From assembly GCA_024679065.1 (NCBI GenBank), contig JAGIQG010000002.1, positions 98,146,001-98,210,000 on the forward strand: a stretch of DNA of 64,000 nt. The letters are read 5' to 3'. The DNA comes from Sphyrna mokarran. Its lineage: Eukaryota. Shown here in pieces: positions 1-64,000 of this stretch. The notes beneath the pieces are model-generated. The model saw nothing but the letters and a program-made list of their open reading frames with translations. It made no database searches and was not told the DNA's origin. Position 1 is the first letter of the stretch, and every line of letters begins with the position of its first letter. Both the position numbers and the translations under genes were made by a program.

Positions 1-209
1 ATTCCTGGGATTTTTGATACATACCAGTGCAAGTGAGAATGCAACAACAGTTGATGGGGCTGATTAAAAATTAGGCATATCACTAAGGAGTAAGCCCCAC
101 AATTTCTATCTTACCGTGATATGAAATGATTGCTCCACAGACTACATTCAACACTTTGGACATTCCCTGAATCACATCAGGACAGGTATGAGTATTGGCT
201 CTCTTAGAC

Positions 210-411
210 CATGATGTGGAGATGCCGGTGCTGGACTGGGGTAAACACAGTAAAAAATCTTACAACACCAGGTTAAAGTCTAACAGGTTTATCTGGTAGT
301 AAACGCCATTAGCTTTCGGCACCTGACGAAAGGACAAACCTGAAAGCTACTGGCGTTTACTACCAAATAAATCTGTTGGCCTTTAATCTGATGTTGTGAG
401 ACTTCCTACTG
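210..411. mobile_element. Fold-back Penelope-type pseudo-LTR mini-element with central hammerhead-like core
   Basis: ~80-bp imperfect inverted arms around CACCTGACGA...GAAAGCTA; 8-bp direct repeat TCTTAGAC at 202-209 and 412-419. Confidence 0.8.
319..352 (+). ncRNA. Minimal type-I hammerhead ribozyme-like motif (partly degenerate)
   Basis: CAC-CUGACGA-A-AGG/ACAAA/CCU-GAAA-GCUA-CUG; core CUGANGA/GAAA intact, stem I has a mismatch; activity not shown. Confidence 0.55.
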
Positions 412-559
412 TCTTAGACTATCCATATCTTGGGACCATCAACATTAGAAGCAGCAGTAGCACCAGCCAGGCATTGGCAGGCCTGCAGCAAGACAGCAAA
501 AGAGGAAGCAGCAGAGGCATGTAACAAGTAGGAAGTCACACCCTGATACAGGTGATAAT

Positions 560-965
560 CTAAGGCTGAGTCTGTTGAATTATAAGAACAGAAGTCTTCT
601 GCAGAGACTCAGGTTGCCATATAGATGCTGGCATACATCTGCAGCCTTCTGAGGAAGAATGGCACCCTTTGGCTCAGGTGGGCACAATGCCAGTGGCTAT
701 AAAAGTGACCAATGCCTTCAATGCATTTGCCTCTTGCAGGCTTAAGCAGGAACTTCAAGTTGGCGGCCCCTAAATGCATAAGACAAGTTTATTTGTCAGG
801 ACTGTCAGTTATGATGGTGGTGATACCAATTTGAATGAGCAGGGGCTCAGGCTGTGTCTCGGGTTGGCTTTCTCATGTGTGCAGGACATTATGAGCTGTA
901 CAGGCGTGTATCAAGGAACTTCTAGATCAACCAATGATGAGTATTCATCAAATGATAAGACCAAG
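560..965 (+). pseudogene. Decayed PIF/Harbinger (HARBI1-like) transposase fragment
   Basis: From 687 MPVAIKVTNAFNAFAS (cf. LPVAVKVTxALNFFASG), later VQDIMSCTGV (cf. VQGxIDCTHV); frameshifted. Confidence 0.6.
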
Positions 966-966
966 T

Positions 967-1200
967 GACTGTATGCAGCAGAGAAATTGAAGGACGGTCA
1001 CTGGGGATGCAGAGGTAACAGTGCAGGAGCAGGAAGAGAGGCCACTGCAGTGATTCTATGATTGGATGGATAAGAATGGAATTAAGAGCAGTTTCACCCA
1101 GCCGGATGTCATAGGAAAGAGGTTCAAGAAGGGTGTGCAGTCAACGGTGTTAACGGCTGTAGATAGATTAAGTAGGATGAGGAGGGGAGGGCTTGTCACA
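967..1200 (-). mobile_element. L2-like LINE RT fragment
   Basis: Reverse strand reads LLILLNLSTAVNTVD (cf. LLDLSAAFDTVD). Confidence 0.6.
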
Positions 1201-1359
1201 ATCATAACCATAGAACATCCAAGAATGCGCAAGATGAAAGAAAGTGCACAGTAATAAATCTTACGTGATTTTGCTAAAAATCACAAACTTCACAACATAA
1301 TGTTTCCTCAATCATCCATGCTTAAACATTTGCTGAACTACAGAGATTTGTTCTTTTTT

Positions 1360-1710
1360 GCTGAGAGGCTGTTTCTCCTGGCTGGAGGCTTTAGAACTAG
1401 GACTCATAGCCTTATAATAAAGGGTGAGTCCACAATTAGATATCCATCACATCACTTCTCATAGCTAATTAGCTATCAACAATTAGAGGATTGTGAATCT
1501 TTGGAATTCTCTGCCAAGTGCACTGTCAATGTTCAGTAGATCAGCATCCAAAGCTGAAATTGATGCATCTGACTGCTAAAGGATTTAAGGGATAGGAGGA
1601 TAATGCAAGAAAGTGAAGTTAATGTAGAAGGTCGGCTATGATCTTCTGAATAGCAGAATAGGCTCAATGACCAAACTCCCAACTCTTGCTCTTATTTCTT
1701 ATGTTCTTAA
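1360..1710 (+). mobile_element. CR1 LINE 3' end fragment
   Basis: gtgaatctttggaattctctgcc motif and TTCTTATGTTCTTA tail. Confidence 0.75.
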
Positions 1711-2362
1711 GTTTTTAAATGGCTCCTTTCTCCATCATCTCTGTTGCCACACTTACTGCTACCAAATTGCTTGAGAGTAACTTGTTGCAGATCAGTGTGG
1801 CACTGTAAAGTCAAGGCTAAGATCCTTTTCAAGGCACCAATTACTTTGGCATCCAGATCCTGCATGGCCATGGTTAGTTTGACATGGAGTCATTTGATTG
1901 TCACAAATATCTTCCACGGCTCTGGCCATTAACCCACTTTCAAAAGTATTCCTCTGCCCCCTCAGCAATTGTGGTCAAGGCAATTGAAACTCTTGTCAGC
2001 ACATCACATATTCTCTAGTGCTTTGCAGTGATTGTCCTTTTTGTCGATGGTCTCAGAGTACACCACTTCATTTCAGCTGATTGGAGCCCGGAAAGGGCAG
2101 ACTATTCACTACTATCGTCTTCTGCTCATTTGTGAAGCATTAGTAAGTCACCAGGTGAAAACTCAACTTTCTGTCTAATCTCCAAATCTTGTGCACATTT
2201 GGAAGAAATGAGATCCTCTGAGGATTTGTCCTCCACAAGGTCCAATGACTCCTGTGCACAGGAAGGTGGATGAACAGACAGGAGGGCGAGAGAGCGCACT
2301 GAAAGAAAATAATGGGTGTGCCAGCAAGATAACTGGCTGTGAGAAGTGATGTGATGGATATT

Positions 2363-2520
2363 ATAGAATCCCTACAGTGCAGAAGGCCATTCAGCCCATT
2401 GAGCCTGCATTGACAACAATCCCATCCAGGTCCGATCTCTATAATATATCTACCCTGCTAATCTTCCTGTCACTAAGGGTCAATCTAGCATGGCCAATCC
2501 TCCTAAACTGCAGATCTGTG
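2363..2520 (-). mobile_element. SINE 3' portion with CR1-derived tail (HE1/V-SINE-like)
   Basis: Similar to copies at 26219, 31995 and 52490 (tagaatccctacagtgcagaagg...ccattc). Confidence 0.7.
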
Positions 2521-3799
2521 TTAGACTTAACAAGGTAAAATGCAGTGAAGTAGTGGAAGGTGGGGGAGGAGGTCTTCATGCTTGATACAAAGCACAATGT
2601 AGGTGAATGGGCAACTTTATTCATCTTTCCCATCCTAGTTAGGTAATTAAAGTTCTGTTCGATGGGCAGAAAGTCTGCCCTTCCAATAATGTGGCAAAAT
2701 ACTTCTACTGCTAAATTCCCGGGCCACCTCCAGCAATCCTTTCTATGTGTCAACAGCAGGTTTCTACCTCCTGTTGCTGTGCTAGAATATCACTCTATAG
2801 CTCTGTTGTCTCCAGCAGTATATAAAAAGAGTCATCAGTCAACCCAAGGCATGTCCTTTGATCATTCTGAATTCATTTTCAAAGTTCTTTCAACTTCTAA
2901 CTCATCTAAATTTGATCTTTGTATTGGCCTTTGAAACACTGGAGTTGAGATGATGTCATGAGAGGTCTCATTATGTTTACTGCCAACAAGCACTACCCAA
3001 GCCAGAAACAAAATAACAATGAGGTGTCTGAGTTAAAGCACCACAGAAATACTCACTGATCTTACATCTGAATTTCCCATATGATATCAGATGCCTCCCG
3101 TTCCCAGTGCTACTCCAAGTTAATATCAGGATATGACATTGTGTTCAGCAATTTTTAACATTAATATTTGTTTCTTTTATCATATGAAAAACAGATGGAA
3201 AGTTAGATTGACCTTTCATAAATTATGGTCATATTTTTATTCATCTACTTAATATGGTTCCTGCATGAGTGTAATCAATAGAGTTAATTTACATCAGTAA
3301 TAAGACAGCAGAAGCATTAACCAATTAAAAGTGCTTCAGGAAATTCCAGTAATGAATAGTGATGGATTAATAATGTGGTTTAAGCTGAATGTTGTAGAAA
3401 GGCAAAATGATTATGAACAGAACGGAATAGAGTTCACCTCATCGCTTAAATTACAAAACAAAACGGGAGTTTCATTGACATGTTTAATTTAACAATGGAA
3501 GTATTTATTTTATTATTTTATTAGGGGAGTGGAGTCTGTCAATGCTGCCATGAATTACAGGATCTACATTTAAACCAAGTCAGAATTAAGAAACTCACTT
3601 AAAGATTTTACAGAATGGTTGGCATGGAAATGGAAAACCATCACATTCACAAGTGATGCTCTACTGAGGATGGAGCTGATGTACTTTGATGGTGCAGAAT
3701 ATTAGGGAACTGTACCCCATCTGTGCAGCCTATTCTCAACGTGTGCCGGGAGGGAGCATGCCAGTATCAAATTGTAGTGTGGGTTCAATGTGCAGGAGA

Positions 3800-4160
3800 A
3801 TAATGAGACTGCAAGGAGGAAGAGGATCACAGAACAGCGAGCATGGAAGAGAGCATGGGGAAAGAGAGATTGCTGGAGAAAGAGATGTCATAGTGAAAGA
3901 GAGATTGCAGGGGAAAGCAGATCCACTGAATGAAGAACATCACAGGTAGAGAAATGACAGCAAAAACTCACAGGGAAGATTGATTATGGGGAAAGATTGG
4001 TCATGGGGAAAAAGATATGAGTGGAGAAGAAAGTTTGCAAGGATGAGGATTCTGGTGGAGAAAGATTATAGGAAAGAATAATTGTACGGAGGAATGATCA
4101 TAGGGAAGAGAGCTCGCAAGGGGAAGAAAGAAGGCCAGGGAAATAGCGATAACTGGAAAA
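3800..4160 (+). repeat. Degenerate purine-rich tandem repeat (~15-18 bp unit), resumes at 5323-5460
   Basis: Repeated GGGAAAGAGAGAT-like units on both sides of a CR1 fragment. Confidence 0.6.
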
Positions 4161-4162
4161 GA

Positions 4163-5322
4163 AAGGTCTTTGATAAGATACCACATGGTAGGTTGTTGCA
4201 TAAGGTTAAATCTCATGGGATGCAGGGTGAGATATCTAAATGGATATAAAATTGGCTACTTGCCAGAAGCCAGAAGATGATTGTAGAGGGTTGTTTTTTA
4301 AACTAGAGGCCTGTGACCAATGGTGTGCCTCAGGGATCAGTGCTGGGTCCACCGTTATTTGTCATTTATATTAATAGTTTGGATGAGAATATAAGAGGTA
4401 TCGTTAGTAGATTTGCAGATGATATCAAGATTAGTGCATAGTGAAGAAAGTTATCTCTGATTGCGACAGGATCTTGATCAATTGGGCCAGTGGGCTGACG
4501 AATGGTAGATGGAGTTTAATCTAGATAAATGCGAGGCGATGCATTTTGGTAAATTGAACCAGGGCAGGACTTACGCAGTTAATGGTAGGCAATGGATAGA
4601 CTTACAGAACAAAGAGATCTAGAGGTACATGTTCACAGCTCCTTGAAAGTGGAATCACAGGTGGATAGAATGGTAAAGAAGGCATTCAGCATGCTTTGTT
4701 TCATTGGTCAGAACATTGAATACAGGAGTTTAGGACATCTTGTTGAAGTTCTACAAGACATTGGTATGGCCACATTTGGAATATTGTGTGCAGTTCTGGT
4801 CACCCTATTGTAGAAAGGCTATTATTAAACTAGAAGGAGTGCAGAAAAGATTTACTATGATGCTACTGGGACTTGATGGATTGAGTTATAAGGAGTGGCT
4901 GAATAGGCTATGACTTTTTTCTCTGGAGCGTAGAAGGTTGAGGGATGATCTTATAGAGGTCTATAAAATGATGAGAGGCACAGATCATTTTGATAGTCAA
5001 TATCTTTTCCCAATGGTAGGGAAGTTTAAAACTAGAGGGCACAGTTTTAAGATGAGAGGGAAGAGCTACAAAAATGTCCAGAGAGGCAACTTTTTCACAC
5101 AAAAGTTGTGAGTGTCTGGAACAAGCTGCCAGGAGTAGTAATGGAGACGTGTACCATTTTGTCTTTTAAAAAACATTTAGATTGTTACATGGGTAAGATG
5201 GGTATAGAGGGATATGGGCCAAATGCGAGCAATTGGGATTAGCTTAGGGGTTTAAAACAAAAAGGGCACCATGGGCAGTTAAGCCAAAGGACCTGTTTCC
5301 ATGTATTAAACCTCTTTGACTC
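4163..5322 (+). mobile_element. 5'-truncated decayed CR1 LINE (RT to 3' tail)
   Basis: [14 protein letters not shown] and tgtgcagttctggtcacc motifs; colinear with 41460-42600. Confidence 0.9.
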
Positions 5323-7240
5323 TAAGAGAGATGATGGCCGATAGATACTGCAGGGAAAGAGATGGCTAGGAAACATGAGTGCAGGAGAGAGAGACTATCA
5401 GCGAGACAGTTCCTGGATGGAGAGTGATTACAGGGTAAAAAGATAGTTGAGGCAGAGCAAGTACTAATCTGACCCCTGGGGACAAACTGCAAATACGCAC
5501 ATTCACATGGACTATGTGACTGCCCATTTATTTTTTCAAATTTAGCTGTTCCTGACATTCTGTTGTTCATTTTTGGGAGAGGAGCTCAAATCCACCACTT
5601 CCACTGGGGTCCTCTCCCTAATATTCAAATTCTTTGAATTGAAGAAATGAAAAAAGACAGATATACTATACAGCTGATTCAATATTAAATATTACTTACT
5701 CACTTTAAAGTTTTATCGAAAGTAAAAATTATCTCCAAGCTTATCAATCTGGCCTCAGTTTGAGCCCAATACCTAGAATGTGGAAACTCCCAGCACAAAA
5801 TTCCTGTGTCTTGAACAGCATAATAACTACTTAAGGTAGAAAACACAGAAGCTTACATAACAGGATCTGGCCATTCTGCATTGTAATGGCAAAATTGTCC
5901 ACCAGGCATGAAGATCTTAGTCCAATATCAGCTTAGATCTTCATGAAAGGCAAGAAAACATGCACGAGAGATTCAGAGGAATGGATAGTGTAACTCACTT
6001 GTGTTTTTTCCAGTATAAGTCCATGAACAGTACATGTCTTGTTAACTCAGCCTGGCCTCAGACCAAGTGATCCGTCCACAGAAAGGAAGGATACAGATAA
6101 AGAAAGTGGGGGATGCTCTAATAAATGAGAAAGAGTCTGTATAAAGTGAAATGGAAAGTGGTTTGAAGGATAACTTTCTGATTTGTGCTCCTGACAGGAA
6201 GCATCACCCATTGGATGCAAATTGGAAATACTAACTCAATAATCACAAATGTCCTGCTCCTCTGTGGGAAGGAATCCCTGCAGGGAGTGCAAAGTTAAAG
6301 GACTACTCATACATATATTTGAATATGGCTGAAATGACAAATAGAGAACTCACATAAAACTGCCCACTCGGCAAGTCACAACTCTTTATTATACCAGACA
6401 TTGCTAAAATGATCCCAGGAAACAGTGTTATAAAAGTGTCTGGTGTGAGGGGGGCGCGTAATTGTGGTCCTAGAAAGGGTGCATAATACGGTCTCTACAA
6501 TACTACCAACGTAATTGATGGTATCATTAAAAGACATAATTCAACTCTTGCACTTGTATATTCCACGCAAATGACATCGGCAATAACTAAACATTTGCAC
6601 CTAATATATACAACTTGTTTGTGGGAAATACCTGTAGATAAAATAATTGCAATAACTCATCAGTATTGTAATTATAGTAATTTATTTCCCACAATACTTA
6701 ACATTTTACTATAGAGCATAAAATAGACATTATAGCAACAGCATGCACAAGGAAGGTAATATGCAGTAATTCTTTGTGTAATAGGGGAGAGCAGGCCTTA
6801 AATTCATCCATTTGCTTTTTTTCACTGTGAGCGGATTTTATTACTTTAATAAATAATCTGCACTGACCACTCTTTTGTATTCAGTATTTTTCATGTGGCA
6901 GCAGAAAGTCAGCAGGCGAATGCATTACATTTAATCACTCGCTTCTAGATTTATAATCAACAACCTGTTTACAAATTTATAAACCCAGTCACGCATGTTG
7001 ATATATAAAACATCTTGTGAATGAAATTCCCAAGACAATCTATTATTAAACAAGAGTTCAGCACAGTTGAGTAAAAAAACACCAATAGCAGGCACAGATA
7101 TATTGATTTAGTATCTCTATAAAGGAAGGTTTTATTTCAGAGGTGCATGTTTTCTAGGATTTTAGAGATGCCTGCCAAATGATAGCATAGTTCCAATTGT
7201 ACTATGTGTTTTTCATTGAATTTGTACTAGAGCAGTTTAC

Positions 7241-7291
7241 CTTCAGTCGATCGACCTCTACTTTTGAGCATGTAGCGTGGTATGACAGCAG
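7241..7291 (-). CDS. pde11a: PDE11A coding exon (51 bp): LLSYHATCSKVEVDRLK
   Basis: tttattatttcag|CTG CTG...CTG AAG|gtaaac, phase 0-0; matches human VLSYHATCSKAEVDKFK. Confidence 0.94.
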
Positions 7292-7681
7292 CTGAAATAA
7301 TAAACAGAAATAATACTGAAATTTATTTAAAAATATATACTGCATATGGTAAAAGAAATCAAAACATATAATTACATCATTTCCACTTAACATCATGATG
7401 AGTCACATAGGGGCAGAAATTGCTTCTGGCCATCCTTGTGTAGAAAACCACAGGCATGCAGAGTGTGCTCACTCCAAACAGCAGATAACCCACAAATTGA
7501 GCTTCAGGCCTTCTTAACATTATTGGCGTGTGCTGTTGGTGCTTGTCCATCTCCACAGTTAGCTTGCACATTTGAAGGCAACAAATGTAGCCCACTTATT
7601 TCATCAACAGCAAATTGAAGATAAGTGCCTGTGACGGCACGCAGCTGATGTGTGGTGCTGGGGAGAGGATATTAGAAGGTG

Positions 7682-7726
7682 TGGGGTGGGGTGGGGGGGG
7701 GGGGGGGGGGGGGGGGGGGGGTAGGG
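7682..7726 (+). repeat. Poly-G tract (29 G at 7693-7721) with flanking GGGGT units
   Basis: Read directly. Confidence 0.9.
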
Positions 7727-8004
7727 AGTGATGGAGGTTTGAGGGGGTGGGGTGGCACTATGAGCACTTTGGAGTTGAGGAGCACTCCTGCATAGTAACA
7801 CTTTGGTGGTAGCTGCTGTAGGATGTTGAAAAGAAGCAGGATGGGCCCCTGCTCCATTCATCACTAACAATTTTCTCGAGGGGTCCTAAAAACACGTGCC
7901 TGGCCCCACAACACCATGTATGAAGCCTAATGCCTGACTTAGGTGGCTTCGTAGAACATCTGAAAAAAATTGAGCAAATGCAGAGATTGTTTTACACCCA
8001 AAAA

Positions 8005-8170
8005 ATGACACCTTGCATTTATATAGCATCTTTAATGAAGTAAAATGCTCCAAAGTGCTTCTCAAGAATATATTTAGACAAAATGTAACACTAAACCACT
8101 GAGCCACATACTGAGATATTAAGATGACCCAAAGCTTGTTCAATGAGAAAGGTTAAGGAGAGTTTTTAAA
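8005..8170 (-). mobile_element. L2-like LINE 3' end
   Basis: cttgcatttatatagcatcttt...caaagtgctt tail; similar to 11770-11900. Confidence 0.6.
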
Positions 8171-8769
8171 AAGGGTGCAATGTATAACAATTTTTAACTC
8201 ATCATCTTCCATTGATTCTTCTTCTCCAAAATGAAAGAAATGTAATTCTTTTTACTATAAAGGCAATGGTCTTTTAAATGAGCAGGAAGTGCACATTTTA
8301 AAATACACTTCATTCTGCATTTTTTTTTATGATATTCCTTTTCACACCAAACAAAAGTCAATGATAAATTCATCCTGTCAGCATTCCAAAGCAGAAAATA
8401 GAAATTTTAAAAATGTTTTGCACACTGACCACATAATTTAGTGTTTCAACACAAGTTTCACAAATGGTTATTTGCATATAGCTTTTCATTGATTTGAATC
8501 TTATTTTGAAAAAAACAGTTCCACTGGGTTTATTTTAATAATACCTTCATTCAGGGTCAATATATTTAAACAACCAAACAACTGCTGTGAGCTCATTTAG
8601 TATCTGAAACAGTCAGATAAGATTCTCAGTTTCTTCTTTACAGAAAGCTGGGATGGGGAAGTATGTGGCAGCTGGATAGCTGTTAAGTTCCCTAACACAA
8701 ACCTTATCAGCTGATCATATTACTGGCTTTGATACCAGTTCCCTTACATGAGCAAAGTTCAATTAGAAA

Positions 8770-9590
8770 TCATCTCTTGATCCATGTAACCACTACATAA
8801 CTGGAGTCAATGGAAATCAGAGGGAAATCCTCTACTAGTTGGAGTCTTACCTACCACAAATGAAGATGGTTGTGGTGATCGGTCAGTCAACTCGGTTCGA
8901 GGACATCAATGCTGGGGTTCCTCAGAATAGTTTCCCAGGCCAAACCATCTTCAGCTGCTTTGTCAATGACCTTTCTTGTCATAAGGTCAAAAGTGGGAAT
9001 GCTTGCTGAAAACTGCACAACATTCGGCGCTATTTGCAACTCCTGAGACACTTCTGAAGACAATATCCAAATACAGCAAGATCTGGACAACATCCAGGCT
9101 TGGGGTGACAACTGACAAGAAACTTTCATATACACAAGTGCCAGGCAATGACCATTTTAAAGAAGAAAGTATCTAATCATCACCCTGAGTGACTCACTTC
9201 CTGACTCCTCAAAGCCTGTCCACCATCCACAAGGCACAAGTCAGGAATGTAATGGAATACTCCCCACCTGCCTGGATGGGTGCAGTTCCAACAATACTCA
9301 AGAATCTTGACACCAACCAGGACAAAGCAGCCCACCTGATTAGCACCCCATCCACAAACATTCACACCTTCCATCACAAATTTATAGTAGCAGCAATGTG
9401 TACCCTCTACAAGATGCACTTTAGGAACTCCTTAGACAGTGCCTTCCAAATCCACAACCAGTATAATCTAGAAAGACATGGTCAGCAAGTACATGGGAAC
9501 ACCACCATCTGGAAGTTCCCCTCAAAGCCAATACCATCCTGACTTGGAAACACATTGCTATTCAATCGCTGTTGCAGGGTCAAAATCCCA
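8770..9590 (+). mobile_element. Decayed LINE RT fragment (CR1/L2 group, distinct family, internal deletion)
   Basis: LESYL, AGVPQ, FSCFVNDL and LSTIHKAQVRNVMEYSPPAW motifs. Confidence 0.75.
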
Positions 9591-10164
9591 TTATGGGTAC
9601 AAGGCAAGTGGTTAAGGAAATGGCATTGAGGTATGAGGTGACATGGAAGTGGTTGAAAGGAAGCATAGAAGGCAACAGAGAGAAAGCAGAGTGGATTGCG
9701 GGAGGAAGGGGAGTAAGGAGATGTGAGGCATGAGGGCTAAAGGGCATAATTTTAAAAACAACCGGACTGAAATCCCAGACAACTGAAGTGGCCCTTATAA
9801 TTTGTCTGTCATGATATTCAAGTGCCCAATGAACACCTCCGACTTGCTTCCAAATTAGCAGACCTAACTCTATGCTGCTCCCTCCTCACTGGAGTGGAAA
9901 TTGGGTGTAAATTGGTAAATTTCCAAACATGAACTCAGTAGTGAAAATATAGCCCACAGAATTAATAAAATCAATCAAATTTCTGTCTGCCTAACACAAC
10001 AAAGGATAGCTAACGACAAGGACTAATACCTCAAATTTCTCCAGAGATTGACCATAGAAACAATAAAGAAATGGTGAAAATTAATAAAGGTAGCCATCTG
10101 CATAATTTCGATGGAGTTCTGCTGACCTTCCACTCATGTTCCAGCTGGAGACTGGAATATATGA

Positions 10165-10390
10165 GAATCATACAGTACAAAAGGAAAACATTTGGCTCAC
10201 TGTGGCTGTGTAAATTCTTTGAAAGATCTATCTAATTAGTCACACTCTCCTGCACTTTCCCAATTGCCCTACATTTTTTTATTCCTTTTTAATTATTAAT
10301 CAATTCCTTTTTGAAAGTTATTCTTGAATCTGCTTCTACCACTTCCAGACAGCGTATTCCAGATAGTTGCTTGAAAAATCTTCTCTTTAT
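10165..10390 (-). mobile_element. CR1 3' end fragment
   Basis: agaatcatacagtac tail and ttccagacagcgtattccagat motif. Confidence 0.55.
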
Positions 10391-10438
10391 CTTTTTTTTA
10401 TCTCAAATAACATGGGACCTGTCGAGAAAAAACACTTC

Positions 10439-11174
10439 AGAGAGGATTCTCCGCCATCCTGCACGCTTATGCAAATCACATTAGGGTTGGAGACTCTTGC
10501 AAGAGAAGCCACAACATGATTTGCACCAGGGAGAATTCATTTTGAGATTTTCTCTGCAAGGGCATGAACGAGATTAGCTCACTTAAATATGATTTGTTTT
10601 TATTCAGATTTGCCCGGCTCCTGGAATTCATCCATTCACCAATGCAATGTGAAATCTGTAGAAATCACTACTGGTCTCCACAAATAAAGACCAGACGTGA
10701 GGGTTTAGGGGCTAATGGAGTCCCTGGATGGTCTGAGACATGGCCCTGGCATTGTCAAGGGGCGGGGCCTAAAGGGGAGGACATGAGGGGAAAACCATAA
10801 TAGAGGGTCGGCGTGGGGGGAACCTCTGGCAAACCCATAGCAGGATTTCACTCAATGGACGGATGTGCACTGGTAGTGCTGATTTGTTGGTGGGGGGCGG
10901 AGGGGCTTAATGCCAGCAAATTGGGGGAGTGGGGTCTTTAACAGCGAGTAGGGGTGGTTCTGTAGTGTTGTCTGGAGATTGGGACACTCTTACGGTCTCA
11001 GAGGAACCAGCCTTGCCTGCACATCTGTTTCCTGGCAGGAATCATCCCAAGCTCGAATGAAATGTCTTAAGTGTGGGTGGATTGCAATCTGGATGGCACT
11101 GACCCACCCATGGGAATTTCACTGCTTTTCCTGCCAGGGCCAGTGCTTAGAAATGTTTTGGGAGAATTGCTTCC
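10439..11174. mobile_element. Non-autonomous DNA element (Harbinger-like TIRs)
   Basis: Ends GGATTCTCC...GGAGAATTG; internal similarity to 48096-48495. Confidence 0.45.
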
Positions 11175-11348
11175 TTTGCTTTTCCAGTAGATCACTGACT
11201 GATTACTGAAAATCCAAAAGAATTAATTTATCATGGGGAAAGAGAAAATTAAAATCGACTCCAAAATATTGCTCATTTTTATGATAAGCATCGGCTTTAA
11301 TCTGCACATAACCAAATAATATCTGTGAGAAAATATCAGTAACATATC

Positions 11349-11476
11349 GGCAGGTATTCTCCCATCCTGTCTACCACTGGAATTTTAGCTGGCGGGTTCC
11401 AGACAATGCGAAACCCCATTGACAGTCGGGCAGGAATTTCTGGCTTTTAGACTAACATGGCTGGAGAATTCCTACC
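11349..11476. mobile_element. 128-bp MITE
   Basis: TIR GGCAGGTATTCTCC / GGAGAATTCCTACC (12/14); inverted homologue at 45129-45256. Confidence 0.7.
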
Positions 11477-11769
11477 ATTGTTAATGAAAAGGACTTTAGA
11501 AGCAATGAGAACAGGCTACCACAAGAGGTCAGCAACAGTGAAACACTTCTTAAAAATATAAATAAAGGCACATTTAATAATAATACATTTAATAAGAAAT
11601 CTTTTCTTCCTTACCAGAATGATTTATAATTTGTCAGCATTTCTGAAATTTGATTCTTCCTATGAAAAGGCTGTCATTAATTTTACATAAAACCTCCTAT
11701 TATCTTATGAGAAAATTCGCTGAATTAGTGTGGGATTTGACGTCCTCTACTGATTCTTTTTCTTCATGG

Positions 11770-12850
11770 ACAACTTGAATTAATACAACATCATTAAAGC
11801 GGAGAAAAACTGCCCAAGGTGCTTCCCAGAGGCATAACCAGAAATAAAACAGACACTGAGTCAAAGGAGGAGATATTAGGACAGATGGTCAGAGAGATTA
11901 AGCTTTAAAGCAGTAGCAGAAGGTGAAGGGGCTTTGAAGGAAATTCTAGATTGTAAAGTTTAGACAGCTGAAGGCACAGCCAACAACTGTCTGGCAACAG
12001 ATGCACAAGAGGCTGGAGTAAAAGAAGTGAAAGGTTCAGAGGAGTTCTCGGGCTGGAAGATGCTACTGAGTTAGGCTGGGGAAAGGGCAGAGGCAGCACA
12101 GATTTGGATGCGCTGAAGTTCACAGTTCATGGGGAGTGGGAGGCCAGTTGACCAGGAGAGCAGTGGATTAGTTAAGTCTGAATTTACAAGGATGTGGATG
12201 AGTGGGATAGATCTTTGATAGATCTTTTAATGGGCTGACGCTGGCATGATAAGCTTTTTTATACTGTATGATTCTAGCAAGTTCCAGTCTCCAGTTGAAA
12301 ATTGAACGGGAGGTTAGGATTAGGGATGCAAATAGCAGCTTTTATTGATTTACACCTTATCTCTATTGCTTCTGTGGTTAATCTTTGGAGAAGTTTAAAA
12401 TGCTGGCTTTTGTGATTAGTTCTCCTTCATTGTGATAGGCAGACTGGATTCTTCAATTACTTTATGAATTCCTTGGCCCATGCTGTGATAATGGATGGAC
12501 TGAGCAGTGTTGTAATCAGTGATCTTATGAAGGTTGAAGTAAGCAGCCTTTGTAACAGGGAAGATATTGTGTTGGAACTTCAACTTGACATTGAATAGAA
12601 TGTCCAGTTCACAAACTATCTGACTGAACCTGAGACGGACTGGAGAAAGAGTGGAATTGAAAGCAGGTTCATTGGAATTAGGGCTTAAAACAATAATGAC
12701 TTGGTCATCCCAGTGTTTAATGGAGGAAAATGCAACTCAGACAAAACTGGATGTTGGATAAAATGGGGAAAGAGAAGTGGAGGGGAAGGTTACAGTTGAG
12801 TATTGTTAAAACAGGCACTGTCTTCATGTACACTGATGATACACTGAAAT
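11770..12850 (-). mobile_element. Old L2-like LINE fragment
   Basis: L2-type tail at 11770-11900 followed by decayed body sequence. Confidence 0.5.
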
Positions 12851-13987
12851 GAAATGCCATGCCATTAGAATGTGTTTCATACCAAACCTCCAAAATGGCT
12901 ATTTCTGAGGTTAAACATCAGTTAATTTTAATATTTAGACCTTCTCAGCTGGAGTCCAACATTCCAAACTTACAGCTGCTGAGCAATAATTACATTAATT
13001 TATCTTAAAGTACTCCAAGATCCAGGTACAGATACTTTATAATGCAAATGCCATATAGTACATGCAAGCACACTTTCTATGTAAGCAATAAAATAAGAAG
13101 TTTCTCCACCATTATAAAAGGGCCAATGTTAGATGGAATTTATACTAAGTGGTCATTTAGTTTCCAGGGAATACAGCTTACACTGATGGTGAAGATATAG
13201 TAAGGATCCAATTATTTCCCTTCTTAGAACGAGCAACTGTCACATTTTTAGCACAGATTCAGCTGCCAAAATATGCTTTACTTTTGCAGAAACCAAGTCT
13301 CTGTAGTTTCCTCAGAATGGGATCTTTTCTATGCAAACAACGTTTATTAATGTAAAATGACCCAAGCTGAATTCATTCTCCATCAAATTCACTTCTCAGC
13401 CAGATATGGATTTTAATCCCTTACAGAGATTCAGCATTCACAATGATGTCAATCTGAATATTTTAAACTTTATTTCATCCAATTTTCTGCCCGCTAAAGA
13501 CAGTGACACTTGCTCTTGTTGGTCATCAAGCACCTCGCTGGAAGTGAGAATGTGGGCACAGTGAAGTAGGGTATGGGGTAAATGGCAGAGTGTGGTCAGA
13601 CTCTGTCCAAGAGCTAGGGGGGAGAATAGTGCCACTTTGTATGGCACTTTGCAGACTTCCAAAGCTGCCAGCTGTTTGGCCTACATGCAGTTTGTGATTG
13701 ATATCATTGCAGGACATGTAAGTAATGGTGTTCTCCCAACCTAATCTGAGTGGTGGTACTAGGCAAACAAATATTGTCCCTGACGTCTGAGACCACAAAC
13801 AGGGTCAGAGAATGGGAATGCAGGAGCTCCATTCCAAGTGTAGCTGTTCCCAGACAATCTAACTACAGCTTTGAAAATATCTTTTCAAGTACACTATATA
13901 AAATAATTTTAACCCTTATTTATTCATCTCACTCAATGGTTTTTATATTTATTTAAAACATTGTAAAATATTTTAAAAAATACTGAC

Positions 13988-14080
13988 ATCAAGAGCCACC
14001 GATTGCTTTGCCCAGGACTTCTTCACTTGGTTGTACATTATTGTATTGTTGATGCCAAGACCACAGAAAATGACAAAGGC
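13988..14080 (-). CDS. pde11a: PDE11A coding exon (93 bp): [31 protein letters not shown]
   Basis: ctttttcttgctctag|GCC TTT...CTT GAT|gtcagt, phase 0-0; near-identical to recalled human sequence. Confidence 0.96.
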
Positions 14081-15294
14081 CTAGAGCAAGAAAAAGAATA
14101 CAAGAGCACCGTAATAAGAAATCATAGACAGCTTTACAGTTGCAACAGGTAAAGAACTTTCAACTATTTTGGACCTTTAATATGTTTACATACTCAAAAT
14201 ATATAAACATGCCTCACAAATATACACAGGAAGATGTCTGTCATTTTATTTAGGTAGATGGATAATTTCTCACGTAAAATATTTCATCACAGATTGTGAG
14301 TGAACAAACCACTGATTGCTTGTACAGATTCTGATTAACAGCTCAAATTCCAGAAAATGTAACATGCACTATTTCATTGGTACCATAGAGAGTACAGTAA
14401 GTCCGGATCCTGTCAGATTGTGACTAATGTACTGACATTATCTGCAACTACCATCAATTGGAGAAAATATCTGGACAAATTGCTATTCCAGCACACTGCA
14501 ACACATGAAATGTGCATTAATTTTAGTCTGTTGGTTTGGGAAAACTGTTTCAGTTTGGATAAATTTGCTCTACTTTAAATAAAGCACAATTTATTCCTCT
14601 TACTTATAAAAATAATCTCAAGAACATCTTTTAAAATATTGCAAACAGTTATGACTACCTTTATCAGCTTTTAAGACTTCCGGTTCCACGATACGTCAAC
14701 AATATCCTGATTAAATTTTCATGGTAATTTTTATCAGGAAAAACAATCAATATATAACTCAGCAGAAAAGATAATACGCAACATATATATCTGGAAATTC
14801 CACAAAGATTTTCCCAAGTAATCCTTTGTAACTTTGGCTAAAGATTGTTGGAAATAGTGTTGACAAAGCTGTTTGCGTAGGTTTTTATGAAAAGTTTGGT
14901 GCAAGATCAGGAAAACCCTGTGGAACTTCATGGAGTTCAGACTGTGACATGACAAATAAGTACAAGAGCAAAATGAATGCCCATTGCATTTCTTCAGCAT
15001 GAACAAGAACATTGCATAATAATGTCCCTTTGCCAGATGAAGACTGGGATTTTTGTTTCTGACAGGATGGAAAATTTGGTAGGCAGCAAAAATGTCCATT
15101 GACAATTGATGGGAATTTTCATCCTGGCCTAAGAGCAAAAAATTGATGGTATTCAATTTTATGCCCAGACTATAGCTGATCTGAATACTGACATTTTAAT
15201 ACTGACATTAGCACCAAAAAGTAGAAGCATTTGCTATTCCCCAAAATCAACATACTTCATCTCAATAAACACAAAAGACGTACCATTTAAAAAA

Positions 15295-15425
15295 AACTAA
15301 TAGTGTCACAAGTAGGCTTACATTAACACTGCAATGAAGTTGCTGTGAAAATTGGCTAGTTGTTACACTCTGGTGCCTGTTTGGATATACAGAGAGGAGA
15401 ATTTAGAATGTCCAATGCACTTCAC
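15295..15425 (-). mobile_element. SINE 3' tail
   Basis: Reverse complement of the tail of the SINE at 32311-32577. Confidence 0.65.
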
Positions 15426-16727
15426 CTCCTGTGGGACGAAATCAGAGCACTTCTTTCCCAAAATTTTGTCTGCACAATTCCTTCATTCTGTACATGTTGA
15501 TATTCCTGATAATCAAACAATATGTTACAGGTTTGCACAAAGTGCTAAGTAAGTCATTGAATAGGGGAAATATATTACATTCTCCAGGAATTATGCTGCA
15601 CATCTCTCACCAAGTGTCAATAGTATTGAAGAGAAGTGGTTCTCTCTTTGGATGTCATGTGTTTTCAAGAACCATACTTGTATTCTTTGAGTCTAGTGCT
15701 TGCCTTATGGAAGTACAAATTTGCAAAATTATCCTTATCATCTTCTAAACCCAGCAGTTGAAAGATTACATTGTACTGCACGTTAAAATCACCAGCACTA
15801 CTCTACCTCTGGGTGTAGTATGAATACTACAGTATGAATAATAAACAGCAATGAGAGTTCACATTTAAAATCCTTACAGATGTTGATATGCATAACTCAT
15901 ACGAGTAAAGGGCCTCAGTCAGCCTTCAGGCTTTTAAGACTCTTTCATCCCAATAGAATTTTGCTGCACCAATACAAAAAACTCTAGTAGTAGAATGACA
16001 GAAAAAGGTTCTTCAGCAGATGAAATGTAACATAATCAGAAACCTATTTCAAAATAACTGGCTTACGATTTTGTTACACATGGCACAGGAAGAATCTTTT
16101 CCCATAATTGACACATTTGTTTATGTTCAACACATTTTTAAAGTGTTGATGTTATACACTGTATATTCATGCAACACTACTGTCAAAGCAGTAAAAATAA
16201 TTATGGTTCCATCCTCATTGAAGTCGTGCTGATTCTATTCCCTCTTTTGAGTTTGGTGATTTGGTTACATATTAATGATGTAAAAAATAAAATAAATGAA
16301 AATCACCAGAAACTTTTTGGGATAAAATAATATTTCAGTTAATTGTCATTCTTTAAATAGTTTCATTCATGAATGAATTAACTGATATCAGAATTTCTCT
16401 TTTAAGTCCCAGACTTCTCATAAGAAAAGTACTATACTGAATATAGTCAGCATCAGTGATTGTTGTAGTTACTTTGCTTCTCACAGGCCTCATAATGTGA
16501 ACAATCATACATTTAACCAATTAGCAAAGTGAAACAGAATAGTATTAAGGGACATTATGCAATTGATATCTAAACTTCAAAAGCCTTCTGCAACAATGAG
16601 TTCAGTGCTTAGACTTACAGTGATAATCATGCTACCTGCGACAGAATAGGATAAATATTGCATTTTTTTAAAGCAAGCATGATTATAATTTACAAATATT
16701 ATAGTCTAGGAAAGGTAATAATCTCAC

Positions 16728-16795
16728 CTCAAACAATCTTTGATCAGCATCATCAAATGTTTTTCTATCCAGCCTGTTAAGTATCTGAGCAACTC
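16728..16795 (-). CDS. pde11a: PDE11A coding exon (68 bp): (G)VAQILNRLDRKTFDDADQRLFE
   Basis: ttttgttgtag|GA GTT...TTT GAG|gtgaga, phase 1-0; contains the GAF N(K/R)xnFx3D motif region. Confidence 0.96.
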
Positions 16796-18418
16796 CTACA
16801 ACAAAATTTAATTTAAATGATCAACTATTGTTGTTCCCAGAATTTGAAGAACTTTCAATCTTTGATTTTATTTTATAACTTGCCAAACACGCTATTATCG
16901 AGCATTATACAGATTAGAGTTAGCCTACTCCCTATTATTGTAGAGCAGATGAAATAACAAATACAAGAATTTCTTCTGAGTATCACAATGCAATAATATA
17001 TTGGACATGATCAACAAATTTTATATTGATTATTGGTGACACTAATCAATAGCTAATAAAAAATAATTTCTCAAAGAAAATATAGTCAACATGATTACAA
17101 AACCTTCAGTATTTTAATATTTCTGCACAATATTTGAGGGAACTCAGGTTCCATGACTTTTTTATTAATGCTCTTTTAATGCATAATTTCTCCTGAGTTG
17201 GCATAGTTTGCTTGGAAACAAGCAGAGGCAGAAATGGGGACAATATTGTATTAAATTTACATTTTGATTCAGAGGCTCAAACATTTGAGAATCATAACCT
17301 AAAGTTTAATACTAAATTATTGTTTCACCAGTTAAATGATCTCAAATAACCAGTTTCTACCTTTGTTTTCACATTGTTTTTTAAACTTGGAAAATTGTTT
17401 TGCCCAGAATTCAAAATGAACCAGTGATGATGCCTGAACTCCAGCATAAGCTATGATGAAAATTGTGACAACAAAATTCACTGCAACGGTAAGGAAAACA
17501 CTGTTGTCCTTTAAACTATCCCAAAGGCTGGAGCAGAAGTGTGACCAATTATGCTAACAGTGTAAAAACAGCTTCTGACGTTACCCTCACTGACAATAGA
17601 AGTGTAATCTGACTACAATCTATTGAATACTCACCGACAGAAAAATACTTAATCAATGTAGATTTTACACAGAAGCTTCAAGAAATCCAGCTTGCACAAT
17701 AGAAGTGTCTAATAATAATTTGTCAAATCTATCCTGCTGTGTTACATTTGTACACATTTTATTGACTACCCATTTTGTGTCTGTGTGATTCCTTCAGTAT
17801 GTTCTCATAGATGATTCTCATAGATGATAGTTCATGTCAAGGTCCCTTTTCACTTAGGGGGTGATGTTTTGAAAAATAATTCACTTTATTAAATAACATT
17901 TCCATATTTCATAAAAAATTAGTTGCCCATGCACGGAACAATAAGATAATATTTATGATAGGAACTCTATGAAAAGCCTTCCACTTATTCATAGATGCTA
18001 ATATCAAGTTCAGCACTTGGGCCCAATCAGCTAAATCTGCACCAACTAGACCTGGCATTTTTCTGGTCTGAGCAGCGGAGTTACTGACTAGATATAGCCA
18101 TCAAGTCAGTCAGAATTCATCCCTCCACAACAGCTTCCCCATCCCCTCATCACTCTCTGAAGTTGCTTCTGGATATCATTCAGCGTCAATGTTCTTATGC
18201 AGACATTAGTAAAGAAATGAAAGAAGAAAAAAGCATTATGTTTTCCGTGTGTAACCTAACTTTGCATATTTGCATCCGCTGCAAAACTACAGTTACTTGC
18301 AGTCTATTCAGATTTGTCACAGTATCATAGGTGCACAACTTGAGGAGGAAATCAGCATAAAGGCTATTTTTTTGTCAATAAAAAACATTGTTAAATTTAT
18401 ATCTGTGTCTCCACTCAC

Positions 18419-18494
18419 CAATGATCTGATGATTACTGTTCCAGATGGGAACACACAACACTGAGCGTATGTGAAAACCAGACATCTGGTCTGC
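18419..18494 (-). CDS. pde11a: PDE11A coding exon (76 bp): ADQMSGFHIRSVLCVPIWNSNHQII(G)
   Basis: tttacttttcag|GCA GAC...ATT G|gtgagt, phase 0-1; matches human ADQISGFHIRSVLCVPIWNSNHQIIG. Confidence 0.96.
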
Positions 18495-20024
18495 CTGAAA
18501 AGTAAACAGGCAGTGAAAATATGAGGATCATTAACATTTTATTTTTTCAGAACATGAAAGACACCACACTATCTTTAAGCCAAAATTTATTCTCTAGTAA
18601 TGTTGCTTGATTATTTTGAAACTTTGATCAGATGGCAAATACGGACTTTTGCTGCGTATTTCAAAGACGTTTAACTCTTCCTTTGCCTCCTCTGAGCTAA
18701 ATGTTTGGATTGGGACTAAATAAGTAAAGCTACTCTCTGATAAGCAGTCAATCATAATGCTTGCATTGATAATGTACCTTATATTAAAGCATTCCAAAGC
18801 ATGACAAAATATTATTTAGGTGTAGTAAGCTCTATTGGTAGGCAAATGAGGAGCTCTAAACATCACCAAAACCATACAAGCAACAACGAGATTAAACTAT
18901 CATGATGGCACCCGTTAACTGAGAAATGACAGCCAGGACAATCTTGTTCAGTTTTTCAATTTCTAATGTCCACCAGAATGCTATAATGGATAGATCAGAA
19001 CTCAATTTTAACATCTTTTCCACAACGACAATGCAGACATGCCATAAAATGCTAGCCTAACTTATGAGTTTAAACCCTGGGCATGAACGAAGATATTTTA
19101 GTTCAGAGACAATATGCATTATAAATTAAGCCAAGCTAACACTGCTTGCAGAACAAGTTAAAAATTGAAATTGGAGGATTTTTAATTATTGTTTAAATTT
19201 ACATATAGACATTTATTTTACATTTGAAATACCTGCAAACTGTAGACTTGTTTAAAATGTGTTAACGCTTTATAAATAATTTCCTCATTTGTTTTTCTTG
19301 ATCTAATTGTATCCCTTTTCCCCAAATGCTTTTTCACCAACTACCTAATGGACACTATTGCATATCCCCTGTGGTTGGGAGGTCCTCAGCCACAAACTAG
19401 TCAACAGATCATTTGATGCAGTAATTACACTGTTACACGTTATACTGTAAATTAGCCAATTTCAAATCCAAATAACATGTGCATTTGAATTTTTAAACAT
19501 GCAAAATGTAGACATTCCAAAGTACACAAATAAATTAGGCAACTCACCAACAAAAGCTGGAAAATATTTGAGAACTACATGGGAGCTCATCAACGCTCAT
19601 CTCTAACTCCCATTAGACTGACTGGAAGTTGGAGAGACATTTGTTCTCCTCAAATGCAACAAACCCTAGAATTTGACTTTTCCCTATTCCCACTAAATTC
19701 TCAATGTATAAATAAAATTATGATCATGTTTGCTTTACTGCTAACAGATATCGCTGCTTGTATTAAGATAAACCTGGAAAAAGCTTTTGCTACAATTTAG
19801 AAAATACTATTGTAGGTACAGATTAAAGTCTCAACAGGGCATTGTCCTTCCTTGCGTCTACAACACCATTTTTTAAATATACTGTTTCTTTGGGATCAGC
19901 ATTGGTCCCAATTCAGTAATAGCTCAACTTCTCCAAATACCTGAACGTTTGGCTCAGTAATGTCTTAATGTTAAAATTATATTCAGTGCTCATTCTTAAT
20001 CTTACCCAAGTCACACAAAAACTA

Positions 20025-20400
20025 TAAAGTTTGCATATATGTAGTGCCTCATCACATCTCTTAAAAATGTCTCAAATTATTTTGTGTAAAATGAAAGGAT
20101 GTGAACTATATCTCTGTTAAACCTGACATTGTTTTTATATAACCATGTCCCACAACAGTTCTGAGCACATAGATAATGAATTGTGTTGGTCAAAGGAACA
20201 GCATTGGTCAGGATATCTTCTAACAGTGTTGCAAGATCTCTAATATCCATGGGTACTGATAAAAGATGCTTTGGTTTGACTTTCTATGCAACTGTGCCAC
20301 CTTTAGATGCAGATCTCCTTTAGTGTCACCCTACATTATAAAACTGAGAACTAAGCCTGCAACTAAGTTCACCTTTCTGTGATTTCATCTCAGGGTCGAT
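20025..20400 (-). mobile_element. Decayed Deu-domain SINE-like copy
   Basis: Weak colinear similarity to 53970-54365. Confidence 0.4.
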
Positions 20401-22559
20401 AACTATGCTGAAAATTAGGCACTTTGATTTTTATTGTTAAAGAAGAAATTTATGGGGACATCTCCCAAATACTGGGATGCTCGACCCACCACTATGACAT
20501 GGCAGGAAATTATGGGTATGATGTCTTTGTTTTTCTATATAGAGGGAAGACTGATAAAATTCCTTTGTACCAAGTAAATTTCCCCTTTTGTGTAGACTAC
20601 ATATTCCTTATACATGTTGTACACTGGCTCATATAATACCAACTATACCTCTTCTCATTTTGGTCAAATTTTTAATTTTTCCAGTAACTATATTTGAGAG
20701 GAATATTAATCTTTAATGTTTATGTAGAGTATCTTGGTTGAGATTCAGTATTTCTTTATGAGTGAACTCCTAGTTCTAACTGTATGGCTTTAATCACAGA
20801 TGGAGCAGCTGCTTTAATATTACATAGATTTTTCTTCATTTGCAGCAGCTAAGTCTCAGAAGGGTTGTAAAACCTGGCACCAGGATTTGGAGCAGGGATT
20901 GGGACACAACTACTGACATCTCTCTTTGTAATCACTGCTATACCTCTTGCAATTGCGGAAGTAGTGATCTGATCGATGTGGCATCTCTATAAATTATACC
21001 CTTGAACTCTGCATGCAGAATAGGCGAGGGATGCTCAGCTGTGCTCTAAATAAATATGAAAATCTGACAGAGAGTCTTCGAACCTTGGATTCTGAAAAAC
21101 CTTTGTTACTATGGTGATCTGCCTTTTTGGTCTAATTTTTTTACGGGTACAAATTGTTCTACACATAATAAAACAACATGTCAAATACATTTATTTGTGC
21201 ACGATACCTCAGTGCTGAGCATCTGGAAGAAGCTTTCAGTTCTCATTGATTCATTATAACAGGAGATTCATTCTGTAGCTATTAGTTTCTAGATTTACAG
21301 TGGCACCCTGACTGACTCAGGTTCTGCAATTTTTACAACGATGTATATATCTGAACTTACATTCAGATATATGGAGAATCTGACTTTGTGTCATCATACT
21401 GCCACTCTTTAATGTCTGGAGACTAGTGATCTGAAGCTGGTTCTAGTATCAGATTAGGTCATCTTTATGCTATCACTATCACTCTAATTAAGAAATACAA
21501 ATTTACTAATGGACTTGAAAATTGCAGCGCAAGAAGACTATGACACGTTTGCTGCAAATTTTCTCTGTGGGACACTTGATTCAGCTATCATAATTTTGGC
21601 ACAGACGAACAGCTGGACAGTCCATGTTGTCCATGTGGGGTTTCTGTTGATCTGACAGCCAACAAGAGAACGACCTCCCTCCCCTCCAGCAGCCTGGCCC
21701 CCTGCCATAAGGAAATTCCAAGCAATATTTTTTTAGGATTCAAAAAGGTCTGGAATTTGCTGAAAAAGTAACGGAATGCGAATAACTATTATTAATGTGG
21801 AAATCAATTCACAACTCACAAAAATTTACTCCCCACCCCCGGCAAATTGTGTTCCGCCATGAGCTGCTGGACAACTTGTGTCATTTCGAAGTTAGCTTTC
21901 CATAAATGTCATCATGCCCTTAACATCCCTACAAGTTTCGTGAAGTTGTTGCATTTGTACATTAATTGCCCTTTTAATACAAAACAGAATGTTTAGTGAT
22001 TGATAAGGTAAATTGCGTTCCAGAAATGCAATGGTTATGAAAAACTGCTAATCAACCCCTCTGTCTCAGAAAGTGGAGAATGAAAAGTGAGAGGTCTCAT
22101 TCCTTCAGTAGTAAGTTGTTATTGGAAATTTCAAAAACTTCTGCAAATTTGTAACACCATACGGACATTTAACAAAAGCGGACTTCATATCTGGAAATGG
22201 TCTAGATTTTTGATGATTATCTATATTCGAAAGATTTTGTTCAGAGTTTCAACAGAGTTTCACATTAAAAAAAAATGAGGTTTGCAGCAAACTTAGGAGC
22301 AGAGGAACCCTGAATAATCCTGTGAAATAATGAACATGCATCCCCTCAGCGAGCTATTAACGATACTCAGATTAAAAAGCTCTGATTATACACACATAAG
22401 ATACAGAAATACATGTCATGGAATTCATACTCAAGACCCTTGCTAAATTACAGATATGGAGGAAATTCCTCTCTATGAATCTGTCCAACTGAGAAGGAAA
22501 ATTGTAATAGTGAAGAATTCTTTCGTCTCATCATCTCAAACAAAGCGGGGGAGGGGGGA

Positions 22560-23800
22560 TGGTAATTCTCCCAAAAGTGCTGAATTGATGAGAAAACTAT
22601 TCTAAATCCCAATCGTTTTGTCAGTTCAGTTTTTCATCCAAATCTCCAGACTCTGTGCACTGCAAAGGTCCAAGTCATGAATCGATTAAAAACCCAGGAA
22701 GGCCGGGCCTATTCACACCGGAGTTTGACAGCTCTGGAATTCTGCGCATGTGCAGTAGTCCCAATCTGACAGACTCCTCATTTGCTGGCTAGCTCAGGAT
22801 TCCTGCAGTGCTGCCCCCCTAAGCACCCCCACAGCCTGATCACGGTCCCCACAGCAATTCCCAGGCCAGCCCTGACTTCCCCACTGTCCTGGAGCACCGT
22901 GATGCACAGCATTCCCCTCTCCAGCAGTGGTGATCCCCCATGCCCGATCCCCTCTTGGAGGCAGCCCCCTATCCCCACCTGGCAGACCACCAACTCTTCA
23001 GCTCTCCCCAAGTGCTGCCCTTGCTCCAACCCAGACCAATCCCATTTCAGGAGTGGTAGCAGGACACTGACTCCAACCAATCACCCTAGACCCCGCCCAC
23101 AATAGATCCCATCCATTGGCACTGCCCAATGCCTGATGAGGAGGGTCAAGGTCTCTCTGGGCATGGGCACTTTGCCCCTTGTGCAGTGCCAGGGGCACAG
23201 GCTAACACTGCTAAGGGCACCACCCCTCTGCTGCCCAACCTTCAGGGAGGGCCTCAATTGTCCCCCCCTTCATTCCAGCGGGATCTTCCTCTAGTTCCCC
23301 GAATGTGGGGAGCTAGGCTGAATCCTGCCGGACTCAATCAGGGGTACTTCTAGTTGAGATGCGGACACTCAAAGCTGAAATAGTCGCAGCTCTAAATCTA
23401 AATCCAAGTTGAGATAGGCTAAACTCCAAATCAAGATAGAGTGTCTTCCAAATCGTGATAGGGGGTACTCGTTATTGAGATATTGAATTAGCGAGCATTT
23501 CTAATCAAGATATATGGCAAATCCAATCAAGACAGACGGCACTCCAAATTGAGACAGGCAACGTTCCTAATTGACAGAGGACACTCAGAATTAACAGGGG
23601 GCACTCAGAAATGATAGGGGAAACTCCTAATCGACAGGGGGCACTTCTAACTAATAAACATATTTAAAATACATTCAAAAAAGATTTCAATTACTTATCT
23701 GCCTTTCTGCCGGTCTCCAGCATGGGTTGACTGGCAACTATTCATTGGCTCTGGGAGATATGCATGCATTCCTGGCACATGTGTAAATCCCAGTTCAAGG
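22560..23800. mobile_element. GC-rich non-autonomous element, same family as 55588-56692, with internal minisatellite
   Basis: Shared start AATTCTCCCAAAA...GAATTG.TG.GAAAACT and internal TTGGCACTGCCC...GCAGTGCCAG.GGGCACAGGCT blocks. Confidence 0.6.
23338..23650 (+). repeat. Degenerate ~20-22 bp minisatellite (ATYGAGAYAGGGGGCACTCYWA-like), roughly 14 units
   Basis: Units such as atcaagacagacggcactccaa, attaacagggggcactcaga, atcgacagggggcacttcta. Confidence 0.75.
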
Positions 23801-24829
23801 CCAGAGACATGCATCTCCCACTATGACCCAACAGAAAAGTTGCAGGTTGCGAAGCAATAATCGCGACCAAGATTTCTCTCCTCCTGCTAGTAGTAGCTCT
23901 TTCTCCTCTCTCTCTACAACATGCAGTGTTAGGGGAATGTTGATCAAATACCCAGCAAATGTTGCTTTGTTCTGCCTCACTTATTGCTACTTCCTGGGGC
24001 TTACATGTGGTAGCTGCCAGAAAGTCCTGGAAAACCTAGTATTCCACAATTGAGTGAATGGCCCTAATGGTGGCCTGCTCTCCCTTCAGCCAGTCTCAGA
24101 GACTTACCTACTAAAGACCTCATTCTCAACTGAAGGCTTTAGCACAAGCCTTTTGGAGTTCTTTAACGAAATGAATGGGTACCAAAAAAGATGTTGATCA
24201 TTTAATCACTCATTGATGACTAAGGCATAAAGAGTAAACACTTCTCCCACCACCTTAGTCATATAATCTTGCTAGAGAGGTAGAAAAGAGAAATAAATCC
24301 ATTGCTAAGATGGGAAAATCACGCTCTGTTCCCCTCAACCCCCATCCCCGCCACAAGAGACAACTAACGTCTCTTAATACCCCTTGCCACCACATTTGAA
24401 GCTGCAACAACATTTCCATTGCTACACCACAAAGATTCTCAAACTATCCTGCTGGGAATCAACCTGACTCAAGACAACTGGCATGGAGATGTTGTTATGC
24501 AGAGGGAGATGGAAATCCCACATCTCTTAATCTAAGTCTCGAAGTCAGAGTTAGGGATTTTTTTATTATTTTGTTTAGATTTGGTGTTAAGTATAATAAC
24601 TGCTGTTCTTTTTTCTTTTACACCTTAAAGCAAAACATGCATGTATCTTTTACAGTCACAGCTCTTAAACAGTTAAACACTCACTTCATTGGCAAACAAA
24701 ATCTTTTTTAAAAAAAGCATTTGTTGCGGTCAACTGAGGGAAGCCATTCTACCACTTTTAAATGTACCATAACAGGGTACAGAAACAACTCACGAGAAGG
24801 ATTTTAAGGGTAGGAACTTCAGTTCCGTG

Positions 24830-25245
24830 TATTGATTGGAGAAGCTGGAGTTATTCAGTTTGGAGAAGGAAAGATTAAGAGGAGATTTGATAGCATTACT
24901 AAGAAAAATGAGAAGCCAGGACACAGTAAATAGGGAGAAACTGTTTTCCTTGGCGGTAAGATTGAGAACCAGAGCATATTGATTTCAAGTAAATTGACAA
25001 AGGAAGAAATAGCAATAAGGAAAAGCTTTTTTACACAACGAAAGGTTAGGATCTGGAAGGCACTTTCTAAAAATGTGGTTAAGGCAGTTTCAATGATTTT
25101 CAAAAGACAACTGAACGCTTATCTGAAGGGAAGAATGTCACAGCTATGCAGCAGCAGTAAGATTGCATGAGTTGTATTTACAGAGGGCTGTATGAAAACA
25201 GTAGGCTAAATGGCCTCCTATGTGCTGTAACCGTTCTATAATTCA
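24830..25245 (+). mobile_element. CR1 3' end fragment
   Basis: FFTQRKVRIWKAL motif and ggctaaatggcctcc...gttctat tail. Confidence 0.8.
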
Positions 25246-26218
25246 ATGGGCTGGAGTATAACCAATCTCAGAGGAAAGTGCACTAAATTTGGAGCTTCAC
25301 TCACTGGACAGGCCCTGGTGAAGGTGTTGAGGGGACTGAGTTTGAGATACCATGGGGAGGATACATCCAACCTCCCCCTCCCCCTCCACTGCCTGACATT
25401 AACCCACATTGACATGGACCTCCCCCTGCTGCCAGCAAAATAGCAGTGGAGATGGGATGAAGTCTCATAAATTTATGGCTACTTAAGGACCTCAATATGC
25501 TCAAGGATGGTGGATGAGCCATCTGATGACTCCAACGTAAAATCTGGGGGCAAGTAGGTAAGTGGTGGGTAGACCTGTGCTGCATTTCATGAGCCTTGCC
25601 CATCTACAGACTCACTGGCAGAGGAGCACAAAATCAGCCCAAAATTTCTCACAGCACTCATAGCAAACTGCTAATAATCATTTATTGTGTCTATTTTTGG
25701 GTTTTGGCAAATTTTGTGGCCTTGGGCTTTAAAGAGCATTGAAAATGGTCTAGTATGCGATATGTCAGAATCAGTTTTCTGACACTCATCTGTCAGTCTT
25801 CCTGAGTGCTTATTTACATTAGTTTGCAAACATACAAAATAGAAGCAGAGGTGTTATATGAGCACATCTGGGCCTATTTTTCCAATTAAGTTACTGATTT
25901 GGAAAAAAGAATAATAGGGAAGCATATCTTGGTGAAAATGTCAAATCAAAATTATAGGCTCAAATCTATAGGCTTTAGGATTTGTCTTAGAAGTATAAAG
26001 GGGGGGACATAGAGATATGCTTTGATACAAAGATACAGATAGCTTCTGAAACAAGGCCAATAATGGCAGTTAGCAGAGAATTAGCAAAATATTTACAAAA
26101 AAAAGGGAAATAGAATTCAAGTGGACAGCTCTGATTTGCAGTTGGCAGTAAAAAATGCACAATGAACCAAGATGAATTCCTTCCATACCAATGCACGGTT
26201 CAGTATTTACTTCATATA

Positions 26219-26515
26219 ACTGTAGAAACCGTGCAGTGCAGAAGGAGGCCATTCAACCCATCGAGTCTGCACCAATAACAATCCATCTTGGTCTTATCCC
26301 CATAACCCTACATATTTACCCCACTAATCCCTCTAACTTACACATCCTGGGATACAAAGGGGCAATTTAACAGCCAGTGCAACTAGCCCATATATCTTTG
26401 GACTGTGGGAGAACGTGCAAATTCCACACAGACAGTAATTAAAGTTGGAAATCAAAACCAGGTCTCTGCAGTTGTCAGGCAGCAGTGCTAACCACTGTGC
26501 CACCATGCCACCCCC
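26219..26515 (-). mobile_element. tRNA-derived V-SINE (HE1-like) with CR1-type tail, internally deleted
   Basis: Reverse strand begins GGGGTGGCATGGTGGCACAGTGGTTAGCACTGCTGCC (A box); partial V core. Confidence 0.85.
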
Positions 26516-27794
26516 AGTAACTTACGTGAAATGCACTGAATGACACATAAGTAAATTAATGGCACATTTTTCAAAGAGTCTGTACACCTGAATACATTCA
26601 TAGAAATAGATCTGAATATTACATTGGTTAAAAGCTGAAGGCTGAAATTAATGATCTAATGACAAATTAATTTAATTAACGTCAAATTAAAGATTAGGCC
26701 CAATGTAAAGGTTAAAGCCATTTATCCAAGGAAGAGAACGAATCACAATTTAATGCATTTCATCAAGGTCATTTTGCTTTAATACCTTAGATCATTGTTA
26801 TTAATTTATGAAGCCAGTCGGATTTACTGACAGAACGGTGCAGATTTTGTTCTAATGATAACAACTCTATTACAAGATAAATCTGACAGCAACTTCTGGG
26901 CTCCATGCATGTGCCTGAGAAATCTGAGAAAACTGAGAAATCCAGAAGTTGCTGTCACAGATATCATGCTGTTGCCCAGGATTTGTTGCTGCAGTCTTTG
27001 CCAATTGATTCTGCACTGAAATGACTGCACTGGCTAAATGGTCTCCGTCTGTGCTGTAATCGTTCTATAATTCAATGGGTTGGATTGCAGGCAATGCCAA
27101 AGGCAGGTGTGCTAAATCTAGGGTATTGCAGCAAGGGATCAGGTTTGAGATGGCAGAAAGAGAGGATTCCACTGAGTGTAGAGTCTCATCGTTATGAGAC
27201 AAAAATTGAGGTTGGAGAATATAAAAAATATGAAACATTTTTGTGTGTTTTCTATCTGCGGCTAAGACTTTCATTCCTGGGTCATGTTTGCAAAGTTGGG
27301 TGATTTCCCGTTCAGTAAATCTGATCTTTAAAAATGGTCAGGTGAAATTTTCAGTTGGGTAAATGGATTTCCAGAAACAGAAGACAGGCAGTCAACCCTA
27401 GAATTAATTTGCAGGCTGCCAGGTACAGAGATGTGCTGGATGCATGGCCTGCATTTGTGCCCCGACACTGTGTTCAAATAAGTTAAATATTTTAAACAAC
27501 AAACAAATCCCTACAGCTCTTACCCCTCAACATCTCACCACCTACACACTCTCCCTACACCCCATCAATGGCAAACTATGCCAATCCATGTTACCCACCT
27601 AGCCCCACTGACCCCATACCTCTACACCAGTGCAGTTATGCTTTATATGCCATCATAGTCCCTCACACCTCGATGCCAATTTAGTTCCCTGCTACCCAGC
27701 CCCATTGTCCCGTACATCCTATGCAAATTTAGTGCCAACTCATGACCCCCACAATCCTTTGCCCTTACCCCCTCTGTGCCAACTCACCTAGTAT

Positions 27795-28070
27795 TCTTGG
27801 ACAATTCCTTGACAGCTTTGACACTTCCTGGATAGATTTGACAGCTGGGCAACTTAATATTTCACTGACAGCTGAACAGTTCCTGGATATTTCCTTGTTA
27901 CATTGACACTTCATTGACAACTTGGCAGCTTCTGGACAGCGTGACAGTTTTTGGACATTTCTATGACAATAGGAACATTTCTTGAAAACTGGTAAGTCCC
28001 TGGACAATTGGAACAACTCGTTTACAGCTTGACAGTTTAAATGAATTGTCATGTTCATTTTTGACATTGA
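27795..28070 (+). repeat. Degenerate ~9-11 bp tandem array rich in TGACA(G)
   Basis: 10 forward TGACA, five of them TGACAG, plus GGACA variants. Confidence 0.75.
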
Positions 28071-29145
28071 AAGGATGTGTGTGAACTCTCCCATGGGCTG
28101 CCATAACTTTCCCAAAGCGTGTCTCATCATGTGGGTTATTTCTCCAAAAGGTGTCATGGAACCATATCCAAAGGGGTAACTTAAATCTCCAAAGAGTTAC
28201 TCTAGCAATCAAAAGAATCCACCATGTTCCAACCTCCTCTTTACTGTTTCAATCTACACACTCTGGACTCCAAGTGCCCATTCTTCCAATATTCCACTTC
28301 AGTGGAGACAGCTGGTGATCTAAATGACAAGCTGCCTCTGTGAATCGTGCATACCCGGCCCAATTCCAGTCTGCAAAGATGGGAAACTTTGGGTTTTTGG
28401 CCATTTCCAAGAACCGAAGAAGCTTTTGTTCATGGAAAAAATCCAGGCCTCTTAATCCCATGTATTTTTGTTCCCCAATCCTTATTTCAATTTTTATACA
28501 TGTTTTCATTCGAATTTGTATTTACTGCTTCTGTTATTTTGTGCTCTGCTCACAGTGCCACAGCTCATTTACTCAAGGTTCAGCACTGAAACATATAAGA
28601 AATTTGCAGAGAACTTACACTGACAACAAATGCCACATGTGCAGCAAACAGTTCTTTTGCTACAAGCCATTGGGCTCTGTAGCTCGTCAAAGAATTAAGC
28701 TTCAACTGCTCATGAACTCACTCACGATATTGCTGTACAAATTACAAGCAGAGAGTGTAGCTGCAGATAACTCCCTGCAACCAGGGACACATGAGGCAGA
28801 TGAAGCACATGTTTATGTCAGTTTCCACAGACAGTTTTTCTGAAACAGATCACTGGCTTAATGCTATTGGGTATTTGCTAAGGATTTACAGGCTGATAAT
28901 CAACCTGTTTGGTCATGTTTTGGACACAACTTCCTTGGCCATCAAGTCCTGAAGCAGAGTTCAAACCCGGAGACATTGGTTTATGTGGGGGGAGGCTACC
29001 CCCAGTGTCATAAGACCTCCTGCACCGTGAAATTAATCACTGAGCAGAAATAAATTCCACAAACAAGCCTTAAAACACAATGATGAGAAATTACAACTGA
29101 GTATACAGAGGAATTTAGGAAAACTCATACTTGATGTTTGGAGAA

Positions 29146-30025
29146 ACATAAGAACATAGGAACAAGACAAAACCATTTAACCCCTTGTTGTCTATTCCAT
29201 CTGCCATTCAATGAGTTAATAGATAATATGTGGTCTAATTCCATATTCTTCCCTTTGCCCCTTTCCCTTATTATTAGTTAACAAAAATTTATACTAATCT
29301 CTTTTCTAAAGTAATGGATTAATTAAACTTTAATTGTTATGTGCAGAAGTGTTCCAAACTTTTACCACTCATTGTATAAAAATTGAATGGACTAGCTATA
29401 ACTTCATAACTATGTCCCCGAGTCCTGCATACCCAACCAGCAGGACTAGTCTTTTTCTATATATTCTGTTTGCTTAATATCTTGGCAACTTCAATCAAAT
29501 CACCACTTAACCCTCTAAACTCCAAGGAGTATAACCTCAGTTCCTGTAATCTAATCTCGTGGTACAATCTAATGAGTCCAGATATCGGGGGTGGTTCTCC
29601 CAGTCTGCTGCGCTGCTTTTGCAGCACAGTGGACCAGGGAATTGAAGCGGACTGCATGTAGTGGGCTTCCTGCTGGTCGCCACAGCCTCCGTGAGTCTCC
29701 AGCCACTGAATTTCTGGTGCTGTCAGCTCCGTGCCAAAAATCAGCGAGAAGCTATATAATGTATTCAAATGCTCATTCAAATCTCATTAGCAGGCCTGAG
29801 AAGTCTCCCTCTCTAAAGAGGGAGGAATGCCAGCGGTTAGGGCTGGCCATCATATAGCTCCAGCATGACTTTTACTTTCTTATATTCCAATCCTTCAGAT
29901 ATAAAGGCCACAATTTTGTTATGCTTTTTAACTATTTTCTGTATCTGTTCATGTAATTTTAATAATTTGTACACTATGGCCCGAAGTTTGTCTAGACTGT
30001 ATTTGTTTCTAAGTTTTATCCTACA
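29146..30025 (-). mobile_element. Decayed CR1 3' fragment, interrupted; continues ~30520-30645
   Basis: aacataagaacatagg tail; RLQELRLYSLEFRGLSGDLIE in ORF 29457..29780. Confidence 0.75.
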
Positions 30026-30159
30026 GGTGCTTTGGTCCACCTTGTTGTCTAACGAGGGACACACACGCGATGGGTCGTGAGAGGGCTGCTCTTGGATTTT
30101 TTTCTTGAGAGTATCCTGGTGCTTCACGTTGTTAGTGTACGCTTGACCTGGACCATTTG

Positions 30160-30497
30160 ATGGACAACATGACAGCTCAGTGACTATCGCTGTGCTGTGC
30201 AGATACATGGATTTGGTCCTGTGTCTGTGGGAGTTTGCGCATTCTCCCCATGCTTGCGTGGGTTTTCTCCGGGTGCTCTGGTTTCCTCCCACATCCCAAA
30301 GGTGTGCTCTTAGGCTAATTGGCAAAACAAATTCTCCCTAAATTGTCTCAAATTTGATTTTTAATCCATTGATCTATAAACATGGACAGAGATTGTGGGT
30401 AGACGTGGGAACATCAGGGTGGCGGCGCGGGCTCGTTGGGCCGAAGGGCCTGTTTCCCGTGCTATTTTATTCTTTGTTCTTTGTTTGTTCTTTGTTT
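30160..30497 (+). mobile_element. V-SINE with CR1-derived tail
   Basis: V core GGAGTTTGC.CATTCTCCCC...CCGGGTGCTCTGGTTTCCTCCCACA; GGGCCGAAGGGCCTGTT tail and TTCTTTG repeats. Confidence 0.85.
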
Positions 30498-30669
30498 TCG
30501 TTAGTGCATTGGTGGATTCTTATGGATTGTACTCTTTTTCAATCCAAATTGGACAGCCTCACATTTGCCTTCATTGAAATACATTTGTTACAATTCTGCC
30601 CATTTCTCTGCCCATTTACTTAATCTATTAATATCTCTTTGCAATCAGATTACTGGAGTGAGATAGAAA

Positions 30670-30975
30670 TGAGCATTTATTGCTCATCCCTAACTACTCT
30701 TGAACCATATGGTTTGCTAGGTCATTTCACTATACAGGACTCAACTACATTGCTGTGGATCAGGAGACAAGTAGGTCAGACCAGATAAGGATGACAGATT
30801 TCCTTCCCTAAAGTGATATTAGTGAATCAGATGGGTTTTCACAATAATCAATAAATGATATCATTAGAATTTAATTCTAGGTTTTTTTTATTAAATCCAA
30901 ATTTCGCTATGTGCTGTGATAAGATCCTAATCCAGGTCACCAGGGCATCATGTGGGATCACTGGATTGCTAGACA
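30670..30975 (-). mobile_element. tRNA-derived SINE (Meta-SINE-like), same family as 34945-35306
   Basis: Reverse complement of the TTCACTAAT...TTTAGG.AAG.AAATCTG core. Confidence 0.7.
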
Positions 30976-31269
30976 ATTAGTTGATTGGCTGGTGAGAATT
31001 GTAGCTCTGTTTTCATTTCAAAAAAGGAAGGGAATTAGTCTAAAAAGCTTTAAAAATGCATTTGTTGATAATACGAATTAAGTAAAGCATTTGATTAACT
31101 ACACCATATTTAATTGGCAGCAGCAGTAGAGAAATGAATAGCTTTTTGTTTAAGTATTGATTTTATTATCTAATAGATAGGGGAACAGTGGGAAAGCTCT
31201 GGTCCTGGTGTTCACGCTCTGTGTCCAGGATAACCACACATGTGGAAAATGTCACCAGCTGCAACAGCT

Positions 31270-31650
31270 CAAGCTCCTTGGAGCAGAGAAAGTTGAGAGG
31301 AAATTTGATAATGGTATTTAAAATTATGAAGGGTCTGCACAAAGTAAATAGGGAGAAATTGTTCTCTTTGCTGGAAAAATCAACAACCAGAGGACTTAAC
31401 ATAATCGATAACTAAAGCAATGATAACATGAGGAAAACCTTTGTCATGCAGCAAGTAGTTATGATCTGGAGTGCCCTGTCTGACAGTGTGGTGGAGACAG
31501 GATCAGTTGAGAAAATGGAAAGATTTTCAGGACTATGGGGAAAGGACAAAGGAGTGCCCATTCACCATAGTGAATTGCTCCATCAAAGGTTCAGCACAGG
31601 TAGAATGAGCTGAATGGCCTCCTTCTACATTATCATCATCAATGATTCGA
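31270..31650 (+). mobile_element. CR1 3' end fragment
   Basis: SLEQRKLRGNLIMVFKIMKG; gctgaatggcctcct tail. Confidence 0.8.
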
Positions 31651-31994
31651 TAATTGACACTGTTTTTATTTTTATGCCATTGGAAAATTTGGATACGAGA
31701 CTTTCTACTTCATCAATTAAATCATGAACAAATGTGGTGAGTTTTTGAGGCCCTGACACAGGTCATAGTGGAGAGGTCACATCCTACCCATTATCCCTCC
31801 TTTCTCCTAACTAGGTCAACAACTGGACTTAAATTTCAATCACTTCAACTTTAGCAAAAATTCAGACTCTTAGGAGGTCCTTCATCTTCTGGTAGTTTAC
31901 GCGGCAAAAAAATTCTAAATCTAGGATGGGTGTGAAAACAGGAAAATTTCAGATCCATTTTTTGGGTGAGTTCAAATCTGCGATCACAGAATCA

Positions 31995-32175
31995 CAAAAT
32001 AGAATCATAGAATCCCTAAAGTGAAGAACGAGACCATTTGGTCCATCAAGTCTTCATCAACCACAATCCCACCCAGGCCCTATTCCCCGTAACCTCATCA
32101 TGACTCTGCTAATCGCCCCGACACTAGGATCAATTTAGCATAGCCAATCAACCTAGCCTGCACATCTTTGGACTC
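31995..32175 (-). mobile_element. SINE 3' half with CR1-type tail
   Basis: atagaatcatagaatccc tail through cacatctttggact. Confidence 0.75.
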
Positions 32176-32310
32176 AGTGCATGAAAAGATAGCAGAAACT
32201 GTTTCTTACCTGTAGAGAAGGAAGGTGGGACTTAAGTCACCCGAATGCTGACAGACAGCAGGATCAATTGAGTTCAGTGCCTGATCTGCTTCGCACAGAC
32301 TGGCAATGTG

Positions 32311-32577
32311 GATGGCATGGTAGCACAGTGATTAGCACTGCTGCCTCACAGCACCAACGACCAGGTTCGATTCTTGGCTTGGGTCACCGTCTATGTGGAG
32401 TTTACTCATTCTTCCCATGTCTATATGGGTTTCCTATGGGGACTCCGGTTTCCTCATACAATCTGAAAGACGCGCTGATTGTATGAGCATGCTGGAATGT
32501 GGCAACTAGGGGAATTTCACAGTAACTTCATTGCATTATTAATGTAAAACTTACTTGTGGCTAATAAGTAAACTTTA
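32311..32577 (+). mobile_element. tRNA-derived V-SINE inserted in Gypsy pol
   Basis: A box TGGTAGCACAGTG, B box GGTTCGATTC, V core; TSD AATGTG at 32305-32310 and 32578-32583. Confidence 0.88.
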
Positions 32578-33499
32578 AATGTGTCTGAAAAATTTAAAGC
32601 CATTACAATTGATCCTCACAAGGATAGGTGGCTAAGGGCTCCTGCATTCACAGTGTTTCCCTCAATTTGGTACTTGAAAGTATACTTGTAGGCATACACA
32701 ATAAATGCCCATCGCTGAATTCTCTCCATGGCTATTGAAGGTATGGCCTTATCCTCTTTGAAAAGATCCAAAAGTCATTTGTAGTCAGAAACAATGGTTA
32801 ATGTTTACCATGTAAATACTGGTGGAATCTCTTGACACCAAAAACTATTGATAGTCCTTTCTTAAAATGTGAGTAGCCTTTTTCAAGCTCTTAGCAGGTT
32901 CTGGTTACTTATCATGTCAACCTTTCAGAGTTATCAACTATCTCATGAGAGAACGCTGCACCAACATCATACATAGAGGTGTTGCAGGTCAATATCAGTC
33001 CTTTAGATAAAACTGAAGTGCACTAACAGGCTTGAAAAATACAGCAATTGCTTCAATCTATGAAAGTTTCCTTCTAGGGAGCCTTCCAAAATTAATGATG
33101 GTGTTTCTTTAGCAGAATATTGCAAGTGAGCCAGTAAAATCGATAAGTTAAAACTGACATTGTAACTTACCATTCTCAAAACAACTTATGTTCAGTTGTG
33201 TTTGCCATGACCTTGTTTCCTATCTTTATGCATCTACATGATGCCCGAATGGTTCACCTCAGTGGCTTGAAAGGTGCGCTTTTCTTTCTTGAGATGGATT
33301 TTAGCCTTCTGAAATCTCTTTAACATCCTTTCCAGATTTGCTAAATGCTGGACCTCTGACGATCCGCTTATAAGGACATTATCAAAGTATGCCCCTGTAG
33401 CAGATGCTCAATCATCCTTTGAAATACTGAACATGCTGAAAACATGTCAAAAGATAGGCATATCAACTGGAACAGACCTTTGTGTGTTTACTGTATTTC

Positions 33500-34207
33500 T
33501 GTTTATTCAGAAACTCAAAGAGACTTGGAAGTTATTGTTCAAGATTCTCTTAAGGTTAACGTGCAGGTTCAGTCAGCAGTTAGGAAGGCAAATGGAATGT
33601 TAGCATTCATGTCGAGAGCTAGAATATAAGAGCAGGCATCTATTTCTGAGCCATATAAGGTTCTAGTCATACACCATTTGGAATACTGTGAGCAATTTTG
33701 GGCTCCATATTTAAGGAAGGATGTGCTGGCCTTGGAAAGGATCCAGGGGAGGTTCACAAGAATGACCCTTGGAATGAACAGCTTGTTGTATGAGGAATGG
33801 TTGAGGACTCTGAGTCTGTACTCGTTGGAGTTTAGAAGAATGAGAGGAGGCTTTATTGAAACTTACTGGATAGAGTGGATGTGGGGAGAATGTTTCTATT
33901 AATAGGAAACCTAGAACTAGAGGGTACAACCTCAGGCTAAAGGAACAATCCTTTAAAACAGTAATGAGGAGGAATTTCTTCAGCCAGAAAGTGTGAATCC
34001 ATGGAACTCTTTGGCACAGAAGGCTGTTGAGGTCAGGACTTTGAAAGTCTTTTAGAGAGATAGATAGATTCTTGATTAATAAAGGGATCATGGGTTATAG
34101 GAAAAAAGGAGGAGAATGGGGATGAGGAAAATATCAGTCACAATTGAATGGCAGAGCAGACTCGATGGGCCAAGTGCCCAATTCTGCCCCTATGTCTTAC
34201 TGTCTTA
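33500..34207 (+). mobile_element. 5'-truncated CR1 inserted in Gypsy RT
   Basis: EYCEQFWAPYLRKDVLALERIQGRFTRM; TATGTCTTA tail; Gypsy RT peptide resumes on both sides. Confidence 0.9.
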
Positions 34208-34944
34208 TTGTGACTTACCAATGGGAAGGATCATCTAATTTGAGTTGCTGGGATGCATGACTGATATCCAGCTTTGTGTAAGACTGACCTCCTGCCAGCT
34301 TTGCATACAGGTCTTTAATTCTTAGGAATGGATGTTTATCCATCTTTGCAGTATGATTAACTGTTAACTTATAATGCTGCAAATACAAGTGGTCTTATTC
34401 AGTTTCAGTATGGCAACAATGGGTGCTGCTCATTGTGAAAACTGAATTGGCTGAATGATGCCTAGTCTTTCCAACCTGTTTAACACAGCAGCTATTTTTT
34501 CTCCTGAGGCATAGGTCTGAGGTCTCAAACGATACCAGTCTCAGCCCTACAGAATCAGGAGATGCATCTATATCAACGTAAATCTTAGCTTGCAAGACTT
34601 TGATTTTGCCTAATTCATCTCAGAATGCATTTTGTATTTTCTTAACAATTTTGACTGTCCTTCTGCCCGTACTTGAAAGATCCTGGACCAATTCCACTTG
34701 CTTTCTTTCTTTCATCAAATAAAGATCTGGAAGACTTGGTGACTATTATTAATAGCAGCTGGGTAGACTGTCATTCATAGCTTGCTGATATAATTGTGGT
34801 ACCTTTTATTTTTATTGTTTTTCCTGTGTACATCTTCAACTTGACAGAAGTGCTCTCCAAGTTCAATGTTTGGACACTCCTTCTCAGGAACTGAAACATA
34901 GTTCATCCATCATAATGGCTGATGCCCCTGAATCCACTTTAATA

Positions 34945-35306
34945 GGGGAGGCAATGGCATTGTTGCATTGGCACTGGGCTAGTAATTCAGAGTCTCAGGG
35001 CAATGCACTAGGGACCCAGGTTCAAATCCCGTCAGAGCAGATGGTGAAATTTGAATTTAATAAAAGAATATAATTTAAATTCTAATAATGACCATGAAAC
35101 CATTGTTGATTGCCGTAATCTAGTTCACTAATGTCCTTTAGGAAAGAAAATCTGCCGTTTTACCTGGTCTGACACATGTGACTCCAGATCCACAGCAATG
35201 TGTTTGACTGTCAAATGTCCTCTGAAATAGGGGGCAGTTAGGGATGGACAATAAATGATGGCCCAATCAGTGAGGCTCAAATTCAGTAAATGAATTTTTA
35301 AAAAAG
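34945..35306 (+). mobile_element. tRNA-derived SINE (Meta-SINE-like) inserted at Gypsy protease
   Basis: B box GGTTCAAATCC; core TTCACTAATGTCCTTTAGG...CATGTGACTCCAGATCCACAGCAATGTG; A-rich end. Confidence 0.8.
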
Positions 35307-36498
35307 TTTAGAGGCTTCCCATTTAGTCAGAGCAATACAGTTATAGGGTTTAGCTTGCTTGCTTTAGAATTAAAAGAGAGTAAATATCAGAAACAATGGT
35401 GTCAGGTTCTTTTGCATTGTGTACTTGTAACATCTTGGCTGATCAGTTAGTCGGCAGCCTTGACATTAGCTCTACAGTATTTTATGAAATGTCGACCGGA
35501 ATCTTCCAGCCGTTCACGCTGGTAGGATTCTCTGGTTCCTCTGCAGTGAACAGCAATTTGGCTGAGCGCCAAATTCTCCATCCTCGCTTGCAGTGGTGGT
35601 AGGGTGTGAAAGGCCGCAACATTCTGGTCACCTTCTTTAGTGATAATAATGATACTCAATCCCCTTAAAGTTATGTAATTTAGGAGCATGGTTACCTGCA
35701 CTTTGGTAACATTCCACTTTAAGAACCATTGTCTGATTGCCTCTGCCATATGTTTTTGCTCTGTTGGTACCTGGAAGCGTTTACCTCTTCACAGCTGCTT
35801 CAGTGGTTTTGGTGCCTTGACTGGTTCCTACTCTAATTGGTTCATTGTGCCACTTTGAACTCTTTGCAGCTCTTGTAAATCTTTTTCAGCGCTTTCCATG
35901 ATCAGCACTGTCTCCATTGCTCGTTTAAAATTTATGTTGACTTCTGTGAGCAAACTGCACTGAACAGTATTGTTCATGTCACAGAATGAACTATCCCATA
36001 GCATGTTTTTAGGATCACTCCAAAATCTCAATGCTCTGAAATTGCTTCAGTTTAGCAATGTAAGTCACAAGCAATTCACCTAGGGTTTCAATTCACCTGG
36101 GGGGGTTCCTGCCCTCAAATTAAATTTGAATCTCTGGAGTTTGATTGATGGCTTGGGTTGAAAATGACCCTTCAGTAAATCCACCTGCTCACTGAATGAT
36201 TTGGAGTCAGGCCTGCTTGGTGCTGTAAGACTGCAAATAAGAGTGTAGGCCTGGCTCCCACAGTCGCTCAGGAGAATTGCATTGCACTTTGTCCCCTCCC
36301 CTATTTTGTTTGCTTAGAAATAAAACCTGTGGTACTCAATGTATTGTAGCTAGTCCTCTATGGAATGGTTGAATGGATTGACTCACCCAAAGTGAAGAGT
36401 TCTGGTGAGTGTAAGTTTTTTTTTAGACTAGAGTTAGAGTATAATACTCAGGTGCAGGGCCAGAGGAAGTGCCAAGATTGTTTATTCTTATTGCCAGA

Positions 36499-36715
36499 TG
36501 TAAGAATATACTCCCAGAGCCTCCTTTAGTAGAACAAAAGAACTTTATTCACAAGGCTGTATTATAAGTTCCATACTTGCAGCTCACCTACAATACACTC
36601 CACCACGAGGAAACACGCCTTCCCCGGAGATGTTCCCCATCCTGAGTCCTGATTGTTTTTTTAGACCACATGACCATTAGTTGGTAAGATTGCTCTTAAA
36701 AGGACAATCACCACA
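36499..36715 (-). repeat. 5' LTR of the Gypsy element (217 bp)
   Basis: Reverse strand TGTGGTG...CTTACA (TG..CA), internal AATAAA, followed by PBS-like TGGCAATAAG. Confidence 0.7.
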
Positions 36716-38708
36716 CCAAAAACTCCAAGTTTGAGTTCTAAACGTAAGAATGTCACCCAAAAAATTGAAATTAACTTGGCGCCATGTCAGTTTTGTTATT
36801 CACTAATTCCCAATTATATGAACCATGGAAGAATGGGTATCACTACGAAGATGCTACATTAACAAGTTATTAAAAATCCTGCACTGAAGACTATTTCAAA
36901 CCATAGTAAGACCCTAATTTTCACTCCCAAATATTATGCTAACGTGGGGACATCTGCTGACTGGATGCAATAAGGCCCAGTGTTGAAGACATCCTTTAAA
37001 GTAATGATACACTCCATTTCCGATGCAGTATAATCAAGGATAACTCTGCCTGTGTAATTAACATAATTTACAGTGACTAGTCTATAATTCTGCAGTTGCA
37101 ATATTACCTTGAACAGCTTGCTTTGTGGTAATTGTTACATTTTCTCCAGAGACCCACGAATGAAACACATTGTCCATCGACACACAGATTAATTAGAGGC
37201 AGTAACCTTGTAGAGTGTTACACAGCACTCCTTAAACATCCTGCCAATCTGCAGTGTCAAATGAAAGGAAGAGGATTTAAAAAGGAGACGCTGCCCAGTG
37301 ATTGAAGGCAAGCAAATTAGTCAAGATTTCCTCTTGCTTTACCGTGATGGTTTGCATCTAACGAGCAGGCACTCCGATTAACTTGAAATGCCGCTAACAA
37401 GTAATTTTAACAAGTGTCAGTTACATTCAATCTGTCAGTGTTGCTGACAGGCAAAATTTAATTAGGGATGAAACATATCGCTCTGTGCACATACCCATGT
37501 GGGCCATCTTCTGCATTCTTTAGTTTAAAATTATACCACAGCCAGTAAGATTGTTTTCAGCCCATCCCTTGCTTCTCAAATAACTTTGTTTTCTCTCTAC
37601 TTTTTAACACAGCAGTTCCATTCCATTGTGTTAAATTACTGAAGTTATGAGCATGATTTTAATAGATATACAAATTATATTTTTTATGCTGGGATTTGAG
37701 GTTGGATTTTACACAATACAGCGGGTGCTATTGCTTACAATCCCAGTTTATCCACTGCATTTTCTGTGCCATTGGGACCGGAAAGCTACCAGCCAATCAG
37801 AAGAGTTGTTGACAGTTTGATGTAGGGCTTACTTCCAACTGAGGGGTAGAGTGCCACCTTAAGCCATTGGAGCATGAAATGGCTGCAAAGTAAGCAGCAT
37901 TAGTTGGGATGTGTCAGCCAACAAATCTTTGGATGGCAGGAAGGAAGCTACACCATTCAAAAATCCTGGCCCATGTCTTTTTGATCTAACTTATTAACTT
38001 TGTGGAACATTTGATAAGAAACAGAGAGGAATTGGGAGAGTAGTGGGCCTTTGAACTTGTAGCTGTGACAGACTTTCTGTCCACAGCTTAACCTCTCTGC
38101 TGCCTAACATCCTGGCCTAGGCTACAGACTGCACATGGAGTCCAACCACCCCCAATCTTGCGCCACACATTGTCCACTATCCTGTCAGGTGGCCATTCCA
38201 ATAGCTATCTGACACTTGATTTGAAATGATAGAGGCAGGCAGGAGGGAACTTCTGCTCTTATAACTAATTTAAGTCAGAATTTCTCTCTCATGGCAAAAC
38301 ACAACAGTTTGACTGTGTAAAAACAATGGCTTAAAAATGCTACAAATTCCAAATATTTGAATTGCTCCAAAAATTGGAACATACATTGTTCCCTTGGAGC
38401 AGCACGGAGAGGCAGCGATTTGGGAGAGCGTAAAGTTTGAGTGTTAAGTAATTTTTAACTTTTTCTCTTTGGTTAAAGTAGCAAGCGGTGGTAGCTTTTT
38501 GCGGTTTTTATTTAAACTAACAAAACCAGAAGTCGTCATTAGGGGGCTTGCCGGTAGTTGTAGTTTTTCTCTCTGACTCTATAAATTGGTCCAGAGAGGA
38601 AACCCGATACTCTACACAGGTAGAGTATCCCACCCTCCCCCTCCTCTAACCTAATAATAAAAGTGTGTGGGAAGTTTTTTTTCTCTCCTGGAAATTAAAG
38701 TATCAGGG

Positions 38709-39632
38709 ATGGCAGTGCAGGCAGTACGTTGCGCCTCCTGTAGTATGTATGAGGTGAGGGACACCAGTAGTGTTCCTGCTGATTATACCTGCAGGAAGTG
38801 TGCCCATCTGCAGCTCCTTAAGGATCGTGTTAAGAAGCTGGAGCTGGAATTAGAGGAACTCAGGATAATTCAAGAGGTTGAGGAGGATATTGGCAGGAGT
38901 AACAAAGAGATAGTCACTCCTAAAAGTGATTCTTGGGTAACTATTAGGAAGAGGGGTAAGAAGCAATCGGGGAGACAATCCCCTGGGGCTGTTCCCCTCC
39001 AAAACAAATTTTCTGTCCTGGAGGCTACAGTTGAGGAAGAATCAACTGGAGATGGCCAAAGGCAGCAAGTCTCTGGGGGTGAGCCAGCTGACAATGCTCA
39101 GCTGGGTAGGGGGAATAAGCAATTGGGCCTGGTAATTGGAGATTCCATAGTTAAGGGGACAGATAGGAAAGTAAATAGTAATAAAAGAGACTCAGGGCTG
39201 GTGTGTTGCCTCCCAGGGGCTGAGGTCCAGGATGTCGCAGAGAGGGTTTTTAAGATTCTTAAGGGAGAGGGGAGTCAGCCCCAAGTCATAGTTCATGTAG
39301 GGACACATGATATAGGTAGGACAAGGGAAGGGGATATTAAACAGAAATTTATGGAGTTGGGGTGGAAGCTTAGGGCCAAAACTGGCAGAGTGGTTATCTC
39401 TGGACTCTTGCCTGTGCCACGGGATAGTTTAGAGAAGAACAGAGAGAGGGAATGTTTGAACTCGTGGCTGCAGGGATGGTGCAGGAGGGAGGGGTTCAGG
39501 TTCCTGAACAATTGGGACTCATTCTGGGATAGGTGGGACCTCTACAAGAGAGATGGTCTACACCTGAACCAGAGGGGAACTAACATCTTGGGGGGAAAAT
39601 TTGCAAAGGCTATGCAGGGGGCTTTAAACTGA
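38709..39632 (+). CDS. CR1 ORF1 protein (307 aa): zinc finger, coiled coil, SGNH/GDSL-type esterase domain
   Basis: ATG at 38709; CX2CX16CX2C (CASC...CRKC); heptad-like LLKDRVKKLELELEEL; esterase blocks VIGDS, PGA, HVGTHD, DGLH; uninterrupted. Confidence 0.92.
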   Translation: MAVQAVRCASCSMYEVRDTSSVPADYTCRKCAHLQLLKDRVKKLELELEELRIIQEVEEDIGRSNKEIVTPKSDSWVTIRKRGKKQSGRQSPGAVPLQNKFSVLEATVEEESTGDGQRQQVSGGEPADNAQLGRGNKQLGLVIGDSIVKGTDRKVNSNKRDSGLVCCLPGAEVQDVAERVFKILKGEGSQPQVIVHVGTHDIGRTREGDIKQKFMELGWKLRAKTGRVVISGLLPVPRDSLEKNRERECLNSWLQGWCRREGFRFLNNWDSFWDRWDLYKRDGLHLNQRGTNILGGKFAKAMQGALN

Positions 39633-42512
39633 TTCAGAGGGGGGGTGGGATCCTGAGTAGTTGGGGTGCTAAGAGGGATGAGAATAGGGGGGTCATAGAG
39701 GAGAACTGCAAAACACAGCAGCGTACGGGTGGAGTAGGGCATGGTTTGAAATGCGTATACTTTAATGCAAGAAGTATTCGCAATAAGGTGGAGGAACTTG
39801 CAGCTTGGACCAGTACCTGGAACTTCGATGTTGTGGCCATTTCAGAGACTTGGGTAGAGCAGGGACAAGAATGGATGTTGCAGGTTCCGGGGTTCAAATG
39901 CTTTAGTCGGAGTAGAGAAGGAGGTAGAAGGGGGGGAGGAGTGGCATTATTAGTCAAAGACTGTATCACAGTGACAGAAAAGAAGTTTGATGAGGACTTG
40001 TCTGTTGAGGTAGTATGGGCTGAGATTAGAAACAGGAGAGGAGAGGTCACCCTGTTGGGAGCCTTTTATAGACCTCCTAAAAGTTGTAGAGAGGTAGAGG
40101 AAAGGATTGCAAAGTCGATCCTGGACAGGAGTGAAAGTAATAGGGTAATTGTTATGGGGGACTTTAACTTTACTAATATTGATTGGAATAGCTATAGCTC
40201 TAGCTCGTTAGAGGGGTCAGTTTTTGTACAAAGTGTGCAGGAAGGTTTTTTGACTCAGTATGTAGATAGGCCAACTAGAGGTGAGGCTACATTGGATTTG
40301 GTGCTGGGCAATGAGCCAGACCAGGTGTTAGGCTTGGAAGTTGGTGAACATTTTGGTGATAGTGACCACAATTCGGTTACGTTCACCTTAGTGATGGATA
40401 GGGATAGGCATGAAGCTGGGGGCAGTAGTTATAGCTGGGGGAAGGGTAATTATGAGGCCATAAGGAGAGAATTAGGGTGCATAGGTTGGACTAGGAAACT
40501 ACAGGGACTGGGAACATCTGAAATGTGGAGCTTATTCAAGGAGCAGCTGCTGCAAGTCCTTGATAAGTATGTCCCTGTCAGGCAAGGAGGAAATGGTCGA
40601 GTAAGGGAACCTTGGTGTACGAAAAAAGTTAATTCGCTGGTTAAAAGGAAAAAGGAGGCTTATGTCAGGATGAGGCTTGAAGGCTCAGTTAGTGCAATGG
40701 ATAGCTATAGATTAGCCAGGAGGGAGCTAAAGAGTGAGTTGAGGAGAGCTAAGAGGGGACACGAGAAGACTTTGGCTGATAGGATTAAGGAGAATCCTAA
40801 AGCTTTCTTTAGATATGTTAAGAATAGAAGATTGGTTAGGGCAAGATTAGGGCCAGTCATAGACAGCAGTGGGAAGTTGTGCGTGGAGCCTGAAGAGATT
40901 GGAGAGGCACTGAATAAATATTTCTCTTCGGTATTCACGCAGGGAGATGTAAATGTAGTTGTGGAGAACACTGAGGTACAGGGTTGCAAACTGGAAAGTA
41001 TTGAAGTACATAGGGAGGATGTGCTAGATATTCTTGAGGGTTTGAAGTTAGATAAGTCCCCTGGGCCGGACGGGATTTACCCTAGGATTCTCTGGGAGGC
41101 AAGAGAGGCGATTGCAGAGCCTCTGGCTCTGATCTTCAGGTCGTCGTTGGTTACGGGTATAGTTCCGGAAAACTGGAGGATAGCGAATGTGGTCCCATTG
41201 TTCAAGAAGGGGAAGAGAGACCTTCCAGGGAATTATAGGCCAGTGAGTCTTACTTCTGTTGTGGGTAAAGTATTGGAGAGAATTATTAGGGATAGGATTT
41301 ATAGTTATTTAGAGAGAAATGAATTGATTGGGGATAGTCAGCATGGTTTTGTGAAGGGTAGGTCGTGCCTTACTAACCTCATTGAGTTTTTTGAAAAAGT
41401 GACCAAAGAGGTGGATGGGGGTAAGGCAGTTGATGTGGTATATATGGACTTTAGTAAGGCGTTCGATAAGGTGGCCCATGGAAGCTTCTGCAGAAAATGC
41501 AGATGTATGGGATAGAGGGTGATTTAGCTAATTGGATTAGGAATTGGCTAGCAGATAGAAGACAGAGGGTGGTGGTTGATGGGAGATATTCATCGTGGAG
41601 TTCGGTGACAAGTGGTGTACCTCAGGGGTCTGTTTTGGGGCCCCTGCTGTTTGTAATTTTTATAAATGATCTGGATGAGGGTATTGAAGGATGGATTAGT
41701 AAATTTGCAGATGACACTAAAGTCGGTGGAGTGGTAGATAGTGAAGAGGGGTGTTATAGTTTGCAGAGGGACTTAGACAAGTTGCAGAGCTGGGCCGAGA
41801 GGTGGCAAATGGAGTTTAATGTGGAAAAGTGTGAGGTTATGCACTATGGCAGAATAATAAATGTGTAGAATATAGGGCTAATGGTAGGATTCTTAGTAGT
41901 CTTGATGAACAGAGGGATCTTGGTGTGTATGTGCATAGATCCCTGAAAGTAGGCAGTCAAGTCGAGAAGGTTGTTAAGAAGGCATATGGAGTCTTAGCTT
42001 TTATTGGTAGGGGGATTGAATTTCGGAGCCGCAACGTCATGTTGCAACTGTACAAAACTCTAGTGCGGCCGCACTTGGAGTATTGTGTGCAGTTCTGGTC
42101 CCCACATTATAAGAAAGATGTGGAGGCATTGGAGAGGGTACAGAGGAGGTTTACCAGGATGTTGCCTGGTATGGAGGGCAGGTCGTATGAGGAGAGGCTG
42201 AGGGATTTGAGGTTGTTTTCGTTAGAAAGAAGGCGGCTAAGAGGAGACCTTATTGAAACATATAAGATGATTAGAGGTTTAGATAGGGTGGACAGTGATA
42301 GCCTTTTTCCTAGGATGGAGAAAGCTAGCACGAGGGGACACAGCTTTAAATTAAGGGGTGATAGTTATAGGACGGATATCAGAGGTAGGTTCTTTACCCA
42401 GAGGGTGGTTAGGGAGTGGAATGCCCTGCCTGCGGCAGTTGTAGATGCGCCAAGTTTGGTGGCGTTTAAGAGGTTAGTTGATAAGTTTATGGAAGAGAAG
42501 GGAATGGTTTAG
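39629..42512 (+). CDS. CR1 ORF2 (APE endonuclease + reverse transcriptase) with two 1-bp frameshifts (~41484, ~41852)
   Basis: FNARS, ISETW, GDFN, LDLV, SDH endonuclease motifs; [30 protein letters not shown] motifs; ORFs 39746..41515, 41497..41868 and 41925..42512 join; start codon unresolved. Confidence 0.9.
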
Positions 42513-43605
42513 TTTGGAGGGTCATTGCTTTTTTCATAATTGGTCGGCGCAACATCGAAGGCCGAAGGGCCTGTTCTGCGCTGTAATGTTCTATGTTCTA
42601 TACCCAATTACATCAATTAAAGACTGAGAAGTTGAAATGTTTTACTTTTGCTGATATAAAAAGGCATTTGAAGGGGGTGATCAAGAATGATATAATGCCA
42701 AGAAAATAGGGGAAGCCAGCCTAAATTTTTACTTTTAAATTTGCTGGTGTGAGTTATTATATCTTTTGCACATAATAGTATTTGGAAGAATCTAATTTAT
42801 GCAATAGTTTAATTATCCACACAAAAATATTGCTTGCCATAGGGAAACAGCATTATTCACACCACAAAAATAGGAAGAATAGACAGGCCAATTAACTTCA
42901 CTGACAAAATATTTCACTTCGATTGAACTGCTGCTCTCCATTAGTGAACATGTAGCATTTGGAAAATATGGGAATAGACTTTATGGCCAATACAGAAGCA
43001 ACATGCTTGCTAAACTTAAAGAATGCTGATCACAAAGATCTCCATGATATCAATTTCTCTATTCTTGGGTACAAAAGGAGATGGTATTATTTTTGATGTT
43101 TTGGGGTTTATTGTGTTATTCCATGAATCATGCTTACGTGTGTGAGCTTTTTGTGTGTGAGAAACTAATGTAATTAAACTGATAACAGTTTAATTGCAGA
43201 TTAAGGACAATAAAGGAGTGTAGGTCTAAATGAACGTTTTTGGAATTAACAGGCCAATTTATATTTTCTATATATAAATAGGCAGTGGGAAGAAATTTGC
43301 ATTCAAAGATGAGGAAAGTATTGTTGTTTTCAGTTGTTAAATTTCAAGAGAGAAATAAAAGAGTTTTACAGCTTGCAAAAATTTCATAAATCAATGAGGT
43401 AAGATTTTTCAATTTTAATTGACCCAAAAAGTGGCCAAAGGAAGAACATGAAATATTTTTATATTCCGAGAAAGTTAAGTTTCAAAGAGGGGCTAAGGAC
43501 CATGAAGGAACAAAAAGAATATTTAAGGAACAATGTTGAGAACTTAGGTGGTTTGGCCATCTGAGGCCTCCTGAGAACCTACAAAAAGAGCTGTGAAGAA
43601 TCAAA

Positions 43606-44995
43606 GTGATGCATTTCCTCTGCAGCTTCTTCAGTGCAATGACATCTTTCCAATAATGTGGTGACCAGAACTGCACAAAGTACTCCAGCTGTGGCCTCGC
43701 CAAAGTTCTATTCAACATCAACATAACCTCTCTGCTTTTGTATCTATGCCTCAATCGATAAAGGCGAATTTATGGTCTTCCATCTATGGCCAAGATCCCT
43801 TTATTCCACAGATCTTCTTAGTGTTACGCCATGCATTGAATACCTTCTTGACAAATTACTCCATCCAAAGTGTATCACCTCACACTTTTCAGGATTAAAT
43901 TTCATCTACCCATTTGATCATTCGTATATATCTTCTTGTTTGCCCAAGTCACTCAGTCTCACTGTAAATCACCGGCCAATCTTTGTGTCATCTGCCAACT
44001 TATTATCCTACCTTCCACATTATCATACAAGTCGTTTATACAAATGATGAATAATAAGGGACCCAGCACAGTTCCCTGTGGTATGCCACTGGACAGTGGC
44101 TTTCAGTCACTAAAGCAGCCTGCTGTCATCATCCTCTGTCTCTACAACTCCGCCAATTTTGAAGCCATTTTATCAAACTATAGTTGATCGCATGTTCATT
44201 TGCTTTCTCTACAAAGCTCCCATGTGGGATTTTGTAAAAGGCTATGCTGAAATCCATACAAACTATCTCAACTACACTACCTTCGTGTCACCTCCTCAAA
44301 AAATTCAATCAAATTTGTATGGCATGGCCTCCCTCTGATGAAGCTAAGCTGATGATCCCTCAACAAGCCTTGTCTTGGAGGTAGATGCTCTCCTTCAGAA
44401 GTTTCTCCAATAGTTTCCCCCTATCGCTGATGTGCGACTCACTGGTCTGTAGTTCCCTGGTTTATCTCTACAACCCTTCTTAAATAGTGGAATCACATTA
44501 GCTGTTCTCAAGTCCTCTAACATCACCTGTGTTTGAGAGTAATTAAACCTGCAATTAGCCTGGGGCACAATTCATCTGGTCCTGGAGATTTGTCCATTTT
44601 TAAGCCTGTCAACACTTTTGTCCTTCCCTCTGTCAATCTGCTCAAGAACCTGTCTCTCTCTCTATGAATTCAATAACTTCATCCTCATTCTCTTGAGTGA
44701 AGGCAGATGTGAAGTATTCATTTAACATTCTACCAATGTCCTCAGAGTCCATCCACAGTTGCTCCCATGGTCTCTAATGGTCCCTACTCTTTTCCTGGTC
44801 ATTTTCTTCTCATTGATATGCTTATAGAACATATTGGGATTTTCTCCACTTTTACTAGCCAGAGCTTTCTCATATCCCCTCTTTGCTTTCCTAGTTGCTT
44901 TCCTCAGCTCCCCTGCACTTTTTATAATTCATTAATGCTTCCACTGAATTGATTCCCTTGTACTTGCTAAAACCTTTCTCCTCCTTCTCATTGTA
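43606..44995 (-). mobile_element. Decayed CR1 ORF2 fragment
   Basis: [30 protein letters not shown] and LADDT on reverse strand. Confidence 0.85.
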
Positions 44996-44996
44996 T

Positions 44997-46020
44997 CCCC
45001 AGTCTAGGGGCCCTTGCTGTTTGTTGTTTATATTAATGAGTTGGACTTAAATGTGTGAGGCATGATTGGGAAATTTGCAGATGACACAAAAATTAGCTGT
45101 ATAGTTGATACTGAAGAGGATAGCTGTTGGCGAGATTCTCCAGCTGTGCTTGCTTCAAAACCAGAAATCCCAACCTCCCCCCCAACTTCAATAGACCTAT
45201 GTCCACCCCTTGCCCATTAGAATTCCAGTGGCAGGTGGGATGGGAGAATTCTGACCATTCTCTCCGATGTGATGTCAATGGTTTTGTTGAGTGGGCAGAA
45301 GAGCAGCAAATGGAATCCAATCCAAAAAAGTGTAAGGCAATGCACTTGGGAAAGCAAACAAAGCAACGGATTGCTCAATAAGCAGGAAGATATTGAAGGG
45401 GTTTGAGGAAGTGAGAGACATTGGAGTATGTGTGCACAGGTCCCTGAAGATGGCAGAACAGGTGAATAAGGTGATAAAGAAAGCATTTGGAATGCGTTCC
45501 TTTATTGGGTGAGCTACAAGATTGAATACAAAAGCAGAGAAGAAATGCCAAACCTGTATAAAGCACTGGTTATGCTCCAGTTCGAATTTTGTGTGTAGTT
45601 CTGGTCCTTCCTTACAGGAAGGACATAATTGCTCTAGTGAGAGTACAGAATTCATTTACAAGAATACTGCTAAGACTTGAAAATTGAATCTATGAGGAAG
45701 TATTGAATAGGCTACAATTGTTTTTCTTAGAACAAAGGAGGCTAAAGGGTAATTTAATTGAAGGGCCATGATCGAGTAAACAGAAAATATCTTTTTCCCT
45801 AGCTGTTCAATTTAAGATGATTGATAAAAGGATGAGAGGGTGGTGAATATTCAGAATCGCCCGAATTGATAGTTGATAGCTCAACTCATTTAAAAAGGTA
45901 CTTGGAGCAGCACCTGAAGTCCTATAATCTGCCAGAAAGTGATGCCTGATTAGTTCCTTCTTTTTCTCTTGTTTGGCCGGTGCAGACTCCATGGGCAAGT
46001 GGACCTTTTCTATGGTTCAA
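44997..46020 (+). mobile_element. Decayed CR1 fragment (RT to 3' end) containing a MITE
   Basis: LGPLLFVVYINEL, FADDTK, gttctggtcc motifs. Confidence 0.85.
45129..45256. mobile_element. 128-bp MITE inserted in CR1
   Basis: TIR GGCGAGATTCTCC / GGAGAATTCTGACC; interrupts CR1 RT sequence; inverted homologue of 11349-11476. Confidence 0.75.
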
Positions 46021-46452
46021 ATTAAATAATTAAATTTCTTGTATTTTCCAAAGCATTTGCTTCCTTTGAGCGTATTTGTTAGCTTTGAGCATGTTCAATA
46101 CCATCAGGCATATTTAATAGTTTGGAGCATGTTTGATTGCTTTGAACACACTCCATATCTTCAACTGCCTTTTGCCTTTGATCACGTTTAATGTCAAAAC
46201 TGGCAAAACACTGCATAAAAAACTCATTCCAAATTAGAACATTTGATGTCAAATGATCACAGACCATTTTGAGCATATTTAAATATAAAAACATCAAAAT
46301 TTCCAGGGCAGAGGATGGAGCAAGTTAAAGAAATAAAGATTTAATATAATGGAAGGCAAGGAAGATTAGAATGCGAAACAGATCTGTGCATATGTGATTA
46401 TTTAGCATTGTTTGAACAAACATATGTTTAAGCTGCTTCTTAATATCCTTAC

Positions 46453-46573
46453 CTCAGTATCAAAACGAGGATCCTGATAGGCATCACTGATGTTCACTGG
46501 CAGGCCTGTTGATGCGACCAGCTCTGCAATGCTGTTGTTTATCAACCAATCAGAACAGGATAATTTCTCCATG
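46453..46573 (-). CDS. pde11a: PDE11A coding exon (121 bp): (S)[40 protein letters not shown]
   Basis: ccag|C ATG GAG...ACT GAG|gtaagg, phase 2-0; nearest AG that keeps frame with the 65-bp exon; acceptor less certain than donor. Confidence 0.9.
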
Positions 46574-48095
46574 CTGGCTTTGACAAGGATTAAATCAATA
46601 TCGAAATTAGAATTTCTCCTAGATTAAAAAGCCCCCCACTGCAATCCTTACATGTCTTGAAATCATCTGCAACTTTAACGTCCATAAATCCTAATTAAGC
46701 AATAAAGATTGCAATCTCTTAGAAAATGTGTAATTGGAATAATACTGTAACTGGTGATCTGCGTAAAATTCAGTATTCAATTTGGTGAGATAATTTGGCG
46801 ACGCATATCTTGAGATCCATACTGAAATCTCAAACTTCATTTTAGCCGATAACATCCAGGTTCTCCAAGCCTGAGATCGGGGGCAAGATTTGGAGGGGGG
46901 AGCTTTGGTAGAGAGAGAGAGAGAGAGCACACCCCTCTCGGAAGTTCCCAGGTAAACATCTGCATCACAATTGTCCAGAAGCACTAACTTTCCCAAATAC
47001 TTGTGTTTGAATCATCCGACAAAGCAATTTAAATTACTAACTTTGGATAGTTCTGCCAGTTTTACACTAATACTTACTCCGAAACAGAAAAAACGTAACT
47101 CCCTCTAACTTCAGCATAACCACTAAATAAACCTAGATCAAGCTCTGCACACAACACTCCCACACTCCCAATTCCACAGAGAACAACCCTCCCTGCTCCA
47201 CAAATGCCTGCCCACTAACCCACTGAACACTCCCCCAACCCCTGTCCCATGGTATTCCTATTTATTCCCCACTCTCAACCCCCACCTGCACAAGATTCCC
47301 CTCATTGGTCAGAACCAATGTCAGAGACCTCAACCCCACGTCTGATGCCCCAAAATGTTCAACTCCCTCCTCCCACCTCCGCCCCGCAACTCTGCCCCCC
47401 CTGCAACCACCCCCCCCCCCACCCCATGTCTGGCCTCCGTACTCCCTAATGTCAGATGCCTAACCCGCATATCTGACCCTTCCACTCAATTTCTGACCTG
47501 CCCCACCCATCCCCATGTCCAGTATTGCAAGACAAGTAGAGGGTACGGAGTGGCAATCTGGTGCTGGTTGCTTACTCTTTATATTGGTACTTTGTAACCA
47601 TGGTGAGTTATTTGAGCACAAATGTTGTAAAAGGTTTCTTGGCTCATATCAGGAGCACATATCTGGAAACAGTGTATCACCAGGCTGTGATTTTTCAGCA
47701 AGTAAACATGGTCCTAAAACAAAAAATCCTCCCATTTGAGCATGCATCAATATTAAAATGAAAAGAAAAATTGATAAGCTGATTAAAAAACAAATTAAAA
47801 CATTACAGAAGAAAATCTGAAACAAAATCAGAAAGCTCTGGAAATACAGGTCAATCAGCATCTGTGGAGAGGAACTGAATCAGAAAAAGGCTCTGCAGCA
47901 GCTTGTCTTCATTCCCTCTGAGTGCTGACTAGTCTGTTATGTTTCTGATGCCTTCCCCTCAAAAAAACCTAAAATATAATTAACTTAGTTAAAAGCCTCC
48001 TGTTTCTTTATTCTTTCTTGAGAAATTTTGGCTTCTGCTTTCATTCACATTTATCCACAAATTAAGTAACTTTCATTATTGTGAAGAAAGGCTTA

Positions 48096-48495
48096 GGGGG
48101 ATGATTCTCTGCGCCGTTAGTAGATCATGCCAGTCCTGGCGAATACTGTGTGGACCTAAAAATCCAATTTGCACTCGGCACCAAGTAGTTTGCAATTCTC
48201 CTGGCTTCTTCCTCATGGAGCGAATCGGCAATTAGCACATTTAAAGTAACATTTAAATATGCATAAGCTATTCAAATGCCCTTTGGCTCATGGGAGAGAG
48301 TCTGCCAGTGTATTTTAGATCGGGAACCTTTGCGAAATGGCACCCGAGCACTCAGAAGCTGGGCTCACCAGTGTGTTTAGGACCTCCTCTCCCCCTTTGC
48401 CCAAGTACTTGTGTGCTGCAGAGCACACCTGAGAGACCAGCATGGATCACTCCATTATTCTTATCATTATGACACTTAAGAAGAGAATTCTGCCC
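48096..48495. mobile_element. 400-bp Harbinger-type MITE
   Basis: TTA|GGGGGATGATTCTC...GAGAATTCTGCCC|TTA; 3-bp TTA TSD typical of PIF/Harbinger. Confidence 0.65.
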
Positions 48496-49559
48496 TTAGG
48501 GATCTATTCATTTTTTGCCATTATTGAGTGGAAATGGTTACACCACACTACGTAAAAACATATGCGAGAAGTCAGTTTAGTCACAGGCTGGGATTTTCTG
48601 ATCAATGGATGTTTGGTTGTCTCTTCAAATTTCCATCCTGCCCAGGATGGATCTCACCCACTGGCCAAGGATCAGTTATCCACTAATGTGGTTGTTAATA
48701 CCATATTACTGTGCAGTCCTCATTACATAATGTCTTGATGGTTTATTAAAATAGTTACATGCAATTTAAAATCAAAAGGAAACATTGCACATCATTCTGA
48801 TGCATTTAAGACTCAAGTATTAATTTTTCTTGAAGCTCACAAATTGTTGCCAAAGTTTTAGTTGAACATTTTTGCTAAGAGCATGTCCAACATCACTACA
48901 AATAACTACAACTTAATTTGGTCTGTTCTGTAGTATAAATTAGAACCACAAATAACATTGAATGATATTTGTATCTCAGTGATAAACATGTCAGCCCTGA
49001 ATTTCTGTAGTGTTAATGTGGCCTTTTGTCTTAATCTCAGCCAGGAACCGCTGAGCCCATGGATTACTTTCAAATATTTTCAGCTGTATCACATCTTTGC
49101 TCCAGATCTCCCATACATCTTCCTTCACAGACTCTCAGTTTTTCTTTCCAACTGTGTTTTGCTACAAATAGTGCTTGGAAAACATCCTCCTGTTCCTCTG
49201 AGTTTGTTACCAAGTGCAAAAAGTTGTTTGCTTATTATCCAAATAATATAGTAAATTTTAAATTTCAGGAATAAAATAATAGTAGTTACAATATTCTGCA
49301 TGATTATAAACAATGCAATTGCACACTGTGATCTACTGGCATGCATCTACTAAATAATTCAATATTTGTGTTGACAGAAATAATTTATAATTCTTTTCAG
49401 TACCTATTCAAAATTAGACTTTATTGTCCATGTTAAAGATCCTATCCAAATTTAAACTGTTAAAAACTAAACATCTTATCCTAGCAAGTTTCTCACATTG
49501 TGTGAAGAAGCTATAACAGAAAAATAATTTGTAAACATAAAACTAATTCTGTTCCTCAC

Positions 49560-49624
49560 CTGATTTCACTGTCTGTACAACACAATGGAGACATCAACTC
49601 AAAGGTCTTTGAAAACTTCACCAC
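49560..49624 (-). CDS. pde11a: PDE11A coding exon (65 bp): VVKFSKTFELMSPLCCTDSEI(S)
   Basis: ttgttgaacag|GTG GTG AAG...ATC AG|gtgagg, phase 0-2; matches human VVKFTKSFELMSPKCSADAENS. Confidence 0.93.
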
Positions 49625-50933
49625 CTGTTCAACAAAGGAACATGACACTGTAATCTTCCCACAGACACATTTCACCATGGAGCTTGAGAGAACTTACTGA
49701 AGCTGTGCTTGAAACACAGCTCTGCCAAACAGGACAAAGGTCAAACTACTCTGAACAACACCAACCTTAGAGCCACATGCTTTGAAATCACTTCTCATTC
49801 CATGTTGAGTTCCTACAGCCAGTTGCAAGCAATATGGATGCCTGGATTAGGTTGAAGAAGGTTCACCTTGTCTTGTTTTTGGGTTATTGGAGTCAATTTT
49901 GAAACAAGTAAAATCTTTGGTCTGCCTGAGTTCTGTGCACTGGTGCCTCCTTCCAGACCTCTGCCAATGCTCTTTTAAGACCAAGCACTGGTAGACACAA
50001 AGATAAAGCATAGGAAAAATAAAGAAACCCAGGTGGCATGTCACTTGGGCTACTATTAAATTGTTCCTGATAATTGACTAAAAAACAGCAATGGCAGACA
50101 AAGCTAATCACTTGCCTGCACATTTGGCCTGCAGAGTTTGACAGCACAAATTTTTGTCTTAAGAATGTGCAAAACACATACTACTTGGGTTAACTAGGTA
50201 TATGCAGAACAGTTTGTGAGGTGGGGCTGGAGAGATGGGAGGAGGGAAAGAGATCAAAGTGTATTTGAAAGACTTAAGTAATGAATAATGCACTGAAAAT
50301 AGAGACAATGTCATAATGAGATAATAATTTGGTTATGCAAACTTTTCCACAATATTTCAGATCCAAGCAAGTTTGGAGAAATTGTGGATAAAATAAATAG
50401 TGGCCTATGACAGTAATCAGAAATAAAAATAAGAGAAACTTCAATGTTTTAAATTATAATTCGATATCCTCAACACATTTGACATGTGTTGCAGCAATTC
50501 AGAGATATTTCAGTGAGGAGGCATTCATGCAAAACTTTATTTACTGGCAGTAATACAGTACACTATGGCAGCACATCAAAGGAGGAGTGCAGTGGTTACA
50601 GCAGGGAGAAAGAACTGTGAGACAGTCACAAACCATTCTCCTATTTGATAACACTACATGTAGTCAACACAATGACAATTTGAGAAAAATGTTTTACCAA
50701 ACAGCCTTCATTAAATAGAAGTAAAAAAGATATACCAAATACTTTCAGGAAAAACATGTACCCTTCAAAACTTTTATAAATAGGAGAAATTATTCCAGAT
50801 TTTGATAAGAGCAACTGGTTTGCCAAAGAAAATATTGACCTTGTGAGATGCTTTGAGGGTAATTTAGATACAAGATAGCACTGAGTAATTCTCTGGAGAT
50901 GTTAGAAGTGTTGCCAAATGAATTTTAAAACAA

Positions 50934-51225
50934 TAACATAAGAACATAAGAGGTAGGAGCAGGAGTAGGCCATCTGGCCCCTCGAGCCTGCTCTGCCACT
51001 CAGTAAGATTGTGCCTGATTTTTTTGTGGACTCAGCTCCTTTACCTGCCCCCTCACCATAACCCTTAATTCCTTTACCATTCAAAAATGTATCTATCCTT
51101 GCCTTAAAAACATTCAATGAAGTAGCCTCAACTGCTTCACTAGATAGGAAATTCCACAGATTCACAACCTTTGTGTGAAGAACTTCCTCCTCAACTCAGT
51201 CCTAAATCTGCTTCCCCTTATTTTC
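50934..51225 (-). mobile_element. CR1 3' end fragment
   Basis: aacataagaacataaga tail; NLWNFL...FKARIDTFL in ORF 50902..51165. Confidence 0.85.
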
Positions 51226-51624
51226 TTCTCAAAACTACTGTATTTGATTAATTCATTTGTGTGATATGGGCATTCCTGGCTGGCCAGCATTCATTATTAA
51301 TCCCTAATTGTCCTTGAGAAGGTGCCTTCTTGCATTTGATACAACTGAGTGACTTGTTAGTTCTTTTAAAAAAAGTACAATAATATTTGGCCTAAGTTAA
51401 AACTGTTTAAAAGGTGCTTAAGATCTTTCTAACAGTAGAGGGCGAATATTTTGATTTCATCACTGTAAGCTGGATTTGAATTCATGTGCTGGATACAGAA
51501 CTTGAGTGGAAAAATAAATAAGTGATAGGCTCAAATGAAGTTTCAATGAAAACTACAGATCATGTTCTTCTCATGAAATGTAAGTTATTTTGGCTGATAC
51601 AAAGAAAACCAACAAAACACTTAC

Positions 51625-51765
51625 AGGAGATTCAATATCTTCTAGTAGGAGAACAGAACATCGTTCACACTGCAGCAGGGTCAGAGCTCGTTGCATGATC
51701 TTCCTAACAACCTTCTCCAGCTCTGTTTGCTCTTCAAACAAGTCATTGACAACCTCAAGCAATGC
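51625..51765 (-). CDS. pde11a: PDE11A coding exon (141 bp), start of GAF-B: ALLEVVNDLFEEQTELEKVVRKIMQRALTLLQCERCSVLLLEDIESP
   Basis: ttcag|GCA TTG...TCT CCT|gtaagt, phase 0-0; visible in ORF 51571..51762; near-identical to recalled human PDE11A. Confidence 0.97.
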
Positions 51766-52489
51766 CTGAAACCATCATGGATATGATTAATGGACACCAG
51801 CACACAAAACGTGACATACAGCTTGATTTTGAAATCAACACAATACACAGTAACCAAATGTACAGCATCTACAGGACCTGGGCTAGGGAAGATATCAGGG
51901 TTCCCATTCCATTTTAAAGGGGAGTAACTGGCCTCATTAGTTTGACTTGTGCAATTTAACACAGTTAGGATAAACTAAGACATTTTCACTCATATATTGC
52001 CTTATCTTGTTCAAACTTGCTACAATGGACAATTATTTTCCAAGTGCACTGCATATTATATAATGCAAGTGCAAAAGGTATTCTGTATCAGCAATGCCTC
52101 ACAAACAACAATAAGATGAATAACATGTTAATCTGTCTTTGGTGGCAAATTGAGGGGTGCATATTGAACAGACGACAGAGATACCTTCCTATTTTTCATT
52201 GGGGGGAGGCGGCGGCGCCTTGATTTAACATCTTATCTCAAGGATAATGCTTCTACCAATGAGCATCTCCTTAACACCACACTTGAGTGTCAGTATTGAT
52301 TACAGGCTGACAACTTTAGTAAGCTTTGGAGGGATCACTGTTAATTTTCAACAATTAGAACTATTGCCTATCATGAGCTTAAACTGGAAAACAAATATGA
52401 AACTGTGCTGTTAAAGCATGAAATAATGATCTGCTTCATCCCTCATTCCAATCCTAAAGTAAGATAATAAGCCTCTGTCACTGCAATAG

Positions 52490-52760
52490 AAACACAGAAT
52501 CACTACAGTGCAGAAGGAGGCCATGCAGCTCATCAAATCCACACCAAAAATAATTCCATCCAGGTCCTGTCCCCAAAACCCCACATATTTATTCTGCTAA
52601 TCTCCCTAAGCATGACCAATCAACCTACCCTGCACACTTCTGGACCATGGGAGGAAATTGGGGCACCTGAAGGAAACCTATGTCGACACAGGGTGAATGC
52701 ACAAATTCCAAACAAACAGTCACCCAAGGGTGGGATTAAACCAAGGTCCATGCCACCCCG
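52490..52760 (-). mobile_element. V-SINE (HE1-like), decayed
   Basis: Colinear with 26219-26515. Confidence 0.75.
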
Positions 52761-53085
52761 CAAAATATTCATTTATTTGTACTCTAAAACAAGCTTTGCT
52801 AATCCAATACTTTAGCCCCAAATATCTGAAAAGCAAGGTTTTCAAAACATCCCACAGAAAAATTTGACATTAAGCAAAAATGTAGAATGAGAAAAACCAA
52901 TTCAATCTCTCATTTCACATCTTTTGCTTTTCATTTGCACCCACTTCAACATGAATCAAAATTTGGAGAAATGTATAGTAGGCAGCTGAATCAATACTAT
53001 CCATTTCATGTTGACACTCAAAATCATAATTAATCCCTCAGCATTTTAGTTCAAACTATGGACCACACTGCTCAAGAACACATAC

Positions 53086-53175
53086 CCTGCTTCTGTCATA
53101 TTCCTTACGGGATGCTGCAAAGAGTTTGGCATTTGCAATGGATATTCCACAGAATGGTAGGTACATCTGCAGTAC
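53086..53175 (-). CDS. pde11a: PDE11A coding exon (90 bp), GAF-A/GAF-B linker: VLQMYLPFCGISIANAKLFAASRKEYDRSR
   Basis: Reverse complement ttctgtttcttccag|GTA CTG CAG ATG...AGC AGG|gtatgt, phase 0-0; matches recalled human PDE11A VMQMYLPFCGIAISNAQLFAASRKEYERSR. Confidence 0.95.
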
Positions 53176-53969
53176 CTGGAAGAAACAGAAAGAGTAATGT
53201 ATAACTACATTCTATCAGAAATCTGGGCAGGTATCCAGTAATATTAATGTTTGGAAGATCATAAGGAGCATGCAATTGAATTTTCAACATATGCTCCTGC
53301 CAGTCAAAGCTGTGCAGTGGGAGAACACTTCGATAGCATTACCTTTACAGTATCGTCTTTATAATTAAAAGAAATTTCTCAAAGTTGATACACCTCAGAG
53401 ATCACTCAGTAAAAATCACATCTCTTAAAACCACGGTACATTCTGAAGAAAAAAAATAAATTGTGATTGCTTTAACTTAACTCTCTTTTTAAAAATGATA
53501 AGCTCAAATAGCTCATCGACTAAATATAAAGCAATTAAAAAGCATTTGCTGAACCAATAAGTAAATGTTTAGTCTGTATTAACACCTACCAGGAAACAAT
53601 TCAAATAAATCAATAAAAGATCTTTGTACAATCATAATGCTTTTTTTTGTGCACATTTTGTCACCATTTGCTTTTTCTACATATAGCTAAACATAACACT
53701 TCGAACATACCAGCATTTAAAAAGTTATACAGTTCTAAAAATCAGTAAAGCAGTCCACTGAATTACTCCATTAATGCTGGATATGCCTGAAAGAAGTTTC
53801 TCCTTTGCATGCCTTTCTCTTTGACAGAGCTAGGGATCAGGGGCTGTGATAAGCTTCAATTCCAGAGTTGCAAACATCACCTGCGTTATGGTAACTGGGG
53901 AATTCCAGTTTCTGTCGGCAACCCCTCTAAGAATATGGCAGGTCCATTGTGGAATTTGACAGAAATAGA

Positions 53970-54365
53970 GAAGTTGCACTTATGAAGTACCTTTCACATC
54001 CTCAAGATCTCCCAATGCATGTCCAATTAACTACTTTTGAAATGCCAGTATTTTATAAGCAATTGCAGCAGCCAATTAAACATACCAACATTCCACAACA
54101 AATAATGAACAAATGAGAAGTACTGGTAGTGACAGCTAAGAAATGAATATTCACCAGAACTTCCTGCTCTTCTTTGAATAGTTCCAGGGGATCCTTACAT
54201 TTATCTGAAAGGATCTTAATTTGACTACACGTCCAAAATATAGCACTTTTGAAAAAGCACTGCCTCACTGAAAACTGAATTGCATGCTGAATCCATGGAG
54301 GAGTTGTAACTTAAACCTACAATCTTCTGGTCCAGAATGAAAAGTACTATCAATGAATCAAGCTG
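53970..54365 (-). mobile_element. Deu-domain SINE (SacSINE1/AmnSINE1-like)
   Basis: gaacttcctgctcttctttgaatagttccaggggatccttacatttatctg matches the reverse complement of the recalled Deu core. Confidence 0.65.
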
Positions 54366-54990
54366 CAATGTGGCCCCGACTGAGGAACGGTAATAATCAA
54401 ACTGTACTGTCCCCATCTGTGTGATTTGGCTACCAGGAAGAAAATCTACTAACAGCAATAGAGTATTTTACACTCTTAAAGTAAAAATTCTGAGCTCACA
54501 GTTTTTGGAATGAGGTTTTTGGTTTCGCTGAATGGAGAGTTGAACATTGCGCCCGAGTTAGAGGAAACCATTTCAGAGGATTTTGTTGTAAAATTTGTAC
54601 ACATCTGTCAGTCTATTAGAGCTCCAGTCATCCAAATAGCCAACTACTCAACATGCTGGTCATTGAATGACAGCATCAGTAAAATCAATCAGGCATTGAG
54701 GGAAACATGGAAAGGAAGAAAAAGTTTGGCAGCATCTGTAGTGAGAAACAGAGTTGATGTTTCATGTCCTTATGACTTTTCTGAAGGATACATTCATATG
54801 TATTAAAAAATTAATGAAAAAATGGTGAGTTTTGAAGAGGAAGTGTAAGAAACCCAGCATTTTGCAGAAGATATCCCTTTAACTCAATCTGAAACTGCAA
54901 AAAATGAAATGTGTAATTGGACTTCCAGGTTGTGAAGTCATTTCTAAAAATCAGCCCTGTGAATTGATCTTGCTCTGGGGATGAAAATAC

Positions 54991-55090
54991 ATGATATACA
55001 GATGCCGGCGTTGGATTGGGGTGGTAAGAACTCAGTAAGAATTCAGCAACACCAATTTATAATCCAACCGATTTATTTGATAGTAAAAAA
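54991..55090 (-). mobile_element. Penelope-type pseudo-LTR tail fragment
   Basis: gatgccggcgttggattggggt...caacacca...tttatttgatagta matches 210-300 and 60572-60660. Confidence 0.7.
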
Positions 55091-55587
55091 TACATAACCA
55101 GAAAAGGCAAATAAAAGCTAACTAGGGGTATGGTGCTGCAGGAGAACAGACATAGATAGCCAGATGAAGAAGCCAGAAAGTTGAAAAGTTCTCCAAGCAT
55201 AGAACAGCTCACACAGACTGTGAAATAAAACTTAAGAGCATGAAGGTGGATTTTCCCGCTGAACGAAAACAGGATAGTGACTGTGAAGTTGTGGATGTAA
55301 GGCAACTTAAGTGAGAAATTGTGACACAGCTGATAAAGGAGACCAAAATGACCTGATTCCATCAGTTGGATCCATGCTTGCTTCCGGAAAGGTAAAATAT
55401 GGAGATGATGAAGTTGTGATTAGATGGGATACCTGACCAAATCTTTGTGAACAAAATAAGTGAAACCTCCCTGAAGAAAAGAATACCAAGCTATATTGTT
55501 CAGGTGATGGAACAACTGAAGACATTTTTAAGACTTATTGTTGTTGTCTCAACTATTTATAATGAACTTCACTGTTTGCATCAAAAT

Positions 55588-56692
55588 AGGCAAAATTCTC
55601 CCAAAAAATTTTAAGTGTCGAATTGGTGTGAAAACTGAAGTAAAACACGCTATTTTTTCAGTGGGAGTTCAGAGAATAATCTTCCACACACTGTGCACTA
55701 CTGAGTGCACCAGCATGATTCACTCCAGAAATCAGAGGGCACTGCCTATTTCCACTGGAAACCAGCAGGCACTAAGCAGGCAATAGCACATGCATTGATC
55801 ACAGCACTCACAAATCAGCGCATATAAACCCTGTTTGCCAGCCTTCCAATTGCTTGCCAGCTCTGTCTTGCAATCCCACAAAGCCAGGTCTCTAACCACC
55901 TCCTACAGTCCAACTGCTAGTCCTCCCATGGATGCCCAGGCCAGTGTCAACCTCTGTTGCAGCTCCAATTTCCCAACGCTAATCCTCCCTCCCATGGGCA
56001 GTCCTGATCCCTCTCCTGCTGCTCTGACTTCCCACTGTATTCCTGACCCCTTCCAGTGGGCTACCCCCCACCCCCCTAGACTCCAATGCCCAACCCTGAT
56101 TGCTGGCCTCCCTCCCTCTGTTCGATGCCAAAATGCAATGGCAGTGGGACCCCCCCTCCCCCCACCAATCCCCACACATCAATCCCATCACTTCATCAAG
56201 TCCCACGCCTATTAGGCCCCACCTCCTTGGCACTGCCCCATGTCTCTTGGGCAGTGCCAGAGGGCACAGGCTGGAACTGCCAGGGTGCCATTGCCCAGGG
56301 AGCATCATTTCCGCCCCCTCTAATGAGCTAACTCTCTGGGTGTCCCTGACTGTCCCCCTTCACTCCAGCAGGGTCAGGCGATTAACTCATAGAAAGTGGG
56401 GAGCTACTGTAAACCCCATTGCAGTAAACCACTCTGGTACAGGAGTGGCGGTGATGGGGTGTTAGAAGCCCTGGAGACTTCAATCCCAGACCCACTAATT
56501 ATACTTAAAATATATGTAAATGGTTATTTAAATAATTTATGTGGCTCCATGCTGATTTCCAATGTGGCGCTGATACTGGTGGAAATCTGGCGCTGGGAGA
56601 TGCTATTGCGGCAGAATGCCCAATACAGATTCCATGGAATCTCCCAATTTGCTGCGCTAACTTCTTAACGCAGTGGGATGGGAGAATTGCCC
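55588..56692. mobile_element. ~1.1-kb non-autonomous DNA element with Harbinger-like TIRs
   Basis: GGCAAAATTCTCCCA...TGGGAGAATTGCCC termini; homologous to 22560-23800 and a fragment near 31900. Confidence 0.6.
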
Positions 56693-58078
56693 TCCATTTG
56701 TCTGTTAAGGCACGCTGAATTTGATATTGATTTTTGCTTTCATTGTTATCGCGAGAGTTTAAAAAATGAAATCTTCTTCAGTTGCTCCTTTCATTGGGGT
56801 CATTTGGGATTCCTATCTTTTCAGGTTATTGGTCTCTACGGGAATCATAATATAAAGGATAAAGGCAGATTCAATAAATAAGTTGTGTTAAATGTAAACA
56901 AATACTGGAAATCCATTACATAGAACAGGATTAATGCAAAATTATAATGCAAATAACTGAGATCAAAAGAAGTTTGGAAAGGAAGCAAATTAAAAATGCA
57001 GGAACACGAGTTAGATTTTGACGCCCATAGTGAACAAATGGTATCAGCTATTCATCACACTTCACTTAACTTTAGACTTTCTTTAAGATTTTGCAATGGA
57101 CCTTGCTGTAATTTGACGTTCATTTAGCACACTGCCCTCTGTAGAAAATCTGGGATCTGTGTGAATAGGGTAAGCAACTGTACACTCCCTGAACCAATCA
57201 GATTGAAGAATTGCTAACCAAAAGTGGGAAAGTCCAAAACAGAAAACTGTTAGAACATTTAATTCAATGTAAAGAAAGTAAAACAGCTGGAAAGAAAGAC
57301 TAGAATAAGTGAGATAAAAGAGAGAAAGTGATTTTTAAATTTTTTAAATAAATCTCCAACAATAATCGAAATCTGATGGATTGAGATGCCACACTTATAA
57401 AAGGCAATTTCCAAGGCCAGTGGCTTTAATTAATACTTGTCAGACTATAAAAAATTCATTTATCCTTGAGTGAACAATCACCAACACTTTCTGATGTATT
57501 TAGCAAGTCGGTACCAAATTCAGGCCAAGATGTATTAAATGTTAAATCATTTTGCAAGATATTGCTGGAACAAGCTTTTTGAGGAGTGGGTCCACATGGA
57601 ATGCAACTTTCTTATTTCTGTATCTAATTGTGATGTGCAAACATAAGTAATTGCTGCTTGATTTTCACTTTAATAATGGGGTCACTGTTATTCCCATTGC
57701 AAAAGCCAGACAAATTTTACAAAAATAGGAAGTGATTATCAACTGGAGCACACTTCACACAAGCGGTGGGTAGGCCATATACATACCCCCTTAAAAAAAC
57801 ACAAAATATTTTAAGGATGGGCCTCATCTAAATAGTCTGATTCAATGAATGCCCATAGTTAATGCCTCACAAGGGAGCAGGAAAGACTGGGAATCCAACA
57901 GCACTTCCTGACTCCAGTCAAGTCAGAGAATAGGCCCAAAGATTAGATAGCCAATAAGTGGATGAAAGAAGGAATATTTTTGTGGTCTCAAAAAATCATT
58001 ACACAAAATCTTATGGGGTCATTTCCTTTATGAATTAGAACACGTATTGCCACACTCCACCCACTGACAAATAACATA

Positions 58079-58138
58079 GAACAATACAGCACAGAACAGG
58101 CCCTTCGGCCCTCGATGTTGTGCCGACGTTGTGCCTCG
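58079..58138 (-). mobile_element. 60-bp extremely 5'-truncated CR1 insertion
   Basis: Close match to reverse complement of 42543-42600; TSD ATAACATA at 58071-58078 and 58139-58146. Confidence 0.85.
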
Positions 58139-60342
58139 ATAACATACCTCTTTAGAGCTGGAGAGTCACCCACTTTGAGGCCTACCTAAAAATTACATTG
58201 AACTACCTGAGCAGCTGATAGATGAACCATTGGTTTTGTTTTCCAATTTTTAACTGCTGGCCATCCATTGACCAGTGTAACTGGTACACTGCTGTTAAAA
58301 TCATACCTATTATATCTGAAAAGACCTACAGCATTGTGTGTTAGTAAGCTTATGCAATATCCTATTTCTTATCCATCACATGGTTGTTGATTCAGTAAAT
58401 TTGCTACATTATACTTGTGGGGAAACTGTTTCATTAGGATTGCAACTGAACTGCTATAATTAATAGAAACTGCAGATCTCAATGTTTATATAAGTAATGC
58501 TATAGAAAATCTACTGGCTATTATTATAATACCTACAGTGCTGGAAAGACAAACTGAGAAATCTGAAGTAACACTTTGGTATACATTGCTTTTAATTTTG
58601 TACCATACCTATTTCATATCAGCTGTTACATTAAATAGAAGGTATCTTAAATGAAGTAAATGCCTACATATTATTATCCTGAGGCTCTGCTGGTTTAATC
58701 TGATTTATTATATATTTATGGATCTCCTAGGGTCATTCTTATGTTCTGCCAGAAATGTTTGAATTCACCATATTATTCCCCAGACTCACTTATATGTTTC
58801 AGCACTACTCTGCATGATGTTTCTACTGACATATTTGGAGCTCAGCCTTCAAAACTCAATTCTTAACACTTGTGACATGTGAATTTGTCATTTTTTTCAC
58901 TATCACCTTTCTTGCCACGAAGAAACAGGATATGGCAAGTATGATTTCATGCAGCAGGGTTTAATTTCAATATATGACATTTTGAAAATGTCATCTAAAA
59001 CCAGCAAAAATTGCTTCATGTAATCCTTTGCCTATTACATACAGATTACTACTGCATATTCTAATGAGTATTTAGACCCTTGGAAGGAGAAATGTCAAGA
59101 TGTCCCTTTGTATGTCATTGCACCAATTTAAATTGCAATAAAAGCTAGTAAACTGCAATTTATTTCAAAACACATAGAAGCTGCTGTTTCCAATATATAC
59201 CACAATGCAGTTATCAACTTCAAAATTCATTTACTGCTGCACTCATGTCTTTATCCAACCTGTCATACCTGTGCTGTATGCCTGCAAAGTGATAAGGAAA
59301 ATGGATAACTTTGCTTTTAAAAAGCAGCGTAGAATATGGACAATTTACCCTGGCAAGATGGACTCTGGGGAAGCGGCGGATGGAAAACCTTTTTGTGGCT
59401 TCTTTGCTGACAGGAATTGACTCATGTCTTGGCAAGTATTTGGAAAGCCATTAACATGTAAATAAACTTTTGAAGATATTCCATTGGAGACATCAACAGA
59501 TCACAAAAGGGGTTAACGGTTAGCGTTCTCTGCATTCTAGAGAAATTCGGATACAATAGTCATCAGATTTGCCTGCAAATTGAAAACTCACAAAAGTGGA
59601 TGTGAAAGAAATCACTTTTATCACAAGCAGGTTCAATGGACAACATTCATTCCCCATTGTATGGGCAATGGAAACCTCAATAATGTGATTGGTGACAGAA
59701 ACTAGCTTATGATGGGAAATATCTTATTAATTCATAACAACAGCCCAGAGCAGTCCGTCTAGAACGTAAATATTACAGAGGGAAACTATTTCATCCAGCA
59801 AAATAAAGGAAGCACATGGCCCAAAAAAATGTATCACAATCAAAGAAAGTGGAAATAATTTCTTTACCAGCAATTATACTTTTCACTACAAGGACTCAAT
59901 CACAACTTCAGCTTGAAAACTGGAAACCACTTGCTGCTTGGAATAAACTTTTGAGAGTTCATCAGCAGAAACCTCCAACCTCCATTTTTTAGTAAACTAA
60001 AAGAAAATTCAGACCACCCACATTTCCAACCACCATTCTGAAGAACTAAAGTAATAGTAATTTCACAGCCGAGTTGAAAAATGTGGATGCATGCTACCTT
60101 TCTTTTTATGTAATCATTTTTTCTTGTGTATATACCTTATGTGAATGAAGGATGGATGATGTATTCAGATTTTGGGTATTGAGGAAATAAATGTTTATTC
60201 TTTCTTTAAATTTAAACCTATAAGAAAGCTTGTCTTGTACCTGTTCTTGAAAGTCATAGCAGTCCTTTAAAACACATCTATAGTGTTTAGCTGAGATGTG
60301 GGAAAAGGGGGATACTATTCAATATCTTCCTCCTGTCTGAAC

Positions 60343-60946
60343 CGGGGTTCATGCCACATTATCTGTAACCCCCATGACTTGCCTGGACTTGCAAAATCTC
60401 ACTAACTGTCCTGCCTGGAGACAACACACATCTCTTTAACTTGTGTTTAATGCTCTCTCTACTTACATTGTCTGTACCTTTAAGACTTGATTAGCTGTAA
60501 AGACTTGCATTTCAATCATTATTCCATAAATTGAGTTTGTATCTTTATATGCCTTGTTTGTGAAAAGATCTGATGTAGAGATGCAGGTGTTGGATTGGGA
60601 TAAACACAGTAAGAAGGCTCACAACACCAGTTTAAAGTTCGACCAGTTTATTTGATAGTAATCTCAGGTCAGGTGGAAGGAACACCGTTTCACACACACA
60701 CACCTGACGAAGCAACACCGTTTCCAAAAGCTTATGAGATTACTATCAAATAAACTGGTTGCACTCTAACCTGCTGTTGTGAGACTTCTTACTATGTGAA
60801 AAGATCTCCCAGTCACCCGACAAAGCAACAGCAAGCACTCTGAAAGCTAGTGGTGTTTGCTACCAAATAAACCTGTTAGACTTTAACCTGGTATTGTAAG
60901 ACTTCTTACTGTGTTTACTTCAGTCCAACACCAGCATCTCCACATT
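60343..60946 (+). mobile_element. Penelope-like element 3' region/pseudo-LTR with degenerate hammerhead, interrupted by nested element
   Basis: Ends ...cagtccaacaccagcatctccacat; degenerate core cacccgacaa...gaaagctagtg at ~60814-60852. Confidence 0.7.
60572..60794. mobile_element. Fold-back pseudo-LTR mini-element nested in the Penelope-like element
   Basis: Inverted arms as in 210-411; 13-bp TSD TGTGAAAAGATCT at 60559-60571 and 60795-60807. Confidence 0.82.
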
Positions 60947-63075
60947 GTAACAAGCCATATCAGTACAAAGCTTCCCATATCTTTGGAAATCTGTGCTGAG
61001 TTAGCTAATCTCAAATGGACTGGTGGCTACGCTCCTGCAATTGGCTTCAGCATCCACCTCAAACGTTGGGAGGAGCACACATTCTACTCCTTACTGAAAC
61101 CTTGTGACTCAGTTTGGGAAATAGTTGTTGGAACATTGAGTGAGACAAAGATCAACCTCAACTGTGATGTACCTCTGCACACTCTCAATTTTTGATTAAG
61201 ATTTATAGCCACTTGAATCAAAGGCCTGAGAATGACAACCTCTTGGGAACTACACCTTAGAAATGATAGGCAGAGTAAACTTTGGCAAGGCAAAAATATT
61301 GAGCTGGAATTTGCTAAATAAAAAGGAACAATGCACATTATTATTAATGTACAAATTGTCCAGTCACTTGTTGCCCAAAACAGGCACCCAGTGAACTGTG
61401 AATCTCCATAGTTATTTGTGTCACAGTGATGGTTTGATGGCCATAGATGATTCATTGGGAAAGAGGTTCTGTTCGAGGTGAAAATGTCAGCAATGACCTG
61501 CTGTGAAAGGCCAAGGCTGCTGAGGCACAGTTGCTTACACATGTCAAGAGAGTTGGTCCTCTGTCTATGTATCTAAACTGGAGTATTGCATCCTTCAAGC
61601 TGCATCTCTGTGTCCATTCCCTCTGTACAGTGTAGCAGCATGTATCTGAGGAGAAGACAGCTGCTACTGTTGTTGTTGCCCCTTCTGTTGCTGCTACTGT
61701 CATTTTTGTTCCTCATTAGAGTTTAAAGTAGATTTTTCAGTGCTGTAGTGAGGATGCAGGGAATTGTAGATCAAAGTCAATAAAGTCAAAGACAGATGAA
61801 ATGACTTTCAAGGAATGGGAAATCACCTGTCAGGCAATGAAAGTGCACTTTCAAAAGAAGTGCTGTGGGCAGCAGCTTTTCATCTCAGCGGCACTGCAGC
61901 AATAAGTTATGCTGGAAGAAGCACTCCCTACTGTTCTCGCCTGGTTGACCCTGGTGAGTTCCACACTGCTCAGAAATCCATGCACTGCCTGGTGAAGCCA
62001 GAACTTTGAATTATAATCCAGAAGGGCTTCTCACTCGCCTGCAAAACCAGCCTGGATCAAATCATGCAGTGGCTACAATCACGTCAAGTTTCCAAAATAG
62101 TATTCGTGGCTATAACTCCCTTTTCCTATCTGCACTTGAATCCACCTCACCACTCTCCACACCCCCACCCCCCACCACCCTTTGTGGTTAAAATTATGCT
62201 CTTTATTTGTCTTTCTATTTTGGCATTGAATTCACCTACTCTAATTCACCTTCAATTTCAGTGTCTTTGTTATCTCGTAGTCTTGAATCTGGCTGTCAAG
62301 GAGATACATACTGTTGTTCTTCAAATTCCCAGATCTCATTGCCCTCACTGCACTGTTATCCACTCATGCTTCCAACTATTTACAAGGTGTAGGCAAGGTT
62401 TAACTAATGCCATCTTGTTCCATCAAATTCATAATGCTATTTGTGCACAAGGCCGTCTCTCTCTGAACGCTTGATGTCTCCTTACACTTATAAGTTAACC
62501 ATAAGGTTTTGTTGAACTGGATTTTGCAGCAAAGTCCTTTCACTACTCCACATTTACACTTGCCCACAGACCTCTGGTGAGCTGTAAATACTGTAGTAAT
62601 ATACAAGTAGTAATAATAAGAAATCCAAAACAGTGTGGTATCATCAGCAAAGATTCCCAACAAGACTAAAAGTGATGAACATTAATGTGAAAAAATTAAA
62701 TTTAATCTTTATTTCCAGCTCAATGATCAGCATCTGAAAGTTGCGATGAACCTCAGGCCTCCCATGTAGGTGCTGGCTGGGAGTGGGCCGCAGAAGCATG
62801 TTTTTCTATGTTGATCAGGCACATGCACGTGAGCCTAAGCAACCAATATAAAAAGTCAGAACTGCACATGCGTGGGCCTTTCCCAGATGACACGTGCAGG
62901 AGATCCCAGGTTCTTTAGGAATTAGAGATGCCGATTGTGGTACACAAAGGCCCTATGCGCCTGCACAAAAACACTAAAAGGGATAGGAGTGAGGGATACA
63001 GGGAGAGGTTGAAAAAAAAAGGAGAGAAGACAGGGAGAAGTTAAAAAAAAGTTCCCAGTCATAGAAGAAGACAGA

Positions 63076-64000
63076 GGGCTCAATTTTCCCATTAGGTTGC
63101 ATCCGTTTTCAGATGCAAAAACTTGGTAAAGTTGTGCATGAGGTGAATAGCACAATCCACACCCACGTCTGCGCCAGCCCAAAAATGGACGCGATCAGGA
63201 CGGTACCAAAAATAGGAATAATGCATTTAACTTAATATGCAAGACGCCCAAACTTACCTCTATTTCCCCCTTACCATCACATTCGCCCATCCAGAATTGG
63301 CACAAAACAGACATTCTCAGCAAAAGTCTGTTTCGAGCACTTCAGCATCTGATAAGGTAAGTTCAGAGCTTCCAGCGGCTCTCTGACTCAGATCGGTGGT
63401 TTGGGGGAGGCAGGGTGGAGGAGAGGGAGGCAAGCCAGATCATTCTCTGGTTGGGGATCTGGAAAGGAGGAGGGCCAGATGCATCTCTGGTGGGGGGTGG
63501 GAATGAGGGGATATGGCAGATCAGATCACTCTCTGGTAATGTTGGGGCGGAGGGGTGAGGAGGGAGGCATGTCAGGTGTATCCCTGAGGAGGGGGAGGGG
63601 AGGTGGAGGGAGACAGCCCAGACCATCATTCTATGACTGGGGGGAAGAGGGATGGAGGACATGTGGGATCATTCTCTGGTGGAGGAGAATGGGAGAAGGA
63701 GAAGCCAGAACATTCTTTGTGGGGGGGCAGGGGCAGTTGTCACTCTGCAAATGACTGGTGGGGCGGAGTGGGGGGGATGAGTGCGGCATAGGGTCATGAT
63801 CAGTCTAGGTAGTGGGCGGGGGTGGGTTACTAAGAGGGACAATTATGTTGTGGGAGTGGGGCAATGTCTGTGGGGGCCATCGCTCCCGAGCCACTTTATC
63901 TGCTTTTTCTGGCCCAGGAGTGATGTGGCAGAGGAGCCTTGTTGAAGGCTCCAATCGGAGCAGCAGCGTTTCAAGCACGATAAGCCCCATCTACAGCACA
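63076..64000. mobile_element. Probable non-autonomous DNA element with G-rich interior, running off the window
   Basis: Starts GGGCTCAATTTTCCC (TIR-like); sharp rise in GC and CpG. Confidence 0.4.

What the first reader, a model, noticed from the sequence alone, without database searches (positions are those of the whole stretch)
39584..39700. Candidate -1 programmed ribosomal frameshift joining CR1 ORF1 and ORF2 (U UUA AAC + stop + G-quadruplex-capable tract)
Seen: ORF1 ends GCT TTA AAC TGA, so T TTA AAC (39623-39629) is in exact X XXY YYZ phase and is followed directly by the stop. The ORF2 frame is -1 relative to ORF1 and open from 39584, a 49-nt overlap. Its first in-frame ATG is at 39875, after the endonuclease FNARS and SETW motifs; the ATG at 39741 is out of frame and stops after two codons. 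G-runs start 9 nt after the heptamer (G7 39639-45, G3 39647-49, G4 39663-66, G3 39675-77, G6 39687-92). A second in-phase heptamer G GGA AAA lies at 39593-39599. Known: UUUAAAC is the coronavirus -1 slip site; downstream structure, including RNA G-quadruplexes, can stimulate slippage; mammalian L1 uses termination-reinitiation instead. Inference: this LINE makes a gag-pol-like ORF1-ORF2 fusion (...QGALN-LIQRGGG...[10 protein letters not shown]). I cannot check whether this was already proposed for CR1.
Basis: partly seen in the sequence, partly recalled or inferred. Interest (0 to 1): 0.82.

Follow-up and report, generated by a model that had tools for sequence, protein, structure and literature searches.

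The report
Conserved frameshift signal in vertebrate CR1s
This jumping gene (a CR1 LINE) ends its first gene with a virus-style slippery sequence plus a stop codon that its relatives from sharks to birds keep letter for letter, so its second gene, which here has no usable start codon, is likely made when ribosomes slip back one base and fuse the two proteins.

Summary
The element is a young, high-copy CR1 LINE. Seven lineages found without using the heptamer all end ORF1 with T TTA AAC + stop. None of 19 other invariant residues in these lineages keeps one codon, and all three stop codons occur. The linker to the endonuclease varies from 99 to 285 nt but stays in the -1 frame in 10 of 11 length classes. 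The first in-frame AUG lies past the residue matching L1 endonuclease E43. The one amplified variant of the heptamer is G_UUA_AAC, a known arterivirus shift-site type. -1 frameshifting is the best reading (about 0.8) but is untested. A canonical G-quadruplex is not conserved (strict pattern in 1 of 11). What is conserved is a split G-tract 10 nt downstream. The second heptamer is not conserved. Against: in family B, 52 of 100 copies are one G short and out of frame, and some lineages have an upstream AUG or UAAUG. No CR1 proposal was found in ten searches, but three older papers on CR1/LINE ORF2 were not held. A review states -1 frameshifting for the Dictyostelium TRE LINEs. This scan noted the same signal before in two other genomes.

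The parts
38385..42602 (+). Near full-length CR1 LINE copy (5' end approximate), ending in a short GTTCTAT repeat tail instead of poly(A)
   Evidence: Sequence; the 5' end matches the starts of stand-alone element contigs L318-L320; at least 1667 candidate copies of the junction region
38709..39632 (+). ORF1, 307 aa: Cys-pair motif, leucine-rich stretch, SGNH esterase; ends ...AMQGALN*
   Evidence: Pfam PF13472 at aa 143-290; a profile of ORF1 relatives matches the retrotransposon ORF1 structure 4c1b at E 2e-46
39623..39629 (+). Slippery heptamer T TTA AAC, in phase
   Evidence: invariant in 7 of 7 lineages
39630..39632 (+). ORF1 stop TGA directly after the heptamer (TAG or TAA in other lineages); in the -1 frame it is part of CTG ATT
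39640..39649 (+). Conserved split G-tract (GGGGG-DD-GGG) starting 10 nt after the heptamer; candidate stimulator
   Evidence: Same register in A1, A2, B (in-frame form), C, L032, L060, L034 and L062; partial in L031 and L043; 4301 vs 4 matches
39593..39599 (+). Second in-phase heptamer G GGA AAA; family-specific, probably incidental
   Evidence: Present only in A1 and A2 of 11 representatives
39584..41515 (+). ORF2, first segment: -1 frame, 43-aa linker after the slip site, then APE endonuclease (about 39758-40369) and start of RT
39845..39847 (+). Glu of ISETW, aligned to E43 of L1 endonuclease; lies upstream of the first in-frame AUG
   Evidence: alignment to 2v0s/8sp5; the catalytic role of E43 is recalled
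39875..39877 (+). First in-frame ATG of ORF2; not conserved (TTG in relatives)
   Evidence: table 3; family B reads EWLLQ
41470..42512 (+). Rest of ORF2 (RT and C-terminus), split by two private frame changes in this copy (near 41490 and 41850)

Best explanation
Vertebrate CR1 LINEs end ORF1 with U UUA AAC plus a stop and place ORF2 one base back, and a minority of ribosomes likely slip -1 there to make an ORF1-ORF2 fusion protein of about 1270 aa, while most stop and release ORF1p. Shown: the heptamer, its phase, the -1 frame, the missing AUG, the codon-level conservation and the fixed G-tract 10 nt downstream. Inferred: tandem slippage of tRNA-Leu and tRNA-Asn giving ...ALN-LIQR; a pause set up by the G-tract (bound by a protein or folded as a weak G-structure) and perhaps helped by the stop codon entering the A site; a high ORF1p:ORF2p ratio as in gag-pol.
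For: (1) Codon control. In 7 lineages found by ORF1 protein or endonuclease motif, not by the heptamer, the terminal Leu is TTA 7/7 and Asn is AAC 7/7. 0 of 15 invariant endonuclease residues and 0 of 4 other invariant ORF1 residues keep one codon. TTA is 16/83 of Leu codons and AAC 6/33 of Asn codons in an intact ORF2. Third positions between distant lineages agree at only about 15-55%. (2) The T before TTA is kept under Ala, Gly, Ser, His, Val, Thr and Asp codons, and the stop varies among TGA, TAG and TAA. (3) Heptamer-to-endonuclease distance is 99, 111, 126, 135, 141, 153, 156, 210, 264 or 285 nt, always a multiple of 3; family B is 138 in its in-frame form and 137 in its commonest form (the 126, 141 and 156 classes were found with a heptamer-containing pattern). 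33 of 38 motif loci with a located endonuclease are -1, as are 13 of 15 family C copies and 17 of 19 located stand-alone copies. (4) The -1 frame is closed 3-39 nt upstream of the heptamer in 9 of 11 representatives and has no ATG there in any, so ORF2 must be entered at or after the heptamer. (5) Starting at the first AUG would lose the E43-equivalent residue, and that AUG is not conserved. (6) The only amplified heptamer variant is G_UUA_AAC (221 exact matches; 7 of 20 A2 copies); G_UU(A) is listed as the equine arteritis virus type, and U_UUA_AAC as among the most shifty sites on mammalian ribosomes (PMC5009743 passages). (7) Published consensus sequences of bowfin, bullfrog, chimaera, coelacanth, crocodilian, lizard, ray and shark CR1s carry the same junction (PMC13343379 supplement; motif-conditioned search, read by eye). 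(8) ORF1 relatives end in LN in nearly all vertebrate CR1-type hits, and two frameshifted gene models read on as GFKL.
Against: No experiment, ribosome profile or peptide was available. Family B (567 matches): 52 of the first 100 listed copies have the G-run one base short, putting ORF2 in +1; only 27 are in frame (counted by hand from the listing). This is not a general homopolymer artefact: a G7 run in the same family is intact in 30 of 35 copies, and the G10 run of family A2 is at the in-frame length in 55 of 100. Shared ORF2 variants among the short-run copies are still enriched for synonymous changes (12:11 vs singletons 134:389, p=0.008), which would fit ORF2 working in cis. Because the copies are mosaics, junction and ORF2 need not come from one RNA, and an in-frame CAG-G8 form exists here and in another organism's contigs; so mobilisation in trans is an extra assumption, not a result. 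No conserved stable hairpin or pseudoknot was found 5-9 nt downstream (z -0.86 to -2.06). Families E, F1, F2, L034 and L062 have an in-frame Met before the endonuclease, and UAAUG occurs in a few shark lineages. Old family D has the heptamer intact in only 10 of 15 decayed copies, and its frame is unreadable.
Confidence: 0.8

Rival explanations
1. Termination-reinitiation: ribosomes stop at the ORF1 stop and restart in the -1 frame nearby, at AUG where present (UAAUG, as in SART1) or at a non-AUG codon such as the CUG overlapping the stop (as proposed for L1 ORF2). The result would be a free ORF2p, with the conserved letters serving termination or 40S retention.
For: The heptamer always abuts the stop, whereas a slip site need not. 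UAAUG with the AUG in the ORF2 frame occurs in ScyCan_CR1-1a (read by eye), SquAca 17a and 6c (frame not checked), and G000 copies L309 and L316. UAAUG coupling is established for SART1 (PMC2699510 passages), and AUG-independent initiation is considered likely for mammalian LINE ORF2 (PMC5009743). It could tolerate family B if a restart site lay behind the G-run.
Against: The bases after the stop are not conserved (TGATT, TAGAA, TAGGT, TAATA), and the overlapping codon is CUA in most lineages. It gives no reason for an exact X XXY YYZ, for AAC over the fourfold commoner AAT, or for the one tolerated variant being another known shift site. TURBS-like TGGGA motifs are absent within 110 nt upstream in 4 of 11 representatives and at variable places in the rest. 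A restart mechanism would not need the 30-95-codon linker to stay in frame with the heptamer.
Confidence: 0.12
2. -1 frameshifting is right, and the stimulator is a canonical intramolecular G-quadruplex, as the first reader proposed (a sub-hypothesis, not exclusive of the best explanation).
For: The G4Hunter-type score at the junction is in the top 1.2% of the element. ViennaRNA with G4 enabled folds a two-tier quadruplex in 5 of 11 representatives (A2, B, D, L034, L043). Synthetic G4s behind UUUAAAC give up to about 7% -1 slip (PMC3919603).
Against: The strict G3/N1-7 pattern occurs in 1 of 11 (a decayed copy) and the relaxed pattern in 4 of 11. None is predicted for the window's own family A1, for C, L031, L032, L060 or L062. 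The optimal G4 spacer is 6-8 nt and efficiency falls with loop length, whereas here the spacer is 9-10 nt and the loops reach 13 nt. The whole element is G-skewed (+0.46).
Confidence: 0.2
3. The conservation is protein-level or dual-coding only: ORF1p needs a C-terminal Leu-Asn, and ORF2 needs Phe-Lys-Leu from an upstream start.
For: LN ends nearly all CR1 ORF1 hits; FKL is seen in the -1 frame in all lineages.
Against: Other invariant residues never keep one codon (0 of 19). Dual coding would still allow AAT (giving TTR, Leu). The -1 frame is closed 3-6 nt before the heptamer in D, L034, L043 and L062, with no AUG. The G_UUA_AAC variant changes F to V. The related esterase structure 4c1b does not end in LN at the aligned place, nor do the distant hits P0046, P0047 and P0049.
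Confidence: 0.03
4. ORF2 is supplied by splicing or by an internal promoter that provides an AUG.
For: A1 has CTGAT...TTCAG, which loosely resembles a branch point and acceptor; TTTAAA is TATA-like.
Against: The AG is missing in A2 and other lineages. No joint across the junction with GT..AG ends appeared in 4 RNA or RNA-like runs (assembled contigs only, a weak test). An internal transcript would have no AUG before the E43-equivalent residue in A, B, C, L031, L032/L060 or L043.
Confidence: 0.03

Closest known systems
Dictyostelium TRE5-A / TRE3-A LINEs
   Same: APE-RT non-LTR elements for which a review states that ORF2 needs a -1 frameshift (PMC5911963 figure legend; primary papers not seen)
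   Different: Different clade and ORF1; I did not see their shift site or the experimental basis; not vertebrate
Coronavirus / arterivirus ORF1a-1b -1 sites (U_UUA_AAC; equine arteritis G_UU(A))
   Same: Identical heptamer, and the same tolerated G variant (PMC5009743)
   Different: No conserved pseudoknot or hairpin here; the 0-frame stop follows at once; the host is a non-LTR retrotransposon
PRRSV nsp2 protein-stimulated frameshift (nsp1beta + PCBP on a C-rich motif)
   Same: No obvious structure; a short conserved homopolymer-rich motif behind a 10-nt spacer (PMC4937337)
   Different: The motif here is G-rich, the heptamer differs, and no binding protein is identified
Retroviral / LTR gag-pol frameshifting
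   Same: Structural ORF fused to a polymerase ORF at low frequency (the gag-pol model is recalled; Ty1 +1)
   Different: No protease, LTRs or capsid; ORF1 is an SGNH esterase, so any fusion would likely stay uncleaved
SART1 (UAAUG coupling) and mammalian L1 ORF2 (unconventional reinitiation)
   Same: Bicistronic LINE RNA with low ORF2 output
   Different: Both have an ORF2 AUG and give a separate ORF2p; this family has UGAUU and no AUG before the catalytic residue
Drosophila HeT-A gag
   Same: Non-LTR element said to need a frameshift (PMC5009743)
   Different: The shift is inside gag; HeT-A has no RT

Membership tests
CR1 clade LINE | ORF2 with APE endonuclease and RT | tested here: met
   PF03372, PF14529, PF00078
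CR1 clade LINE | Esterase-type ORF1 (canonical vertebrate CR1, PMC13343379 section 15) | tested here: met
   PF13472; 4c1b match
CR1 clade LINE | 3' short tandem-repeat tail, no poly(A), no LTRs (criterion recalled) | tested here: met
   GTTCTAT repeats at about 42587-42602 and in L318-L337
CR1 clade LINE | Placement in the CR1 clade by RT phylogeny | not tested
   No tree built; published CR1-labelled shark and ray consensus sequences share the junction (by eye)
Canonical -1 PRF signal | In-phase X XXY YYZ heptamer | tested here: met
   conserved
Canonical -1 PRF signal | Open -1 frame leading to the downstream protein | tested here: met
   33 of 38, 13 of 15, 17 of 19; exception family B, 27 of 100
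Canonical -1 PRF signal | Stable RNA structure 5-9 nt downstream | tested here: not met
   No conserved hairpin; strict G4 in 1 of 11; pseudoknots were not modelled explicitly
Canonical -1 PRF signal | Transframe product demonstrated | not testable with these tools
   Needs a reporter, ribosome profiling or mass spectrometry
Protein-stimulated PRF (PRRSV type) | Short conserved motif at about 10 nt spacing without structure | tested here: met
   comparison passage
Protein-stimulated PRF (PRRSV type) | Trans-acting protein required | not testable with these tools
   None identified
SART1-type stop-start coupling | UAAUG (overlapping stop and AUG) | tested here: not met
   The window has TGATT; UAAUG occurs only in a few lineages or copies
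L1-type ORF2 reinitiation | Non-overlapping ORFs with a spacer and an ORF2 AUG upstream of the endonuclease | tested here: not met
   49-nt overlap; the first AUG is past the E43 equivalent

The most novel reading that the evidence does not exclude
All esterase-type vertebrate CR1s make their endonuclease-RT only as a gag-pol-like ORF1p-ORF2p fusion, through a -1 frameshift switched by a G-tract-binding protein (a host hnRNP-type factor or ORF1p itself) sitting 10 nt downstream. This would be a G-rich mirror of the PRRSV C-rich switch, kept across jawed vertebrates and with counterparts (G_GAA_AAC, A_AAA_AAC) in invertebrate-type CR1-like elements.
Probability: 0.3. Interest if true: 0.92.

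Novelty: new variant of a known kind. Interest (0 to 1): 0.8.

Why it matters
CR1-group elements are the dominant retrotransposons of most vertebrate genomes (abstract of PMC13343379). How they make ORF2 without a start codon is not addressed in that 2026 survey (0 hits for frameshift, overlap, translat* or start codon). A conserved signal of about 27 nt makes the question testable with one reporter. It predicts a fusion protein unlike anything in L1 biology, explains why annotation pipelines truncate CR1 ORF2 inside the endonuclease, and would guide any attempt to study CR1 in culture. It would add one of the most widespread natural frameshift signals in animal genomes. If the G-tract proves to be a quadruplex or protein switch, it would be a natural case that a 2016 review said was anticipated but unknown (PMC5009743).

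Tried and rejected
Second heptamer G GGA AAA: only in family A; rejected. Conserved hairpin downstream: no significant or shared fold. Long-range pairing of the G-tract with a C-rich site elsewhere in the element: the best duplexes fell at different places in A1, A2 and B; rejected. TURBS-like motif: not conserved. Homopolymer contraction as the cause of family B's off-frame majority: not supported. A shared inactivating lesion in family B ORF2, which would have proved it non-autonomous: none found; L178 has the short G-run and an unbroken 918-aa ORF2. Empty searches: viral contigs, genome contigs, own-genome protein searches with strict cut-offs, earlier findings by sequence. The first 30 own-genome hits are about 99% identical and say nothing about constraint (29 of 30 keep the heptamer, 1 has AAT). 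RNA runs were assembled contigs of other organisms and cannot show expression level or slippage. The PMC4316615 supplement held only 3'-end alignments. PMC13343379 supplement cells are cut at 400 nt, so no fair denominator or frame count could be had from it; a heptamer-free search showed 18 of 35 places and gave 5 CR1 rows with the ORF1 DGLH motif in view, 4 with the full motif and 1 cut after GCTTT.
Full report
OBSERVATION. ORF1 (38709-39632) ends GCT TTA AAC TGA. The -1 frame is open from 39584 and reads FKLIQRGGG...[10 protein letters not shown]. The first in-frame ATG is 39875. ORF1 holds five XXXYYYZ-type words, two of them in phase, and both lie in the overlap. The element has an SGNH-esterase ORF1, APE and RT domains and a short-repeat tail, so it is a CR1-type LINE. 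The ORF1 hits that carry names are mostly from sharks and rays. The genome is 2.77 Gb with at least 1667 candidate copies of the junction. This copy has two private frame changes in RT, like most of the 33 copies checked there (2 had an unbroken ORF2), so the question is about the family.

NO USABLE AUG. The endonuclease Pfam match starts at ORF2 residue 59. Alignment to L1 endonuclease structures puts the Glu of ISETW (39845) on L1 E43, ten codons before the first AUG (the catalytic role of E43 is recalled). That AUG is TTG in relatives. Upstream of the heptamer the -1 frame is open for only 3-39 nt in 9 of 11 representatives (75 and 138 nt in the other two) and has no ATG in any. Ribosomes must therefore enter ORF2 at or after the heptamer.

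CONSERVATION, FOUND WITHOUT THE HEPTAMER. ORF1 relatives from sharks, rays, chimaera, eel and turtle end in LN almost without exception; the most distant fish and insect hits do not. For DNA I used an endonuclease-motif pattern and distant ORF1 proteins. In the own genome, families A (TGA), B (TGA), C (TAG) and the old family D (TAA) all have T TTA AAC + stop as their commonest form: A 17 of 21, with the other 4 G TTA AAC; B 59 of 60; C 13 of 15 and D 10 of 15. Eight had an esterase-type ORF1 end in view. Six have T TTA AAC TAG with ORF2 in -1 (L031, L032, L034, L043, L060, L062), and two are decayed or unresolved (L038, L051). Five of the six resemble bird CR1 proteins (compare the Grus hits). 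The other vertebrate-type loci were truncated inside the linker.

CODON CONTROL. Across 7 lineages, 15 invariant endonuclease residues and 4 other invariant ORF1 residues all vary in codon; only the terminal Leu (TTA 7/7) and Asn (AAC 7/7) do not. In intact ORF2s TTA is about 19% of Leu codons, AAC 18-25% of Asn codons, and T about 27% of fourfold third positions. Third positions between distant lineages are near saturation. One copy with the family's commonest junction was taken per lineage, and A and B are related (81% aa), as are the bird-like loci, so the independent lineages number about five.

FRAME. Heptamer-to-endonuclease distances are 99, 111, 126, 135, 141, 153, 156, 210, 264 and 285 nt, all multiples of three. 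The composite motif has 4301 matches versus 4 for the control. Of 50 such loci examined, 38 had a located endonuclease and 33 were -1, 1 in frame 0 and 4 in +1; 12 had none located. This search was motif-conditioned and revealed further families (E, F1, F2 and others). Published consensus sequences (PMC13343379 supplement; motif search, cells cut at 400 nt, read by eye) show the same junction in bowfin, bullfrog, Callorhinchus, Latimeria, alligator, crocodile, Pogona, rays, sharks and a deep-sea fish. Of 23 hits, 17 were at or consistent with an ORF1 end, 2 were in CR1 5' UTRs, 3 in L2 or Rex1 rows and 1 at the start of a truncated CR1 row. I read one (ScyCan_CR1-1a) through to the endonuclease; it is -1.

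A TELLING VARIANT. The only amplified change of the heptamer is GCG TTA AAC, i.e. G_UUA_AAC (221 exact matches; 7 of 20 A2 copies). A review lists G_UU(A) as the equine arteritis virus type and U_UUA_AAC among the most shifty sites (PMC5009743, passages). About 19 of the 100 listed matches lie on 3-4 kb contigs that consist of the element alone. I fetched 17 of these plus 3 similar contigs; 17 of the 19 located keep the -1 frame. I infer these are among the newest copies.

THE STIMULATOR. No significant or shared hairpin follows the site, and no shared long-range partner was found. A strict G-quadruplex pattern occurs in 1 of 11 representatives and a relaxed one in 4; G4-enabled folding predicts a two-tier quadruplex in 5, not in the window's family (a 12th locus was not located). 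What is kept is a split G-tract in one register, read as x-G-[GDEK]-G with GGG codons, starting 10 nt after the heptamer. Synthetic G4s work best at 6-8 nt with short loops (PMC3919603, abstract and passages). PRRSV's protein-driven signal uses a C-rich motif behind a 10-nt spacer and no structure (PMC4937337, abstract and passages). A protein-bound G-tract is therefore at least as likely as a quadruplex. This is inference only. The second heptamer is confined to family A.

AGAINST. In family B (567 matches) the first 100 listed copies have run lengths 7:15, 8:52, 9:27, 10:5, 11:1, and 9 is the in-frame length (hand count). Family A2 (2113 matches) has its mode at the in-frame length, 55 of 100, with 60 in frame in all, and a G7 run in B is stable. 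So most B copies came from an off-frame source. The short form departs by one base from the register kept in every other lineage, and an in-frame CAG-G8 form is linked to its own SNPs and seen in another organism. B has no shared ORF2 lesion, and shared variants among the short-run copies are enriched for synonymous changes (12:11 vs 134:389, p=0.008; 29 of 38 copies passed the identity filter). Copies are mosaics of haplotype blocks, which uncouples junction from ORF2, so this neither proves nor refutes action in cis. Mobilisation in trans (recalled for LINEs that recognise their 3' tail) or a second slip on the G-run would reconcile it; both are untested. Several lineages have an in-frame Met before the endonuclease or UAAUG at the junction, keeping reinitiation alive at about 0.12. 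RNA contigs showed no GT..AG joint across the junction, a weak test.

WIDER REACH. Invertebrate-type CR1-like loci with a different, Cys-rich ORF1 also have ORF2 in -1 (L033, L035, L037, L044, L053, L056, L058, L059). Five loci carry G_GAA_AAC and three near-identical ones A_AAA_AAC in the overlap; L044 has no clear site, and ORF1 runs on past the site in all. This is a lead, not tested further.

WHAT IS KNOWN. Ten full-text searches found no paper proposing frameshifting for CR1 ORF2. The 2016 frameshifting review has no 'CR1' in the 300,000 of 449,034 characters held. The 2026 CR1 survey has no hit for frameshift, overlap or translation in its main text (section 15 read). PMC4120745 and PMC4255032 passages were silent too. 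The library lacks most subscription papers. The turtle CR1, SART1 and L1 ORF2 papers were not held, and I did not try the 1997 chicken paper; an old passing remark or a Repbase note cannot be excluded. bioRxiv supplements were closed. Precedent among LINEs: TRE5-A and TRE3-A are stated to need a -1 frameshift (PMC5911963 legend), HeT-A gag needs a frameshift, and SART1 uses UAAUG (PMC2699510 passages). Two earlier notes of this scan reached the same reading in other genomes; they are unchecked AI notes and not evidence, and one gave me the TRE lead.

VERDICT. Real, deeply conserved, and most likely a -1 frameshift signal (0.8); the stimulator is unresolved and probably not a canonical quadruplex. 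New variant of a known kind; interest 0.8.

Noticed in passing
L168-L267 (G000 CR1 families B and A2, ORF2): Copies are patchworks of shared haplotype blocks along ORF2, suggesting frequent template switching between RNAs, gene conversion, or a polishing artefact. L010 has a second ORF1 piece spliced in after the junction.
   Followed up: partly
L318-L337 (G000 contigs C98, C115, C119 and others): Many 3-4.4 kb contigs consist of one CR1 copy ending at the repeat tail with almost no flank: possibly heterozygous new insertions split off by the assembler, or extrachromosomal copies. None has an unbroken ORF2.
   Followed up: partly
L168-L202 and window 41470-41870: Nearly every young copy carries 1-3 or more private single-base indels in ORF2 at about 1-2% substitution divergence: an indel-prone RT or assembly error.
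   Followed up: partly
L291, L297-L311, L315-L317: Family F ORF1 has lost the esterase DxxH motif (DGEQL or DGEHL) and family C has DGWH, yet all keep the terminal TTA AAC + stop.
   Followed up: no
L033, L035, L037, L049, L058; L053, L056, L059: Invertebrate-type CR1-like elements with Cys-rich ORF1, ORF2 in -1, and G_GAA_AAC or A_AAA_AAC in the overlap; for L049 no long ORF1 was located.
   Followed up: partly
P0085, P0099, P0122, P0133 and relatives: A very high-copy group of unnamed ORF2 proteins begins FKLV[GS]QGG upstream of the endonuclease, the protein trace expected of the same T TTA AAC + stop junction in another lineage; P0048 ORF1 ends QGN (possible G GGA AAC).
   Followed up: no
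window 43482-44928 (- strand): Fragments of a second, decayed CR1-like ORF2 on the opposite strand right behind the element.
   Followed up: no
window 38700-42500: Strong G-over-C skew on the sense strand (+0.46), making G-runs common throughout the element.
   Followed up: yes
P0010, P0039: ORF1 relatives filed under a bacterium and a flatworm parasite are 60% and 36% identical to this vertebrate ORF1, probably host contamination in those records.
   Followed up: no
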